Part shown: piece after piece, positions 1-64,000 of the stretch | Position numbering within the stretch: position 1 is the first letter of the stretch | Layout: the number at the start of each line of letters is the position of its first letter | Assembly: GCA_951406725.2 (NCBI GenBank) | Contig: OX597838.1 | Coordinates: 31,868,001 to 31,932,000, forward strand | DNA from: Octopus vulgaris | Taxonomy: Eukaryota | Length of the DNA stretch: 64,000 nucleotides | Reading direction: 5' to 3' | The notes under the pieces: model-generated | Database searches by the model: none | Told to the model about the DNA's origin: nothing | Seen by the model: only the letters and a program-made list of their open reading frames with translations | Translations under genes and position numbers: made by a program

Positions 1-641
1 ATCCGTTAACTTTCTGTATCTTCTTCCTGTAACTTTTACTTATACTACTACTACTACTACTACTACTACACCACCACCATTGCTGCTATCCTAAATTATT
101 CTATCATTATTGCTGGTGCTGCATAAAAAGCATCCTGTACACTGCAAATTAGTTGGTGTTCGGAAGGGCATCCATTTGTAGAGACCATACCAAAACAGGC
201 AATGGAGCCTGGTGTGTGTCCCCATCCCCAGCCTTACCAGCTCCTGTCAAACCCTCTAACCCATGCCAGCAGGGAAAATGGATGTTGAATAATGATGATG
301 ATGATGATGATGGTGGTTTCAGTCATTGGATCTCAGTGTGGTATAATAGATTACTTTGTGGAGGTGCATGGCATAGTGGTTAGGGTGTTGGACTCATGAT
401 CATAAGATTGTGGTTTCGATTCCTGGATCGGGTGATGTGTTGCTCCAGTCCACTCAGCTGGCAAAATTGAGTTAATCTTGCGATGAACAGGTGTCTCGTC
501 CAGGTGAGGAATATATATGCCATGAAACTGGGAAACCAGCCCTTACGAGTCAGTATGACTTGAGAAGGTAACCTTTAATTTTTCCTTTATAATAGATTAC
601 TTTAACCTCAGAATTAAAATTTTGATTGATACATATTTTAT

Positions 642-1048
642 TATCACCACAAGGTCCAGTTCTTGTTGTGGTGACTTGTGTACCCCAGTAGACCCGAGTG
701 CCAGCTCCTGGCAGAGCCTTTCATGCTGATCAGTTGAAAGGATAGAGGCCTGACTAATATGGACCACCTCTTCTCAGAAGTGAAAATGGGTTTGTGTAGG
801 GCTGTAAACACACCTATGTAGGAGGGGGAAAAAAAAAAAAAAGCAATGATAATTCAAAACCAACAAGACCTGGAAAGGGAGGCCTTACCCGAGAGAAACA
901 TATGACAGGGTGCTGAAAAATCCAAATAGAAATACGGGAGACTAACTGGAAAGAAGCAGAAAAGACAACCCAGAGTGGGAAACAGTTGAAAAAAGGGATG
1001 CTGATGTCCTGTGTTCCATAGGGAGGAAAGGGCTTAAGTGAAGAAATG
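642..1048 (+). mobile_element. Decayed bipartite RTE-type non-autonomous element (5' UTR-like part plus 3' end)
   Basis: 11-bp direct repeat ACATATTTTAT at 631-641 and 1049-1059; both halves resemble RTE ends as I recall them. Confidence 0.45.
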
Positions 1049-1380
1049 ACATATTTTATAACCTCAGAAAAACAAAAAGGACATGGGTGAAATTTGAACT
1101 TGGTTCAATGTGTTTTGTCTGTTGCTATACCAGTCCTGTTATCTGTCCCCTATTCTACGACAATCCCCGTTCTTCTGTCAAATGTTGTGATGACTGACTA
1201 AACATTCTAATGTTACAAGCACCTTATCAATCCCTGCCTCGGATACGCTCCTCTCGTTTATCCCAATTTGCATATTAAATTTAAATTAGCAGAAACAGCT
1301 GAATGAATTCTTCAATATCAAAGCCTTGCTTCTATTAATGACGTCTTCATTAAACAATAATTATTTTCCTGTCATTGTAG

Positions 1381-1487
1381 TGTGCCTGCTGTTATGCCTT
1401 GATGCTGTGTCTCTTGAATACCGACAACATCAGGCAATTATTCCGGTGGTCAGTTGTAAATTAGTTTACCTTACCATTGCCGACAGT
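1381..1487 (+). CDS. BLTP2: BLTP2/KIAA0100 coding exon (window exon 1): CLLLCLDAVSLEYRQHQAIIPVVSCKLVYLTIADS
   Basis: ttgtag| acceptor, |gtaagt donor, open frame, ends in phase 0 matching the next exon. Homology is not recognisable by eye in this part. Confidence 0.7.
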
Positions 1488-2290
1488 GTAAGTATTAATG
1501 GTTCTTCAGAGCTTCAGCCCAGCCCAGGTATTTCAGTTGCTGTTTATAACCCAGGACAGCCCCCAATCCAGTAAATCTTTGCTCAAACCCATTTTAGTTG
1601 TGATCATCTTGTATCTTAGACTGTATTAGCTAAAGTATGTCCTTCTGCTTTTTAAGATGAGAGGATGATATTTGAGGGAATTTTGACTACTATTTCTAGC
1701 AATTGAATGACAACTTACAATCTCTCTCTCTAAAATATTAGCTGGTGTTTCTGTGTAATAAATGCGGTGCACTACTCTACTGTAGCTTCAACATTGTCAT
1801 TGCAAACCACTGTTGCTACTATCCTATACAATTTTAATCTTTCATTGATTTCAGTCTTTGAACCTCAGTGCAGCCCTACCTTTTAAGGTATAGTCAATTA
1901 CTTGGACCCCAGAATTATTTTATTGACTTCTTACATATCATTTTGACTCTAGAAAGATGGACAAAGTGGATCTGGGTGGGATTTGAACTTTGATCAATGT
2001 GTTTTGTCTGTTGCTATCCCAATTCTGTTGTTTCTCCCCACTATATCTGTAAAGTAATTCGGCCCTAAACAAATAATCTCAACCATTTTAGGGAGCTGCT
2101 TACTCTTGATGAGAATCGTCCCTTATTTATAACAAACATCAAGGTTAAGCATTGCCCTCCTAATATGTTTAAGGTTAATTTTAACTGGCTCACTCTGTGT
2201 TCCAAGTGACAGGAGTGTATTACTTTGGCAACAGACAATTTTTTAAATCTATACTATTTGCTAATTCTTTGTTTTGCCATCTTTGTACAG

Positions 2291-2377
2291 TTCCTGACTC
2301 TGCAGAAATGTGCCGATATTAAAGACTCTGTCATTCAGCTCCATGAAGTCCAAATCAACTATAAACCGGTGGAAAAG
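2291..2377 (+). CDS. BLTP2: BLTP2 exon 2: FLTLQKCADIKDSVIQLHEVQINYKPVEK
   Basis: tacag| ... AAG|gttggt, phase 0-0, open frame. Confidence 0.75.
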
Positions 2378-2896
2378 GTTGGTAGCAGACTTGAAAACAA
2401 TTCATTACTTTATATCATGTTTTCTGTGTCCACCCTGGGGCAATTGGGATAAAATTGAAGAGAAGTGTGTTTGTGTGTGTGTGTGTTTTATATCCTGGTG
2501 TTGGATAAATAATTTAACAAAGCAGGGGGAAAGAAAGTATTCACATGATGCACTTCTATTACTGTCACATGAAGTTAAGCGTTCTCTGCCAACAGCTCAC
2601 AGTGAAATGCTTCCCTGAACTCTGACAGTTCTTTTTTTTATAGCAATGTGCCAGTCCACTTTTAGTCACATGGTGTGGTCGGAATCCTTCTGCAACAGTG
2701 TGTGTGATTTGTTGTCACAGAAGAGAAGCTGTGTCATATGAGCTTCTGGGAGAACAAGAACTCTAAGTAGTATCACACTTCCAAACTTAGAACTGTGAAT
2801 TGATGTAACTGTGTGTGTGTGTGTGTGCATGTGCTTGTTTTGTAGACTTGCTCGTGTTTTTCTCTGTCCACCTGTATGTGTGAGCGTGTGTTTATA

Positions 2897-3161
2897 CAGT
2901 TGTGGTCAAAAGTTTGGAACATTTTTTTAAAAGATTAAAATTGTTATACCTGAGTACAATTCAATTCAAATATATGCAACATAGAGATATACTTACCTTA
3001 TCGCTGATTCAATGGGTCAATATTTAGAAGAAAAAATTTCCAAACCTGTATTCCAAACTTTTGACCAAGTAATAATATATTGCAAATTAAATATAACTTT
3101 GGGCATTTAATATAAAAATTCTAATTTTCAGACTTATGTTCCAAACTTTTGGCCACAACTT
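2897..3161. mobile_element. Tc1/mariner-type MITE
   Basis: About 26-bp TIRs CAGTTGTGGTCAAAAGTTTGGAACAT / ATGTTCCAAACTTTTGGCCACAACTT, flanked by TA. Confidence 0.85.
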
Positions 3162-3489
3162 TATGTGTGCATCTTTTTATATTATTTTGCATATTTGTTT
3201 TAGTTTATTTTTGTTGTGTGTGAATTTGTAGCTAGATGACAGTGTGTTTTGAACCACCACATTTCCCAGTTTCAGACCACAGCTATCATAAAGGCATTAA
3301 GCATACTTGATTGTGGCTCAGTCAATCAGGTCAACTGGTGAGTCGAAATCTTCCCACCAAATCATTTATAGAATGTCCTGCCAGGTCTTCTGCCGGGGAA
3401 GACCCGGCAGGACAAGTGGGACCATAACCCATGGCCTCTACCTGGGACGTAGCCAGCCCACTTATGCATACCTTTCCTTCTTGTGACAC

Positions 3490-3968
3490 AAACCCTACTT
3501 GTAAAGACCTGTTGAGGCAAGTGAAAATCAAAATCAAAATCAAAATCGAAATTGATCAACATTAGTGGAAATTGTAGCTGTGATACCAGTGCCGATGGCG
3601 TGTAAGAGAACCATCCGAACGTGGCTGTTGCCAGCGCTGCCCCGACTGGCCTCTGTGCCGGTGGCACGTAAAATGCACCATCCGATTGTGGCCGTTGCCA
3701 GCCTCGTCTGGCCCCCGTGCTGGTGGCATGTAAAAAGCACCATCCGACCGTGGCCGTTTGCCAGCCTCGTCTGGCACCTGTGCAGGTGGCACGTAAAAAA
3801 CACCCACTACACTCACGGAGTGGTTGGCGTTAGGAAGGGCATCCAGCCGTAGAAACACTACCAGATCAGACTGGGCCTGGTGCAGCCTTCTGGCTTCCCA
3901 GACCCCAGTTGAACTGTCCAACCCATGCTAGCATGGAAAACGGACGTTAAACGATAATGATGATGATG
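3490..3968 (+). mobile_element. SINE-like family C with internal ~60-nt tandem units and a (GAT)n tail. Other copies at ~16960-17087, 19652-19800, 30593-30955, 45800-46078, 47150-47595, 52765-53010 (+) and 36055-36510 (-)
   Basis: Near-identical dispersed copies; repeated GTGGCACGTAAAAAGCACCATCCGA unit. Confidence 0.85.
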
Positions 3969-4182
3969 AATGTTCTGGAACTTTTTTGCTGATGATACAT
4001 AAAGAGTGACCAAATCTAACTAAAACGAGCTATCAGATTCTACGGGAGGTTATGTTGTTTCTCAGTTATTCTATCTTTAAATATTAACAATGGCTGAAGA
4101 CACTAAACAGAGTTATTGTTGTCATCATCATTCTCATCATCATCATATGTCTGTTGTCCATGCTGGCATAGGTTGGACGACA

Positions 4183-4390
4183 TGAGCTGGCAGAAACGTT
4201 AGCAGGCGAAGTGCTTAGCGGTATTTCGTCTGCTGCTACGTTCTGAGTTCAAATTCCGCCGAGGTCGACTTTGCCTTTCATCCTTTCGGGGTCGATTAAA
4301 TAAGTACCAGTTAGGCACTGGGGTTGATATAATCGACTTAATCCGTTTGTCTGTCCTTGTTTGTCCCCTCTGTGCAAACCAGGAAGAAAT
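4183..4390 (+). mobile_element. SINE family B. Other copies at ~7257-7437(-), 22015-22460(+, two), 25192-25330(+), 25327-25560(-), 40293-40513(+), 44420-44653(-), 48585-48800(-), 56433-56662(+), 58343-58560(+)
   Basis: Dispersed near-identical GAGCTGGCAGAA...GAGTTCAAATTCCGCCGAGGTCGAC...AAGTACCAG; B-box-like GAGTTCAAATTCC. Confidence 0.88.
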
Positions 4391-5080
4391 ATTATGTAAA
4401 GTCATTTTTGTTTCTGTAACTTGATCTGTCCTTGCTGATTATGAATTGTTGTGGCATTTATACCAGCCTGCTGCAGTGACCAAATGTTCTTTGTCAATTT
4501 TCAAATGCTGTAGAAAAACATACAAATGAAAAATTGTAAACAGTTTGGTGAGATTTTGTGAATTGAACACACAACACACAAATCTTATTTATTGTCAATT
4601 ATTTATTAACTTACATCACAGCCAGTGACAGTGCTTGGCCTAGTGGTCAGAGTGTTGCACTCATGATCACAAGATCTTGGTTTCAATTCTCTGACTGAGT
4701 GATGCATTGTGTTCTTGAGCAAGATACTTCATTTCACTTTGCTGTGTGATTGTTTTGACTTGTGATGTGTGACACATCATTCCCCTGTAGAGGCAATGTC
4801 GATTTGATGAAAGGAGTTAGCTAATGGACAGTACAAATGTTTGATCACTATAACCAAAATCACCTGTGCAGGTTGCTCGACCAGACGTTGCAGAACCCTT
4901 GTATATTGTCTATGACAGAAGGGTTGACATCATAGCCACACTGAAAATGTTTGCCTGTTTTTGAGTATGTTGTTTCTGTCACTATATATTTGAGATTGTA
5001 CATCTTGTATGTGAGTTTGTGTTGTTGCTGCCAAAGTTACTTCTCGATAACTACTTTAATCCACCTATGTTACCTTTCAG

Positions 5081-5192
5081 GGCCTCACTCTCTTAATTCC
5101 ACATGAAATCCAATTATTCTGGGAGACATGCATTCATTGCTGCCTGATACAGTTCTTAGAAGATGTTCAGAACCTCCAGAAGAAGCTGAAAG
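5081..5192 (+). CDS. BLTP2: BLTP2 exon 3: GLTLLIPHEIQLFWETCIHCCLIQFLEDVQNLQKKLK
   Basis: tttcag| ... AAG|gtttgt, phase 0-1. Confidence 0.8.
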
Positions 5193-5741
5193 GTTTGTAT
5201 AAGATTTTTCCCCCTCACATCAGAAGATGGGGCAAAACTAAAGTCAGTGAAGCATTTACCTTTTGCTTGTTTCAGTCACAGGGCTGCTGCAATGCCAGAG
5301 CACCACCATGAAGGGTTTGGTCAAGCAAATCACACCCCGGGATTTATTATTTTAAGAGTCTGATATTTCCTCTATTAACCTCTTTTGTTCAACTGCTGAC
5401 TTATAGGGACATAAACAAAACAACACTGGTCATCAAGCGGTGTGGGGACAAACACAAAGACACATACACACATATACGGCAGGCTTCCACACAGTTTTCA
5501 TCGACCAAATTCATTCATAAGACATTGCTCAGTCTTCTTCTATAAATTTTGCTTGTCAGTATTTGCAGTTTGGGTCTCTGAATCCGTTTTAATCTACCCT
5601 ACACGTGTGTGTGTGTGGTGTGTATGTAATTTCATGCTCACACACACACGCTACACACAAACATCAAGGTGAAACAAAGAATGAATTAATATCACATAAA
5701 ATGCAATTGTATTCATGATCTTCCTTTGATTTTTTTTTCAG

Positions 5742-5895
5742 AGTTATCTGCTGCTAGTGGTGCTGCTGCTGTTGTTGGTGAACCAAAAGTCCAAAAGACA
5801 TCGGTGCTATCAGATGTGAAATCCAAGAATATTTCCATTAATCTTATTCTACAAGCAAGAGCTGTCTTTTCAGCAAATCTTCCCGGCAACCACAA
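5742..5895 (+). CDS. BLTP2: BLTP2 exon 4: ELSAASGAAAVVGEPKVQKTSVLSDVKSKNISINLILQARAVFSANLPGNH
   Basis: ttttcag| ... |gtgagt, phase 1-2, compatible with both neighbours. Confidence 0.8.
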
Positions 5896-6019
5896 GTGAG
5901 TTGTTGGTATTATTGTCAAGGCTTATTCAGGGCCCACCTTGCACTTGATACAGACCTCTTTCTGCTGTATAGCACTATCACAATTTATCCATCTCTATCT
6001 CTCTTTCACACACACACAC

Positions 6020-6320
6020 ACCTCGAAAGAGCTGTTCTTCACTCCTGCTCCAGAGCGTCGGCTGCGCGGTCATTCCGAAAAGCTCTACCTGCGACGATTT
6101 CATCTCAATCGAAGGAGAGGAGCTTTCTCCGTCCGGGTTGCGGATCCGTGGAACAAGCTGCCAGACGAGATGGTGAAGATGCCGACGACCGCTTTGTTCA
6201 AAGCCTCCCTTGACCTCAAGTGGCCTGAACTCTTTACATGAACACCACCCTGTACTTAACTCCATGGCCCCCTACATGGCCTTGCTATTTGCTTTGAGCC
6301 AAATTAACTAACTAACTAAC
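6020..6320 (+). mobile_element. CR1-clade LINE 3' fragment
   Basis: RLRGHSEKL...FSVRVADPWNKLP C-terminal motif; (AACT)n tail. Confidence 0.8.
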
Positions 6321-6556
6321 ACACACACTAGAGTGTGTGTATGTTGTATTTGTCTCTTTCTGTTCTCTGTTCCACTATTACTCTCTCTCTCTCTCTCTCT
6401 CCCTCTCTCATTACTCTGTCATTATCGATTACTCCCTCCCTCTTATTACCAGTATCAGTCACTCTCTCTCTTTATCTCTCTCCCTCTTATCACCCTGCCA
6501 GTGTCGGTCACTCTCTCTTTATTTCTCTCTCTCTCTCTCTCTCTTCTATATCCCAG

Positions 6557-6668
6557 TATGACAATCTTCATTGATGGTTTAGTCCTGTCAAAAACTTCCA
6601 AAGATGTTCTAACAGAAATTCCTCAAGTCGACATCCACTTTGATGATAATTCTATATTTTATATTGAA
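6557..6668 (+). CDS. BLTP2: BLTP2 exon 5: NMTIFIDGLVLSKTSKDVLTEIPQVDIHFDDNSIFYIE
   Basis: (CT)n tract then cccag| ... |gtaagt, phase 2-0. Confidence 0.85.
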
Positions 6669-7439
6669 GTAAGTTCATTTTCTTGTTTTTTTCACTCTCC
6701 TTTTCCTACCTTTAATATCTCCTTCTTCTCCTCCTCCTCCTCCTCCTCCTGATATCTTTCTGTTACATGTGACATAACTGATAGTGGCTACAGTATCGGT
6801 GGTAGTTGTATGAGTGGTGGAGATGGTAGTAATAGTAGTAGTAGTAATAATGGTGTTCATTGTATGATTGATAGTGATGGTGTTGGTGATAGGAGTTTAC
6901 AGGCAATGGTGGGAGTGATGGTAGTTGTAGATGTTACTTTAGTGATGATGACAATGATGATGATGATAATAATATTAGTTGTATTAGTGATGATGATGAT
7001 GTTGGTGGTAGTGTAGGAATTATGGGTGAAATAAGCATCAGAGATACTTAGCCCCATGCAGAAACTGCAGGGGCTACTCAGAGGTTTGGCAAGCTCTTCT
7101 CAATCCATTGCAAAGCTGGAAACCCTTCCGTGTCACCAGCTGCCATCTCAGGATTACAAACAATTTTTTACTCTTTAGCCTGTACACTTTGTCGGGCAAC
7201 AAGGACTGAGCCAGTCCTCACCTGCAGAAGGGTTCCACTTGCAGTCTCTTATCAACCTATTTCTTTACTACCCACAAGGGGCTAAACACAGAGGGGACAA
7301 GCAAGGACAGACAAACGGATTAAGTCGATTACATCGACCCCAGTGCGTAACTGGTACTTAATTTATCGACCCCGAAAGGATGAAAGGCAAAGTCGACCTC
7401 GGTGGAATTTGAACTCACAATGTAACGGCAGCCGAAAAC

Positions 7440-7715
7440 CATGACCATCTTGAGTTTGTTTTAGCTGCTGTGCTTATCTCCTTGATGACTTTCTTCAGTT
7501 TGTCTGGTTTTCAGACTTATATTTGGCAAAAACTAGGGCCCAGACCCAGTCTGAAAAACCACAGCAGCTGACTTCAATGAGGAATGAGGCTGCATGCCAT
7601 CCCTCAGCAGGGGCCTCATCGACTAAATCCCGATATTTCTTTTTCTTTACCTGGTGGGAAATTTCGAGTTTGTTCTCCCAGGGCATTGTGAGTTTGACTG
7701 CAATGATTGTTTTCG
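7440..7715 (-). mobile_element. HERO-like non-LTR retrotransposon, restriction-like endonuclease (RLE) remnant
   Basis: LTMPWENKLEISHQVKKKKYRDLV...GW...IEVSCCGF resembles the ELTVPWE...K..KY...VEVGCRGF motif. Confidence 0.7.
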
Positions 7716-7834
7716 GTAGCAGTAGTAATGGTGACGGAGTAATAACAGCAGTACTTCAGTACTAGTGGTTGTGGTGGGAGAGACCGAGTACTGGTGCTAT
7801 GTCAACTAAACCATTTGTGCTGTAGAGGGTTACA

Positions 7835-8110
7835 TCATCATCATCATCATCATTGTTCGACTGTGGTCGAGACAATGGAATTTACCATGCTACGCCAGAT
7901 TTGACGGTCCATCATAGCATTACAGAGGTCCTGTTGCTGGATGCTTGTATCCCTGGAGATGACATCAGGGTAGGAGAGTGTGCGCCCTCTGGTATTGCGA
8001 GTAGATGGCTTCCAGAGGAGAAGAGTAGAAATTGCCTCGTTTTCAGCTCTAAAACAATGTCCAGCAAACTGGACTCTCCTACCTTTCACACCTTACAGAG
8101 GGTTACAGCA
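7835..8110 (-). mobile_element. RTE-group LINE 3' fragment with (GAT)n tail. Copies at 27721-27965(-), 28066-28203(+), 50891-51038(+)
   Basis: RRVQFAGHCFRA...LLLWKP...RGR C-terminal motif; four near-identical copies. Confidence 0.8.
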
Positions 8111-8699
8111 TTATATCATCATCATCATCATCATTGTCATCATTTAATGTTTCTGTTCCATTTTTGCGTGGGTTGGACCTTCTGACAAGGATCCAATGAG
8201 GCAAGGACTGCATCATACCCTGCATCATGGTTTCTATGGTTAGTTGCCCTTCCTTACACCAACCACTTCACAGTGTGTACTGGATGCTTCTTTGGTGTCT
8301 CCGGCACTATTGAGGTCACCATGTTAGCTTGCAAGTGAATAAACCCAAGAAAGAGGCATGTTGCATTTGTATGTTAGATGACGGCTAAGGTGGGAGGGAA
8401 GAGGTCGGCATAGGGCAGGTTCTCATAAAGAAGCTACAGGGCTTCTCAGATTTAAGAGCGAGAGTGAGAATGAATTAGAGATTTCTCCAAGGAGATAGAC
8501 AGTAGTGATGAAATGTCCAAGTGGCACCTCAGATAGCAGGAACAGTAGTGGGGGGTTTGCAAGAAGGTATGAGAGAAGGGGTTGCATGAGTTGGGGAGAC
8601 TACAAGCAAGGATGCTTGCTAGCAGAAGGGTAGTAATGATACCATTGATAGTGGGTAGAAAAGAGATGTGTTCAGGCAGGCTGATATCTCGTTTTCTCG

Positions 8700-9075
8700 T
8701 TTTACTTGTTTCAGTCATTTTGACTGTGGCCATGCTGGAGCACCACCTTTTAATCGAGCAACTTGACCCCGGGACTTATTCTTTATAAGCCCAGTACTTA
8801 TTCTATTGGTCTCTTTTGCCGAACTGCTTAGTGACGTGGACATTAACACAACAGCATCGGTTGTCAAGCAATGCTAGGGTGACAAACACACACGCACATA
8901 CATATATATACATATATACGACGGGCTTCTTTCAGTTTCCGTCTACCAAATCCACTCACAAGGCTTTGGTCAGGCCCGAGGCTATAGTAGAAGACACTTG
9001 CCCAAGGTGCCACGCAGTGGGACTGAACCCGGAACCATGTGGTTGGTAAACAAGCTACTTACCACACAGCCACTC
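8700..9075 (-). mobile_element. tRNA-derived SINE family A. Other copies at ~15825-16196(+), 19478-20020(+), 24040-24388(-), 26617-27020(+), 32891-33332(+), 33745-34178(-), 34700-35083(+), 54770-55126(+), 58141-58300(+), 60193-60610(+)
   Basis: A box TGGCTGTGTGG, B box GGTTCAGTCCC, internal (TA)n/(TG)n, (GTAAAAGA)n tail. Confidence 0.92.
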
Positions 9076-9908
9076 ATTTCAAAACCAGAATACATCCATT
9101 GGAATGACTTTTGAGTCGTTCTTTAAAACAACCACCTGAATATATCTGGGTTTGATTGGAAGACTAAGATTTGCCTCCTGTCTATACGGCATCTATCCTA
9201 GTTTGACTGAAAAAAATTTCATGTGCATGAAACCAGCAGCTTGCAGATTGTGCTTTAATTGTTATCATGAAATCGACCAAATATGCACTTATACCGGATT
9301 TGAAAGTAAGCCCCTCTCTTACTCACTCGCTCGCTCGCACACACGTACATGCATGCGTGCATGCGTGCGCGCACACACACACACACACACACAGAGTTTT
9401 GTTTTAAGGTACGCGTCACAGGTGTTCTGGGATGCAGTGCCAGTGATGCTTCTGGGGATTTGGGATTTTGGGTCTTTCAACATCAGATGCCCTTTACCAA
9501 CTGACCCAGCCAGGGTTGACCAAGTCTTTGTTCACATCTTAGTAATTGGCTGGAATGGCTCCAACGTGAATCGTGTAGCTGCTTGAATTTCAACAAACAG
9601 TCTAAAGCACAAGCACCCACTTATATGCACCCCCACCACACACATACACACATACATTCATCCACAGTGGTGTTCTTCCTGTTTCTGTCTACGAAATCCA
9701 CAGACAAGATTTTGGACAGCCAAAGGCTGTCTTGTCCTTGGTGCCACATAGTGGGACTAAACCCAAAACCACATGGCTGTGAAGTGAACTTCTGAACCCT
9801 ATTCTCATGCATTGAATGTATAGATATCTATATATGTTCACCATATTCTTTTTATTTGGGTATCCCTATCCTAACTCCTTAATTTTATAACACCTTTCTC
9901 TTTTGCAG

Positions 9909-9994
9909 GATCTATTGTTGGAGAGTTTTTCAGAGAGTCCACTCCAAAGAGAGCGAGAAGCTTTCAAAGAAATTTCTCCCTATAACCGGGCTTT
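9909..9994 (+). CDS. BLTP2: BLTP2 exon 6: DLLLESFSESPLQREREAFKEISPYNRA
   Basis: tttgcag| ... |gtaagt, phase 0-2. Confidence 0.85.
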
Positions 9995-10964
9995 GTAAGT
10001 AGTCTTGCTTTATTTTGGAGCAGATTCTACACACTACACCATATATTATATAAATTCATCATCATCATTGGTCAATGTCCACTTTCCATGCTGGCATGGG
10101 TTGGACGGTTTGACTGAGGACTAGCGAGCCAGATGGCTGAATTAGTTGGGGTAAATCTCAGCTGTTCCTTTTTGAAGCACATCTACTTATTCCAATATTA
10201 CAATCAAATGTATCCATAGTTGGTGCTGTATGCGAGTCAAAAATATATAACATGTAAATCTTTGTATTTCCTATTAGCAAATGAAACACATGTAATGGAG
10301 AATAAATAATAGCCAAGAATTTCCATTTTTTTTATTATATGTGTGTGTGTGTGTGTAGGAATACTTAGTATAAATATTTGGTTCTTACATAAGTGTTAGC
10401 ATTGCAGTGAAATGAACTCAGCATTGGGTGTTCCAACTTTATTTGGATGCCTCACTGTGGTGGATCATCAGGAGAACATGTTTTGCATTCTATTACAGAG
10501 ATCAATTTGTGGCTCTAGTCAACCTCTTCCCTCAGAGATATTTAATCTCTGTGGCAGAATTCAACAAAGTGTTCCCCTGATGATCCATTGTTGTTGTTGT
10601 TATTTGTTCCTTCTCGAGCCATGCCTGGCTCATAAGTGCTGGTTTCCCGGTTTCTTGGTGTATAGGTTCCCAACCTGGACGGTACGCCGGTCCGTCGCAG
10701 GTGAGCTGCAAGATGTAGGAGGAAAGAGTGAGAGGAAGTTGTGGCGAAAGAGTCAGCAGAAGTTTCACCATTACCTTCTGCCGGAACCGCGTGGAGCTTA
10801 GGTGTTTCACTCATAAACACACACATTGTCCGGTCTGAGATTTGAACCCGCGATCCCTCGACCGTGAGTCCGCTGCTCTTCCAAAAACTACGGCGGTGAA
10901 ACATGTAGGAACTAAATATTTTTGTTGGTGTTTATCTTAATTTCCACTATAAATAAATATATAT

Positions 10965-11305
10965 GTGAAAGTGCATGGCTCAGTGGTTAGAGTATTGGGC
11001 TCACAATCATGAGGTAGTGTGTTCAGTTCTTGAACTGGGCTGTGTGTTGTATTCTTGAGCAAGACAATTTATTTCACATTGCTCCAGTCTACTCAGTTGT
11101 AGAAATGAGTTGTGACGTCACTGGTGCCAAGCTGTATTGGCCCCTTTGCCTTTCCCTCGGGTAACATTGGTGGTGTGGAGAGGGGAGGTTGGTATGCGTA
11201 GCTGACTGCTGGTCTTCCATAAGCAACCTTGCCCGGGCTTGTGCCTCGGAGGACAACTTTCTAGGTGCAATCCCATGGTCAGTCATGACCGAAGGGAGTC
11301 TTTAC
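10965..11305 (+). mobile_element. tRNA-headed SINE. Related copies at ~362-575(+), 4630-4930(+), 20615-20900(-)
   Basis: TGGCTCAGTGGTTAGAG head followed by CTTGAGCAAGACA core. Confidence 0.7.
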
Positions 11306-11322
11306 TCGTTACCCTATATATA

Positions 11323-12532
11323 CACTGGCACAACAAGAAGTAAATAGACACCCTTATAATCATTAAAATTTCTTTAAATCTGAAATAATACATTCAAATT
11401 ATATATTAATTGTTATAATATGAATATCTAATATTTAGCAGACATGCTCTTTGCATTTTTCAATGCAAGGACCCTATTAGGCCTGTTACTTATCAGATGA
11501 CAAATATTCTCTTGAGGAATTTCTTGCCAAGTTTCATGCAGTAATCTCAAAAGATCTGGCTTTCAAGATGCTTTCTTGTTCTTTTTATGAAGTGTCCTGT
11601 CCATTATGCCCCAGAAGTGTTCAATAGGGTTCATATCTGGTGACTGGTTTGGTCACGGAACTTCATCCAACAAATCTTGAGTCAATTTAGCCATGTGACA
11701 AGGAGCCCCATTTCCCATAAATAAAGAGTCTTCTTTAATCATTTCACCATTGGAGAAGATTGGAAGGAGTCCTTTCTGCAATATGCACATATATTTATCT
11801 GAGTTTATGTTTCCCTTACACTCCACCATCTCTGGTCAACCTTTGCTCCAAATTGTTCCCCAGACCATCGCAGAATAGCTGCCGTGTTTCATTGTTGGCT
11901 GCAATCTTTTCACATCAAATTCTTGATCACAGAGTCTCCAGACCCCCACTTGACCACTGTCAGGAAATACAGCAAATCTGGACTCATTGGAGAATATGAC
12001 AGTGTCCCAAATAGCTAGTGGCCTCTCCAATCATCTCACTGGCCCAATCTTTTCTCCACTTGATGTTGGCTGGTCAAAGATGTGGCTTCCTTCCTGCTGC
12101 TCTGCCATAGCAACCAAGTCCGTGGAGATACCTGACAGCTGTTCTGGGATTGATATCAATGTGTTTTGCTATGTCAGAGGCCTTGCAACAAAGATTATCC
12201 TCTACACTTCTCTTAGCAAAGAAAAGGGTCCTGTCAGAGGACTCAGGTTGATCTGGGTGAGCTGATATGGACTCCTTCCTCTCACTGTAGAAAGTAGGAT
12301 CCCAAGGTTTTCTGTAATTTTACGCTGATTATGTCCACTTTCAGAATGCCCCACAATATGCCCTCTGAGAAATTCAGACAGTTCCAAGGCTTCTTTTGTA
12401 CATGGCATGATTAAACAGTCACATATAGAACTTGAAACATAAAAATGTCAATTAATAAAAAAAAAATAAACCCTTTACTAGTTAGAATAAACATATATTT
12501 TATGGGGTGTCTATTTACTTCTGTCATGTCTG
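11323..12532 (-). mobile_element. Decayed full-length Tc1-family DNA transposon (frameshifted transposase)
   Basis: TIR core AGAAGTAAATAGACACCC (11336-11353) with its reverse complement at 12505-12522; minus-strand peptides ELSEFLRGHIVG..., VIFSNESRF, KHG...MVWG, QSPDMNPIEHFW. Confidence 0.92.
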
Positions 12533-12622
12533 TCATGTCCTCATCCTCATCATCATTTAACATCCATTTTCCATGCATACACACACATATCCTATATTTA
12601 TCTTTTATTTTTATTTTCAAAG

Positions 12623-12692
12623 GATCGTCTCTATGAAAAAGTTATCAATAAATTTCCCATACGAATATAATATTGGGGTTTGTTTTGAAGAG
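12623..12692 (+). CDS. BLTP2: BLTP2 exon 7: LIVSMKKLSINFPYEYNIGVCFEE
   Basis: ttcaaag| ... GAG|gtaaga, phase 2-0; FPYEY resembles human BLTP2 FPYQY (recalled). Confidence 0.9.
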
Positions 12693-13589
12693 GTAAGATA
12701 CAGCTTTCATTGTACTACTTTTTTGTGTGTGTTTTTGTTAATATAGGGCAATTTTTTTATTTTGCTTTTCATCTTTCTGAACTCAATAAATGAGGTACCT
12801 GCTATTTACTGGGGTTGACATAATCAACTATACTGTCTTTCCCACTGATACTACTTTTTGCTTGTGTTAAAATTCTTTATTTTACTGTGGTGTTCTGAGG
12901 TCAAAGTTCACCACGGTCATCATTCCAGGGTAGATAAATAAGTACCAGTATTGTACTGGTATCAGTCTAATCAACTATTACATCCTCCTCCTTCTCTCAA
13001 ATATACAACCTAACCCTAACCCTAACCATGTACCTGTATTTGAAGCTATTCCTTTAAGTTGGTGTCTTGGTAACCTGAGTTAGGTGTTGGGCCAAATGAC
13101 AATATTCTTGATTCAAATCTTGTTTGGATTAACTTTCACTCTATCCTACTTAAGTAAATAAGTACCAGTAATACACCAGGGTTAATTAACTTAATTATAG
13201 TCCTTTCATTATAAAGTTATAGTATTGTTGTAATGTTAGAATTTATTTGGTTTCTTTTCTTTTTGTTATTTACTGCCTTCTTGTAGTTCCTTGATATAAA
13301 ACATTTTTATCATTAAGCTATAATTAAAGGTGGTTAGGGTTAGGGTTATGTTCTTAGTTCAAATCCAGCCAAGGTTGACTTGACCTTCCATCCCTCTAAG
13401 TTCAATAAAATAAAGTCCCAATCAAGTACTGCGGTCGATAGTATTAACTAATCCCTGCCTCTTAAAATTACTGCCCTTCTATCTAAATAAGAGACCGAGA
13501 TACACCTTTCATGCTTTTGGGGTCAATGTAATCAACAAACCTCCCACCCCAAATTTCAGGCCTTATACCTATTGTAGAAAGGATTATTA

Positions 13590-13646
<57 letters not shown>

Positions 13647-13832
13647 TCGTCTGTCTTTACATTCTGAGTTCAAATTCCACTGAGGTTGACTTTGCCCTTC
13701 ATCATTTTGGGGTCGATAAATTGAGTATCAATCGAACGCTGGGTGCGATGTAATTGACTAGTCCCCTCCCTCCAAATTTCAGGCCATATGCCTATAGTAG
13801 AAAGGATTATTATTATTATTATTATTATTATT

Positions 13833-14153
13833 CTATGTTTGACTTTTGCTATATATTTGTACAAGTTGGCTCCAAGTCTCACCCAGAGACCTCAAGAGAC
13901 AACAGGTTGGAAGTTCACGTTGCTGTTATGCCTAGTGTGCCATATATTTGTTTTTGTTTTTTTGGGTGTTGTATTAGTGAATGTCTAAAAAAAAAAACGA
14001 AAATTATGTTTGTTTTAAACCTTGAGATTACATAGAAAGTATTTTGCGTAGGATATCAGCAGTTCCCATGAGCACTATCTTTTGAATTTCTGCCATTTTG
14101 GGGTTTCCTGGTATCTGAGTTAGGTAGCAATCAGCCCCTTTTGCTATCATTCC

Positions 14154-14155
<2 letters not shown>
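13833..14155 (-). mobile_element. R4/Dong-clade LINE 3' end inserted in (TAA)n
   Basis: EIQKIVLMGTADILRKILSM* C-terminus; (ATT)n on both flanks. Confidence 0.8.
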
Positions 14156-14201
<46 letters not shown>

Positions 14202-14203
14202 CA

Positions 14204-14240
<37 letters not shown>

Positions 14241-14278
14241 TATTAATATTATTATTATCATCATTATCATCATCATCA

Positions 14279-14324
<46 letters not shown>

Positions 14325-14350
14325 CATCATTGTTATTATTATTATTATTA
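14155..14350. repeat. (ATT/ATC)n microsatellite abutting the exon 8 acceptor
   Basis: Directly visible. Confidence 0.97.
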
Positions 14351-14359
14351 TTTCTACAG

Positions 14360-14461
14360 GTGATTAACATAACGAAGTGGCTGAAGTTAGTTCACAAGAT
14401 CAAACGGAAAGAGTTCACATCAAGCAGTAAACTACCTCCAGACATCAAAATCAAAATACAG
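14360..14461 (+). CDS. BLTP2: BLTP2 exon 8: VINITKWLKLVHKIKRKEFTSSSKLPPDIKIKIQ
   Basis: ctacag| ... CAG|gtaaat, phase 0-0; KWLK..H and LPPD motifs of BLTP2. Confidence 0.93.
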
Positions 14462-14739
14462 GTAAATTAGAAAACAATGTATGTCAGAGTTGTATTTGTT
14501 TGGGCAAAGGATTTCATGTGAGGAGGCCCTAGCTTGAAACTGAAATAATTACTCCATGAATGGTAGCGTGTTAAAACACACAGACACACACACACTGTTA
14601 TATTCATTTAAAAAATTTTGTAACAGTGTTATTGTATCTCCTCTGTAGCAAGACACTTTTGTTTGTCCCTCTATCATTCTTTAGCCTTCCAACATCTGGC
14701 CTAAAGCCACCCACCTTCACCTTCCCCTCCCACATGTCT

Positions 14740-15200
14740 GTCTATCTATCCACTCAGTCGAAGTCGACTCTCGGTTACTCCATGGATCAGTGTCCTCCAG
14801 TCAGTTCTATCCTGGGCCGCTTCTTTCAGATTGGCTATGTCCATTCCGGTATCACTCTTGATGGTGTCAAGCCAGTGGGTTCCTGGTCGGCCTCTTCCTC
14901 TCTTGCCACTGACCATTCCAAACATGATGTCCTTCTCCAGGGATTTTCTCCGCATAATATGACAAAAATATGCCAATCTATGCCTGGTGATCCTAGCTTC
15001 TAGCGACATTTTCGGCTTGATCTGCTTAAGAACTTCTCCATTGGTGAGCCTCGCTGTCCATGGAATCTGTAAAAGTCTTCTCCAACACCAAAGCTCAAAT
15101 GCATTAATTCTCTTCTGGTCAGCTTTCTTTAGTGTCCAGGTCTCGCATCTATATGTTGCTATTGGGAAGACAATTTCATTCACCAATCTGCATACTTTCT
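14740..15200 (-). mobile_element. RTE/BovB-like LINE 3' fragment; shorter copy at 54160-54337(+)
   Basis: CETWTLKKADQKRINAFELWCWRRLLQIPWTAR...GKRGRGRP motif. Confidence 0.9.
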
Positions 15201-16412
15201 CTTAATAATGGCAACTTCTTCCTTGATCTCTTCTGTCTTGCAAGTTCATGGCAACCTCACTAGTGCCGGTGGTTTGAATCAAAAAGGGCACCCAGTATAC
15301 TCCTTCAAGTGGTTTGTGTCAGGAAGGGCATCCAGCTGTGGAAATCATACCAAAGAGGATTTTGGAGCTCAACGTGGCCTTGCAACTTTCCAGTTCCTAT
15401 CAAACTGTCTAACACTTGCTAGTATAGAAAGCTGACGTTAAATGATGATGAGATGATGATATTGCATAGGATAGAGTATCAAAAAACATGATTGTGTGTC
15501 TATAAACTGAACATTGGCACTAAGCAGTGGAGGTGCTGTGAAATAGTATCAGTGGCCAGGTAGTAGGTATACAATAAGATATTTCACACATTCTATTTAG
15601 TATTATCACCATTGTCATTATGTTTTTTACGTCCATTTTTCTGTGTTTGCTTTGGTTGGACAGGTCCTCTCCAATGCAGCATTCCACCTTTGGTATTCCT
15701 TTGTTATTTCCAGTTTCCTGAGATCAACATTTGGCACTTCTTCTTTTGCCTTTCTCTTCCACTGGTTCCATTCCACCTGAAATCTCCTGGCCCTTCTCCC
15801 CACAACATATTACATGTCCATACCAGGAGTGGCTGTGTGGTAAGTAGCTTGCTAACCAACCACATGGTTCCGGGTTCAGTCCCACTGCGTGGCATCTTGG
15901 GCAAGTGTCTTCTGCTATAGCCCCGGGCCGACCAATGCCTTGTGAGTGGATTTGGTAGACGGAAACTGAAAGAAGCCCATCGTATATATGTATATATATA
16001 TATATATATATGTATGTGTTTGTGTATCTGTGTTTGTCCCCCTAGCATTGCTTGACAACCGATGCTGGTGTGTTTACGTCCCCGTCACTTAGCGGTTCGG
16101 CAAAAGAGACCGATAGAATAAGTACTGGGCTTACAAAAGAATAAGTCCCGGGGTCGATTTGCTCGACTAAAGGCGGTGCTCCAGCATGGCTGCAGTCTCT
16201 CTTGCACACAACAATTAAGGAATATCAATATAGAGTTGCTTATTGATCAATTTCTGTATCCACCTGACATTGAAGACTACCTGGAGTATCCATCCATGTG
16301 TATCAGCCACCCAGGTATAAATGTACCAAAGCATTGTGTGAATAAACGGATGAATTGAAGTTGTTTAACATTGTTATCTTTCTCTGTTTCTCTCTTTCCC
16401 CCATTTCTTTAG

Positions 16413-16472
16413 GAGTTCTGTATAACCCTTGGAGACGATCCCTTTGAAGTGACCCTTAATTTTAATTACGAG
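16413..16472 (+). CDS. BLTP2: BLTP2 exon 9: EFCITLGDDPFEVTLNFNYE
   Basis: ctttag| ... GAG|gtaagg; DDPFE motif conserved in BLTP2/Fmp27. Confidence 0.95.
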
Positions 16473-17321
16473 GTAAGGTCTTCATCTCTTTTATATCATT
16501 GCTCAGTTTGAGGCTTTATGTTTGTCATCTTCTCTAAGTATTCATTGAACACAGTTTATGGAGGGTTAAGAACACTGTCGGGAATTTGTGGGGAATTCTG
16601 GAGTCTTGATGGTGGGTGGGTAAGGTTTGAGGTATTGGTGGTATGTTGGGTGAGTGGGTGGGTGGGTGAAGCCTGGAATATTGATGGTGGGTGTGTGAAT
16701 TCTGGGGGTATTGATGGTGGTGGTGGTGATAAGTGGGTAAGATCTGGGGTATTGTGTGTTGCTGGGTGGGTGAGATCTAACGAGTCAGTGGTGATATGTG
16801 GGGAAGACACAAAGCATTGTGCTGAGGGAGAGGCACATATTTGAACACTTTTGGAATTGCCCTACCATCTAATACTGTGATGATGGGTGAAGGGACAGGA
16901 GTACAAGAGATGAAGAAGATAAGGATGATAAAAATGACTTCAGTGTTATTAGTATCTTCGACACGTAAAAAGCACCATCCGAGCGTGGCCGTTCGCCAGC
17001 CTCGTCTGGCACCTGTGTCGGTGGCACGTGAAAAGCACCCACTACACTCATGGAGTGGTTGGCATTAGGAAGGGCATCCAGCTGTAGATATGTAATATCT
17101 TGTCTCTTAATATATTTCTTATGTAATATCTTTTCTATGTTATATTCTTAATCTTATTTCATATGTATTATTTAATCTTTCATATGTTTAGCCTTATCTT
17201 CTGTCTTATCTTAGCTCCTCTGTGACACACAATCTCTCATCTTATTTCACATGTGATGTCCGAACTTTTCCTCCTTTGCCTCCTCCTCTTCTTATGTCTT
17301 GTCTCTTGGTCTATATTGCAG

Positions 17322-17415
17322 CTCTTACAAGACGAGTGGGTTGAAAGTGAGAAACGACGTTTTGTTCTCGACCAAAAAATCCTGAATATACAGAAATCTC
17401 ACGGATTACTACCAT
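17322..17415 (+). CDS. BLTP2: BLTP2 exon 10: LLQDEWVESEKRRFVLDQKILNIQKSHGLLP
   Basis: ttgcag| ... |gtaaga, phase 0-1; resembles LMKDESKESAKRLQLLDAK. Confidence 0.95.
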
Positions 17416-18062
17416 GTAAGACCTTTACAAACTATGCTTTACCAACTAAATAACAACAACAACAATAATAATAGTAATAATGGTTTCAAATATCTGGCAC
17501 AAGGCCAGCAATTTTAGAGTGAGAGGAGTTTGTTGATTATATTGACTCCCACTTTGGCTGGTAGTTTCTTTTTTTGACCCCACTGAAAGGGTAAGTCAAT
17601 CTTTGTAGGATTTAGGCTTAGAACATAAAGATCTCGAAGAAATGCTGCCAAGCGTTTTATTCAGTATGGTGACAATTCTGCCAGCTCACCACCTTAATAA
17701 TAATAATAACAACAACAATAATAATAATCCAATGAAATAAACTACCACTAGCAGGCCAAATACTCAGTGCATTACACACACAACACTTTACAAACACAAT
17801 ACATTACAAACACTAATACAACAAAATACTACACTCATAAAAGAAAAAGAAACTCACACAATACAATACCAGGAAGAGTTTGCACATTTCCAACAACAAA
17901 AAAGAACACACAATACTGCACAAATCCCAGCAACACAAAAGTGTAGCAGGTAATGCAATAGAAATTTGCCTGAAACTACCAAATACCCTAATAAATGTTG
18001 AAGGGTCTTAAAGACCTTAAGAAACAATGACGATAATAATAACAATAATGTTTCTTTTGCAG

Positions 18063-18273
18063 GTAACAGGTTTGAAGAGCTTTACACATCTCTAGCGAAG
18101 AAAAGTGCTGAGATTTACATTCAACGTTCCAAACAGCTTTATGCTAAGTCACCAATCAAAGCTCAGTTGTTGAACTGTCAGATGGAGAATCTTGAAATTG
18201 TGGCTCTAGCCGACCTCTCCTATCATGGCAAGGAGGCTGTGGTGGAGCACATGAAACAGGTGGACCCCGACAG
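18063..18273 (+). CDS. BLTP2: BLTP2 exon 11: CNRFEELYTSLAKKSAEIYIQRSKQLY...LEIVALADLSYHGKEAVVEHMKQVDPD
   Basis: tttgcag| ... CAG|gtaact, phase 1-2; EELY.SL...EIYIQRS motif. Confidence 0.96.
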
Positions 18274-20224
18274 GTAACTTTCTATCAGGAGAGATTTTTG
18301 TTAGGGGAAAGGGGCATGGTGAGGTTCTAGATGGGAGTTGGTGTTGACCCTTTTCTTTGTTTCTGTTACCGTCATCATCATCATGGTCATCACCATCATC
18401 AGTCGTCATCACCACCATTACCTTCATTGTCAATGTTATCATCATTGAAGCTGTCATCACCAAGATTGTCATCTTATAAGGATTCTGCTTGTCATTGCGT
18501 TACCTAGCTCGTTGGTAATGCTTTCAAGTGATTAGAGAAAAAGAGGGAGACAGAAGCATCCGTGATGTGAGATAGAGGGAATATAATTGTAATACTTTCA
18601 CATGATTAGTTGAAAGGAAAGAGAGGAGAAAAAAAAAAGGAAAGAGAAAAAGAGGATTAGGTGAAGAGTGAAACAGAAAAAGGAAGAGAGAAAAGATGGA
18701 GAGAGAAAAAGAGTGTGTGATAGGGGGAATGTAATATTTATTATGTGGTTAAAAAAGTTAGTTGAAAGTAGAGCAGGAGAGTTAAAAATATAATTTTAGC
18801 AGAGGGGTGATGTTCTGATGGTGAGGTTAAAGAGAGGCACAGAGAGAGGAGAGAGAGAGAGAGAGAGATGATGGCAGTGGAAGTGGTGATTGGATAGTGA
18901 AAAGTGTATTTTTTTAAAATTGAACTAAGTTTTTTATATTACTTATCACTTAATGCATGCACATAAGTGCAATTCTGTAAAATATTCATGCTTATTACAT
19001 GGTAGATACATGCAATTTGACTGAAGGTTGTGTTATATGTATGGGATATTTTTTTTTGTTTATGGAGAAAATGGAAAAATAAGAATGATTATTTATTTTC
19101 TGAATGCTGTGTATTAAGTCTATAAAATTGTGCATAAAGTATATAAAATGCATTAAGTAATCTTCGTATTCCAATTTCTTTCACTTCTCAATGAATAGCA
19201 GATGAGTGATTATCTTTCCATACAGACACAACACAGGCAACGCTTTCAAGTTTTTTGGATAATGTTGTCAGAATATGTTTACCTTTAATTCTGTGAAATA
19301 TTCACAGGTCCTGCTAGTCACTATTATTATTATTTTAAGGTCCCTATTTCCATGGTGGCACTGACTGGATATGTCTACCACTCGAACCATTTCATCGTTT
19401 GGAAAGTTAAAAGATTGTATTCCTATGTCACAAATATCAACCTCAAAACCAACATAAATACATATACATATAGGCGTAAGGGTGGCTGTGTGGTAAGTAG
19501 CTTGTTCACCAACCACATGGTTCCGGGTTCAGTCCCACTGCGTGGCACCTTCGGCAAGTGTCTTCTACTATAGCCTCGGGCCGACCAAAGCCTTGTGAAT
19601 GGATTTGGTAGACAGAAACTGAAAGAAGCCCATCGTATATATGTATATATATGGAGTGGTTGGCGTTAGGAAGGGCATCCAGCCGTAGAAACACTGCCAG
19701 ATCTGACTGGGCCTGACGAAGCCTTCCAGCTTCACAGACCCCAGTTGAACCGTCCAACCCATGCTAGCATGGAAAGCGGACGCTAAATGATGATGATGAT
19801 GTGTGTGTGTGTCTGTGTGTCTATGCTTGTCCCCCCCAACATCACTTGACAACTGATGCTGGTGTGTTTACGTCCCCGTAACTTAGCGGTTCGGCAAAAG
19901 AGACCGATAGAATAAGTACTGGGCTTACAAAAGAATAAGTCCTGGGGTCGATTTGCTCGACTAAAGGCAGTGCTTCAGCATGGCCACAGTCAAATGACTG
20001 AAACAAGTAAAAGAGTAACGAGTATACACACACACACACACACACACACGTCCTCCCTGCCATCACTGCACATTACTAATTGTGCATGCATGCACGCGCA
20101 CACACACACGCATGCAGCATAGTTTCCTGTACTCCTGTTCTTTTGCATCCTTTTCTTCTCCCCCTGCCCTGCCCTGCTTCGCAGACCCTCACCCATTGAT
20201 CTATTGTTTCTTGTTCTGTTTCAG

Positions 20225-20397
20225 TCCTTATCCCGAGGAAGGTCTCGAGTTCAATACCCTGTGGTGCCGAATGGTGACAATGGATGTGACAGACATCCAC
20301 ATCTTCCTGCGAGATTACCCACAGTCAATGTTGGAGGTGAAGGACATGCATGCCTGGGGTAAAATGATCGGGGCTGCGCAAGAAGGGATCAAGCGAT
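20225..20397 (+). CDS. BLTP2: BLTP2 exon 12: SPYPEEGLEFNTLWCRMV...LRDYPQSMLEVKDMHAWGKMIGAAQEGIKR
   Basis: tttcag| ... |gtaagt, phase 2-1; WCR and RDYP motifs. Confidence 0.96.
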
Positions 20398-21299
20398 GTA
20401 AGTAGAAGCAGCAGCAGTAGTTGTGGTGGTCATGGTGGGAAATGTTCTGTTAGATTCATTGACAATGACTGCTCGCTGTGTGTGTGATTGTAGTGATGTA
20501 TGTGTAGTGGTGGTGGTTGTGGTGGTAGTAGTGTAGGATGTGATCTGAGGGAGGGTTGGCTGCTATTTTTAGCATGTCAGATGTGGTAGTTGTGTGTGTG
20601 TGTTGGTGTATCAATGATCCAGTCAGTGGAACAGCCTGCTCATGAAATTGACATGCAAGTGGCTGAGTACTACTCAGACATGCATACCCTTAATGTAGTT
20701 CTCAGGGAGATTCAGCCAGGATGACACAAAATGTGACAAGGCTGCCCCTTTTAATTACAGGTACAACTCATCTTTACCAGCTGACCAGACTGGAGCAATG
20801 AGAAATAAAGTGTCTTGCTCAAGGGCAAAATGTGCTGCCAGGGATTGAACTCCTGACTTTACAGTTATGAGTTGGATACCCTAACCACTAAGCCATGTAC
20901 CCTCACCCACATGTTCCTATACTGCATGTTATAAACTCACATCTGCTCCTACATGGTGCTACATGTGTAAAAGTAAACCACACTAGTGCTGCACTAGTGA
21001 GAGGACAGCACTGTGACAAAAGACAGTCCAATCATGACCATCCTGTCATTTTAGGAACATTTAAAACTACATTATCTAATATATCCTTCCTATTTTAAGA
21101 GAGTAGGATGTGACCTGAGGGAGAGTTGGCTGCTATTTTTAGCATGTCAGTCGTCTATGTAAAGGCTCCTTCATTTACTAATTTGTGGTGGTAGTTGTCT
21201 TTTATTTGGTTGCTTTAATTAGTGTTAACGTTTAATTGATTCTGTGCCAGTATATTTCATAAAACTCGTATTTATTTAATTCACGAATTTCTGTTTCAG

Positions 21300-21398
21300 C
21301 CAAACGTATGTGTTCTGTTGAAATAAAATCACCATGGGAAGATATGGAAGTTGAACGTAGCCTACCCCCCATTAAGTTTTTCTATGATTTAAGCTGTG
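21300..21398 (+). CDS. BLTP2: BLTP2 exon 13: SKRMCSVEIKSPWEDMEVERSLPPIKFFYDLSC
   Basis: tttcag| ... |gtgagt, phase 1-1; PW...VER..PP.KF motif. Confidence 0.96.
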
Positions 21399-21427
21399 GT
21401 GAGTATTATTATTATTATTATTATTAT

Positions 21428-21785
21428 TTTGTCTTTGCACAGCTTCTAATTCTGGAGATATACTACGGTACCAGCTGTTCACTACCCCTTATTTTTCGAG
21501 AACCATCCGGAGTATTCGAGCAGTTCCAAGCAGTGCTGTTTTCTGCAAGTGCTCCACCCTTTTGCAGCCCTTATTTGTTCCATGTACTTCTCGAGATTTT
21601 TACTCACTGTTCCCAGGGCTCCGACAATTATTGGTACTACCACCACATTTTTCATCGACCACAGCTGCTGAACCTCCTAAGCTAACTTGTCATATCTGTC
21701 GACTTTTCTTTCTTCCTTATCGCATCCCTTGTTGTCAGCAGGGCATGCTATGTCTATGATCCAGCATCATTTGCTTTCTACTATT
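21428..21785 (-). mobile_element. R4/Dong-clade LINE 3' fragment (RLE domain), a second family, in (TAA)n
   Basis: Minus-strand IIDIACPAD...K.DRYDKL...VVPIIVGALG...LQKTALLGTARILR. Confidence 0.85.
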
Positions 21786-21789
21786 ATTA

Positions 21790-21972
21790 TTGTTATTACT
21801 ACTACTACTGCTGCTACTACTACTATCACTACTACTACTAACACTACCACCACCACTATACTACCACTACCACCACCACTATACTACTACTACAACTACT
21901 ATCACTACCACCACCACCACCACTATACTACTACTACTACCACTACTACTACTACCACCACCACCACCACCA

Positions 21973-22003
<31 letters not shown>

Positions 22004-22005
22004 GC
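21790..22005. repeat. (CTA/CCA)n compound microsatellite
   Basis: Directly visible. Confidence 0.95.
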
Positions 22006-22460
22006 TTAGGAGCAGCAGCAGCGAACTGGCAGAATTGTTAGCACACTGGGCAAAATGCTTAGTGGCATTTTGCTTGTCTTTATATTTTGAGTTCAAATTC
22101 TGCTGAAGTCAGCTTTGCAGTTCATCATTTCAAGGATGATGAAATAAGTACCAAATGAGCACTGAGGTTGATGTAATCGACTTACACCCTCTCCAAAAAT
22201 TGCTGGCCTTGTGCCTAGAGTAGAAAGGATTATTGTTATTATTATTATTATTATTAAGGCAGTGAGCTGGTAGAATTATTAGCATGCTGGGCAAAATGCT
22301 TAGTGGTATTTCACCTGTCACTATGCTCTGAGTTCAAATTTCACTGAGGTCTACTTTGCCTTTCGTCCTTTGAGGGTTGATGAAATAAATACCAGTCAAG
22401 TACTGGAATCGATGTTATTGACTTGCCCCTCCCCACAAAATTTCAGGTTTTGTGCCTATA

Positions 22461-22498
22461 TTAGTAGTAGTAGCAGCAGTAGCAGTAGTAGTAGTGGC

Positions 22499-22537
<39 letters not shown>

Positions 22538-22796
22538 TGCAGTAATAGTAGTAGTAGTAGCAGCAGTAGCAGTCGTAGTTGTAGTAGCAGTAGCAGTTGC
22601 AGTAGTAATAGTAGCAGTAGTAGCAGTAGTAGTAGTAGTAGCAGTAGCAGCAGCAGCAGTAGTAGTAGTAGTAGCAGATGCAGTAGTAGTAGTAGTAGTA
22701 GTAGTAGTAGCAGCAGGAGTAGTAGAAGCAGTAGTAGCAGCAGTAGTAGTAGCAGTAGTAGTAGTAGTTGTAGCAGCAGTAGTAGTAGTAGTAGTG
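22461..22796. repeat. (TAG/CAG)n compound microsatellite
   Basis: Directly visible; source of the spurious poly-Ser and poly-Val ORFs. Confidence 0.97.
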
Positions 22797-23269
22797 GATA
22801 TTATCTACCCCAGTACTTAACTGGTACTTTATTTTTCTTCAGCCATGAGGTCCAAAAGGTAAAGTTCACTTCGGTGACATTTGAACCTGGAGTGCATAAA
22901 TTTGGGACAAATACTACAAGTCATTTACTCCATTGCCCGAATGACTCTACCATACAGACAAATGACTGTTAGTTGGATAGAATACCTCATGAATGAATAA
23001 ATAACTATCCCAATCCTTATGGCCGAGGTGTGGGACTGTGGGGAGGGCTCAGACACAAGCCATTTTGTTGTGTCTTCATGGTCACTTCGAGATGAATAGG
23101 ACTGGTGGGCCAGCCCCAAGTTCCCTTCCAACCAGATTTACTGTCAGGGTTGATTCCTATGGCTTCTGCCTCTCTTCACAGGCACTCATAAGCAGTGAGA
23201 ATTTTGCCCTTCTTCTAGACGTTTTTCCTCCCAGACCATCTGCCTCGTTCTGTTGCTGATGTAACGGCA

Positions 23270-23910
23270 GATACCCCTCTCCTAGAAAAAAAGAAAAGAA
23301 AAGACACTACTGCATCCACAAAAGCTAAGAGATACCTCAACTCACAGTGGTCATACAGCATGCTAGACACTAACCCAGAAATTCTAAGTCTCCACAGTCA
23401 TGATATTTAGTTATGTATACCCTCCATCAGGCATTTGCCATATCCTGAACGCCTTACTTCCCTGGGCATGGACACATTGAAACTCCAACGTCTGGCAGCT
23501 GACTTGGCAGACACTCATAAAATTATCAACCATCATACAAACAATAACTCTGAGCACCTTTTCAAACTCCACCCATCTAACACCCATGGACATATTTACA
23601 AAGTAAGAAAACAGCACAGCTCCCATGACTTTAGGAAACATTTTTTCACGCTGAGAGTTGCTGAAGCATGGAACAAACTGCCGACATCAGTCGTTAGTTG
23701 TCAGAGCACTGCATCCTTCAAAACTTCCATGCTTTCTGAGATTCGCCAACACTACACCTGATTTTCTCCCCTCCATACACACGCAAGCATGTATCTGACT
23801 CATACATTGTTCGCTTTCCAGACATTTCTACATTACTGCATGTACTTTATATGCACTTTCTGACAAGTTGTGGTGCACCTGAGCACTGTATACAATAATT
23901 TTATTATATT
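23270..23910 (+). mobile_element. CR1-clade LINE 3' fragment. Same family at 50045-50475(-); tail-only pieces at ~31940-32035, 34565-34700, 58730-58840(-)
   Basis: YPERLTSLGMDTLKLQRLAADL...FFTLRVAEAWNKLP. Confidence 0.88.
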
Positions 23911-26238
23911 ATTGTAGTGTCAGTGCTAAGCAGTGATAAGGAATAAATGAACTTTAGTTAAAATATGTTTCTGACATGTTTTAACTTTGAAAGACAAATT
24001 CACTGCTGTTTTCGTGGAGGAAAGAAATTCTTGCTTATACTCTTTACTCTCTTTACTCTTTTACTTGTTTCAGTCATTTGACTGTGGCCATGCTGGAGCA
24101 CCGCCTTCTAGTCGAGTAAATCGACACCATGACTTATTCTTTGTAAGCCTAGTACTTATTCTATCAGTCTCTTTTGCTGAACTGCTAAGTTACGGGACAT
24201 AAACACACCACCATCGGTTGTCAAGCAATGGTGGTGGGACAAACACAGACACAAAAATATATACATACATACATATATATATACATATATACGACGGGCT
24301 TCTTCCAGTTTCTGTCTACCAAATCCACTCACAAGGCTTTGGTCGGCCCGAGGCTGTAGTAGAAGACACTTGCCCAAGGTGCCACGCTTATGGTAAAAGG
24401 CATAAAAGAAAACCAGATCTGCTCAGTGTCTTCGCCTAGCAGACTTCAGATGTGTTTCTGGCTCCTTAGCTCTTCTCAATCGATGATACCGAAGAGAGAC
24501 AACCCTGGCAGGCCCTAAATTTATGTATATATTTTTAAGCTAGGTGTAATTTGAAAGATATTTAGCTGCTGTTTCTAGTTGCTTGACTAACCACATAAAG
24601 ACTTCATTGTTGAGTCAAGCCAAGTTTTTGATGATATGATTACCTTTCTGAGTAAATTTTAATTATTTCCCTTAAACAGTAATTATATTAAAACAAAACA
24701 ATTATCTTACGCTAATTAAATATAATGATCAGTGGTAATAGAAAATGCTTAAGTGACGAAGGGGAATAACTTTTGTCTATTTGGTCACTAATGGCTGCTT
24801 GTAAATAATATTGATTCATATTTTGGACACCAATAATTATTGATATAATCAATATCCACAACGGAGCATCGATTATTTGTCACTTGTAGAAATCAATATT
24901 TTGTACATTGTTGCCAATAAATGTGTATCTTTGCTCTTTTTGTCTATGACATTATAGTTTTGTCTTAGAGTTATTGACCTCTTTACCATTTATACAATTA
25001 TAATTGTCTGTGTGTCTTACAGAGATTGAGCTTTTAACTGTATAAACCAAAATATTGCTTTGTCTTATAGACATTCAGATTTTTACCCCTTTGTTGCATA
25101 TTTTTGTTGTAACACACTGCATTTGTTTCCTTCACTTTTGGAAATAATGAAGACTTTTGTTATATAATTTTGTCCTTATTAAACTGGTGTAAGGCAGTGA
25201 GATGGCGGAAATGTTAGCATGCTGGACAAGATGCTTAGCGCTATCTCATCTCTCTTTACGTTCTGAGTTCAAATTCTGCCAAGGTCGACTTTGCCTTTCA
25301 TCCTTTCGAGGTTGATAAATTAAGTACCTATTTCTTTACTACCCACAAGGGGCTAAACACAGAGAGGACAAACAAGGACAGACAAACGGATTAAGTGGAT
25401 TATATCGACTACAGTGCGTAACTGGTACTTAATTTATCAACCCTGAAAGGATGAAAGGCAAAGTCAACCTCGGCGGAATTTGAACTCAGAACATAACAGC
25501 AGACAAAATACGGCTACGCATTTCGCCTGGCGTGCTAACGTTTCTGCCAGCTCACCACCTTACTGGTGTCGATCTAATTGACTACCCCACCCACCCAAAA
25601 TTTCGGGCCTTGTGTCTAGAGTAGAAAAGAATCGTTAGCATACTGGACAAAATACTTAATGACATTTCAGTCATCTTTACATTCTGAGTTCAAATTCCTA
25701 CAAGGTCGGCTTTGCCTTTCATCTTTTTGGGTTCAATAAAAAAAGTATATGTTGTTCACTGGGGTTGATGTAATTGACAAGACCCTTCCTCCGAAATTTG
25801 AAACCATTATTAACCTGGTGTTTGGAATTTAAATTTGCATGTTATTTTGATGGAAGGTTTTAATCTACATCACTTTTGAACAGAGAGTTTGTGTCACAGA
25901 ACTAGGGGCTGTCTCTGGTAGATACCATGCAGTGAGACTGAACCCCAAACCATATGGTTGGGAAGCAAGCTTCTTACCAAAAGAAATTGGCCTTGGTCAA
26001 ACTTGGCAAAGGATGCACTCTACCAGGTCTAAACATACCCAAAAAACCTGCCATCTATTACAATAGCGACTCTACAACTGCACTGGGAGTTGCTGGCCCA
26101 AACCAACAGACCACAGACCATTACACTGTCTGTTTTCTGTTGTTGATATTGACATGCAACTATCCATACCGTTATGCTGTTAGTCTGGTCTACATATATT
26201 GAGTTTTTAATCATGCATTCCATTATTTTGTGTTGTAG

Positions 26239-26505
26239 ATATTGAAGATTTAACCATGGCATATGGTTCTTGCTGGGAACCAACATTTGCTCAAGTGAGT
26301 TTGATGATGGAAATGGTGAACAGGCCTTCAGTTGACCCGAGTCGACCCCTACCGTTTTGGGACAAGTTACGTTTACTGTTTCATGGTCGGCTTACTATGT
26401 CTGTGCAACAGATGCGTTGGCTCTACCATGCCTCGTTTGATCCCTGTAACATTACAGAATTCATGGACTGGACATGGAGAGACCTAATCCTCGACTGGAC
26501 GAATG
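26239..26505 (+). CDS. BLTP2: BLTP2 exon 14: DIEDLTMAYGSCWEPTFAQV...DPSRPLPFWDKLRLLFHG...DLILDWTN
   Basis: ttgtag| ... |gtaagc, phase 1-1; contains the Fmp27 'GFWDK'-type motif DPS..LP.WDK.RLLFHG. Confidence 0.98.
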
Positions 26506-27084
26506 GTAAGCTGATTTTGTTTAGGATGTTTGTTTTGTACACCAGTCTTCTTTTGAACCACAGTTTAATTATGTGGGAAGAAAGAAATAGAAAAAGAAAA
26601 AAAAAGTGGGGAATAGGCGCAGGAGTGGCTGTGTGGTAAGTAGCTTGTTTACCAACCACATGGTTCCAGGTTCAGTCCCACTGCGTGGCATCTTGGGCAA
26701 GTGTCTTCTACAATAGCCTTGGGCCGACCAAAGCCTTGTGAGTGGATTTGGTTGACGGAAACTGAAAGAAGCCCGTCGTATATATGTATATATATGCGTG
26801 TGTGTGTTTGTGTGTCTATGTTTGTCCCCCTAGCATTGCTTGACAACCGATGCTGGTGTGTTTATGTCCCCATTACCTAGCGGTTCAGCAAAAGAGACCG
26901 ATAGAATAAGTACTGGGCTTACAAAAAGAATAAGTCCCGGGGTCGAGTTGCTCGATTAAAAAGGCGGTACTCCAGCATGGCCGCAGTCAACTGACTGAAA
27001 CAAGTAAAAGAGTAAAAGAGAAATAGATTAAGCAGCAGAAGGTGGAGGGGACAATGGCCCACACATCCCAGAATAAATGGTGTA

Positions 27085-27350
27085 CTCAGTTAAACTCCAT
27101 GCTCATGGCTACATTGGCATTACCATGGAGAATAGCCAGTGACACTTGCTGTAACAGCCTCTCTGCCTTGCAGGGCTCATTTCTCAGATGAAACACTGTT
27201 ATTCCAATTTTGTGGAGGAAATCAGTAGTGTAGGGTCTGGGATCATCTAAAGTCTCAATGGCAACCAGCATAAACAGACAGCAGCTGCTCGGGTCCCTGT
27301 ATTTATTTATTAGTCTCTCTTCTGCGTTATGGGTGGTGATACCCAAGTTT
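27085..27350 (-). mobile_element. CRE-like non-LTR retrotransposon RLE remnant
   Basis: AEER..NKY...VAIETL...FL..IG...LLQQVSLAILHGNA resembles the CRE C-terminal motif. Confidence 0.65.
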
Positions 27351-28439
27351 GCAGCTGATGCAGCAAGGGTGGAGCCAGAGAAAGTGATGACAAAACAATG
27401 ATGATGATGATGATGGGAGTAGCTGTGATGGTGATGGCTGTGGTGTCGGTAGTAGTAGGAATAATAGTGATTGTGATTGTGACAATGGTGATGATGATAA
27501 TTGTGATGATGATAGTGGTGTTGGTGGTGATGGAAGTGATGATCGGGGTGTTGGTGATGAAAGCAATGATGATAATAGTAGTCATGATGACAATGATGGT
27601 GGTTGTAATTATGATGACAACGATGATGATGGTGACTGGTGTAAAAGAGGTGAAGATCACAACATTTAATTTTGTTTGTCTAGAATTTAAGTTCAAATCC
27701 TATATCACATTTGTAGTATTATCATCATCATTGTTCGACCGTGGTCGAGACAATGGAATTTAACATGCTACGCCAGACTTCATGGTCCATCATAGCATTA
27801 TGGAGGTCCTGCTGCTGGATGCCTGTATCCCTGGAGATTACATCAGGGTAGGAGAGTGTGCGCCCTCTGGTATTGCGAATAGATGGCTTCCAGAGGAGAA
27901 GAGTAGAAATTGCCTCGTCTTCAGCTCTACAACAATGTCCAGCAAACTGGACTCTCCTACCTTTAACTATTACTTCTGTACAAGGGGCAGTAGTAGGGAT
28001 GATAATATTAACAATGAGGATGGTAATGATGATCACCTAGACATTTTGTGGATGGTATAATCAATTCTCCTACCCTGATGTAATCTCCAGGGATACAGGC
28101 ATCCAGCAGCAGGACCTCCGTAATGCCTTGATGGACCGTGAAGTCTGGCGTAGCATGGTAAATTCCATTGTCTCGACCACGGTCGAACAATGATGATGAT
28201 GATAATCAATTTAATCTAACCCAGTACATGACTGGTACTTTATTCATCTCCCCAGACTGTCCTTGGTGACTGCATCACTACCATTTTTACCACTTCACCT
28301 CATTTGCCCATCGGCGTTTCCTATATCCTCTTTTCCCAGCTGGCATGGGTTAGATGATTTTTCTGAAGCAGTGTTTTATAGCTGGATGCTCTTCCTGTTG
28401 CCAATCCTTTCATTCAGCTCTTATCACATATAGGGATGT

Positions 28440-28724
28440 GATCACATGACCGACCAGACCATCAGATGTTGCTACACATCGCTGGTCACAATGCGTTCGC
28501 ATTGTTTTAGCCTTCAAACGATGCCACTCCGCTGGCTAAGCAAGCAGGCCAACAGAAGAAAGAGTGGTGAAAGAGTACAGCAGGGATCACCACCCCCTGC
28601 CGGAGCTTCGTGGAGCTTTTATGTGTTTTCGCTCAATAAACACACACAACGCCCGGTCTGGGAATCAAAACCGCGATCCTACGACTGCGAGTCTGCTGCC
28701 CTAACCACTGGGCCATTACGCCTC
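28440..28724 (-). mobile_element. tRNA-derived SINE with a perfect 15-bp TSD; related element at ~10585-10880(-)
   Basis: TSD CACATATAGGGATGT at 28425-28439 and 28725-28739; tRNA-like head TGGCCCAGTGGTTAGGGC...GGTTTTGATTCCC. Confidence 0.9.
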
Positions 28725-28886
28725 CACATATAGGGATGTAACGTTTGCATTCTAAAATTGTGATACCCATAATAAAGTTCACCTCTTTTAATTTTTAGTA
28801 ATAACACCTATCAACAATTACTGCTGTTGCTGTTATTTATTTCAAAATGTGTCTCTTCAAATATCGATAGAAAATTTTGGTCATGA

Positions 28887-29003
<117 letters not shown>

Positions 29004-29439
29004 TGAGTATCCTGTGTTTGACTTCTTTCCATTGGTGTACGTGGAGTCTTTACCGGCTAGAAATAGCAACTAAATTTAAACTATGCATTACCTTCTTTTG
29101 AAAAAAAGGGCACGTTGGATAATATAATGTTGGATTTATTGTCTAATATTGGATGAGATGGTCATGGCTGGTATACTTTGACTATAGGCCTGCTTGATCA
29201 GAGCTGATCAGGGGTTGAACAACAACTTGCTAATTCAGTAGTAACACACATTTAAAAGAAAATTCTCTAATTTTTATAATTGTTTATATGGTTGGTGCTC
29301 CAGCCTGACATTTCCTGGATTGACTAAACCAAACTAAAAAAACAAAAACTATGTAATTTTAAAAAATATGTAATTTAGTGTTTGTAATATCACATTAAGT
29401 TTCCTGTTTCAAGATTTTCCTAAAAGAATATGAATTATT

Positions 29440-29808
29440 AGCAATAATAAATCTCTGAACGAGGTATAAACAGTAACTGCACGACCAATGTGAGGTATAT
29501 TTTCCATCTCAATATGGCTAACCACTAAGGTTGGGTGTTATTGTAGCTTGTAGCCCCAAGAGAGCACCATCTCCAGCTGGCTATAGGCACACTTTCTGTG
29601 CCCTAACGGTATTTGCAAAGATCCAGAAACTGCAGTCCGTGTGTATCACTTAGGTTGATGAGGGAAGAATGACCTCCCTTTGCAAATACCATAAGGGCAC
29701 AGAAAGTGTGCCTAAAGCCAGCTGGAGACGATGCTCTCCTGGGGCTATAAGCTACAGTAACACCCACCCTTAGTGGTTAGCCATATTGAGATGGCAAATA
29801 TACCTCAC
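29440..29808. mobile_element. Foldback insertion, probably Penelope-like element (PLE) derived, with a hammerhead 3' half in the loop
   Basis: ~132-bp arms 29489-29620 / 29678-29809; 13-bp TSD AATATGAATTATT; GAAAC-TGCA-GTC at 29626-29637. Confidence 0.75.
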
Positions 29809-30103
29809 AATATGAATTATTGTCATATTTAAATTTCGATGCTATTCATAGCAGATCACAAAAACCGTAGAAATTTCACCATTGATTCACGAAATGGATT
29901 TTTAAACACCTGCCACACCTTCTGATCACACCTGTCACCTGAGGTGATCTCATTCCCAGTCTACTCTCCTGCCCCCTAAATTTGATGTTCCAAGTTTCTG
30001 TTAAAATAAATTTAATTCCTTGGCTATTATCTGTAAAGTTTATAACCAAAATCATTTCTTTATACATTCTCTCTCTTCGTCTCTCTCCATTTCTCTCTTG
30101 TAG

Positions 30104-30197
30104 CGTCCGACTAGAATGGATGTGTCTAGGAGACCCAAATGACCACCATTCTGTCATGCCTTGTGCCCCCGACAAAGTTCCAGACTATTCCATGGAA
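30104..30197 (+). CDS. BLTP2: BLTP2 exon 16: [32 protein letters not shown]
   Basis: ttgtag| ... |gtaagt, phase 2-0; W.C.G.P.DHHSV motif. Confidence 0.97.
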
Positions 30198-30973
30198 GTA
30201 AGTAAATTCATTCATTCTTTGACTGTATTCTAAAGGAATTTTTGGTTTAAATCTCCTAGATATCTTTTACCCTTAACCTTTTCCTAACCATATTTGTATC
30301 CTAAAGGGATAAGTACAAATTTCTTACATGTATTGTATCCCTTAACCCTAAGTCATCTAAGGACAAGCCTTCTTTTCTGCCCCAGAGTAATGGAGGTAGA
30401 CTTTCAAACATTCCAAAACCTTTTCTTGGTTTGAAAAACGAACGAACAAAACAGAATTTATTTTCCACAATGTATTCCTGGAAGAAAATATTTTTTTAAG
30501 CTCTGTGAAAATGTGTCTACAACAAATATAGATAACAACAACAACAAAGATGCTGCTGCTGCTGCTGATGATGATGCTGAACAGTTTTAAATCCCACCAT
30601 CCGATCGTGGCCGTTGCTAGCCTTGCCTGGCCCCCGAGCCAGTGGCACGTAAAAAGCACCATCCGATCGTGGCCGTTTGCCAGCCTCGCCTGGCCCCCGT
30701 GCTGGTGGCACGTAAAAAGCACCATCCGATCGTGGTCGTTTGTCAGCCTCCTCTGGCACCTGTGCCGGTGGCGCATAAAAAACACCCACTACACTCACAG
30801 AGTGGTTGGCATTAAGAAGGGCATCCAGCTGTAGAAACATTGCCAGATCAGACTGGGCCTGGTGCAGCCTTCTGGCTTCCCAGACCCCAGTTGAACCCTC
30901 CAACCCATGCTAGCATGGAAAGCGGACGTTAAACGATGATGATGATGATGATGATGTGTTTCTCTTCTTTTAG

Positions 30974-31117
30974 GCACATGACTCTTTCAAAGGATTCCGT
31001 TCCCAACATTTAAACTTGAACATCACACTGGAGACCAAACCCTCTGCTGACAATCCTGGTGATATCCCCATTTGTCTGTTTTTTGCTAGTACTCTCAGGT
31101 TTATGGACCGAATCAAG
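30974..31117 (+). CDS. BLTP2: BLTP2 exon 17: AHDSFKGFRSQHLNLNITLETK...LFFASTLRFMDRIK
   Basis: ttttag| ... AAG|gtaagc, phase 0-0; HDS...FRS..LNL and STLR motifs. Confidence 0.97.
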
Positions 31118-32554
31118 GTAAGCTATGACACAAACTTCCTACTTAAACTGATCGGAATTTGAACCTTCCATCAAAATTTCATCTTAATTTATGTTCAAGT
31201 ACCATGTCGATAACAACAAAGTTATTTTACTAAATTCTTCATTATTTTCCAAAATTTAGCAGAAATATGCTAACGAAAGGGTTAATAGCACTAGTGATGT
31301 TTTTATATATTAACTAGCAGTATCACCCGGCGTTGCTCGGGTTTGTAAGGGAAATAACTATATAAGCATTTTTAGAGAGTTACTTCCCTTATATAATAGC
31401 AAAAAAATGGGAAAAAATGATGGTAAATTTTTTTTAAATCGTAGACTCATCGTAGACGCGCCCTAATACTCAGAAGGGTTCGATATGAATCATGACTATA
31501 AAATACCCGCTTTTGGTTAAACTGCACCGCAAAATGTGGGAGTAGTTAGGAATCTAAATCGTAGGAGACAGTCACTCACACAACTTCACTTTTATATATA
31601 AAGTTGATGAACTGGAGCCAAATTTGTACAATTTACCCCCATGAATGGTTATGTGATGAAAAGGTTGTTGAGTATGTCTAGTCTGGACAAATAGTAGTGT
31701 CTTCATGCTTATAGGGACAGGTTAGTGTAAATAAATTTTCATAGGGATTAAATTTGGCTGATGTGGAGAAATAAGCCTTGTCTTTGTATTATAGCTGGGA
31801 GCTGGCTTGCGTGGAACCTTGTATTCCTAGGAGTTGGGGTTTGCTGGTCTGGGTATTGAAATATTAAACCAGGTACACAGGTTGATGTCTCAATTTGAAT
31901 TTCTAAAATTTTTGGGTTATATGATTTAATATGATATAATGAAATTATTGTATACAGTGCTCAGGTGCACCACAACTTGTCAGAAAGTGCATATAAAGTA
32001 CATGCAGTAATGTAGAAATGTCTGGAAAGCGAACAACCCCTCTCTCTCTCTCTCACTCTCTCTCTCTCTCTTACATCTATAGTGGAGAAAGTATTAGAAT
32101 GCAATCAACATTCCTTTAATATTTTTCATGTGCAGCATAAAAAGTGGGGGTGTCTCCTGGCAGACAGTTTCGAGTTTGTCGGAAGCTCCTCTGAGAATAT
32201 CTACTTGATTTCCTTTGTTAAATGATAGCATAGAATATTCATTTACTATATCAAGCATATTTACCATTTTTCTGTGACTTATCATTAATTAAATTATATA
32301 TGCACAACACAGTGTTAATCAGGATTGAAATAATTATAAATATTAGATAGCCTACTAGTAGTGAGAGGAGATTATAAGAAGATAAACAGGTTCCTTCAAT
32401 GTTTTCAATGTACAAATGTACAGAAAAAAATTGAAGTGAGTCTCCCGATGGACTGTTTCACAGTTTGTTGACGGCTCCTCAGAGAATGAATGAGTGTGCG
32501 CGTGCACACACACACACACACACACATGTTAACATGCTCTTGTATTCTTTTCAG

Positions 32555-32646
32555 CTGTGTCTTAGTCGAGTGACCAGACCAATTAAGCGAGGAATTCTGT
32601 TCCAAAACACAAATCCTAAGAAACCACAGCTAAGCAGACATTACAA
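32555..32646 (+). CDS. BLTP2: BLTP2 exon 18: LCLSRVTRPIKRGILFQNTNPKKPQLSRHY
   Basis: tttcag| ... |gtaagt, phase 0-2; VTRPI.RG.LF motif. Confidence 0.97.
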
Positions 32647-33058
32647 GTAAGTGCCAGAAATACTTTAACGTTAACCTTCCACGATACCATGAGAAATTTT
32701 GGTTGTTTTTGATGTGTTGTTTGGGGGGTCTTCATAGTTAAAGGTGGGACCTCGAGGTTATTGGCCTCATAGGATTTGTTGTAGCTGTTTATAGGTTGCC
32801 ATATCTATTCATATTGTGTGTATGTGTGTGTATGTGTAGTGATTAAATAAGGAAAACAAAACCTAATCATCTAATTACTTCTATTAGATAGCGTAGGAGT
32901 GGCTGTGTGGTAAGTTGCTTGCTTACGAACCACATGGTTCCGGGTTCAGTCCCACTGCATGGCATCTTGGGCAAGTGTCTTCTACTATAGCCTCGGGCCG
33001 ACCAAAGCCTTGTGAGTGGATTTGGTAGACGGTAACTGAAAGAAGCCCGTCGTATATA

Positions 33059-33116
<58 letters not shown>

Positions 33117-33954
33117 CATATGTTTGAGTGTCTGTGTTTGTCCCCCCAACATCGCTTGACAACCAATGCTGGTGTGTTTATGTCCCCGTAACTTAGCGGT
33201 TCGGCAAAAGAGACTGATAGATTAAGTACTAGGCTTACAAAGAATAAGTCCTGGGGTCGATTTGCTCAACTAAAGGTGGTGCTCCAGCATGGCCGCAGTC
33301 AAATGACTGAAACAAATAAAAGAGTAAAAGAGTATATGTAAATTTCAGCCATGCATTTATTGAAAAATGCGGTTTTTGCACTGTGCAACAGCCAGGACAA
33401 GGCTAGTGTGAGCACTCATTTGGCTCTATAAGTATTCATGGTCGCAAAGCATGGACTGAATAGAATGTAATCAATGTGTTTGAAATGTGGGTGTTAAGGA
33501 GAATGTTATGAGTCTCTTATTGGGATCATTGGACAAATAGATGTGCGTTTCTACAGGTAGGTGAAAGACAACAACACCTGAACATTGTGAAAAAAAAAAA
33601 AAGTAGAAACAAACGTTGACATATTATGGGCATATTTGAAGAAGCCGAGGTCTGGAAAATATTACCATGAAAGGAAGAGTAGAGGGTAGAAGATCAAGAG
33701 GGAGGTAAAGAATGTAATGAATGGGGAGGCCATTGGAGAACTTATACTCTTTTACTCTTTTACTTGTTTCAGTCATTTGACTGCGGCCATGCTGGAGCAC
33801 CGCCTTTAGTCGAGCAAATCGACCCCGGGACTTATTCTTTGTAAGCCCAGTACTTATTCTATCGGTCTCTTTTGCCGAACCGCTAAGTGACGGGGGCGTA
33901 AACACACCAGCATCAGTTGTCAAGCAATGCTAGGGGACAAACACAGACACACAA

Positions 33955-34022
<68 letters not shown>

Positions 34023-35161
34023 GACAGGCTTCTTTCAGTTTCCGTCTACCAAATCCACTCAAGGCATTGGTCAGCCTGGGGCTATAGCAGAAGACACTTG
34101 CCCAAGATGCCACACAGTGGGACTGAACCCGGAACCATGTGGTTGGTTAGCAAGCTACTTACCACACAGCCACTCCTATATTTTATATTTATATTTTATC
34201 TAGTTTCAGCTCATGAGCTGTGGCCATGCTGGGGCACTGCCATTCGGTGTTGCTACATGATTTTACTTCACGAATGCTTTTTAGCAGTTGCCATTTGGTG
34301 CATGAGAGAGTTCTTGGGAAGATTTTTGTGACATCAATGTGCTTACAGGCACACAGTACATGATGATGATGATGATATAAAGAATGAAGTCATTAGATGA
34401 ACCATTGTATTTTTACTCTATGGCCATTGCAGTCTGTATATACATACATCCTGTGACAGCATGTTGTATCTACTTGTTAGTTACTTATGTCTTATTATGT
34501 AGCCCCTACCTTTACAAAAATATTATCATAATAGGGGCAGGAGTGGCTGTGTAGTAATAATAATAATAGTGAAATTATTGTATACAGTGCTCAGGTGCAC
34601 CACAACTTGTCAGAAAGTGTGTATAGAGTATATGCAGTAATGTACAAATGTCTGGAAAGCGAACAATGTATGAGTCAGATACATGCTTGTGTGTGTATAT
34701 GGTAAGTAACTTGCTTACCAACCACATGGTTCCGGGTTCAGTCCCACTGCGTGGCACCTTGGGCAAGTGTCTTCTACTATAGCCTCGGGCCTTCCAAAGC
34801 CTTGTGAGTGGATTTGGTAGACGGAAACTGAAAGAAGCCTGTCATGTGTATGTATATATATATATATGTGTGTGTGTATATGTTTGTGTCTGTGTTTGTC
34901 CCCCTCAACATCACGTGACAACCGATGCTGGTGTGTTTACGGCCCCGTAACTTAACAGCTCGGCAAAAGAGACTAATAGAATAAGTACTAGGCTTACAAA
35001 GAATAAGTCCTGGGGTCGATTTGCTTGACTAAAGTTAGTGCTCCTACATGGCCACAGTCAAATCACTGAAACAAGTAAAAGAGAATACTTACTGGGTGGG
35101 GTGTGGTACCCCCCGTACCTTAAGAAATGCTGATCCCTGATGTGTTGTGTTTTTGTTCCAG

Positions 35162-35408
35162 ACAAGTGAAGATGTCAGTGAATTTCCCTCAGTTCTCCAT
35201 CTGCTACTGGATGTCCTACTCTAAACAACATGGTGTCGAAATGCACAGCAGGTCTTTCAATCTGGAGCTTTGCAATGAATTGCTGCTGCTACGTGCCGAT
35301 GATGGACTGATTCACAGACCACAGTCCAGCTGGGGCATCCGTTATTTAACATGTGAACTATCAACTACAAAACTGTGGCTGTGCAGTGTACCATCTGCTA
35401 CAGAACAG
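35162..35408 (+). CDS. BLTP2: BLTP2 exon 19: KQVKMSVNFPQFSICYWMSYSKQHG...LWLCSVPSATEQ
   Basis: ttccag| ... CAG|gtaaag, phase 2-0; FPQ....YW.S motif. Confidence 0.95.
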
Positions 35409-35529
35409 GTAAAGACACACAGCTTTCTCTTTGCTTTAATGCTATAATAATAATAATAATAATTGACGACTGATTGTTCTTCTGTGTGTCTCCTTTTGTC
35501 TCCCTTTGTTTCAGAATAATATTCGTTAA

Positions 35530-35820
35530 TTCTGTTGTGTCTGGGGAGAGTCATTCTCATTTAGTACCTTATTATTTAACACACTCACCGGTAAAATTTC
35601 CACTTATTTCGTCTTTTTATTTTCCTAAAATTTTCCTAAAATTTTCGTTGCGTCTTGCAACCTTTTCAATAGTCTTGAAAGACGAAATAAGTGGAAATTT
35701 TACCGATGAGTGTGTTAAATAATAAGCTACTAAATGAGAATGACTCTCCCCAGACACAACAGAATATGCTTCAACACGCGAACTCATATAAAGAATCTTG
35801 CAAACCAAATCCAAAAACGA
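35530..35820. mobile_element. Foldback insertion (PLE-like); same family at 46089-46352
   Basis: ~87-bp arms 35530-35616 / 35678-35764; TSD AATATT(C/A)GTTAA at 35518-35529 and 35821-35832. Confidence 0.8.
35635..35672 (-). ncRNA. Minimal type I hammerhead-like motif, U3-A8 core variant
   Basis: CTA-TTGAAAA-G-GTTGC-aagac-GCAAC-GAAA-AT-TT-TAG; perfect 5-bp stem II, stem I only 3 bp. Confidence 0.6.
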
Positions 35821-35875
35821 AATATTAGTTAAGGGATATTAGAATCTTTTTCTCAGTATCATAGGGAATACACAT

Positions 35876-35911
<36 letters not shown>

Positions 35912-36995
35912 ACACACACACACACACAAGGTCTGATTAAAAAGTATGGAGACTGGTGCCATAAAAAGAGAACTACAGCACATATCAATTTGGCATTTAA
36001 TCTCCTTCTGAAGCCATACATTTTATCCAATGTTGCTTTCATTGATCATGATGATGATCATCATTATCGTTTAGCGTCTGCTTTCTATGCTAGCATGGGT
36101 TGGACGGTTTGACTGGGGTCTGGGAAGCCAGAAGGCTGCACCAGGCCCAGTCTGATCTGGCAATGTTTCTACGGCTGGATGCCCTTCCTAACGCTAACCA
36201 CTCCGAGAGTGTGGTAGGTGCTTTTTACATGCCAGACGAGGCTGGCAAACGGTCACGATCGGATGGTGCTTTTTACGTGCCACCGACACGGAGGCTAGGC
36301 GAGGCTGGCAACGGCCACGATCGGATGGTGCTTTTTACGTGCCACCGGCACGGGACCAGTCGGGGCGGCGCTGGCAACGGCCACGTTCGGATGGTTCTCT
36401 TACGTACCACCAGCACTGATATCACAACTACAATTTCCATTGATGTTGATCGATTTTGATTTGGATGGATTTTGGATTTTCACTTGCCTCAACAGGTCTT
36501 CACAAGTAGGGTCTTCGTGTATTTTCTTTCTCACATACTTTAAAACAGTCACACACTCACATGTAGAAATTAGGCTCTCACCGCAAATTATATATTGGAA
36601 TTGTGGGTTGTAGTAGTAGTGGTGGGAGGAGGGGTTTAGAAGAATCTGATATTCTCTGTGCCACTACTTAACGCCAGTATAACACCAAGGGAGGTAACTT
36701 GTCTCTATTGCCCATTTATGGGAGACAACTCTGATATTTACAACATTGATATATAATTTTATAACTGAATTAAGTTTCTAAAACAAAATGGTATAAAATA
36801 TTGTAAATACCAGTACTTTAACTTTGTATCAATCGATTTACGGGTGACCGTATTACCAATTTTATTTCAGAACACCTACCAATCTTTCTTTCATTATTTA
36901 AATATATTTTTCTGATATTTTTCTTTCAACTGTTCTGTTTGTTGTTTTTAGAAGAAAATTGGTTTAATTATGCAGCATAGCAGGACAAGTAGAAC

Positions 36996-37031
<36 letters not shown>

Positions 37032-37225
37032 AAAGGACACTGTACACGTTTTTAAGTAATGATAATAGTTTCATATGTTGAGAAATACCTCAAACATATT
37101 CATCAGGCACAAACCACATAATATAACGAACTAAAAAATTGAATAAGAAAAGAAATGTAAATAGCTGAGAAGGAAGCATATATAAAATGCAAAAGGTTTT
37201 AAAACAGAATATGAAAAAGTGGTTT

Positions 37226-37282
37226 GTGTCTGATGAATATATATATGAGGTGTTTCTCAACATATGAAACTACTAGTAGCAC
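37226..37282 (+). ncRNA. Type I hammerhead ribozyme motif with canonical core; decayed inverted copy at ~37058-37110(-)
   Basis: GTGT-CTGATGA-ATAT...ATAT-GAAAC-tacta-GTA-GCAC. Confidence 0.7.
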
Positions 37283-37371
37283 TTAAAGACATGTATTGTG
37301 AACTTTAAATATTTGTCTCTCACCAGATAGAGTACTTTTTTTGTTGATCTTTCTATCACAGAACAGTACAT

Positions 37372-37424
<53 letters not shown>

Positions 37425-37522
37425 CTAATGTAGGATAACATTTTTTCGAAAAAAATTCTTTTCAAAAAAATTTTATCAATGGTCAGCATATTAAAAAATA
37501 CCTCTAAAGGTTAAAATTATAA

Positions 37523-37867
37523 ACAATTCATAAATAAGGGCAAACAAAAAAAATTTCTAATGCCAAATATGCCGAAAAATTGGACATATTGACCATTAAC
37601 CATATAATTTTTTCACAATATGCACACTACTCGAAAAAAGGTGGACAGAAATTTCTAAAAAATTCCATTATTACCATATCGGACTGATTTCAGGGTTAGC
37701 TTATAACAGCCCTCCCATCGTCAGGTATTTTCTAGAAATTTCTGTCCACCTTTTTTCGAGTAGCATGCGTATTGTGAAAAAATTATATGGTTAATGGACA
37801 ATATGTCCAATTTTTCTGCATATTTGGAATTAGAAATTTTTTTCGTTTGCCCTTATTTATGAATTGT
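37523..37867. mobile_element. Foldback insertion with a hammerhead core in the loop (minus strand, 37682-37724)
   Basis: ~139-bp arms; loop reverse complement reads CTGACGA-tGGGagGGCTgttataAGCTaaCCCt-GAAA-tca-GTC. Confidence 0.75.
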
Positions 37868-38111
37868 ATATATATATATATATATACACATCCACCAATA
37901 TAGCAAGAACAGATGAAATTCCTGCATATATATATATACAGCATCATGGGGCAGATTAAATTGCATAAATATTCTCTATTATATACTTTTGCTGTCCTCA
38001 AGCACAGTCCTCCAACATAGCAGGAGCATCACTCCTACCTTCAACGTTTATGACTAGAATTAAATGAGGACATCAAATTATTAACTGCTAAGCTTTAGAG
38101 CCTAAATTGAT

Positions 38112-38153
<42 letters not shown>

Positions 38154-38753
38154 GGGTCTAACAAATCTTAAAGCTCGCGAGTAGATTTGCTAGATGGAAA
38201 CTGAGAGAAGCCCATCATATATATATATGTGTGTGTGTGTGTGTGTATTGTGTGTAATCCTTGTCTAGACAGCACATGTTGTTGTAAATGAGCATCATTG
38301 TCATACAAGTGAGGTTGTTCATTTCTAGTCTTCTGTGAAAAACAAGTCTACCCTGCTTTGAAACGGGTGAAGGTTGGTGATAGGAAGAGCATCCAGCCAT
38401 AGAAAATCTTCCTCAACAAATTCCATCTGGTCCATGCAAACACAGAAAAGTGGGCATTAAATGATGGCAATGATGATGATGATGATGCTACATGTGAGTG
38501 TGTGTGTGTACACATACACATCCATATAAATCTACACTCACACACATACTTTCACATGTATGTGCATAGATATATGAAAATTTGTGTAGTTTCCTTTGTA
38601 TTGTTTCTTCCCATAGCAACATGGTGTTGCTTAGATTTGAAATCTCTATGTTTACTGGACATGTAGGTACGAGCCAAGATAAAGAGGCGTGTGTGTGTGT
38701 GTCATGTAATATACACAGTTTACAAAAGAGCTACAAATAGTTTCATAGTTTAA

Positions 38754-38974
38754 CCCTTTCGTTACCAACCTGGCCGAAACCGGCTCTGACTCTGTAGTAC
38801 AAATGTCTTGTTTTCATAAGTTTTGTATTAAAATCTTTCACCAAACCTTAGTCCCAGTTTATGTTCCTAACATTAGCTTAATGATAACTAAGTTATTTTA
38901 CTAAATTCTTTTTTATATCTAAAATAATTGAGAGAAACGCAGAGCATCTCAAAATAAATACAGTGACGAAAGGG
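38754..38974. mobile_element. piggyBac-type MITE. Second copy at 47352-47573; related fragments at ~31160-31281 and 55519-55733
   Basis: TTAA TSD; CCCTTTCGTTAC / GTGACGAAAGGG termini. Confidence 0.85.
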
Positions 38975-41900
38975 TTAAAGATACAATAATTTAGCAGATT
39001 TATATAATGTGTCATGTATCTCCAAGCGATCTTTATGTACGAGTAGTTGTGCAAATAACATAGATTTTCCAAGGTATTTTATAGGGTTAGTGAAACTGGA
39101 TGAACTTAATGTGAAGTGGTGGCAATAATTAATGCTTAAAATTAATTTCCTGAAGGTAAAATGGTTACATTCGAGAGAATCTAACAGATTTGATAGCCTC
39201 AGATATTCTCAAGTTTCCATTCTTGTATTTTACTATTTGATGAGCTCCAACCAGTTTCTTATGCCCATGCTGGAGCTCCATACTCTAAGAATATATATGT
39301 ACCTTCTTCCTTTTTTTCTTTTAAATGAAAAGCAATTACCATGAATATTCTAATTATATTTCCAGGTGGCATTGAAGGTTTGCCAATATGTAGGTGGATT
39401 TCATTATGATAGCTGTTTTATTTTCTTCTTTGGATGTTGTCCTCATTAGTAGATCAGATTAATTAGTTGTATTTGTCTTTTATTTAAACACACACATACA
39501 TACATACACACTCATGCACACACGTTCTTTTCCTTACATTTCTTCTTTCGTTGCATGAATATTGTGCTATTTTCATTGTTGTCTCCAAACTTTGTATATT
39601 TATGGCACTTAATTTTATATCATTTGCTTATTTCTTCTATCCACTTGCCTTATATGTTTGTCTGTATGTTTATACTAGTAGTATCGCCCGGCGTTGCTCA
39701 GGTTTGTAAGGGAAATAACTATATAAGCATTTTTAGAGAGTTACTTCCCTTATATAACCCGAGCAAAAATCATTAAAAATGCGGAAAAATGATGGTAATT
39801 TTTTTTTTAAATCATAAACTCATCGTAGATGCGCACTAATACCCAGAAGGGCTTGATATGAATGACGACTATAAGATACCTGCTTTTGGTTAAACTGCAC
39901 CACAAAATGAGGGAGTAGTTAGGAATCTAAATCGGAGGAGACAGAGTCTCACACACACAACTTCAATTTTATATATAAAGATGTGTCTGTATGGGCTCGT
40001 TTGTGTGTGTGTGTGTGCATGTGTGTGTAGACAAAGAATGGCAGAACGTTTCAGAAGTTTGCTTTGTAACAAGGTGTTGTGTTTCATCCCACTGCATGGC
40101 ATCTTGGTCAAGTGTCATTTTTTTTTATAGTCTTAGGTCATCCTACACCTTGTGAGTGTAACTGGATAGAAAGAAACTATAGAGAAGCCTATCATGTGAC
40201 TTGTACCTGGAATTCAAAAGGCACAGCTTTGTTGTACATTTTGTTACACTGACTCTGACTAAGAATTACATTAAGGGTACACATTTCTTTTTAAGGCGGC
40301 GAGCTGGCAGAAACATTAGCATGCCGGACGAAATGCGTAGCCGTATTTCGTCCGCTGTTACGTTCTGAGTTCAAATTCCGCCGAGGTCGACTTTGCCTTT
40401 CATCCTTTCGGGGTCAATAAATTAAGTACCAGTTATGCACTGGGGTCGATGTAATCGACTTAATCCGTTTGTCTTCTCTGTGTTTAACCCCTTGTGGGTA
40501 GTAAAGAAATAGGTACACATGTCCTTTTAAAAATCAGCCTCCTGGACATCAGTTCTGAAGTGACCAAACAACTCGATTCTCATTGTCAAGCAATGGTCAT
40601 TCACCAGCAACTCCACCTTAGTTAATCCCACCCTGTCGTCAATAATGTATGTAGCCAGGTTCCTCTCTAGCAAGATACCTGTTCTTTTCCAAACCCTTCT
40701 CTCCTGCTTTCACCTGTCAGCTCCTAACCTCCCACTCAATTGTAGCTCCATTCAGTTGAAAGGAATCTTAGTCTTTGAGCTCCATGGCAACCTCACTTGT
40801 ACTGGTGCCATAAAAATGCACCCAGTACATTCTGTATAGTGGATGGCAAAAGGAGGGGCAATGAGCTGTAGAAATTGTACTAAAGCAGACACTGGAGCAC
40901 AATGCCATCCTTAAATCTATTGGATACTGTTAACCCATCCACCCCATTCCAGTCTGGAAGAGTTGAAGGAGGATCTTTAATCCTTTCATAGACAACATCT
41001 CTGGTGCTCTTTTTACGATGAGCCCCACCCAGTTTGTGTAGTAAAATTATTTGGTGATAAAAACAAGGGTAAAAAAAAATAACGACAATACACAATAGCA
41101 AAGATTAGCATTTGGTTTGTTGTTGTGTGCGTCAGATGATGAAGGACCATGAGATGCTGTAAGACCTGTCTAACACATACCAGTATGCAAACATCAATAT
41201 ACCCAGCGGTGGTGCCCCAGCATGGCCGCGGCCTTCGGGCTAAAACATTTTTAAGGATTTAAGGATTTATACTATGATGGTTTTGTGTATGTGTGTATGA
41301 TCCATGTTCCATACTGTCATGGGTTGGGCAAGAGGACAGGAACTGGCAAGTCTGAAGACAGCACCAGTAATTGCTGTCTGCTTTAGCATGGTTTCTTCCT
41401 AGTACCAACCAATTCACAGCATGTACTGGATGCTTTTTATGTGGCATTAGCTGCAGTGAGGTCACTAAGCAACTTGCAGAACAACGGACTCTCAATTGAG
41501 GGGTGGGTAGCATGGGGTATGTGTATGTATGTGTGTGTGTGTAGTTAATCAAAGACACAGAGAAAAAAAGACAAGAAAAAAACAGCAAGAGGATGTGGTA
41601 CATGCAAAGTATTAAGATGCTCAGAGAGAAGAGACCTCCAGATGTCTCTTCTCTCTGCCTCTACTACTACTACTACAACAAGAGTAGAATATTCTTGTTC
41701 TGTTACCCATTCTCAAGATATCCCAGGCATGGTTAAATTCAAAATTCAGAGCATAACAGTTCAAAATTACAGAGCATAGCAGTCTCCCGCAGATGACTAG
41801 AGGCTAGAACCCCTGGAATGTTGTGGTTATAACAATCAAAATTAAGATTACAAGCCTGAATATATTAGTGTATAATAACGGTGATTCCTCATCTTAGAAA

Positions 41901-42096
41901 TTCAGACGAAATTTGTCTGGGATCTTTAGGGTTATTTGTGGATACGATATCCTTCTGTATGTGATATTGTCCGTTTCCTTTTGTATGTGAATAGTGTTAG
42001 ATATTTCAGAATTATCAGTCTGTTATGAAATTTTGCTCATTTTTTTTTCCTTTTTGCGTCAATAAAATATTTTACATTTACAATTATACTCTGTCT

Positions 42097-42137
<41 letters not shown>

Positions 42138-42609
42138 TGAGAGAGAGAGAGAAAGAGAGAGGTTAGACTTGGTTTGTGATGGTTTTATGTGAACTGGTTG
42201 TTTCCATCATTGTTCAAATGATATCCATTGCGATATCATCTGTGTTCTTCCCATTATTTATGTGGACATTTTATAATATTTCTGCACTATCAATTTGTTG
42301 TGATATCATCTGCATTATCACTCCAGTGTTGTATTCTCTGCTTCCTCCGACACCGTTTCTATAGATATTGTAAACATATTTCTGTACTATTTATTGTGAC
42401 AACATCTGCACTTCCTTCTGATACATGTGTGTATATATTGATATTTATTGTAACGCTATCTTTCCATTATAAATACAATGTTACATTACGTGCTTATATT
42501 TTAATGGGTTTTTTTTTATCATTTTCTACAGACATTACCAGCAATTCTGCTTATCAATCTATTTGACTATTGTCTTATTTTACCAAATTCACATAATCTT
42601 TAAATACAA

Positions 42610-43100
42610 ATACACACACACACACACATGCATACACACACACATGCGTACACACACACATACATACACACACACATGCATACACACAGACACATACATA
42701 CACACACACATGCATACACACAGACACATACATACACACACACATGCATACACACAGACACATACATACACACACACTTGCATACACACACACACATAAA
42801 CACATGCACACATATGCATAAACATATAGACAGCACACACACACATATGCATAAACACACATGCACGCACACAGCATCCATACATATATATATATAGACA
42901 CAGATTTCCTCATGTACACACATACATGCCCACATACACACATGCATAAGCATGCTTGTATGCCCGTGCACACACACACACACCTGAGCACACACACATA
43001 CACACACACACAGATACACACACACACACGCGCTCACACACACACAGATACACACACACACGCTCACACACATACACATACACACACACACACACGCACA
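42610..43100. repeat. Degenerate (CA)n/(CATA)n microsatellite
   Basis: Directly visible. Confidence 0.95.
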
Positions 43101-43351
43101 CTTTGTCTCTCTCACTTTTCTCTTCTTCCCTCCCTTTTCTCATTACAAAAATATTTTAAATAAAAATCGTTAACGGAATTGTATTATCAGACATTTATAT
43201 TTTAATCATTTAATATATCCTTGTTTTCTTTATCTAATTAATTAGTTAATTATTCACTCTATTGCATATTTAACTACTGAAATTTCGTCTCCAGTATTAA
43301 CCTGTTGCTCCTTCTGTGTTGATGTAATATCTCTGTCCCCTTGTCTTCCAG

Positions 43352-43407
43352 CTTGATGTCCCCTACAGAGCCCCCGTGGAGAAAAATGTCTTCCTCAGTG
43401 TCTCCAG
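43352..43407 (+). CDS. BLTP2: BLTP2 exon 20: LDVPYRAPVEKNVFLSVS
   Basis: cttccag| ... CAG|gtaaaa, phase 0-2, bridges exons 19 and 21 in frame. Confidence 0.88.
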
Positions 43408-43700
43408 GTAAAAAGGGTTTTAGTTTTGCAGCTTTTATCTAGATTTATGTGAATAAGGAAATATATATGTTTACATGTGTCTGTTTGGAAAGAGAGAAAG
43501 AGAGAGAGAGAGGTAGATAATCGTGTCTGTGTGTGTGTGTGGTGAGCAATTGTGTATTTGTATATATATATGTTCCTATTCTCACCTTTTTCTGTTTTGC
43601 CTCTGGTTATATATATATTGCCTTGTGGTGCTTGGTCGAACCCTTTACATTGTTAGTTGAAGCTCAACCAAAGTTACATTTGTCTTTTATCCCTCTGGAA

Positions 43701-43902
43701 CAGGGCTTTTCAAACTTTTTGCTGGAGCGGAACCCCAAGGAAACATTCCACTGGCTCGAGGAACCCCCTGTGCAATAATTTAATAGTCTTATGCACACAT
43801 ATCTGCACAGGAGAATTAAAAATTACTGCCGATTTTAGCAGTTTTGTAACTTCTTGCGGAACCCCTGCACTGTACTGGCGGAACCCTGGTTGAAAACCAC
43901 CG
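43701..43902. mobile_element. hAT (Charlie-type) MITE
   Basis: Termini CAGGGCTTTTCAAAC / GGTTGAAAACCACCG; 8-bp TSD CTCTGGAA / CTCTAGAA. Confidence 0.85.
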
Positions 43903-44772
43903 CTCTAGAAACACTAAAAGTACCAGTTAACTACTGGGGTCTGTTTACTTGACAACTCTCATGCCACAAACTGTGCTTATAAGACAAACTATTTCCATTA
44001 TTGTATGCCTGGTGTTAGTTTACCACACGGGTGGTACTTTGAGGTATATTTTTGCCTTCTTACTGCCTGGGTTCAAATCCTTCCAGGATCGAACTCTTTT
44101 TCCAACCCTTTGAGGTCGATAACTTAATTGCCAGCAATTACCATTAATAGGTGTGGCTGTGTGACAGTTTGCCTCACACCCACATATTTTCTGGTTTAGT
44201 TCTACTGCATGGCATCCAGGCCAACCAAGGTTTAGTGAGTTAATTTGGTAGACGGTGTGTGTGTGTGTGTGTGTGTCTGTGCGTTACCGTCTCCCGTGCC
44301 TTGACTTCATGTGATAGCTGTGAATGAATGTCCCTTGTTACGCAGGTAGTGTCCTTTGTTTCCGATCTTCTGTGAAAAGATGTCTGGTCAAGGGGGAAAA
44401 TATTACCTTATTTAGATACACATTTCTTTACTACCCACAAGGGGCTAAACATAGAGGGGGCAAACAAGGACAGACAAAGGGATTAAGTCGATTACATAGA
44501 CCCCAGTGCGAAACTGGTACTTTATTTATCGACCCAGAAAGGATGAAAGGCAAAGTCGACCTCGGCGGAATTTGAACTCAGAACGTAACAGCAGACGAAA
44601 TACGGCCACGCATTTCGCCCGGCGTGCTAACATTTCTGCCAGCTCGCCGCCTTATTTAGATACAGGTGAGTGTTGGTGACAGGAGGGGCATCCAGCCGTA
44701 CAAAATTTGTCTCAATAAATTTCATCCAACCCATGCAAACTTGGGAAAGTGGACACATGAAAACAGTGTAAA

Positions 44773-44940
44773 AATGATGATGATGATACTAATGTCTGTT
44801 ACTGGACCCTATGTACTACGTCCACCCTGAAAAAATTTCTCCCTCTTAAATTTTAAAAAATGATGATGATACTAATGTCTGTTACTGGACCCTATGTACT
44901 ACGTCCACCCTGAAAAAATTTCTCCCTCTTAAATTTTAAA
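44773..44940. repeat. Perfect 84-bp tandem duplication
   Basis: ...ATGATGATGATACTAATGTCTG...CTTAAATTTTAAA occurs twice. Confidence 0.95.
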
Positions 44941-45027
44941 GAAAAAAAATCTCCCTTGCATTTCTTGATCAAAAGAAATCAATGTGTTGTTCAATAATGT
45001 GTTGTTTCTGGATCTTTCTTTCGGCAG

Positions 45028-45088
45028 AGTTTCCTATCAACGAGCTGATGAAACTACAACTGAAGATGAAGTAAAAGATGTCCAGAAG
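45028..45088 (+). CDS. BLTP2: BLTP2 exon 21: RVSYQRADETTTEDEVKDVQK
   Basis: ggcag| ... AAG|gtaatg, phase 2-0; YQR motif. Confidence 0.9.
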
Positions 45089-45542
45089 GTAATGTCTATT
45101 GTCCTCCAGCCTCCACACCAGCTCTCCCCACCCCCTCTCATTCCTGTGTCCAATACAGTCAAGCAACATAAAATAATGTGCCTCTGTTTTGCCATTTTTG
45201 TTTGCTTGATTGTACGATTAAAAGCTTTTCTTTTGATATTTTTTCTTTCTTTTTTTTTTGTGGTTTAGTCAGAGAAGGAAAGATAATTGCCCAGCCTTTC
45301 CAACTCTACACCAGTTACTCCCACCCATTCCTGTATAATGTAAACAGCCATTTTATCTCCTCTACGACAACAAACCTGTCCTGGCTGCTTCCTTCTTACC
45401 AAGCCATAAAACTATAAATTCTGTGTAATGCTTGCAATCTCAACTAAAAATAATGTTTCAAAGATCTTGTGCTCCCTAGTGTAAAGCCAGTCCTTAAATC
45501 TTAATTTCTCCCATTCATTCTCTATAAAATCTCTTCCAACAG

Positions 45543-45716
45543 GAGACCCCCACTCATATGGTACAGGTTTATGACATGAAAGGAGCATGGACTCGCAGTA
45601 ACCGCACAGTGCTCCTTGGGTTGTATGACAGTTACATCAAGGCCCAGTCACTAAAACGTAATCTATCTTCTGAAGCACTGAAAGGTTTCAAACTGGACAA
45701 CACCCGACAAGGTTAT
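45543..45716 (+). CDS. BLTP2: BLTP2 exon 22: ETPTHMVQVYDMKGAWTRSNRTVLLGLYDSYIKAQSLKRNLSSEALKGFKLDNTRQGY
   Basis: caacag| ... |gtaagt, phase 0-0; WT..NR and LKRNLS.EALKG motifs. Confidence 0.96.
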
Positions 45717-47757
45717 GTAAGTAATTTCCTTCCCTCTATCTCTTCCTGATAACTTACCTTAAATTTTACCTTAATACTAATTCCACTGCTGACCCTATTC
45801 AAGGTCGTTGCCAGTGCCACCGGACTGGCTCCTGTGCAGGTGGCACTTAAAAAGCACCATTTGAGCATGGCCATTGTCAGTACTGCCTGACTGGCCCTCT
45901 TAAAAGCACCCACTATATTGTTGGAGTGTTTGGTGTTAGGAAGGGCATCCAGCTGTAGAAACTCTGCCAGATCAGATTGGAGTCTGGTGCAGCCATCCAG
46001 TTCACCAGTCCTCAGTCAAATCGTCCAACCCATGCTAGCATGGAAAGCGGACGTTAAACGATGATGATGATGATGATGTAGGGTTGAATTTCGTTTTTGT
46101 ATCTGGTTTGCAAGATTCTTTATGTGAACTCATGTGTTGAAGCAAATTATGTTGTGTCTGGGGAGAGACATATTGTCTTAATGCTTTATTATCTAACACA
46201 CACACACTAGTTCAATTTTTGTTGTTTTTGCAAGCAAAAGCAATGAAAATTTTGGAAGAAAAAATACAAATAATAAATGAGTGGAAATCGAACCAGTGAG
46301 TGTGTTAGATAAGGCATTAAAGCAATATGACCCTCCCCATACACAACATAATAAGCTAAATATCTTTTACAACCAGGCCTTGATGAAGTCCATCAGCTAA
46401 TGTGGTCACTTGCTGTTATTATATTACTTCTATTCGTATGCAATGCTTGCTATCTCTGTAAATAACAGAGAAGACTACACTCATTCGGAATGTCAACCTC
46501 ATTTTTACAGAGAGAAAAAGAGCAAAACATTGTGTTATATTTACGTGTATGCTGTGTCTTGGACATTTGATCTCTGATCATCCACACTGTCACAGATATC
46601 TCTTAATGGAAACACTGTTAATAACACTAGTCTAATAAAAAGTACTCCTAGTTCAAATCCAGTTTGGTACCATGTGCTTATCTAAGGATAAGTCCTTGGT
46701 GGTAATCAAACTGACTGAAAGACAACGAAGATATGTTGGAAAACAGCAAGATGTCCATCACTGAAGATGATGTTTATAGTCTAAAAGTCATAATCTGATT
46801 AACAATTACTCCTCTCAGATAATATTTGCAGTATAGAAGACACACATTAGCCATTCAAAAAATTACAAAGACTATTAACTTCTAAAAAATTCATTGTTTG
46901 GTGTCAAAATTTTCATTGCACCAGGTCGTAATTGGTGCAACAAAAATTTTGGCATCAAATAATAGACTTTTTAGTGAATTGACCAATTTTTGTGTGCATT
47001 TGAACGGCTGATGTGTATCTACCTTGTTGCAATTGTTTTAGTTTCAATGCATGGTCTCAGATCAAATCACTTGCTAGGCAAGTACATCTCTGAAATCTTC
47101 TCAGATGTTTCATCAATAAAGAACAAACATGTCCTCTTAGATATAAACATGGCACCTGTGTCGGCTGCACGTAGATGCACCCCGGTGTCATGCAAATGGC
47201 ACATAAAAGCACCCATTACACTCTCAGAGTGGTTGGCATTAGAAAGGGCATCCAGCCGTAGAAAACCATACCAGATCAGACTGAAGCCTGGCACAGCCTT
47301 CCAGCATGCCAGCCCAGTCAAACCGTCCAACCCATGGATAACAGACATTAACCCTTTCGTTACCGTATTCATTTTGAGATGCTCTGTGTTTCTTTCCATT
47401 AATTGTAAATATAACAAAGAATTTAGTAATATTACTTACGTATCATTCAGCTACTGTTAGGATCATAAATTGTGACTAAGGTTTGGTGGTATATTTTAAT
47501 GAAAAACTTATGAAAACAAGGCATTTATACTACAGAGCCAGAGCCGGTTTTGGCCGGGTTAGTATCAAAAGGGTTAAATGATGATGATGATGCTGACTTG
47601 AATACTAAAGAGAGACATTTCTACCTGGATAGTTTAATGGTGATGCTGGAGCTGTAAAGAGATAGGAATGCCTACCTTCAGCAAACAGCAATAATCCTTC
47701 ATTATGTTTCAGTTTGAATGGTAAGGTGATTAAAAACATTTTTGTTGACCCCCACAG

Positions 47758-47916
47758 CGCAGCAAGTCTTCTTCATTGAACACCTCTGGTAACGTAGAAA
47801 CACCCCTAACTGCAGGGCCAATACCCCTCAGTCAACTTCACTCTGGACATGCATACGCTATGCTAAACAAGCTCGTTTCAGAAACAGATAAGAAGTCGGT
47901 GGCTTTCACAGAAGAG
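47758..47916 (+). CDS. BLTP2: BLTP2 exon 23: RSKSSSLNTSGNVETP...HAYAMLNKLVSETDKKSVAFTEE
   Basis: ccacag| ... GAG|gtaagt, phase 0-0; resembles [20 protein letters not shown]. Confidence 0.93.
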
Positions 47917-48279
47917 GTAAGTTAACATATCAATTAATTAATTAATTAATCCGAGTAATGAACAGTTCAGGCATTTGGAGTGTCTGCACGTTTGCTATAT
48001 CCTCTTGTGACAGGCAACCACTACCAACATCACCACCACCTAGTGACTACATCATCAAATGCCTCTCATCATTTTGTTCTTGTTGTTCATTAACATCTGT
48101 TAAAATAACAACAGTAATTCTTTCTAATATTGGCACAAGGCCATCAATTTTGTGGGGATGGGGAAGCCAGTTACATTGACCTCAATGCTGAGCTGTTATT
48201 TATTTTATTGGCCCCAAAAGGTTGAAAGGCAAAGTCAGCCTCAGTGACATTTGCTAATGATTCTGCCAGTTTGCTGCTG

Positions 48280-48316
<37 letters not shown>

Positions 48317-48797
48317 AATAACTAGCACTATGACCCGGCAACACCGGGTCATAGTGCTAATGCATACATATACAGCTGTGTGCATGCACACATACACGCA
48401 AGTACTGTCCAAATCTTCGACCGATCACATACAGCTAGCTGGCATTCAATTAGTGTATCAAGTTTCGGGCATTTTGATTGGGTTTTGGATAGAAAATTCA
48501 CAAAAAAGTCACTTCTATTGATTTTTTTTTAATAGCTTTTTATATATAGAGAGACAATAATAGCAGCAACAACAACAACAACAATGATTTCAAATTTTGC
48601 CACAAGGGCAGCAATTTTGGGAGACCATATGACTTGATTACATCAACCCCAGTGTTCAACTGGTACTTATTTTATCGACCCCGAAAGGATGAAAGGCTAA
48701 GTTGACCTTGGCGGAATCTGAACTCAGAACACAGCAGCAGATGAAATGCTGCTAAGCATTTGACCCGACATGCTAATGATTCTGCCAGCCCACCGTC

Positions 48798-48841
<44 letters not shown>

Positions 48842-49055
48842 TGTTGTTTATTTGCCATGTGTGTGTGTGCACTTGCACACACACAGTGAAATCCTAGTTA
48901 GCTTTATCTTTACTATAAATTTGACTTTATTCTCAGTATAGAGTGACGTAGTTAGTAAATATGCATCTGTTTTCTTTAGAAGGACTTCAGAGTAATAACA
49001 TTATTCATTCCCACATATTTCACATATTTCCTGTATCTTATTTTCTCCCCTGCAG

Positions 49056-49134
49056 CCATCTGAAGCAAACATGGAACAACTTCATGGCATTGCAGCATGC
49101 CAAACAGACGATGTTATCAAGAAGAACTGGTTAA
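49056..49134 (+). CDS. BLTP2: BLTP2 exon 24: PSEANMEQLHGIAACQTDDVIKKNWL
   Basis: ctgcag| ... |gtaagt, phase 0-1; GIAACQTDD motif. Confidence 0.97.
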
Positions 49135-49249
49135 GTAAGTTAAACTTTCAGTATTTTGTTTTGTTGGGTTTTTTTTGGTTTTTTTATTCCATTTTATTTT
49201 ATAGACTTATTTTGTTGTTCAGAAACCACTAAATTACACTTTATGTAGA

Positions 49250-50848
49250 CAATGCATGGGCAACATGTGGCCCTCGACATGTTGTGTTGCCCTCGGCAAG
49301 TTTCTAGGTTACTTATTTTTACAAGTGAAAAACTTTTCTCAAATTTTCCAATTATTAGCCTTATCAACCTCGGTGGAATCGAAACTCCGAATGTGAAGAC
49401 AGACGAAATAGATAGTACTTATCTGTGTGAAAAACTATTTTCTAGAACGAAACACATCTATATATATAAAACTGTAGTTGTGTGAGTGTCTGTCCCCTTC
49501 GATTTAGATTCCTAACTACTCCCACATTTTGCGGTGCAGTTTAACCAAATTCGGGTATCTTATAGTCGTGATTCATATCGAGCCCGTCTGAGTATTAGCG
49601 CGCGTCTACGATGAGTCTACGATTTTAAAAATAATTTAACATCATTTTTTATTCCATTTTAATGCATAATTTTTCATGTGTCGATGGCGGCGGAGTTGGC
49701 GTCCATGGTCACACCTGCACCTGGTTGCTTCTCCCCCTTCTTCCCTCCCTCATGAAGCTGTGGGGAAGGGAGTGTAAGGAAATCAACGTCGTAAAGCGTT
49801 GTCAAGGAGACCAGCGTTCTTTTAGAACAATGACTTCATGGCTTGAAGACACCAAAACAGAAATGGCTAAGAAAGCCCGAATTGGCATCTATAAGGGAAG
49901 TAACTCTCTAAAAATGCTTATATAGTTATTTCCCTTACAAACCTGAGCAACGCCGGGCGATACTGCTAGTTAAATCTAAAACTAAGTCAAGACTCCTTAA
50001 GAGCATTTGCAGCATAACCTAAGAGTAGCGACATCTCAAATAATAATAATGAAATTACTGTATACAGTGCTCAGGTGCACCACAACTTGTCAGAAAGTTC
50101 GGATAAAGCCCATGCAGTAATGTAGAAATGTCTGGAAAGCGAACAATGTATGAGTCAGATATATGCTTGTGTGTGTATGGAGGGGAGAAAATCAGGTGTA
50201 GTGTTGGTGAATTTCAGGAAGCATGGAAGTTTTGAAGGATGCAGTGCTCCGACAACTAACAACTGATGCCGGCAATTTGTTCCATGCTTCAGCAACTCTC
50301 AGCGTGAAAAAATGTTTCCTAAAGTCATGGGAGCTGTGCTGTTTTCTGACTTTGCAAATATGCCCACGGGTGTTAGATGGGTGGAGTTTTAAAAGGTGCT
50401 CAGAGTTATTGTTTGTACGATGGTTAATAATTTTATGGGTGTCTGCCAAGTCAGCTGCCAGACGTCGGAGTTTCAAATTCTACCTAATATTGAAAATATG
50501 GTAAAGAATATGAAGGTGTAAAAGTCTCATTGATATGGATAATGAAATTTGTTCTTTAATAAAATATCAATGAATTTTCTTTTTTTTTTTTTTTGACCTC
50601 AATATTTTAAACTATAATTTATTTTCACTAGTAATCATCATAATTATCATTAGGAAATAATGAAAGAGATGCCAGCTTAATGTAAACTTTCATACTAAGA
50701 CAAATAAAATTAAGAAGAACAGCAAAAACATTCAGTGTAAAAGTGGGCAAGTAATATTTCATGCACATGTGCTTTATCATGTGGCCCTCACCCACTTGGA
50801 AATGGTACAATGCTGGGTCCCCAGCTGAGGAAAAGTTGCCCATGCCTG
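49250..50848. mobile_element. Old hAT-like element interrupted by nested SINE, Helitron and CR1 pieces
   Basis: Termini GCATGGGCAAC / GTTGCCCATGCCTG; TSD not convincing. Confidence 0.5.
49457..49969 (+). mobile_element. Non-autonomous Helitron. Relatives on the minus strand at 31314-31602, 39675-39981, 48322-48550, 62932-63290
   Basis: A|TC start, subterminal hairpin CCTGAGCAACGCCGGG, CTAG|T end, no TSD. Confidence 0.85.
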
Positions 50849-52390
50849 ATACGGATTATTACATCTATATCAATACTACATTACTACCAGAGGGCACACA
50901 CTCTCCTACCCTGATGTAATCTCCAGGGATACAGGCATCCAGCAACAGGACCTCCGTAATGCTATGATGGACCGTGAAGTCTGGCATAGCATGGTAAATT
51001 CCATTGTCTCGACTACGGTCGAACAATGATGATGATGACATTTGTATAGATATTAAGTTTATATGAATATTATATTTACATAAATATTATATTTCAGTCG
51101 GTGCAGTTTGGCCAAGTGGTCAAGATGTTCACTCTGCGACCATGCAGTCCAGCTTTGACCTTGCTGTCTGGTATCTGGGTCAAATGTCATTGTCACTAGC
51201 CACGGGTCACCCCATCCCTTGTGATTAAAATTGAATTGTTGAAATTTGTGTAGAAGCCTGTAAGGTGGATCCTACCTGTAACATAAAAGTCTTGTCACAC
51301 ACACTGCGTCAGACTGATTCTTCCTCCCCATCATCATCGTTTAACGTCTGCTTTCCATGCTAGCATGGGTCGGATGGTTTCACAAGAGCTGGCCAGGCTG
51401 AAGCCTGCACTAGACTTCTGTGACTGTTTTGGCAAGATTTTTACAGCTGGATGCCCATCCGAACACCAGCCACTTAGCATAGTGGACTTGGTGCTTTTTA
51501 CTGAGAATTACTTTAAGGGTACATGTGCCTGTGGAGTACTCAGCCACTTTCACTGTAATTCAGTATTCAACAGTGAAATATCTTTTTTTACAAATTCTGT
51601 TACATCTGAGTTACTTCCCTTGGCACCCACTTTCATTTAAATCTACATTTGGCAATCGACTAATACAGTGTTTCTTATAGCAGGGAACCAAGCCTCCACT
51701 TCTACAGGATGGGGATGACTTTTCAGGTTGAAAAGGCAGTGGATAAGTTGTCATGTTTAATAAAATCAAGATGGTTTCCCACTTTTTAAATTTGCTTAAA
51801 CATCGAATGAAGAATGAAGATTTATATGAATCTCAACACTTATTGTAATGTTTGGGGATGATCATTTTGCCAATAAACACACGCTCTGTTTATCTGATCT
51901 TCACTTTAGCTTTATTATTATTATTAGTTTATCTGTCAGAGTTTTTTCGTCATACATTCAGAAACCTCTTCAAATGACTTTCCATTCCTCGTGCCTGGTC
52001 TTGTCCTGTCCGTTCCATCATGTCTTTCTGCAGACTGTATCCTTATATGTGCTATCTGTCTTTTTTCTCTTTATTAATTTCATTGATCTTTTTTTGAGGG
52101 GAGGGGCTAGTATTTATCAGTTTCAGAACTGCTGCACTAACACATCTCTCCCATACCAACCCCTCTCATCCCTTATCACCTTACGCAGCTCTCATAAATC
52201 TGCCTCCCCTCTCATCAATATCTCTCATATACCTCCACCCTTCATAATTATGCACTTACTCATTGCCCCTATGCTTACCTTCTCGTGTCTCTCCGCTAAC
52301 ATATTTCTTACAGACCCCCCACTCCCCCAGTACTCTTTACTCACCACTCACACGTCTCTCTCTCTCTCTCTCATATATTTTCTTTTACAG

Positions 52391-52557
52391 TTGAACTGTT
52401 CAACAGTCAAGTAATGTTAAAAGGTTGTGAAACTGTTGGCTATGTCATAGTCAGTGCAGCAAAGGCCCAGATTCTCTCTTGTATCCACAAACCATTCTGG
52501 AAAGGTTGTCAACTGTGCAGTAAGACCACTTGGGTTGGCTCTCTGGAATGCATGCAG
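52391..52557 (+). CDS. BLTP2: BLTP2 exon 25: IELFNSQVMLKGCETVGYVIVSAAKAQ...KTTWVGSLECMQ
   Basis: ttacag| ... CAG|gtgaga, phase 1-0; VIVSAAKAQ motif. Confidence 0.97.
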
Positions 52558-53324
52558 GTGAGATATACCTCCTCCTCCTCTCTTCTTTGATTTGCTCCCT
52601 TCACTCTAACAAACTATTAGTGTCTATATCTATAGATGTGCACACTCATACTATATTTAAACCTATTTAGTATACATACAAACCTATCAAATTTACTTAT
52701 TTTTGCCTGTAGATTGAAAAAAAAAAAATGAACAACTTGAATTGATTTTTGAACCTTATTGATTGGCATTTGGAAGGGCATCCAGCTGTAAAAACCATGC
52801 CAAAACTGACCTCGCCTGTGCTTGTGCCACGTAAAAAGCACTGAATCTATTCTGTGGGGTGGTTGGTGTTAAGAAGGGCATCCAGTCATAAAAACCATTG
52901 CTAAAACAGGCACAGTAGCCTGGTGTAGTCTTCTACCTGGCTGGCTCCAGTCAAACTGTCCAACCCATGCCAGCATGGAAGATGGACGTTAAATGATGAT
53001 GATGGTGATGATTGGGGCCTCATCAGAGGTGTTTACATCATTTGTCCAATCCCAGAGATATAAACCAGTGTTGCAAGACCCAAATTTCGTCTCCCTGACA
53101 CTGACGACATTTCAGCAATGGACACAGCCACATGAGTGTCCAGCAAATCACAATTTCTCCCTGCCAAGTGAGGCAACTATGAAAGTGGTGGTATTTTACT
53201 GCGGCAGATAGGTATAATAGCCCAGTTACCTCAATGAAAGGTCCGTGATCTGTTTGTGGTTCTGTGAAGTCTGTGTCTTGACTTTCAACTGGAAAGAGAG
53301 AAAAAAATAAAGAAAAAAACATTT

Positions 53325-53715
53325 TTTATTTTTTTATTGTATCTAGTTTCAGCTCACGAGCTGTGGCCATGCTGGGGCACCGCCATTTGGTGTTGCTACA
53401 TGAATTTACTTCACGAATGCTTTTTAGCAATTGCCATTTGGTGCATGAGAGAGTTCGATGCAGCTGCCCTCATCTGCACCTCCTGCCGTGAAGTTGGTTC
53501 ATCTGGGACACCTGACAGGAAGAGATCCAGTTTTATTTTAAAGACATCTGCATCCACCCCATGCAGGTCTCTCAGGTAACTTCGGGAGGATATTGAAGAG
53601 CTGTGGGCCTCTGAAGCCCAGGCTATCACAGTATCTTGTCCTACATCTTGATGGCAAATTTGGAGTCCTTGGCACTCTGCAGTGGCGCCCAGTTCTAGCG
53701 TTTGTGTAACTCTCA
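53325..53715 (-). mobile_element. CR1-like LINE 3' fragment (another family); tail piece at ~34185-34310
   Basis: SLGFRGPQLFNILP..LRDLHGVDADVFKIKLDLFLSGVPDEP. Confidence 0.8.
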
Positions 53716-53799
53716 AAGCTGTAGATTAACTTTGAGAGAGCCAAACACTTGTTGGGAGATGAATGTCTCTCTGTAAATGTTTGAAACCATTAATATAGC

Positions 53800-54063
53800 G
53801 ATGTACTTGCATAGCATGTGATTTGATCTGAGATCGTGTGCTGAAACGAAAACAATTGCAGCATGGAAGGTGTTTATAAGCCATTTAAGAAACACACAAA
53901 AGTCGTTCGATTCACTTCAACATTTAAGTTTAATTTGTCAAAATATTTTCGTCACTTTAAGACCGCGACCTGTTCACTGACAAATTAAACTTAAATGTTG
54001 AAGTGAATCAAACGGCTTTTGTGTGTTTCTTAAATGGCTTACAAACACCTTCCACACTGCAAT
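53800..54063. mobile_element. Foldback insertion (PLE-like) centred on a complete hammerhead
   Basis: 86-bp arms 53855-53940 / 53978-54063; perfect 12-bp TSD CATTAATATAGC at 53788-53799 and 54064-54075. Confidence 0.85.
53934..53984 (-). ncRNA. Minimal type I hammerhead ribozyme, G3-C8 compensatory core variant
   Basis: TTTGTCA-GTGAACA-G-GTCGC-ggtcttaaa-GTGAC-GAAA-ATAT-TT-TGACAAA; stems I and II plus palindromic stem III (AATATT). Confidence 0.75.
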
Positions 54064-54335
54064 CATTAATATAGCAACAGGCAGAAAAAGCAAGATGAGC
54101 AGAACAGGTTTTACGTAAGAGATCCTCTTCAATGAACATACACGTATAAATACAAACACATGCTCGGAATGGTCAGTGGCAAGAGAGGAAGAGGCCGACC
54201 AAGAACCCGCTGGCTTGACACCATCAAGAGTGACACGGGAATGGACATAGCCAATCTGAAAGAAGCGGCCCAGGATAGAACTGACTGGAGGACACTGATC
54301 CAACGAGTAACCGAGAGTCGACTTCGACTGAGCGG

Positions 54336-54366
<31 letters not shown>

Positions 54367-54590
54367 CACATACATTCTATTGAACAGCCATTGATTTGCC
54401 TGAATTCATCCTCTCTTTCACAGGTTTTGTTTTTCATCCTATTGTGCCCAGAAATCGTCTTCCTCTCCAAGCAAGCTTGATAGGGATGGCTGTTTTGTCA
54501 CAAATGACCTGACCATGTCACAGATGGCACTGGCTTATATTTTACCAGTAGCACTTATGAATGAATATATATATATATATATATTTTTTA

Positions 54591-54642
54591 GCAAAAACTG
54601 TCCGACGAACGGGAACGTGAAACTCAGAGTAGCAGGTTTTGT
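54591..54642 (+). ncRNA. Type I hammerhead motif (core CCGACGA, U4C) in a ~155-bp insert between (TA)n tracts
   Basis: GCAAAAACTGT-CCGACGA-ACG-ggaa-CGT-GAAA-CTCaGAG-TA-GCAGGTTTTGT; all three stems pair. Confidence 0.7.
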
Positions 54643-55312
54643 TGAATTTTCTGCTGCTTTTAAATAAAGCATATTACTCTACCCCTGGTATTTGAGTACT
54701 CTTTTTTCCACCTTGTTTCACATTTATGTGTTTACTCCGGTATATATATATATATATATAAACATATAGGTGCAGGTATAGCTGTGTGGTTAGAAGCTTG
54801 CTTCCCAACCACATGGTTCTGGGTTCAATCCCACTGTGTGACACCTTGGTCAAGTGATTTCTACTATAATCCCTGGCTGACCAAAGCCTTTGATAGACAA
54901 AAAACTGAAAGAAGCCTGTTGTGTGTGTGTGTCTTTGTCTCCTACTGCTTGATGAACTGTGTTGGTTTGTTTATATCCACATAGCTTAGCAGTTCAGCAA
55001 AAGATTACAATTGAATAAGTACCAGGCTTTAAAAAAAAAAAGTACTGGAGTCGATTTGTTTAACTAGAAATCTTCAAAGCAGTGCCCCAGCATGACCACA
55101 GTCCATTGATTGAAACAAATAAAAGATGTGTGTATGTGTGTAGATGAATTGGATGACTGGATAGACAACAGCCCCTTTAAAGTCTACCTAGTAGCCCCAT
55201 TGATGTTCTGATTTGTCCCCCATCATCTAAAAACCCTTTCCTCCTGGGTGCAGAGTTAATGGAAACCTTTGCTTTGTGATTCGACTGTAAATTCTTCCTC
55301 CTGTCTTTGCAG

Positions 55313-55486
55313 TATTATGCCACAGTAGATCTTGGAGAAGTAATTAACGATGAAGACATTGCATGGCTCAGTAAAGAAAACATTGAAGACCGGTCAGAGT
55401 TTGACCTGGAAGGTCTACCAGAAATGGTCAGCAGTGGCCAGAGTGTTGGTGGTGTTGTCAACAGCACAGTTGGGGATAATGGACTG
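55313..55486 (+). CDS. BLTP2: BLTP2 exon 26: YYATVDLGEVINDEDIAWLSKENIED...SGQSVGGVVNSTVGDNGL
   Basis: tttgcag| ... |gtaagt, phase 0-0; WL...NIE and SGQ.VGG motifs. Confidence 0.96.
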
Positions 55487-55955
55487 GTAAGTAACTGCTC
55501 TATTCTTTGTCAGCTTGTCCCTTTAGCACTTAAAAACTGACCATATCCAGCCAATGTATTCAACCTGTTTCATGTTCAAACTGGCCGGATCAGGCCTCTC
55601 ACACCTACCCTACAATGTCATTCTAAAAATAAACAATCACGTCATCAAAATTTTCATGATGATTCATGATTAATTCAAAATAATGTGAACGTGTAAGCAT
55701 TACATTTGACAGAGTAGTCTGGATGTTAAAGGGTTAAAAAAGGATTATATTCAGTTGGTTAAATAGTTATTTTGTCTCCTAATTTGCTATGATGTCGTTA
55801 GGAGCTGTCAGCACACACAAATAAATGATTATAATGTTATAGTGTGACAATAGTTATCAGCAGAGCTAAGCAATTATAGTGGCGTATAGCAAAACAGGTG
55901 ACTGTCATGTTACAGTATTATGGTGTGTGTGCGTGTAATATATATATACATAAAT

Positions 55956-55987
<32 letters not shown>

Positions 55988-56845
55988 CGTGTATATAGTC
56001 TATTGACTAATTTTTTTGTACTAGGCCACTGGTAATAATAATTTCTATAATTCTTATTACCCTAATATTATTTATTGTATATATATATATACACATATAA
56101 ACTCACCTATGTAATTATAGTATTACCGTGCATATGTATGTGTGTATGTATCACCACAGCTAAATAGTGTGTATTGTGGTGGTGTATATAGACCCTGTAA
56201 AGTAATTATTGTCTCACAGCATTTGTATTGCCACAGCTAAATAAGTATAGTCTTATGGGGGTATATATGAACACAGCCAGGTAATCATAGTATATTGTGT
56301 GTGTGCACAGGTGTGCAGGTACGCTTAAGATTCAGCCCCACTGCATGGCACCTATGGCAAGTGTCTTCCACTATACCTACTGGCAGGTCAAAGCCTTGCC
56401 AGTGGATTTTGGTACACAGAAACTGTAAGAAGCCGGCGAGCTGGCAGAAACGTTAGCACACCAGGCGAAATGCATAGCCGTATTTCGTCTGCCGTTACGT
56501 TCTGAGTTCAAATTCCACCGAGGTTGACTTTGCCTTTCATCCTTTCGGGGTCGATAAATTAAGTACCAGTTTCACACTGGGGTCGATGTAAACGACTTGA
56601 TCCGTTTGTCTGTCCTTGTTTGTCCCCTCTATGTTTAGCCCCTTGTGGGCAATAAAGAAATAAGAAACTGTAAGAAGCCTGTCGTATGTGTATTTATTTT
56701 TAACATGTCCTGTGTATCCTAGAATGTGAAAGACATTCACTGTGATATTCTATATCGGAGAGAAATGTCTCTCTCCCTCTCTCTCTGAATCTTGCATGTA
56801 TAAAATGCATTGTGCCAAGGAATAAACAAAGCCATTAGATAAAAC

Positions 56846-57243
56846 TGTAGCATGGCAGTTTTCAACCATTTTGAAATATGACTATAGCGATTTCTAATAT
56901 CTTCACTGTGTGAAAGGCAAGGCAGAAATGATCTCGTTTAAGGTTACAACAACGTTAAATTAGCCAAAGATTTTTGTAATCTCAAACGAGATCGTTCTTA
57001 ATACTTTTCTCAAACAGTGAAGATAGCAATGAAGAAAACAATATTGCTACAGATATTCATTGCTATCTTCACTGTTTGAGAAAAGTATTAAGAATGATCT
57101 CGTTTGAGATTACAAACATTTTTGGCTAGTTTAACGTTGTTCTAACTTCAAACGAGATCATTTCTGCCTTGCCTTTCACACAGTGAAGATATTAGAAATC
57201 GCTATAGTCATATTTCAAAATGGCTGAAAACTGCCATGCTACA
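56846..57243. repeat. Long near-perfect palindrome (~188-bp arms, 22-nt loop)
   Basis: TGTAGCATGGCAGTTTTC...GATAGCAATGAA / TTCATTGCTATC...CTGCCATGCTACA. Confidence 0.92.
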
Positions 57244-57497
57244 AAACCAACGTACAGGGAAATTTTGCAGCTGATTCCTCATCAGTCAATGCCCAAGACA
57301 TCTTAGCAGTTTCATGCTTTTTAACATTGATTCCACTCCATTTTGGCAACACCAGAGCAGGAAGCTTCTGGGAACAGCTAATGAATGTATATGACAAGGA
57401 CAAAAACAAACAAGACAAACTAAAAGAGAATAGACCTGAGTAAGTACAGTGTTACTACGAGTGTGATTTGTTGCAATATTTTCTGTTTTTCTCTTAG

Positions 57498-57608
57498 AAT
57501 AATGGTGGTCAAGGTGTCCAGCTTCAAAGGATCGTCTCTCGATGTCGATGTCAGTTTTTTTATGCTGGCTATGGGGAAGTGGAATCTGAACAATTTCCAG
57601 AAGTCCTG
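57498..57608 (+). CDS. BLTP2: BLTP2 exon 27: NNGGQGVQLQRIVSRCRCQFFYAGYGEVESEQFPEVL
   Basis: tcttag| ... |gtaaga, phase 0-0; QRI.SRC.C motif. Confidence 0.96.
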
Positions 57609-58904
57609 GTAAGAAACCTCACCGTTACCAAACAATTTTCACCATCACCACTACCACCACCACCACACTTCACTACCTCCACCACTATCAATTTGCACTA
57701 CCACCACCACTACCACCATCATCAGCCTTAACCCCACCACCACTGTGACATCTCTATAATTTGTATGTCTTATTTCATACTTGTTATATGTCTTTTTGTT
57801 GCCTGTTTTCCATTCAGAAGTAATTCTGTGCAAACCAGCCACCATTTGTAATGTCTCTTCACTCCCTCATCTGCTGTATTTGTAACAAATCACAAGAGAC
57901 CATCATCCTTATTAGTAGGGTAGTGGATTGACAGAAGCACTGGCGGATCAGACAAAATGTCTTGCATCATATGTTCCAGCTCTTCATGTCCTGAATTTTC
58001 AAATTCTGATGTGATCAGCTTTGATTTTCATCCTTATGGAGGGAATCAATACAACAAAATGTTAGTCACATGATGGGATCAGTTAAATCATGTAACTTTT
58101 CCTAAAGTATTATTATTATTATTATTATTATTATCATTATAGGTGCAGGAGTGGCTGTGTAGTAAGTAGCTTGCTTACCAACCACATGGTTCTAGTTCCA
58201 TTGCGTGGCACCTTGAGCAAGTGTCTTCTACTATAGCCTCGGGCTGACCAAAGCCTTGTGAGTGGGTTTGGTAGATGGAAACTGAAAGAAGCCCATATTA
58301 TATATATAGAACAATTATTATTATTATTATTATTATTATTTTTAAGGCAGTGGGCTGGCAGAATCATTAGCACATCAGGTGAAATGCTTAGCAGCATTTC
58401 ATCTGCAGCTATGTTCTGAGTTCAGATTCTGCCAAGGTTGACTTTGCCTTTCATCCTTTCGGGGTCAATAAAATTAGTACCAGATGAACACTAGGGTCGA
58501 TATAATTGACTTACCCTCACCCAACACTAAATTGCTGGATTTGTGACAAAATTTCAAACCCTTAATGTTGTTAAATATGTTGATGTGTGGTCTCTCGTCT
58601 ACTCACCTTGTGGAAATAAAGTTATTACAGCTGTAGATTTGTTGTTGAGAGGTGAGTCATCTATGATCCAACTGTGACCACCCACAATGAATCAGTTTTC
58701 TTTGACTACTCAGTGTTCATATATATAATATATAATGAAATTATTGTATACAGTGCTCAGGTGCACCAGAACTTGTCAGAAAGTGCGTATAAAGTGTATG
58801 CAGTAATGTACAAATGTCTGGAAAGCGAACAATGTATGAGTTCGCCCCCCACTAATCCATGCCTCGTTTAATAACTGTTGTTTTTGTTGTTCTTGTTGTT
58901 GCAG

Positions 58905-58997
58905 CCGATGGAAGACCCATCCGACATGATTCAGACTGAAGAAGGAGTGGACACGACAACCGTGCTGCATCACGACCTCAACGTCTGCACAAACTCT
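58905..58997 (+). CDS. BLTP2: BLTP2 exon 28: PMEDPSDMIQTEEGVDTTTVLHHDLNVCTNS
   Basis: ttgcag| ... |gtaagg, phase 0-0; VDT.T..HH.L...TN motif. Confidence 0.95.
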
Positions 58998-59198
58998 GTA
59001 AGGACCGATACAACTGTCACCAGTGTTAGTGGGGTGGGGAGAGGGTATAGTAGTAAAGTCACAGAAGGCGGGAGGGATGTGTGGTGGGGGAATGAGGGTT
59101 GAAGTAATGTTGGAGGGGGCTGTAGCAACGTGGTGGGTAAAATGGGAGTTAATCGTTGCTGGGCAGGGTTTGCTTTTGCGTGCGAATGAATTGGGGAA

Positions 59199-59828
59199 TT
59201 GGGGGATTAATTGGCGGTTGGTTAGGGGTGATTTACTCGTGGAGGGATGGAGTTAAGTGAGGTGGGGGAATGTTGGGAGTTAAGTGGAGGTTAGTGTGCA
59301 ATGGGGTAAGAGTGGTGTATGTGGTGGGGAGATTGCGGGGGGGGGGGGGTTCATGAGTTGGGGGATTAATTGGCGGTTGGTTAGGGGTGATTTACTCGTG
59401 GAGGGATGGAGTTAAGTGGGGTGGGGGCAATGTTGGGGATTAAGTGAAGGTTAGTGTGCATTGGGGTAAGAGTGGTGTATGTGGTGGGGAGATTGCGGGG
59501 GGGGGGCATGAGTTGGGGGATTAATTGGCAGTTGGTTAGGGGTGATTTACTCGTGGAGGGATGGAGTTAAGTGAGGTGGGGGGAATGTCGGGGGTTAAGT
59601 GGAGGTTAGTGTGCATTGGGGTAAGAGTGGTGTATGTGGTGGGGAGATTGCGGGGGGGGGTAATGAGTTGGGGGATTAATTGGCGGTTGGTTAGGAGTGA
59701 TTTACTCATGGAGGGATGGAGTTAAGTGAGGTGGAGGGAATGTTGGGGGTTAAGTGGAGGTTAGTGTGCATTGGGGTAAGAGTGGTGTATGTGGTGGGGA
59801 GATTGCGGGGGGGGGGGGTCATGAGTTA
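59199..59828 (+). repeat. G-rich minisatellite, 4 x 155-159 bp
   Basis: Units start at 59199, 59358, 59513 and 59668; length differs mainly in a poly-G run. Confidence 0.95.
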
Positions 59829-60349
59829 ACTGGGGGCAGGTAATAGTAATGGGATATTAAGACAGTTTATATAATTACTGTGTATACACAAACACTTATT
59901 CACAACTATACACACAAACTATACAGCTATACACCATCTGCACATACACAACTGTACATACACATAGGCATTCACAAACAAACTGCATAAACGCAAACAC
60001 CCACATACAATTACACCACACACACACACACACATACATCTACATGCAGTTACACAACCATACTCATACTGCTATATTTAACTACACACATAGATACAGC
60101 TATATATTCACATATTGTTTAGTTTGTGAACATGGGATTGCATTAGTGTGTGTGTGTGTGTGTGGATGGTTGTATGAATAAACTTGCTTTCATAGGTGCA
60201 GCAGTGGCTGTGTGGTAAGTAGCTTGCTAACCAACCACATGATTCCAGGTTCAGTCCCAGCACCTTGGGCAAGTGTCTGCTGCTATAGTCCCGGGCCGAC
60301 CAATGCCTTGTGAATGGATTTGGTAGACGGAAACTGAAAGAAGCCTGTC

Positions 60350-60409
<60 letters not shown>

Positions 60410-60789
60410 CTGTGTTTGTCCCCCTACCATTGCTTGACAACCGATGCTGGTGTGTTTACGTCCCCATTACTTAGCGGTTCAGCAAAAGATACCGATAGAA
60501 TAAGTACTAGGCTTACAAAGAATAAATCCCTGGGTCGATTTGCTCGACTAAAGGCAGTGCTCCAGCATGGCTGCAGTCAAATGACTGAAACAAGTAAAAG
60601 AGTAAAGAGTATATAAAAGGTGTGTGTGTCACTTAAGTACAGAAGTGTGTGTGTTTCATTCCGGTTACTGTATGTGTATGCCATAGGCACATGCAATTGT
60701 GTGCAAATGTTCATTCCAGGAAACTCAAATGGAGAATCCCTGCAATGTCTTACAAATAATCATTGAACCCCTAATTATATCTGGAGGAG

Positions 60790-61290
60790 ACGAATCACTT
60801 TGCATTGTTATTTCTTGAAGAATGCCAATATTCCTAGGCTTTTAAACAAAGCCATTGCCTCACAACCCCGTGCACCTATGATAACAGGTCCATATGAAAA
60901 GCTACAACCTAGATACAAGAGCTGTGAGTTCCTCGTTAATTCACACACAGGTGTTCTTTCGTTCTCCTCAATTTCAGGTGAGATATTCACATCCGCTAAT
61001 CAGTGGACGTGTCCAACAGTGCATGGTTTTTGTTCCCATGGAACAATATCATGCCTATTTTTGTCTTTTACTCAAAGTTGCTGATTTTATCAGACTGCTC
61101 CATCAGTATTCCTTATCTTTTAAAGGTGTAGATATGTTCTGGTTCTAGTGTGTCTTTGATATGGCCATCAAAACCATCCTTCTTGCAGGATAACATTGTA
61201 AATAGCTTTAGGAACAATGCCATGTTTCATGAGAAGTGGTTATTGTGTGAAATGTTTGGTCAACTGGTGCGAAATAGTCGACACTTTCTC
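60790..61290 (-). mobile_element. Old R4-like RLE retrotransposon remnant
   Basis: ...NISPEIEENER...ELTRNSQLLY...PVIIGARG motif. Confidence 0.6.
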
Positions 61291-61836
61291 TCATAATGTC
61301 TAGAGACATCTTTATTGCTTTTATTAATGAAGAATTTAGTACTTATTTTCTGTTCTTGGAAAGGGAAGGTGTTATCTTCCAGGTGAGATATGATGTATCT
61401 AACACAGACCCAGGAGAGACTGCTATTCCTGTCAATGTTGTTGGTGTGTGTGTGTAATCTTAATACTAATAAAACTGAACTTGGTTACTTGTCTGTGTGT
61501 CAGAAGCATCAGAGGAAGGCTGCAAGAGTGTTGGTGTGAGATGGATAACATTCCAAAGCAAGGATAAAGAACGATGTTGCGTTAGATGGAGAAACACTGA
61601 AATTTGATAAATAGTATTGATGGTGAGGTAAAGAGGCAGTAGTTGTAAGGGGCCATTCGACCAACTACCCTAATGTTTGTATGTGTGTGTATATGAACAC
61701 GCACACACATATGCTATTATATAGAGGATACATGTTATAACATGCATATACACAAACACATGCACAGACATAAATATGCTTCTATATACACACACTCATA
61801 CACACAAGCATATGTATACACACTTCTTTTCTTTGA

Positions 61837-61871
<35 letters not shown>

Positions 61872-62104
61872 TGTAAATATAGGCATGGAATTGGTAGCAC
61901 ATTGATACACCACACAAAACGTTTTGCAGTTCTGGCTGTTCATGTTCTGAAGCACCGGTGGTCAATATGTGTGGTTGATTTGATCTGTGCCTGTTGTTTA
62001 TCCGGAAGTTTTGTAAAAATTAAATTATTACTTTACAATGTTAACATTAATTCCCTCAGTCTTCAGATTGGGCAATGCCAGATGTCTCACTAATATATAC
62101 ACAT

Positions 62105-62191
<87 letters not shown>

Positions 62192-62291
62192 TTCAGCAAC
62201 AATTTAGATTCAAATGAATATGGTACTTAATTTAGATGCACCAGAATTCTGTATGGTGTTATCCATAAAAATTTGTGGGGTGATTATAATA

Positions 62292-62439
62292 AAAAAATAA
62301 GCACCAAGAATGACCCCGGTAATTTGGTACAATTGTTTCGCACTACATCATTTTATTAAAAGTTGTAAGTATTACATTAATGATGTAGTGTGAAACAATT
62401 GTACCAAATTACCAGAGTCATTCTTGTTGCTTATTTTTT
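62292..62439. repeat. Foldback with 61-bp arms and a 26-nt loop
   Basis: AAAAAATAAGCACCAAGAATGAC...CTACATCATT / AATGATGTAG...GTCATTCTTGTTGCTTATTTTTT. Confidence 0.9.
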
Positions 62440-62574
62440 GAGTATATATATTTTTGAACCGTCCAACCCATGCTAGCATGGAAAACGGACGCTAAATGAT
62501 GATGATGATGATGATGATATATATATATATATATAAATATCTATGTATGTATATCTGTAATGTTTCTGTTACAG

Positions 62575-62640
62575 TTGCAGTATGCCACAATCTTAGATAT
62601 TATCAACAATCTTCTGCTCCATGTTGAACGAAACAGGAAG
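62575..62640 (+). CDS. BLTP2: BLTP2 exon 29: [22 protein letters not shown] (gene continues beyond the window)
   Basis: ttacag| ... AAG|gtaata; resembles [21 protein letters not shown]. Confidence 0.96.
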
Positions 62641-64000
62641 GTAATAGAATTCCTTGTTTTTTTTTTTCTTTTTTCATTACTTGCTCTCTCTCTCTCCATC
62701 CTGTTTATCATTTTTAGATTTAAAACACTCCATCTGTTTTCTGAGTCTTGTGTTTTATATTTGTCTACATTGTACATATGTTGTTATGTGTCTCACATTG
62801 CATGTATTAATCTGTGCATATTACAAGGTCCTCACCATTTCATGTCCATTGTCCACATTGGTACAGCTTGGACGCATCACTCATTGTGTTTCTAGATGGG
62901 TCACAGGACCACATCTGCTTTTTATGTGTAACTAGCAGTATCGCCCAGCGTTTCTCGGGTGTTTCGAACCTTTAGAATTGGAATTTTTGAAAAGTAAAAG
63001 TTTTGCATTATGTAGCTTGTTATTCTCTTAAAGTGAACATTTTTCTGGTTGAAATACACCAAAAAATGGCGACACAGCAGTCAAAAAATTGTAAAAAATA
63101 GGGATTTTCATAGAAAAAAGCACCTTTTTGATGTAAATAATTTTTAGTGTTAACATGGTCCGATTTGAATTTTCTTCTTCTACTCTCAATTTTGGTCAAC
63201 TTGCGCTGCAGGGTCTCGGAGGAGATAGTGTTAGTTGAAGGCTACCAAATCTGCCATACACAGACAACTTCAGCTTTATATATATATAGATTTTTGATTT
63301 GATTTCTATAGTTGGATACTCTTCCCAACACCAACCACTTCACAGAGTCTGTTGGATGCAATTTCTCATAGCATTAGAGAAGTTGCTAAGTCTTTGACAA
63401 GACCAAACAGGACCTCTTGACCTCATACCTGACTGAGTGCACTGGGTGCATTTCACTGTGGCACCTGAGAGGAGAGGTGTAAGAGGACTTTTGAAGAGCA
63501 AGAGGTGGATGGTTAGTGTCAATACCAAAATGGCCAGAGGGTGTGTATGGGTATTTGCTTATATAATGTGCCTGTGTGTGTATAATGTGTAGTGACGCTA
63601 CTGTGTAAGTTTCAGTGCACATGCACAGAATTGGATTCCTTCTGGTTGGCCACCGGAAGTTTCCTCATGCGCAGGAACTGCAACCTGAAGGCGTGACCAC
63701 TAAATTGGTCCTTTTCTGGCAGAGCAGCGCTAGTGATCAGACGTGGCTCGACTTCTCTCAGGGAACACCCTACGCACAGAGAAGCTCTCACTTCGAAGCG
63801 GGAACGAACACCGTATCTTCTTGGCTCACACGAGTGAACATTTGTGTAAACAGTCCTGTGGACTCGGATGTCGGTTTCCTCACAAGAAATACATATGTAT
63901 ATTGTTTTACCTGTGAACAGTAGAATAAAACTACCATTTGTTGTTATTGAAGACAGCCTGACTTTGGTTCCGTTTCTTCAACTTGTATGTGACAAGATCA

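What the first reader, a model, noticed from the sequence alone, without database searches (positions are those of the whole stretch)
53800..54075. Complete hammerhead with a G3-C8 swapped catalytic core whose stem I continues as an 86-bp hairpin
Seen (minus strand): TTTGTCA GTGAACA G GTCGC ggtcttaaa GTGAC GAAA ATAT TT TGACAAA. Positions 3 and 8 of the CUGAnGA box are both changed (C3G and G8C), which preserves the 3-8 Watson-Crick pair established as necessary for catalysis. The predicted cut is after UUU, between 53941 and 53940. Stem III is the palindrome AATATT, so it probably needs to dimerise. The ribozyme makes up the whole 37-nt loop of the palindrome, and the insertion has a perfect 12-bp TSD. 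Searches for the literal CUGAnGA core would miss it. Activity is inferred, not shown.
Basis: partly seen in the sequence, partly recalled or inferred. Interest (0 to 1): 0.8.

Follow-up and report, generated by a model that had tools for sequence, protein, structure and literature searches.

The report
Swapped-core hammerhead in Penelope-like retrotransposon
This is a short leftover copy of a jumping gene whose thousands of copies nearly all carry a hammerhead-shaped RNA motif with two paired core letters swapped (G-C instead of C-G); it is likely a weakly self-cutting ribozyme that standard searches would miss, and the long hairpin around it is likely a by-product of insertion, not part of the ribozyme.

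Summary
Observation confirmed; interpretation partly. The 264-nt insert is a terminal-repeat (pLTR) fragment of a Neptune-like Penelope-like retrotransposon (RT + GIY-YIG). G3-C8 is the family state: 6,024 core matches, 95 of 100 listed G3-C8, none C3-G8. The sister family (54% amino-acid identity) has C3-G8 at the same place; relatives elsewhere have C3-G8 or U3-A8, always paired. The extra core nucleotide and palindromic stem III are standard for these hammerheads. The 86-bp hairpin is not ribozyme structure: native stem I is about 7 bp, and only 21 exact copies of this junction exist. It is an inverted truncated copy joined at stem I. Of 100 copies, 53 begin about 60 nt above the cut and 0 at it, so uncut RNA likely is the template; a G3-G8 sub-lineage also spread. 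Cleavage is untested. I found no natural G3-C8 in the papers I could read; this scan noted it before on other DNA (protist elements, phages; unchecked). New variant of a known kind.

The parts
54064..54075 (.). target-site duplication, copy at the element's 5' side
   Evidence: exact 12-nt match to 53788-53799
53978..54063 (+). inverted, truncated second copy of the pLTR, from the predicted cut (+0) to the 'arm end' (+85); its inner 7 nt double as the 5' strand of stem I on the minus strand
   Evidence: 81/86 complementary; native upstream sequence differs; 40 of 100 sampled pieces end at +84..+94
53978..53984 (-). stem I, 5' strand (7 nt); also the microhomology of the inversion junction
53971..53977 (-). 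core positions 3-9, G3 U4 G5 A6 A7 C8 A9 (3-8 pair swapped)
   Evidence: 95 of 100 listed family copies; covariation across relatives
53970..53970 (-). extra nucleotide between 9 and 10.1
   Evidence: invariant G in the 13 aligned motifs; described for PLE hammerheads in PMC4209133
53951..53969 (-). stem II (5 bp, G10.1-C11.1, one G-U from CpG decay) and 9-nt loop II
   Evidence: predicted pairing 0.99; loop II is where subfamilies differ
53941..53950 (-). G12 A13 A14, palindromic stem III A15.1..U16.1 (53947-53942), U17 (53941); predicted cut after 53941
   Evidence: sequence; palindrome kept at other lengths in relatives
53855..53940 (-). stem I 3' strand (53940-53934) and the rest of the pLTR arm
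   Evidence: 11,242 exact matches to a 19-mer inside it
53800..53854 (-). 'tail' between the two preferred 3' ends; holds the first four codons of the element's ORF (ATG at 53812); 7 nt shorter than most copies
   Evidence: runs into the ORF in long copies; 56 of 100 pieces end at +139..+152
53788..53799 (.). target-site duplication, copy at the element's 3' side

Best explanation
The insert is a short terminal-repeat copy of a Penelope-like retrotransposon whose hammerhead motif has a family-wide G3-C8 core that is likely a weak, dimer- or protein-assisted self-cutter, and the 86-bp hairpin likely arose at insertion when an inverted partial copy was joined at stem I. Shown: family membership, order pLTR-ORF-3'UTR-pLTR, fixed G3-C8, paired 3-8 exchange across relatives, two preferred 3' ends, one preferred 5' end about 60 nt above the cut, rarity of this junction. 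Inferred: transcription starts about 60 nt above the cut; the RT-endonuclease nicks AT-rich DNA and starts cDNA inside the RNA at the tail end (+149) or arm end (+86-91); cDNA runs through the uncut hammerhead to the RNA 5' end, giving thousands of ~200-nt solo pLTRs; here one cDNA stopped in stem I and was completed by fold-back or by pairing with a second cDNA through the 7-nt stem I complementarity. The C3-G8 to G3-C8 change likely happened once in this lineage and was kept because the pair matters in source elements, where tandem or protein-bound RNAs would pair through the stem III palindrome and cut slowly or late. This window copy itself is probably inert: it lacks the start site, and its long hairpin would hinder the strand exchange a dimer needs.
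For: RT motifs and GIY-YIG (PF01541, E 1.6e-05) in an open frame of about 1,000 aa about 1.1 kb upstream on the same strand; the tail runs into the ORF start. G3-C8 in 95 of 100 listed of 6,024 and 27 of 37 in an older related family, 0 C3-G8 in both. Sister family C3-G8 at the homologous place; 6 metagenome relatives carry the motif 98-398 nt behind the ORF, 4 C3-G8 and 2 U3-A8, from a scan that did not ask for 3-8 pairing; 13 of 13 aligned motifs paired, CG 5, GC 4, UA 4. Quick tree: G3-C8 family sister to the C3-G8 family, SH-aLRT 99. Among 48 copies, 0 of 42 core/stem columns carry a variant at 15% or more, against 8 of 22 spacer/loop II columns. 3' ends 40 and 56 of 100 at two sites, as in PMC11167929. 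5' ends 53 of 100 at -64..-52; base before that start G 18, A 1 of 35 non-native junctions, suggestive of a copied cap. Engineered C3G/G8C partly restores cleavage in a PLE hammerhead that needs its protein (PMC11167929).
Against: No cleavage data. 0 of 100 pieces begin within 2 nt of the cut. 324 of 6,024 have G3 with an unpaired 8; of 100 listed 42 G, 41 T, 17 A, which points to a G3-G8 sub-lineage that was copied without the pair. Conservation could reflect an internal promoter just below the start (Penelope has one: PMC2377424); the contrast with the downstream arm alone is not significant (p about 0.15), and columns are not independent events. Predicted dimer and two monomers are nearly equal in energy (-22.8 vs -22.2 kcal/mol). 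10 related metagenome loci with 109 nt or more behind the ORF gave no motif. Some of the extra Gs can be templated by the inverted arm. U17 is a poor cleavage triplet in minimal hammerheads (recalled). The careful tree did not finish.
Confidence: 0.68

Rival explanations
1. The motif is a hammerhead descendant that no longer cuts; its sequence is kept as an internal promoter or as the RNA fold that the RT binds.
For: No copy ends at the cut; a G3-G8 sub-lineage spread; the sister family has C at position 9; the core lies 24-45 nt below the likely start, where downstream promoter elements sit; hammerhead mutants do not affect insertion in vitro (PMC11167929).
Against: A promoter or binding site gives no reason for 3 and 8 to change together into three different Watson-Crick pairs, nor for stem III to stay palindromic at 4 and 6 nt. 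G3-C8 still holds in about 95% of copies.
Confidence: 0.24
2. One reading: the 264-nt palindrome is itself a mobile unit (retrozyme- or MITE-like) whose long stem I makes a complete, stable ribozyme.
For: At least 40 similar palindromes with the same outer ends and 9-15 nt duplications; strong predicted hairpin (-144 kcal/mol).
Against: Inner junctions differ from copy to copy; 21 exact stem-I junctions against about 6,000 cores; outer ends are the family's two general 3' ends; the same layout occurs with 2-4 kb of ORF between the arms; stem III stays open in the fold.
Confidence: 0.05
3. Sub-question, origin of the inversion: two cDNAs primed at two nicks on two RNAs (rather than fold-back of one cDNA).
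For: Both outer ends fall on the two preferred start sites; the anole protein nicks and extends both strands and is predicted to be a dimer; some pairs have arms from different subfamilies, e.g. L032, L137; the window's arms differ at a non-CpG family polymorphism.
Against: Most pairs agree at diagnostic sites (discordant 1 of 46, 0 of 48, 5 of 27, against 18, 12, 18 expected at random) and share private changes (L006, L007, L009), as fold-back, same-source RNAs or gene conversion would give.
Confidence: 0.5

Closest known systems
Minimal and near-minimal type I hammerheads in pLTRs of metazoan Penelope-like elements (Cervera and de la Pena 2014, PMC4209133)
   Same: Place in the pLTR, extra nucleotide between 9 and 10.1, G10.1-C11.1, short palindromic stem III, most copies solitary or in opposite-strand pairs.
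   Different: 3-8 pair is G3-C8; that paper reports C3-G8 and a U3-A8 variant in Schistosoma. Stem I is about 7 bp rather than 4-5.
Natural U3-A8 hammerheads (Perreault et al. 2011, PMC3088659; PMC4209133)
   Same: Compensatory exchange of the 3-8 pair in nature.
   Different: Needs two transversions rather than two transitions; fixed in about 6,000 copies of one animal genome.
Anole Poseidon PLE and its engineered C3G/G8C hammerhead (Frangieh et al. 2024, PMC11167929)
   Same: Two 3' ends bounding a tail that overlaps the ORF start, AT-rich targets, uncut RNA as likely template, same double swap.
   Different: There the swap is a lab mutant; here it is natural. Tail about 60 nt rather than 30-40; ORF starts about 130 nt below the cut, not inside the ribozyme.
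Neptune-clade PLEs (Craig et al. 2021, PMC8557442)
   Same: RT then CX2-5CxxC linker then C-terminal GIY-YIG; inverted 5'-truncated copies; tail at one end; frequent (TA)n flanks.
   Different: Clade not tested against reference Neptune sequences.
Non-LTR retrozymes (PMC7229834; bioRxiv 10.64898/2026.07.22.740005)
   Same: Short non-coding hammerhead-bearing units related to pLTRs.
   Different: Window copy is a single inverted unit, not a tandem array; no circular RNA evidence.

Membership tests
Type I hammerhead ribozyme | Three-way junction: stem I closing, stem II, stem III around the core | tested here: met
   Stems I and II predicted at 0.94-1.0; stem II covaries in relatives (partly by construction of the scan); stem III only as palindrome.
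Type I hammerhead ribozyme | U4 G5 A6, A9, G12 A13 A14, A15.1-U16.1, H17 | tested here: met
   All present; invariant at subfamily level.
Type I hammerhead ribozyme | Literal C3 and G8 | tested here: not met
   G3 and C8 in 95 of 100.
Type I hammerhead ribozyme | Watson-Crick pair between 3 and 8 | tested here: met
   G-C here; 13 of 13 paired across relatives.
Type I hammerhead ribozyme | Match to an Rfam hammerhead model | tested here: not met
   None in the window at E<=1; none among the 150 listed of 253 matches for L227 and the C3-G8 sister L280, so the models look insensitive to this class.
Type I hammerhead ribozyme | Self-cleavage after H17 | not testable with these tools
   Only contigs were available; genomic copy ends show no peak at the cut.
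PLE pLTR hammerhead | In the terminal repeat, same strand as the ORF, before and after it | tested here: met
   L227 has it at 4742 and 9003 around the ORF.
PLE pLTR hammerhead | Extra nucleotide 9/10.1 and palindromic stem III | tested here: met
   feature list from PMC4209133.
PLE pLTR hammerhead | Cleaves as a dimer | tested here: inconclusive
   Only folding energies: dimer about equal to two monomers.
Penelope-like element (EN+) | Single ORF, RT plus GIY-YIG | tested here: met
   GIY-YIG above cut-off; RT by motifs, BLASTP to a Pfam RVT_1 protein E 2e-09 and RVT_1 in 5 of 28 homologs; no direct RVT_1 hit.
Penelope-like element (EN+) | pLTRs, inverted truncated copies, tail at one end | tested here: met
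Neptune clade | CX2-5CxxC linker between RT and EN | tested here: met
   CQSNCAVC in the frame; feature from PMC8557442.
Neptune clade | Groups with reference Neptune RTs | not tested
   No named reference sequences at hand.
Non-LTR retrozyme / MITE | Self-contained unit with fixed internal structure, tandem arrays or true terminal inverted repeats | tested here: not met
   Junctions vary; 21 exact copies.

The most novel reading that the evidence does not exclude
G3-C8 is a working third natural solution for the hammerhead core, fixed in a successful animal retrotransposon, and pattern searches keyed to CUGAnGA have missed whole families, possibly including PLE groups now called hammerhead-less. 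The copy ends also record a 'strong-stop'-like step: reverse transcription starts inside the capped, uncut mRNA and runs to its 5' end, so the ribozyme acts at another stage (for example trimming tandem read-through RNA).
Probability: 0.4. Interest if true: 0.7.

Novelty: new variant of a known kind. Interest (0 to 1): 0.5.

Why it matters
It gives natural, large-sample support for the rule, so far shown for G-C only with lab mutants in what I could read, that the 3-8 pair matters and not its letters: C-G, U-A and G-C all occur in one retroelement clade. It shows that about 6,000 motifs in one genome escape the usual descriptor (Craig et al. used ^cuganga). And two sister families in one host, one C3-G8 with young full-length frames and one G3-C8, make the open question of what PLE hammerheads do directly testable side by side. 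The hairpin itself is ordinary PLE insertion structure.

Tried and rejected
Rfam: no hammerhead hit. PDB sequence search of the ORF: 0. Sequencing runs: no RNA holder on record; all Logan contigs; laying 4 of 23 runs showed no ends and no GT..AG joint among the listed joints, 98 letter differences were not shown, so it says nothing on expression or cleavage; loose-end consensus in two runs of other organism labels (X16, X18) reads the same G3-C8 core. Splice-acceptor reading of the -60 site: sequence fits, but copies starting there share no upstream exon, so a start site is preferred; not excluded. Empty-site test of the duplication: the left flank is a repeat only up to about 53719, so no paralogous empty site. 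Cut-site 5' ends as a sign of cleavage in vivo: none. Dimer energetics: uninformative. Long hairpin as family feature: rejected. Alternative core register: not needed once relatives aligned. Literature: searches found no natural G3-C8; Lunse 2017, Hammann 2012, Przybilski and Hammann 2007 and Martick and Scott 2006 were not held, and supplement file 1 of PMC4209133 could not be searched; any of these could hold a natural G3-C8 case.

Full report
Observation. G3 is 53977, C8 53972, an extra G at 53970, stem III palindrome 53947-53942, predicted cut 53941/53940. The window lies in a 2.8-Gb animal genome, G000; a close protein relative carries the source label Octopus vulgaris and is encoded in G000, so the host is most likely an octopus.

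It is a repeat family. The 264 nt found 80 matches at 40 scored places of 1,449 candidates. In 30 fetched loci the outer ends agree but the inner junction varies, and several show a different sequence above stem I. That native upstream sequence plus core has 921 exact matches. [quoted passage not shown] RT support is indirect: no direct RVT_1 hit, but E 2e-09 to a protein that has one and 5 of 28 homologs. In the longest copies the same repeat stands before the ORF and its last 60 nt run into the start codon. This is the pLTR-ORF-pLTR plan of Penelope-like elements with inverted truncated copies and a tail (PMC8557442, passages). The window holds only the pLTR piece.

G3-C8 is the family state. 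With positions 3 and 8 left free there are 6,024 matches, control 0; of the first 100 listed 95 are G3-C8, 5 single changes, none C3-G8. In 48 distinct copies picked by an anchor outside the ribozyme (49 kept of 100, those with the native upstream part), variants at 15% or more fall in 8 of 22 spacer and loop II columns, 5 of about 60 arm columns and 0 of 42 core and stem columns (p 7e-5 against spacer/loop, about 0.15 against the arm; columns are not independent events). An older related family has GUGACCA, a 4-nt stem III palindrome and often a changed but paired stem I end (that pattern fixed G3 and C8); with 3 and 8 free it gives 27 of 37 G3-C8 and no C3-G8.

The pair covaries. The sister PLE family in G000 (54% identity) has at the same place a motif with C3-G8, the extra G, a compensated stem II and C at position 9. 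Of 43 metagenome loci of related elements scanned (of 76 fetched), 6 have the motif, all 98-398 nt behind the ORF on its strand: 4 C3-G8, 2 U3-A8; the scan did not require 3-8 pairing, and shuffles gave 0-1 hits. Ten loci with room behind the ORF gave none. In a 13-row alignment the pair is CG 5, GC 4, UA 4, never unpaired (rows are related, two were picked with G3-C8 fixed, stem II pairing was required by the scan). A quick tree joins the G3-C8 family to the C3-G8 sister (SH-aLRT 99) inside C3-G8/U3-A8 relatives, so G3-C8 is likely derived; the careful search did not finish and the root is a midpoint.

The hairpin is an insertion product. Native stem I is about 7 bp. The exact junction of the window occurs 21 times. 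In 100 pieces taken in genome order, 3' ends fall at +84..+94 (40) or +139..+152 (56) from the cut; 5' ends at -64..-52 (53), further up (6), -51..-38 (11), -37..-3 (17), +3..+41 (13) and -2..+2 (0). The sample counts both arms of a pair and includes about seven replicas of one insertion. The two 3' ends match the two internal RT starts that bound the tail in the anole element, where uncut RNA is the main template and cleavage needs the protein (PMC11167929, main text read). The -60 peak with a frequent preceding G (18 G, 1 A, 12 C, 4 T of 35) suggests a capped start; some Gs may come from the inverted arm. The window's direct piece spans -44 to +140 and its inverted piece 0 to +85, sharing the 7 nt of stem I. 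That the inverted piece starts at the cut is therefore no evidence of cleavage. Arms of a pair mostly agree at diagnostic sites, with some mixed pairs (83 pairs, some overlapping), so fold-back and twin priming both remain.

Does it cut? Untested. For: complete core, conserved pair, conserved stems, partial rescue by the same double change in a PLE hammerhead. PLE hammerheads cut weakly and as dimers (PMC4209133, results and discussion read; PMC6765202, passages). Against: no ends at the cut; 324 of 6,024 have G3 with an unpaired 8, and G (42 of 100 listed) is as common as the transition T (41) and well above A (17), which suggests a sub-lineage copied without the pair; promoter constraint is possible (PMC2377424, passages); energies do not favour the dimer. 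I put some cleavage in source elements at about 0.68-0.7, and cleavage of this copy in the cell far lower.

Novelty. Natural U3-A8 is in print (PMC3088659, two passages; PMC4209133). G3-C8 appears only as an engineered form in what I read. Searches found no natural case; four key papers were not held and one supplement was not searchable. I also read parts 1-2 of 5 of bioRxiv 10.64898/2026.07.22.740005, passages of PMC7229834 and reference-list passages of PMC10085705. Earlier notes of this scan report G3-C8 in protist PLEs and phages (unchecked); none for this genome. Verdict: new variant of a known kind, interest 0.5.

Noticed in passing
window 35529-35765 (core at 35669, minus strand); relative at L288:2730: A second long palindrome holds a hammerhead motif with a U3-A8 core, extra G, 5-bp stem II and 4-nt stem III palindrome; probably another PLE family.
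   Followed up: partly
L280-L289 (e.g. L280:1637 and 6225): Sister PLE family: copies 99% identical, open frames of about 1,310 aa, partial tandem arrays, hammerhead with C3-G8 but C at position 9.
   Followed up: partly
L137:37-1301 as oriented: Eight short hammerhead-bearing pLTR units in tandem, 166-192 nt apart and separated by (TA)n; retrozyme-like and a natural setting for dimers.
   Followed up: no
L105:3313, L106:3518, L126, L137, L186 and one search list: Recurrent unpaired G3-G8 cores, about 2% of copies by the listed share; likely a sub-lineage.
   Followed up: partly
L032-L060, L144-L225 (about 60 nt above the cut): Sharp 5' end of short copies, often with an extra G; the site reads both as an initiator-like start and as a branch point/pyrimidine tract/AG acceptor.
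   Followed up: partly
L161, L165, L205, L206, L209, L210, L215: One inverted insertion with the same junction and flanks recurs at seven places, so it was carried by a larger repeat.
   Followed up: no
window 25189-25774, 27717-28204, 29489-29809, 37028-37310, 37518-37872, 46141-46357, 56846-57243, 62285-62446: Eight more regions with long inverted repeats; none gave a hammerhead in the relaxed scan.
   Followed up: no
window 53620-53719: The left flank is part of another high-copy repeat.
   Followed up: partly
L062:1427-3868, L065:4694-7501, L063:5737-6456, L103:691-2370: Two other RT plus GIY-YIG-like frames, a Tc1/mariner-like transposase frame and a C2H2 zinc-finger array near fetched copies; the last three named by eye from recall.
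   Followed up: no
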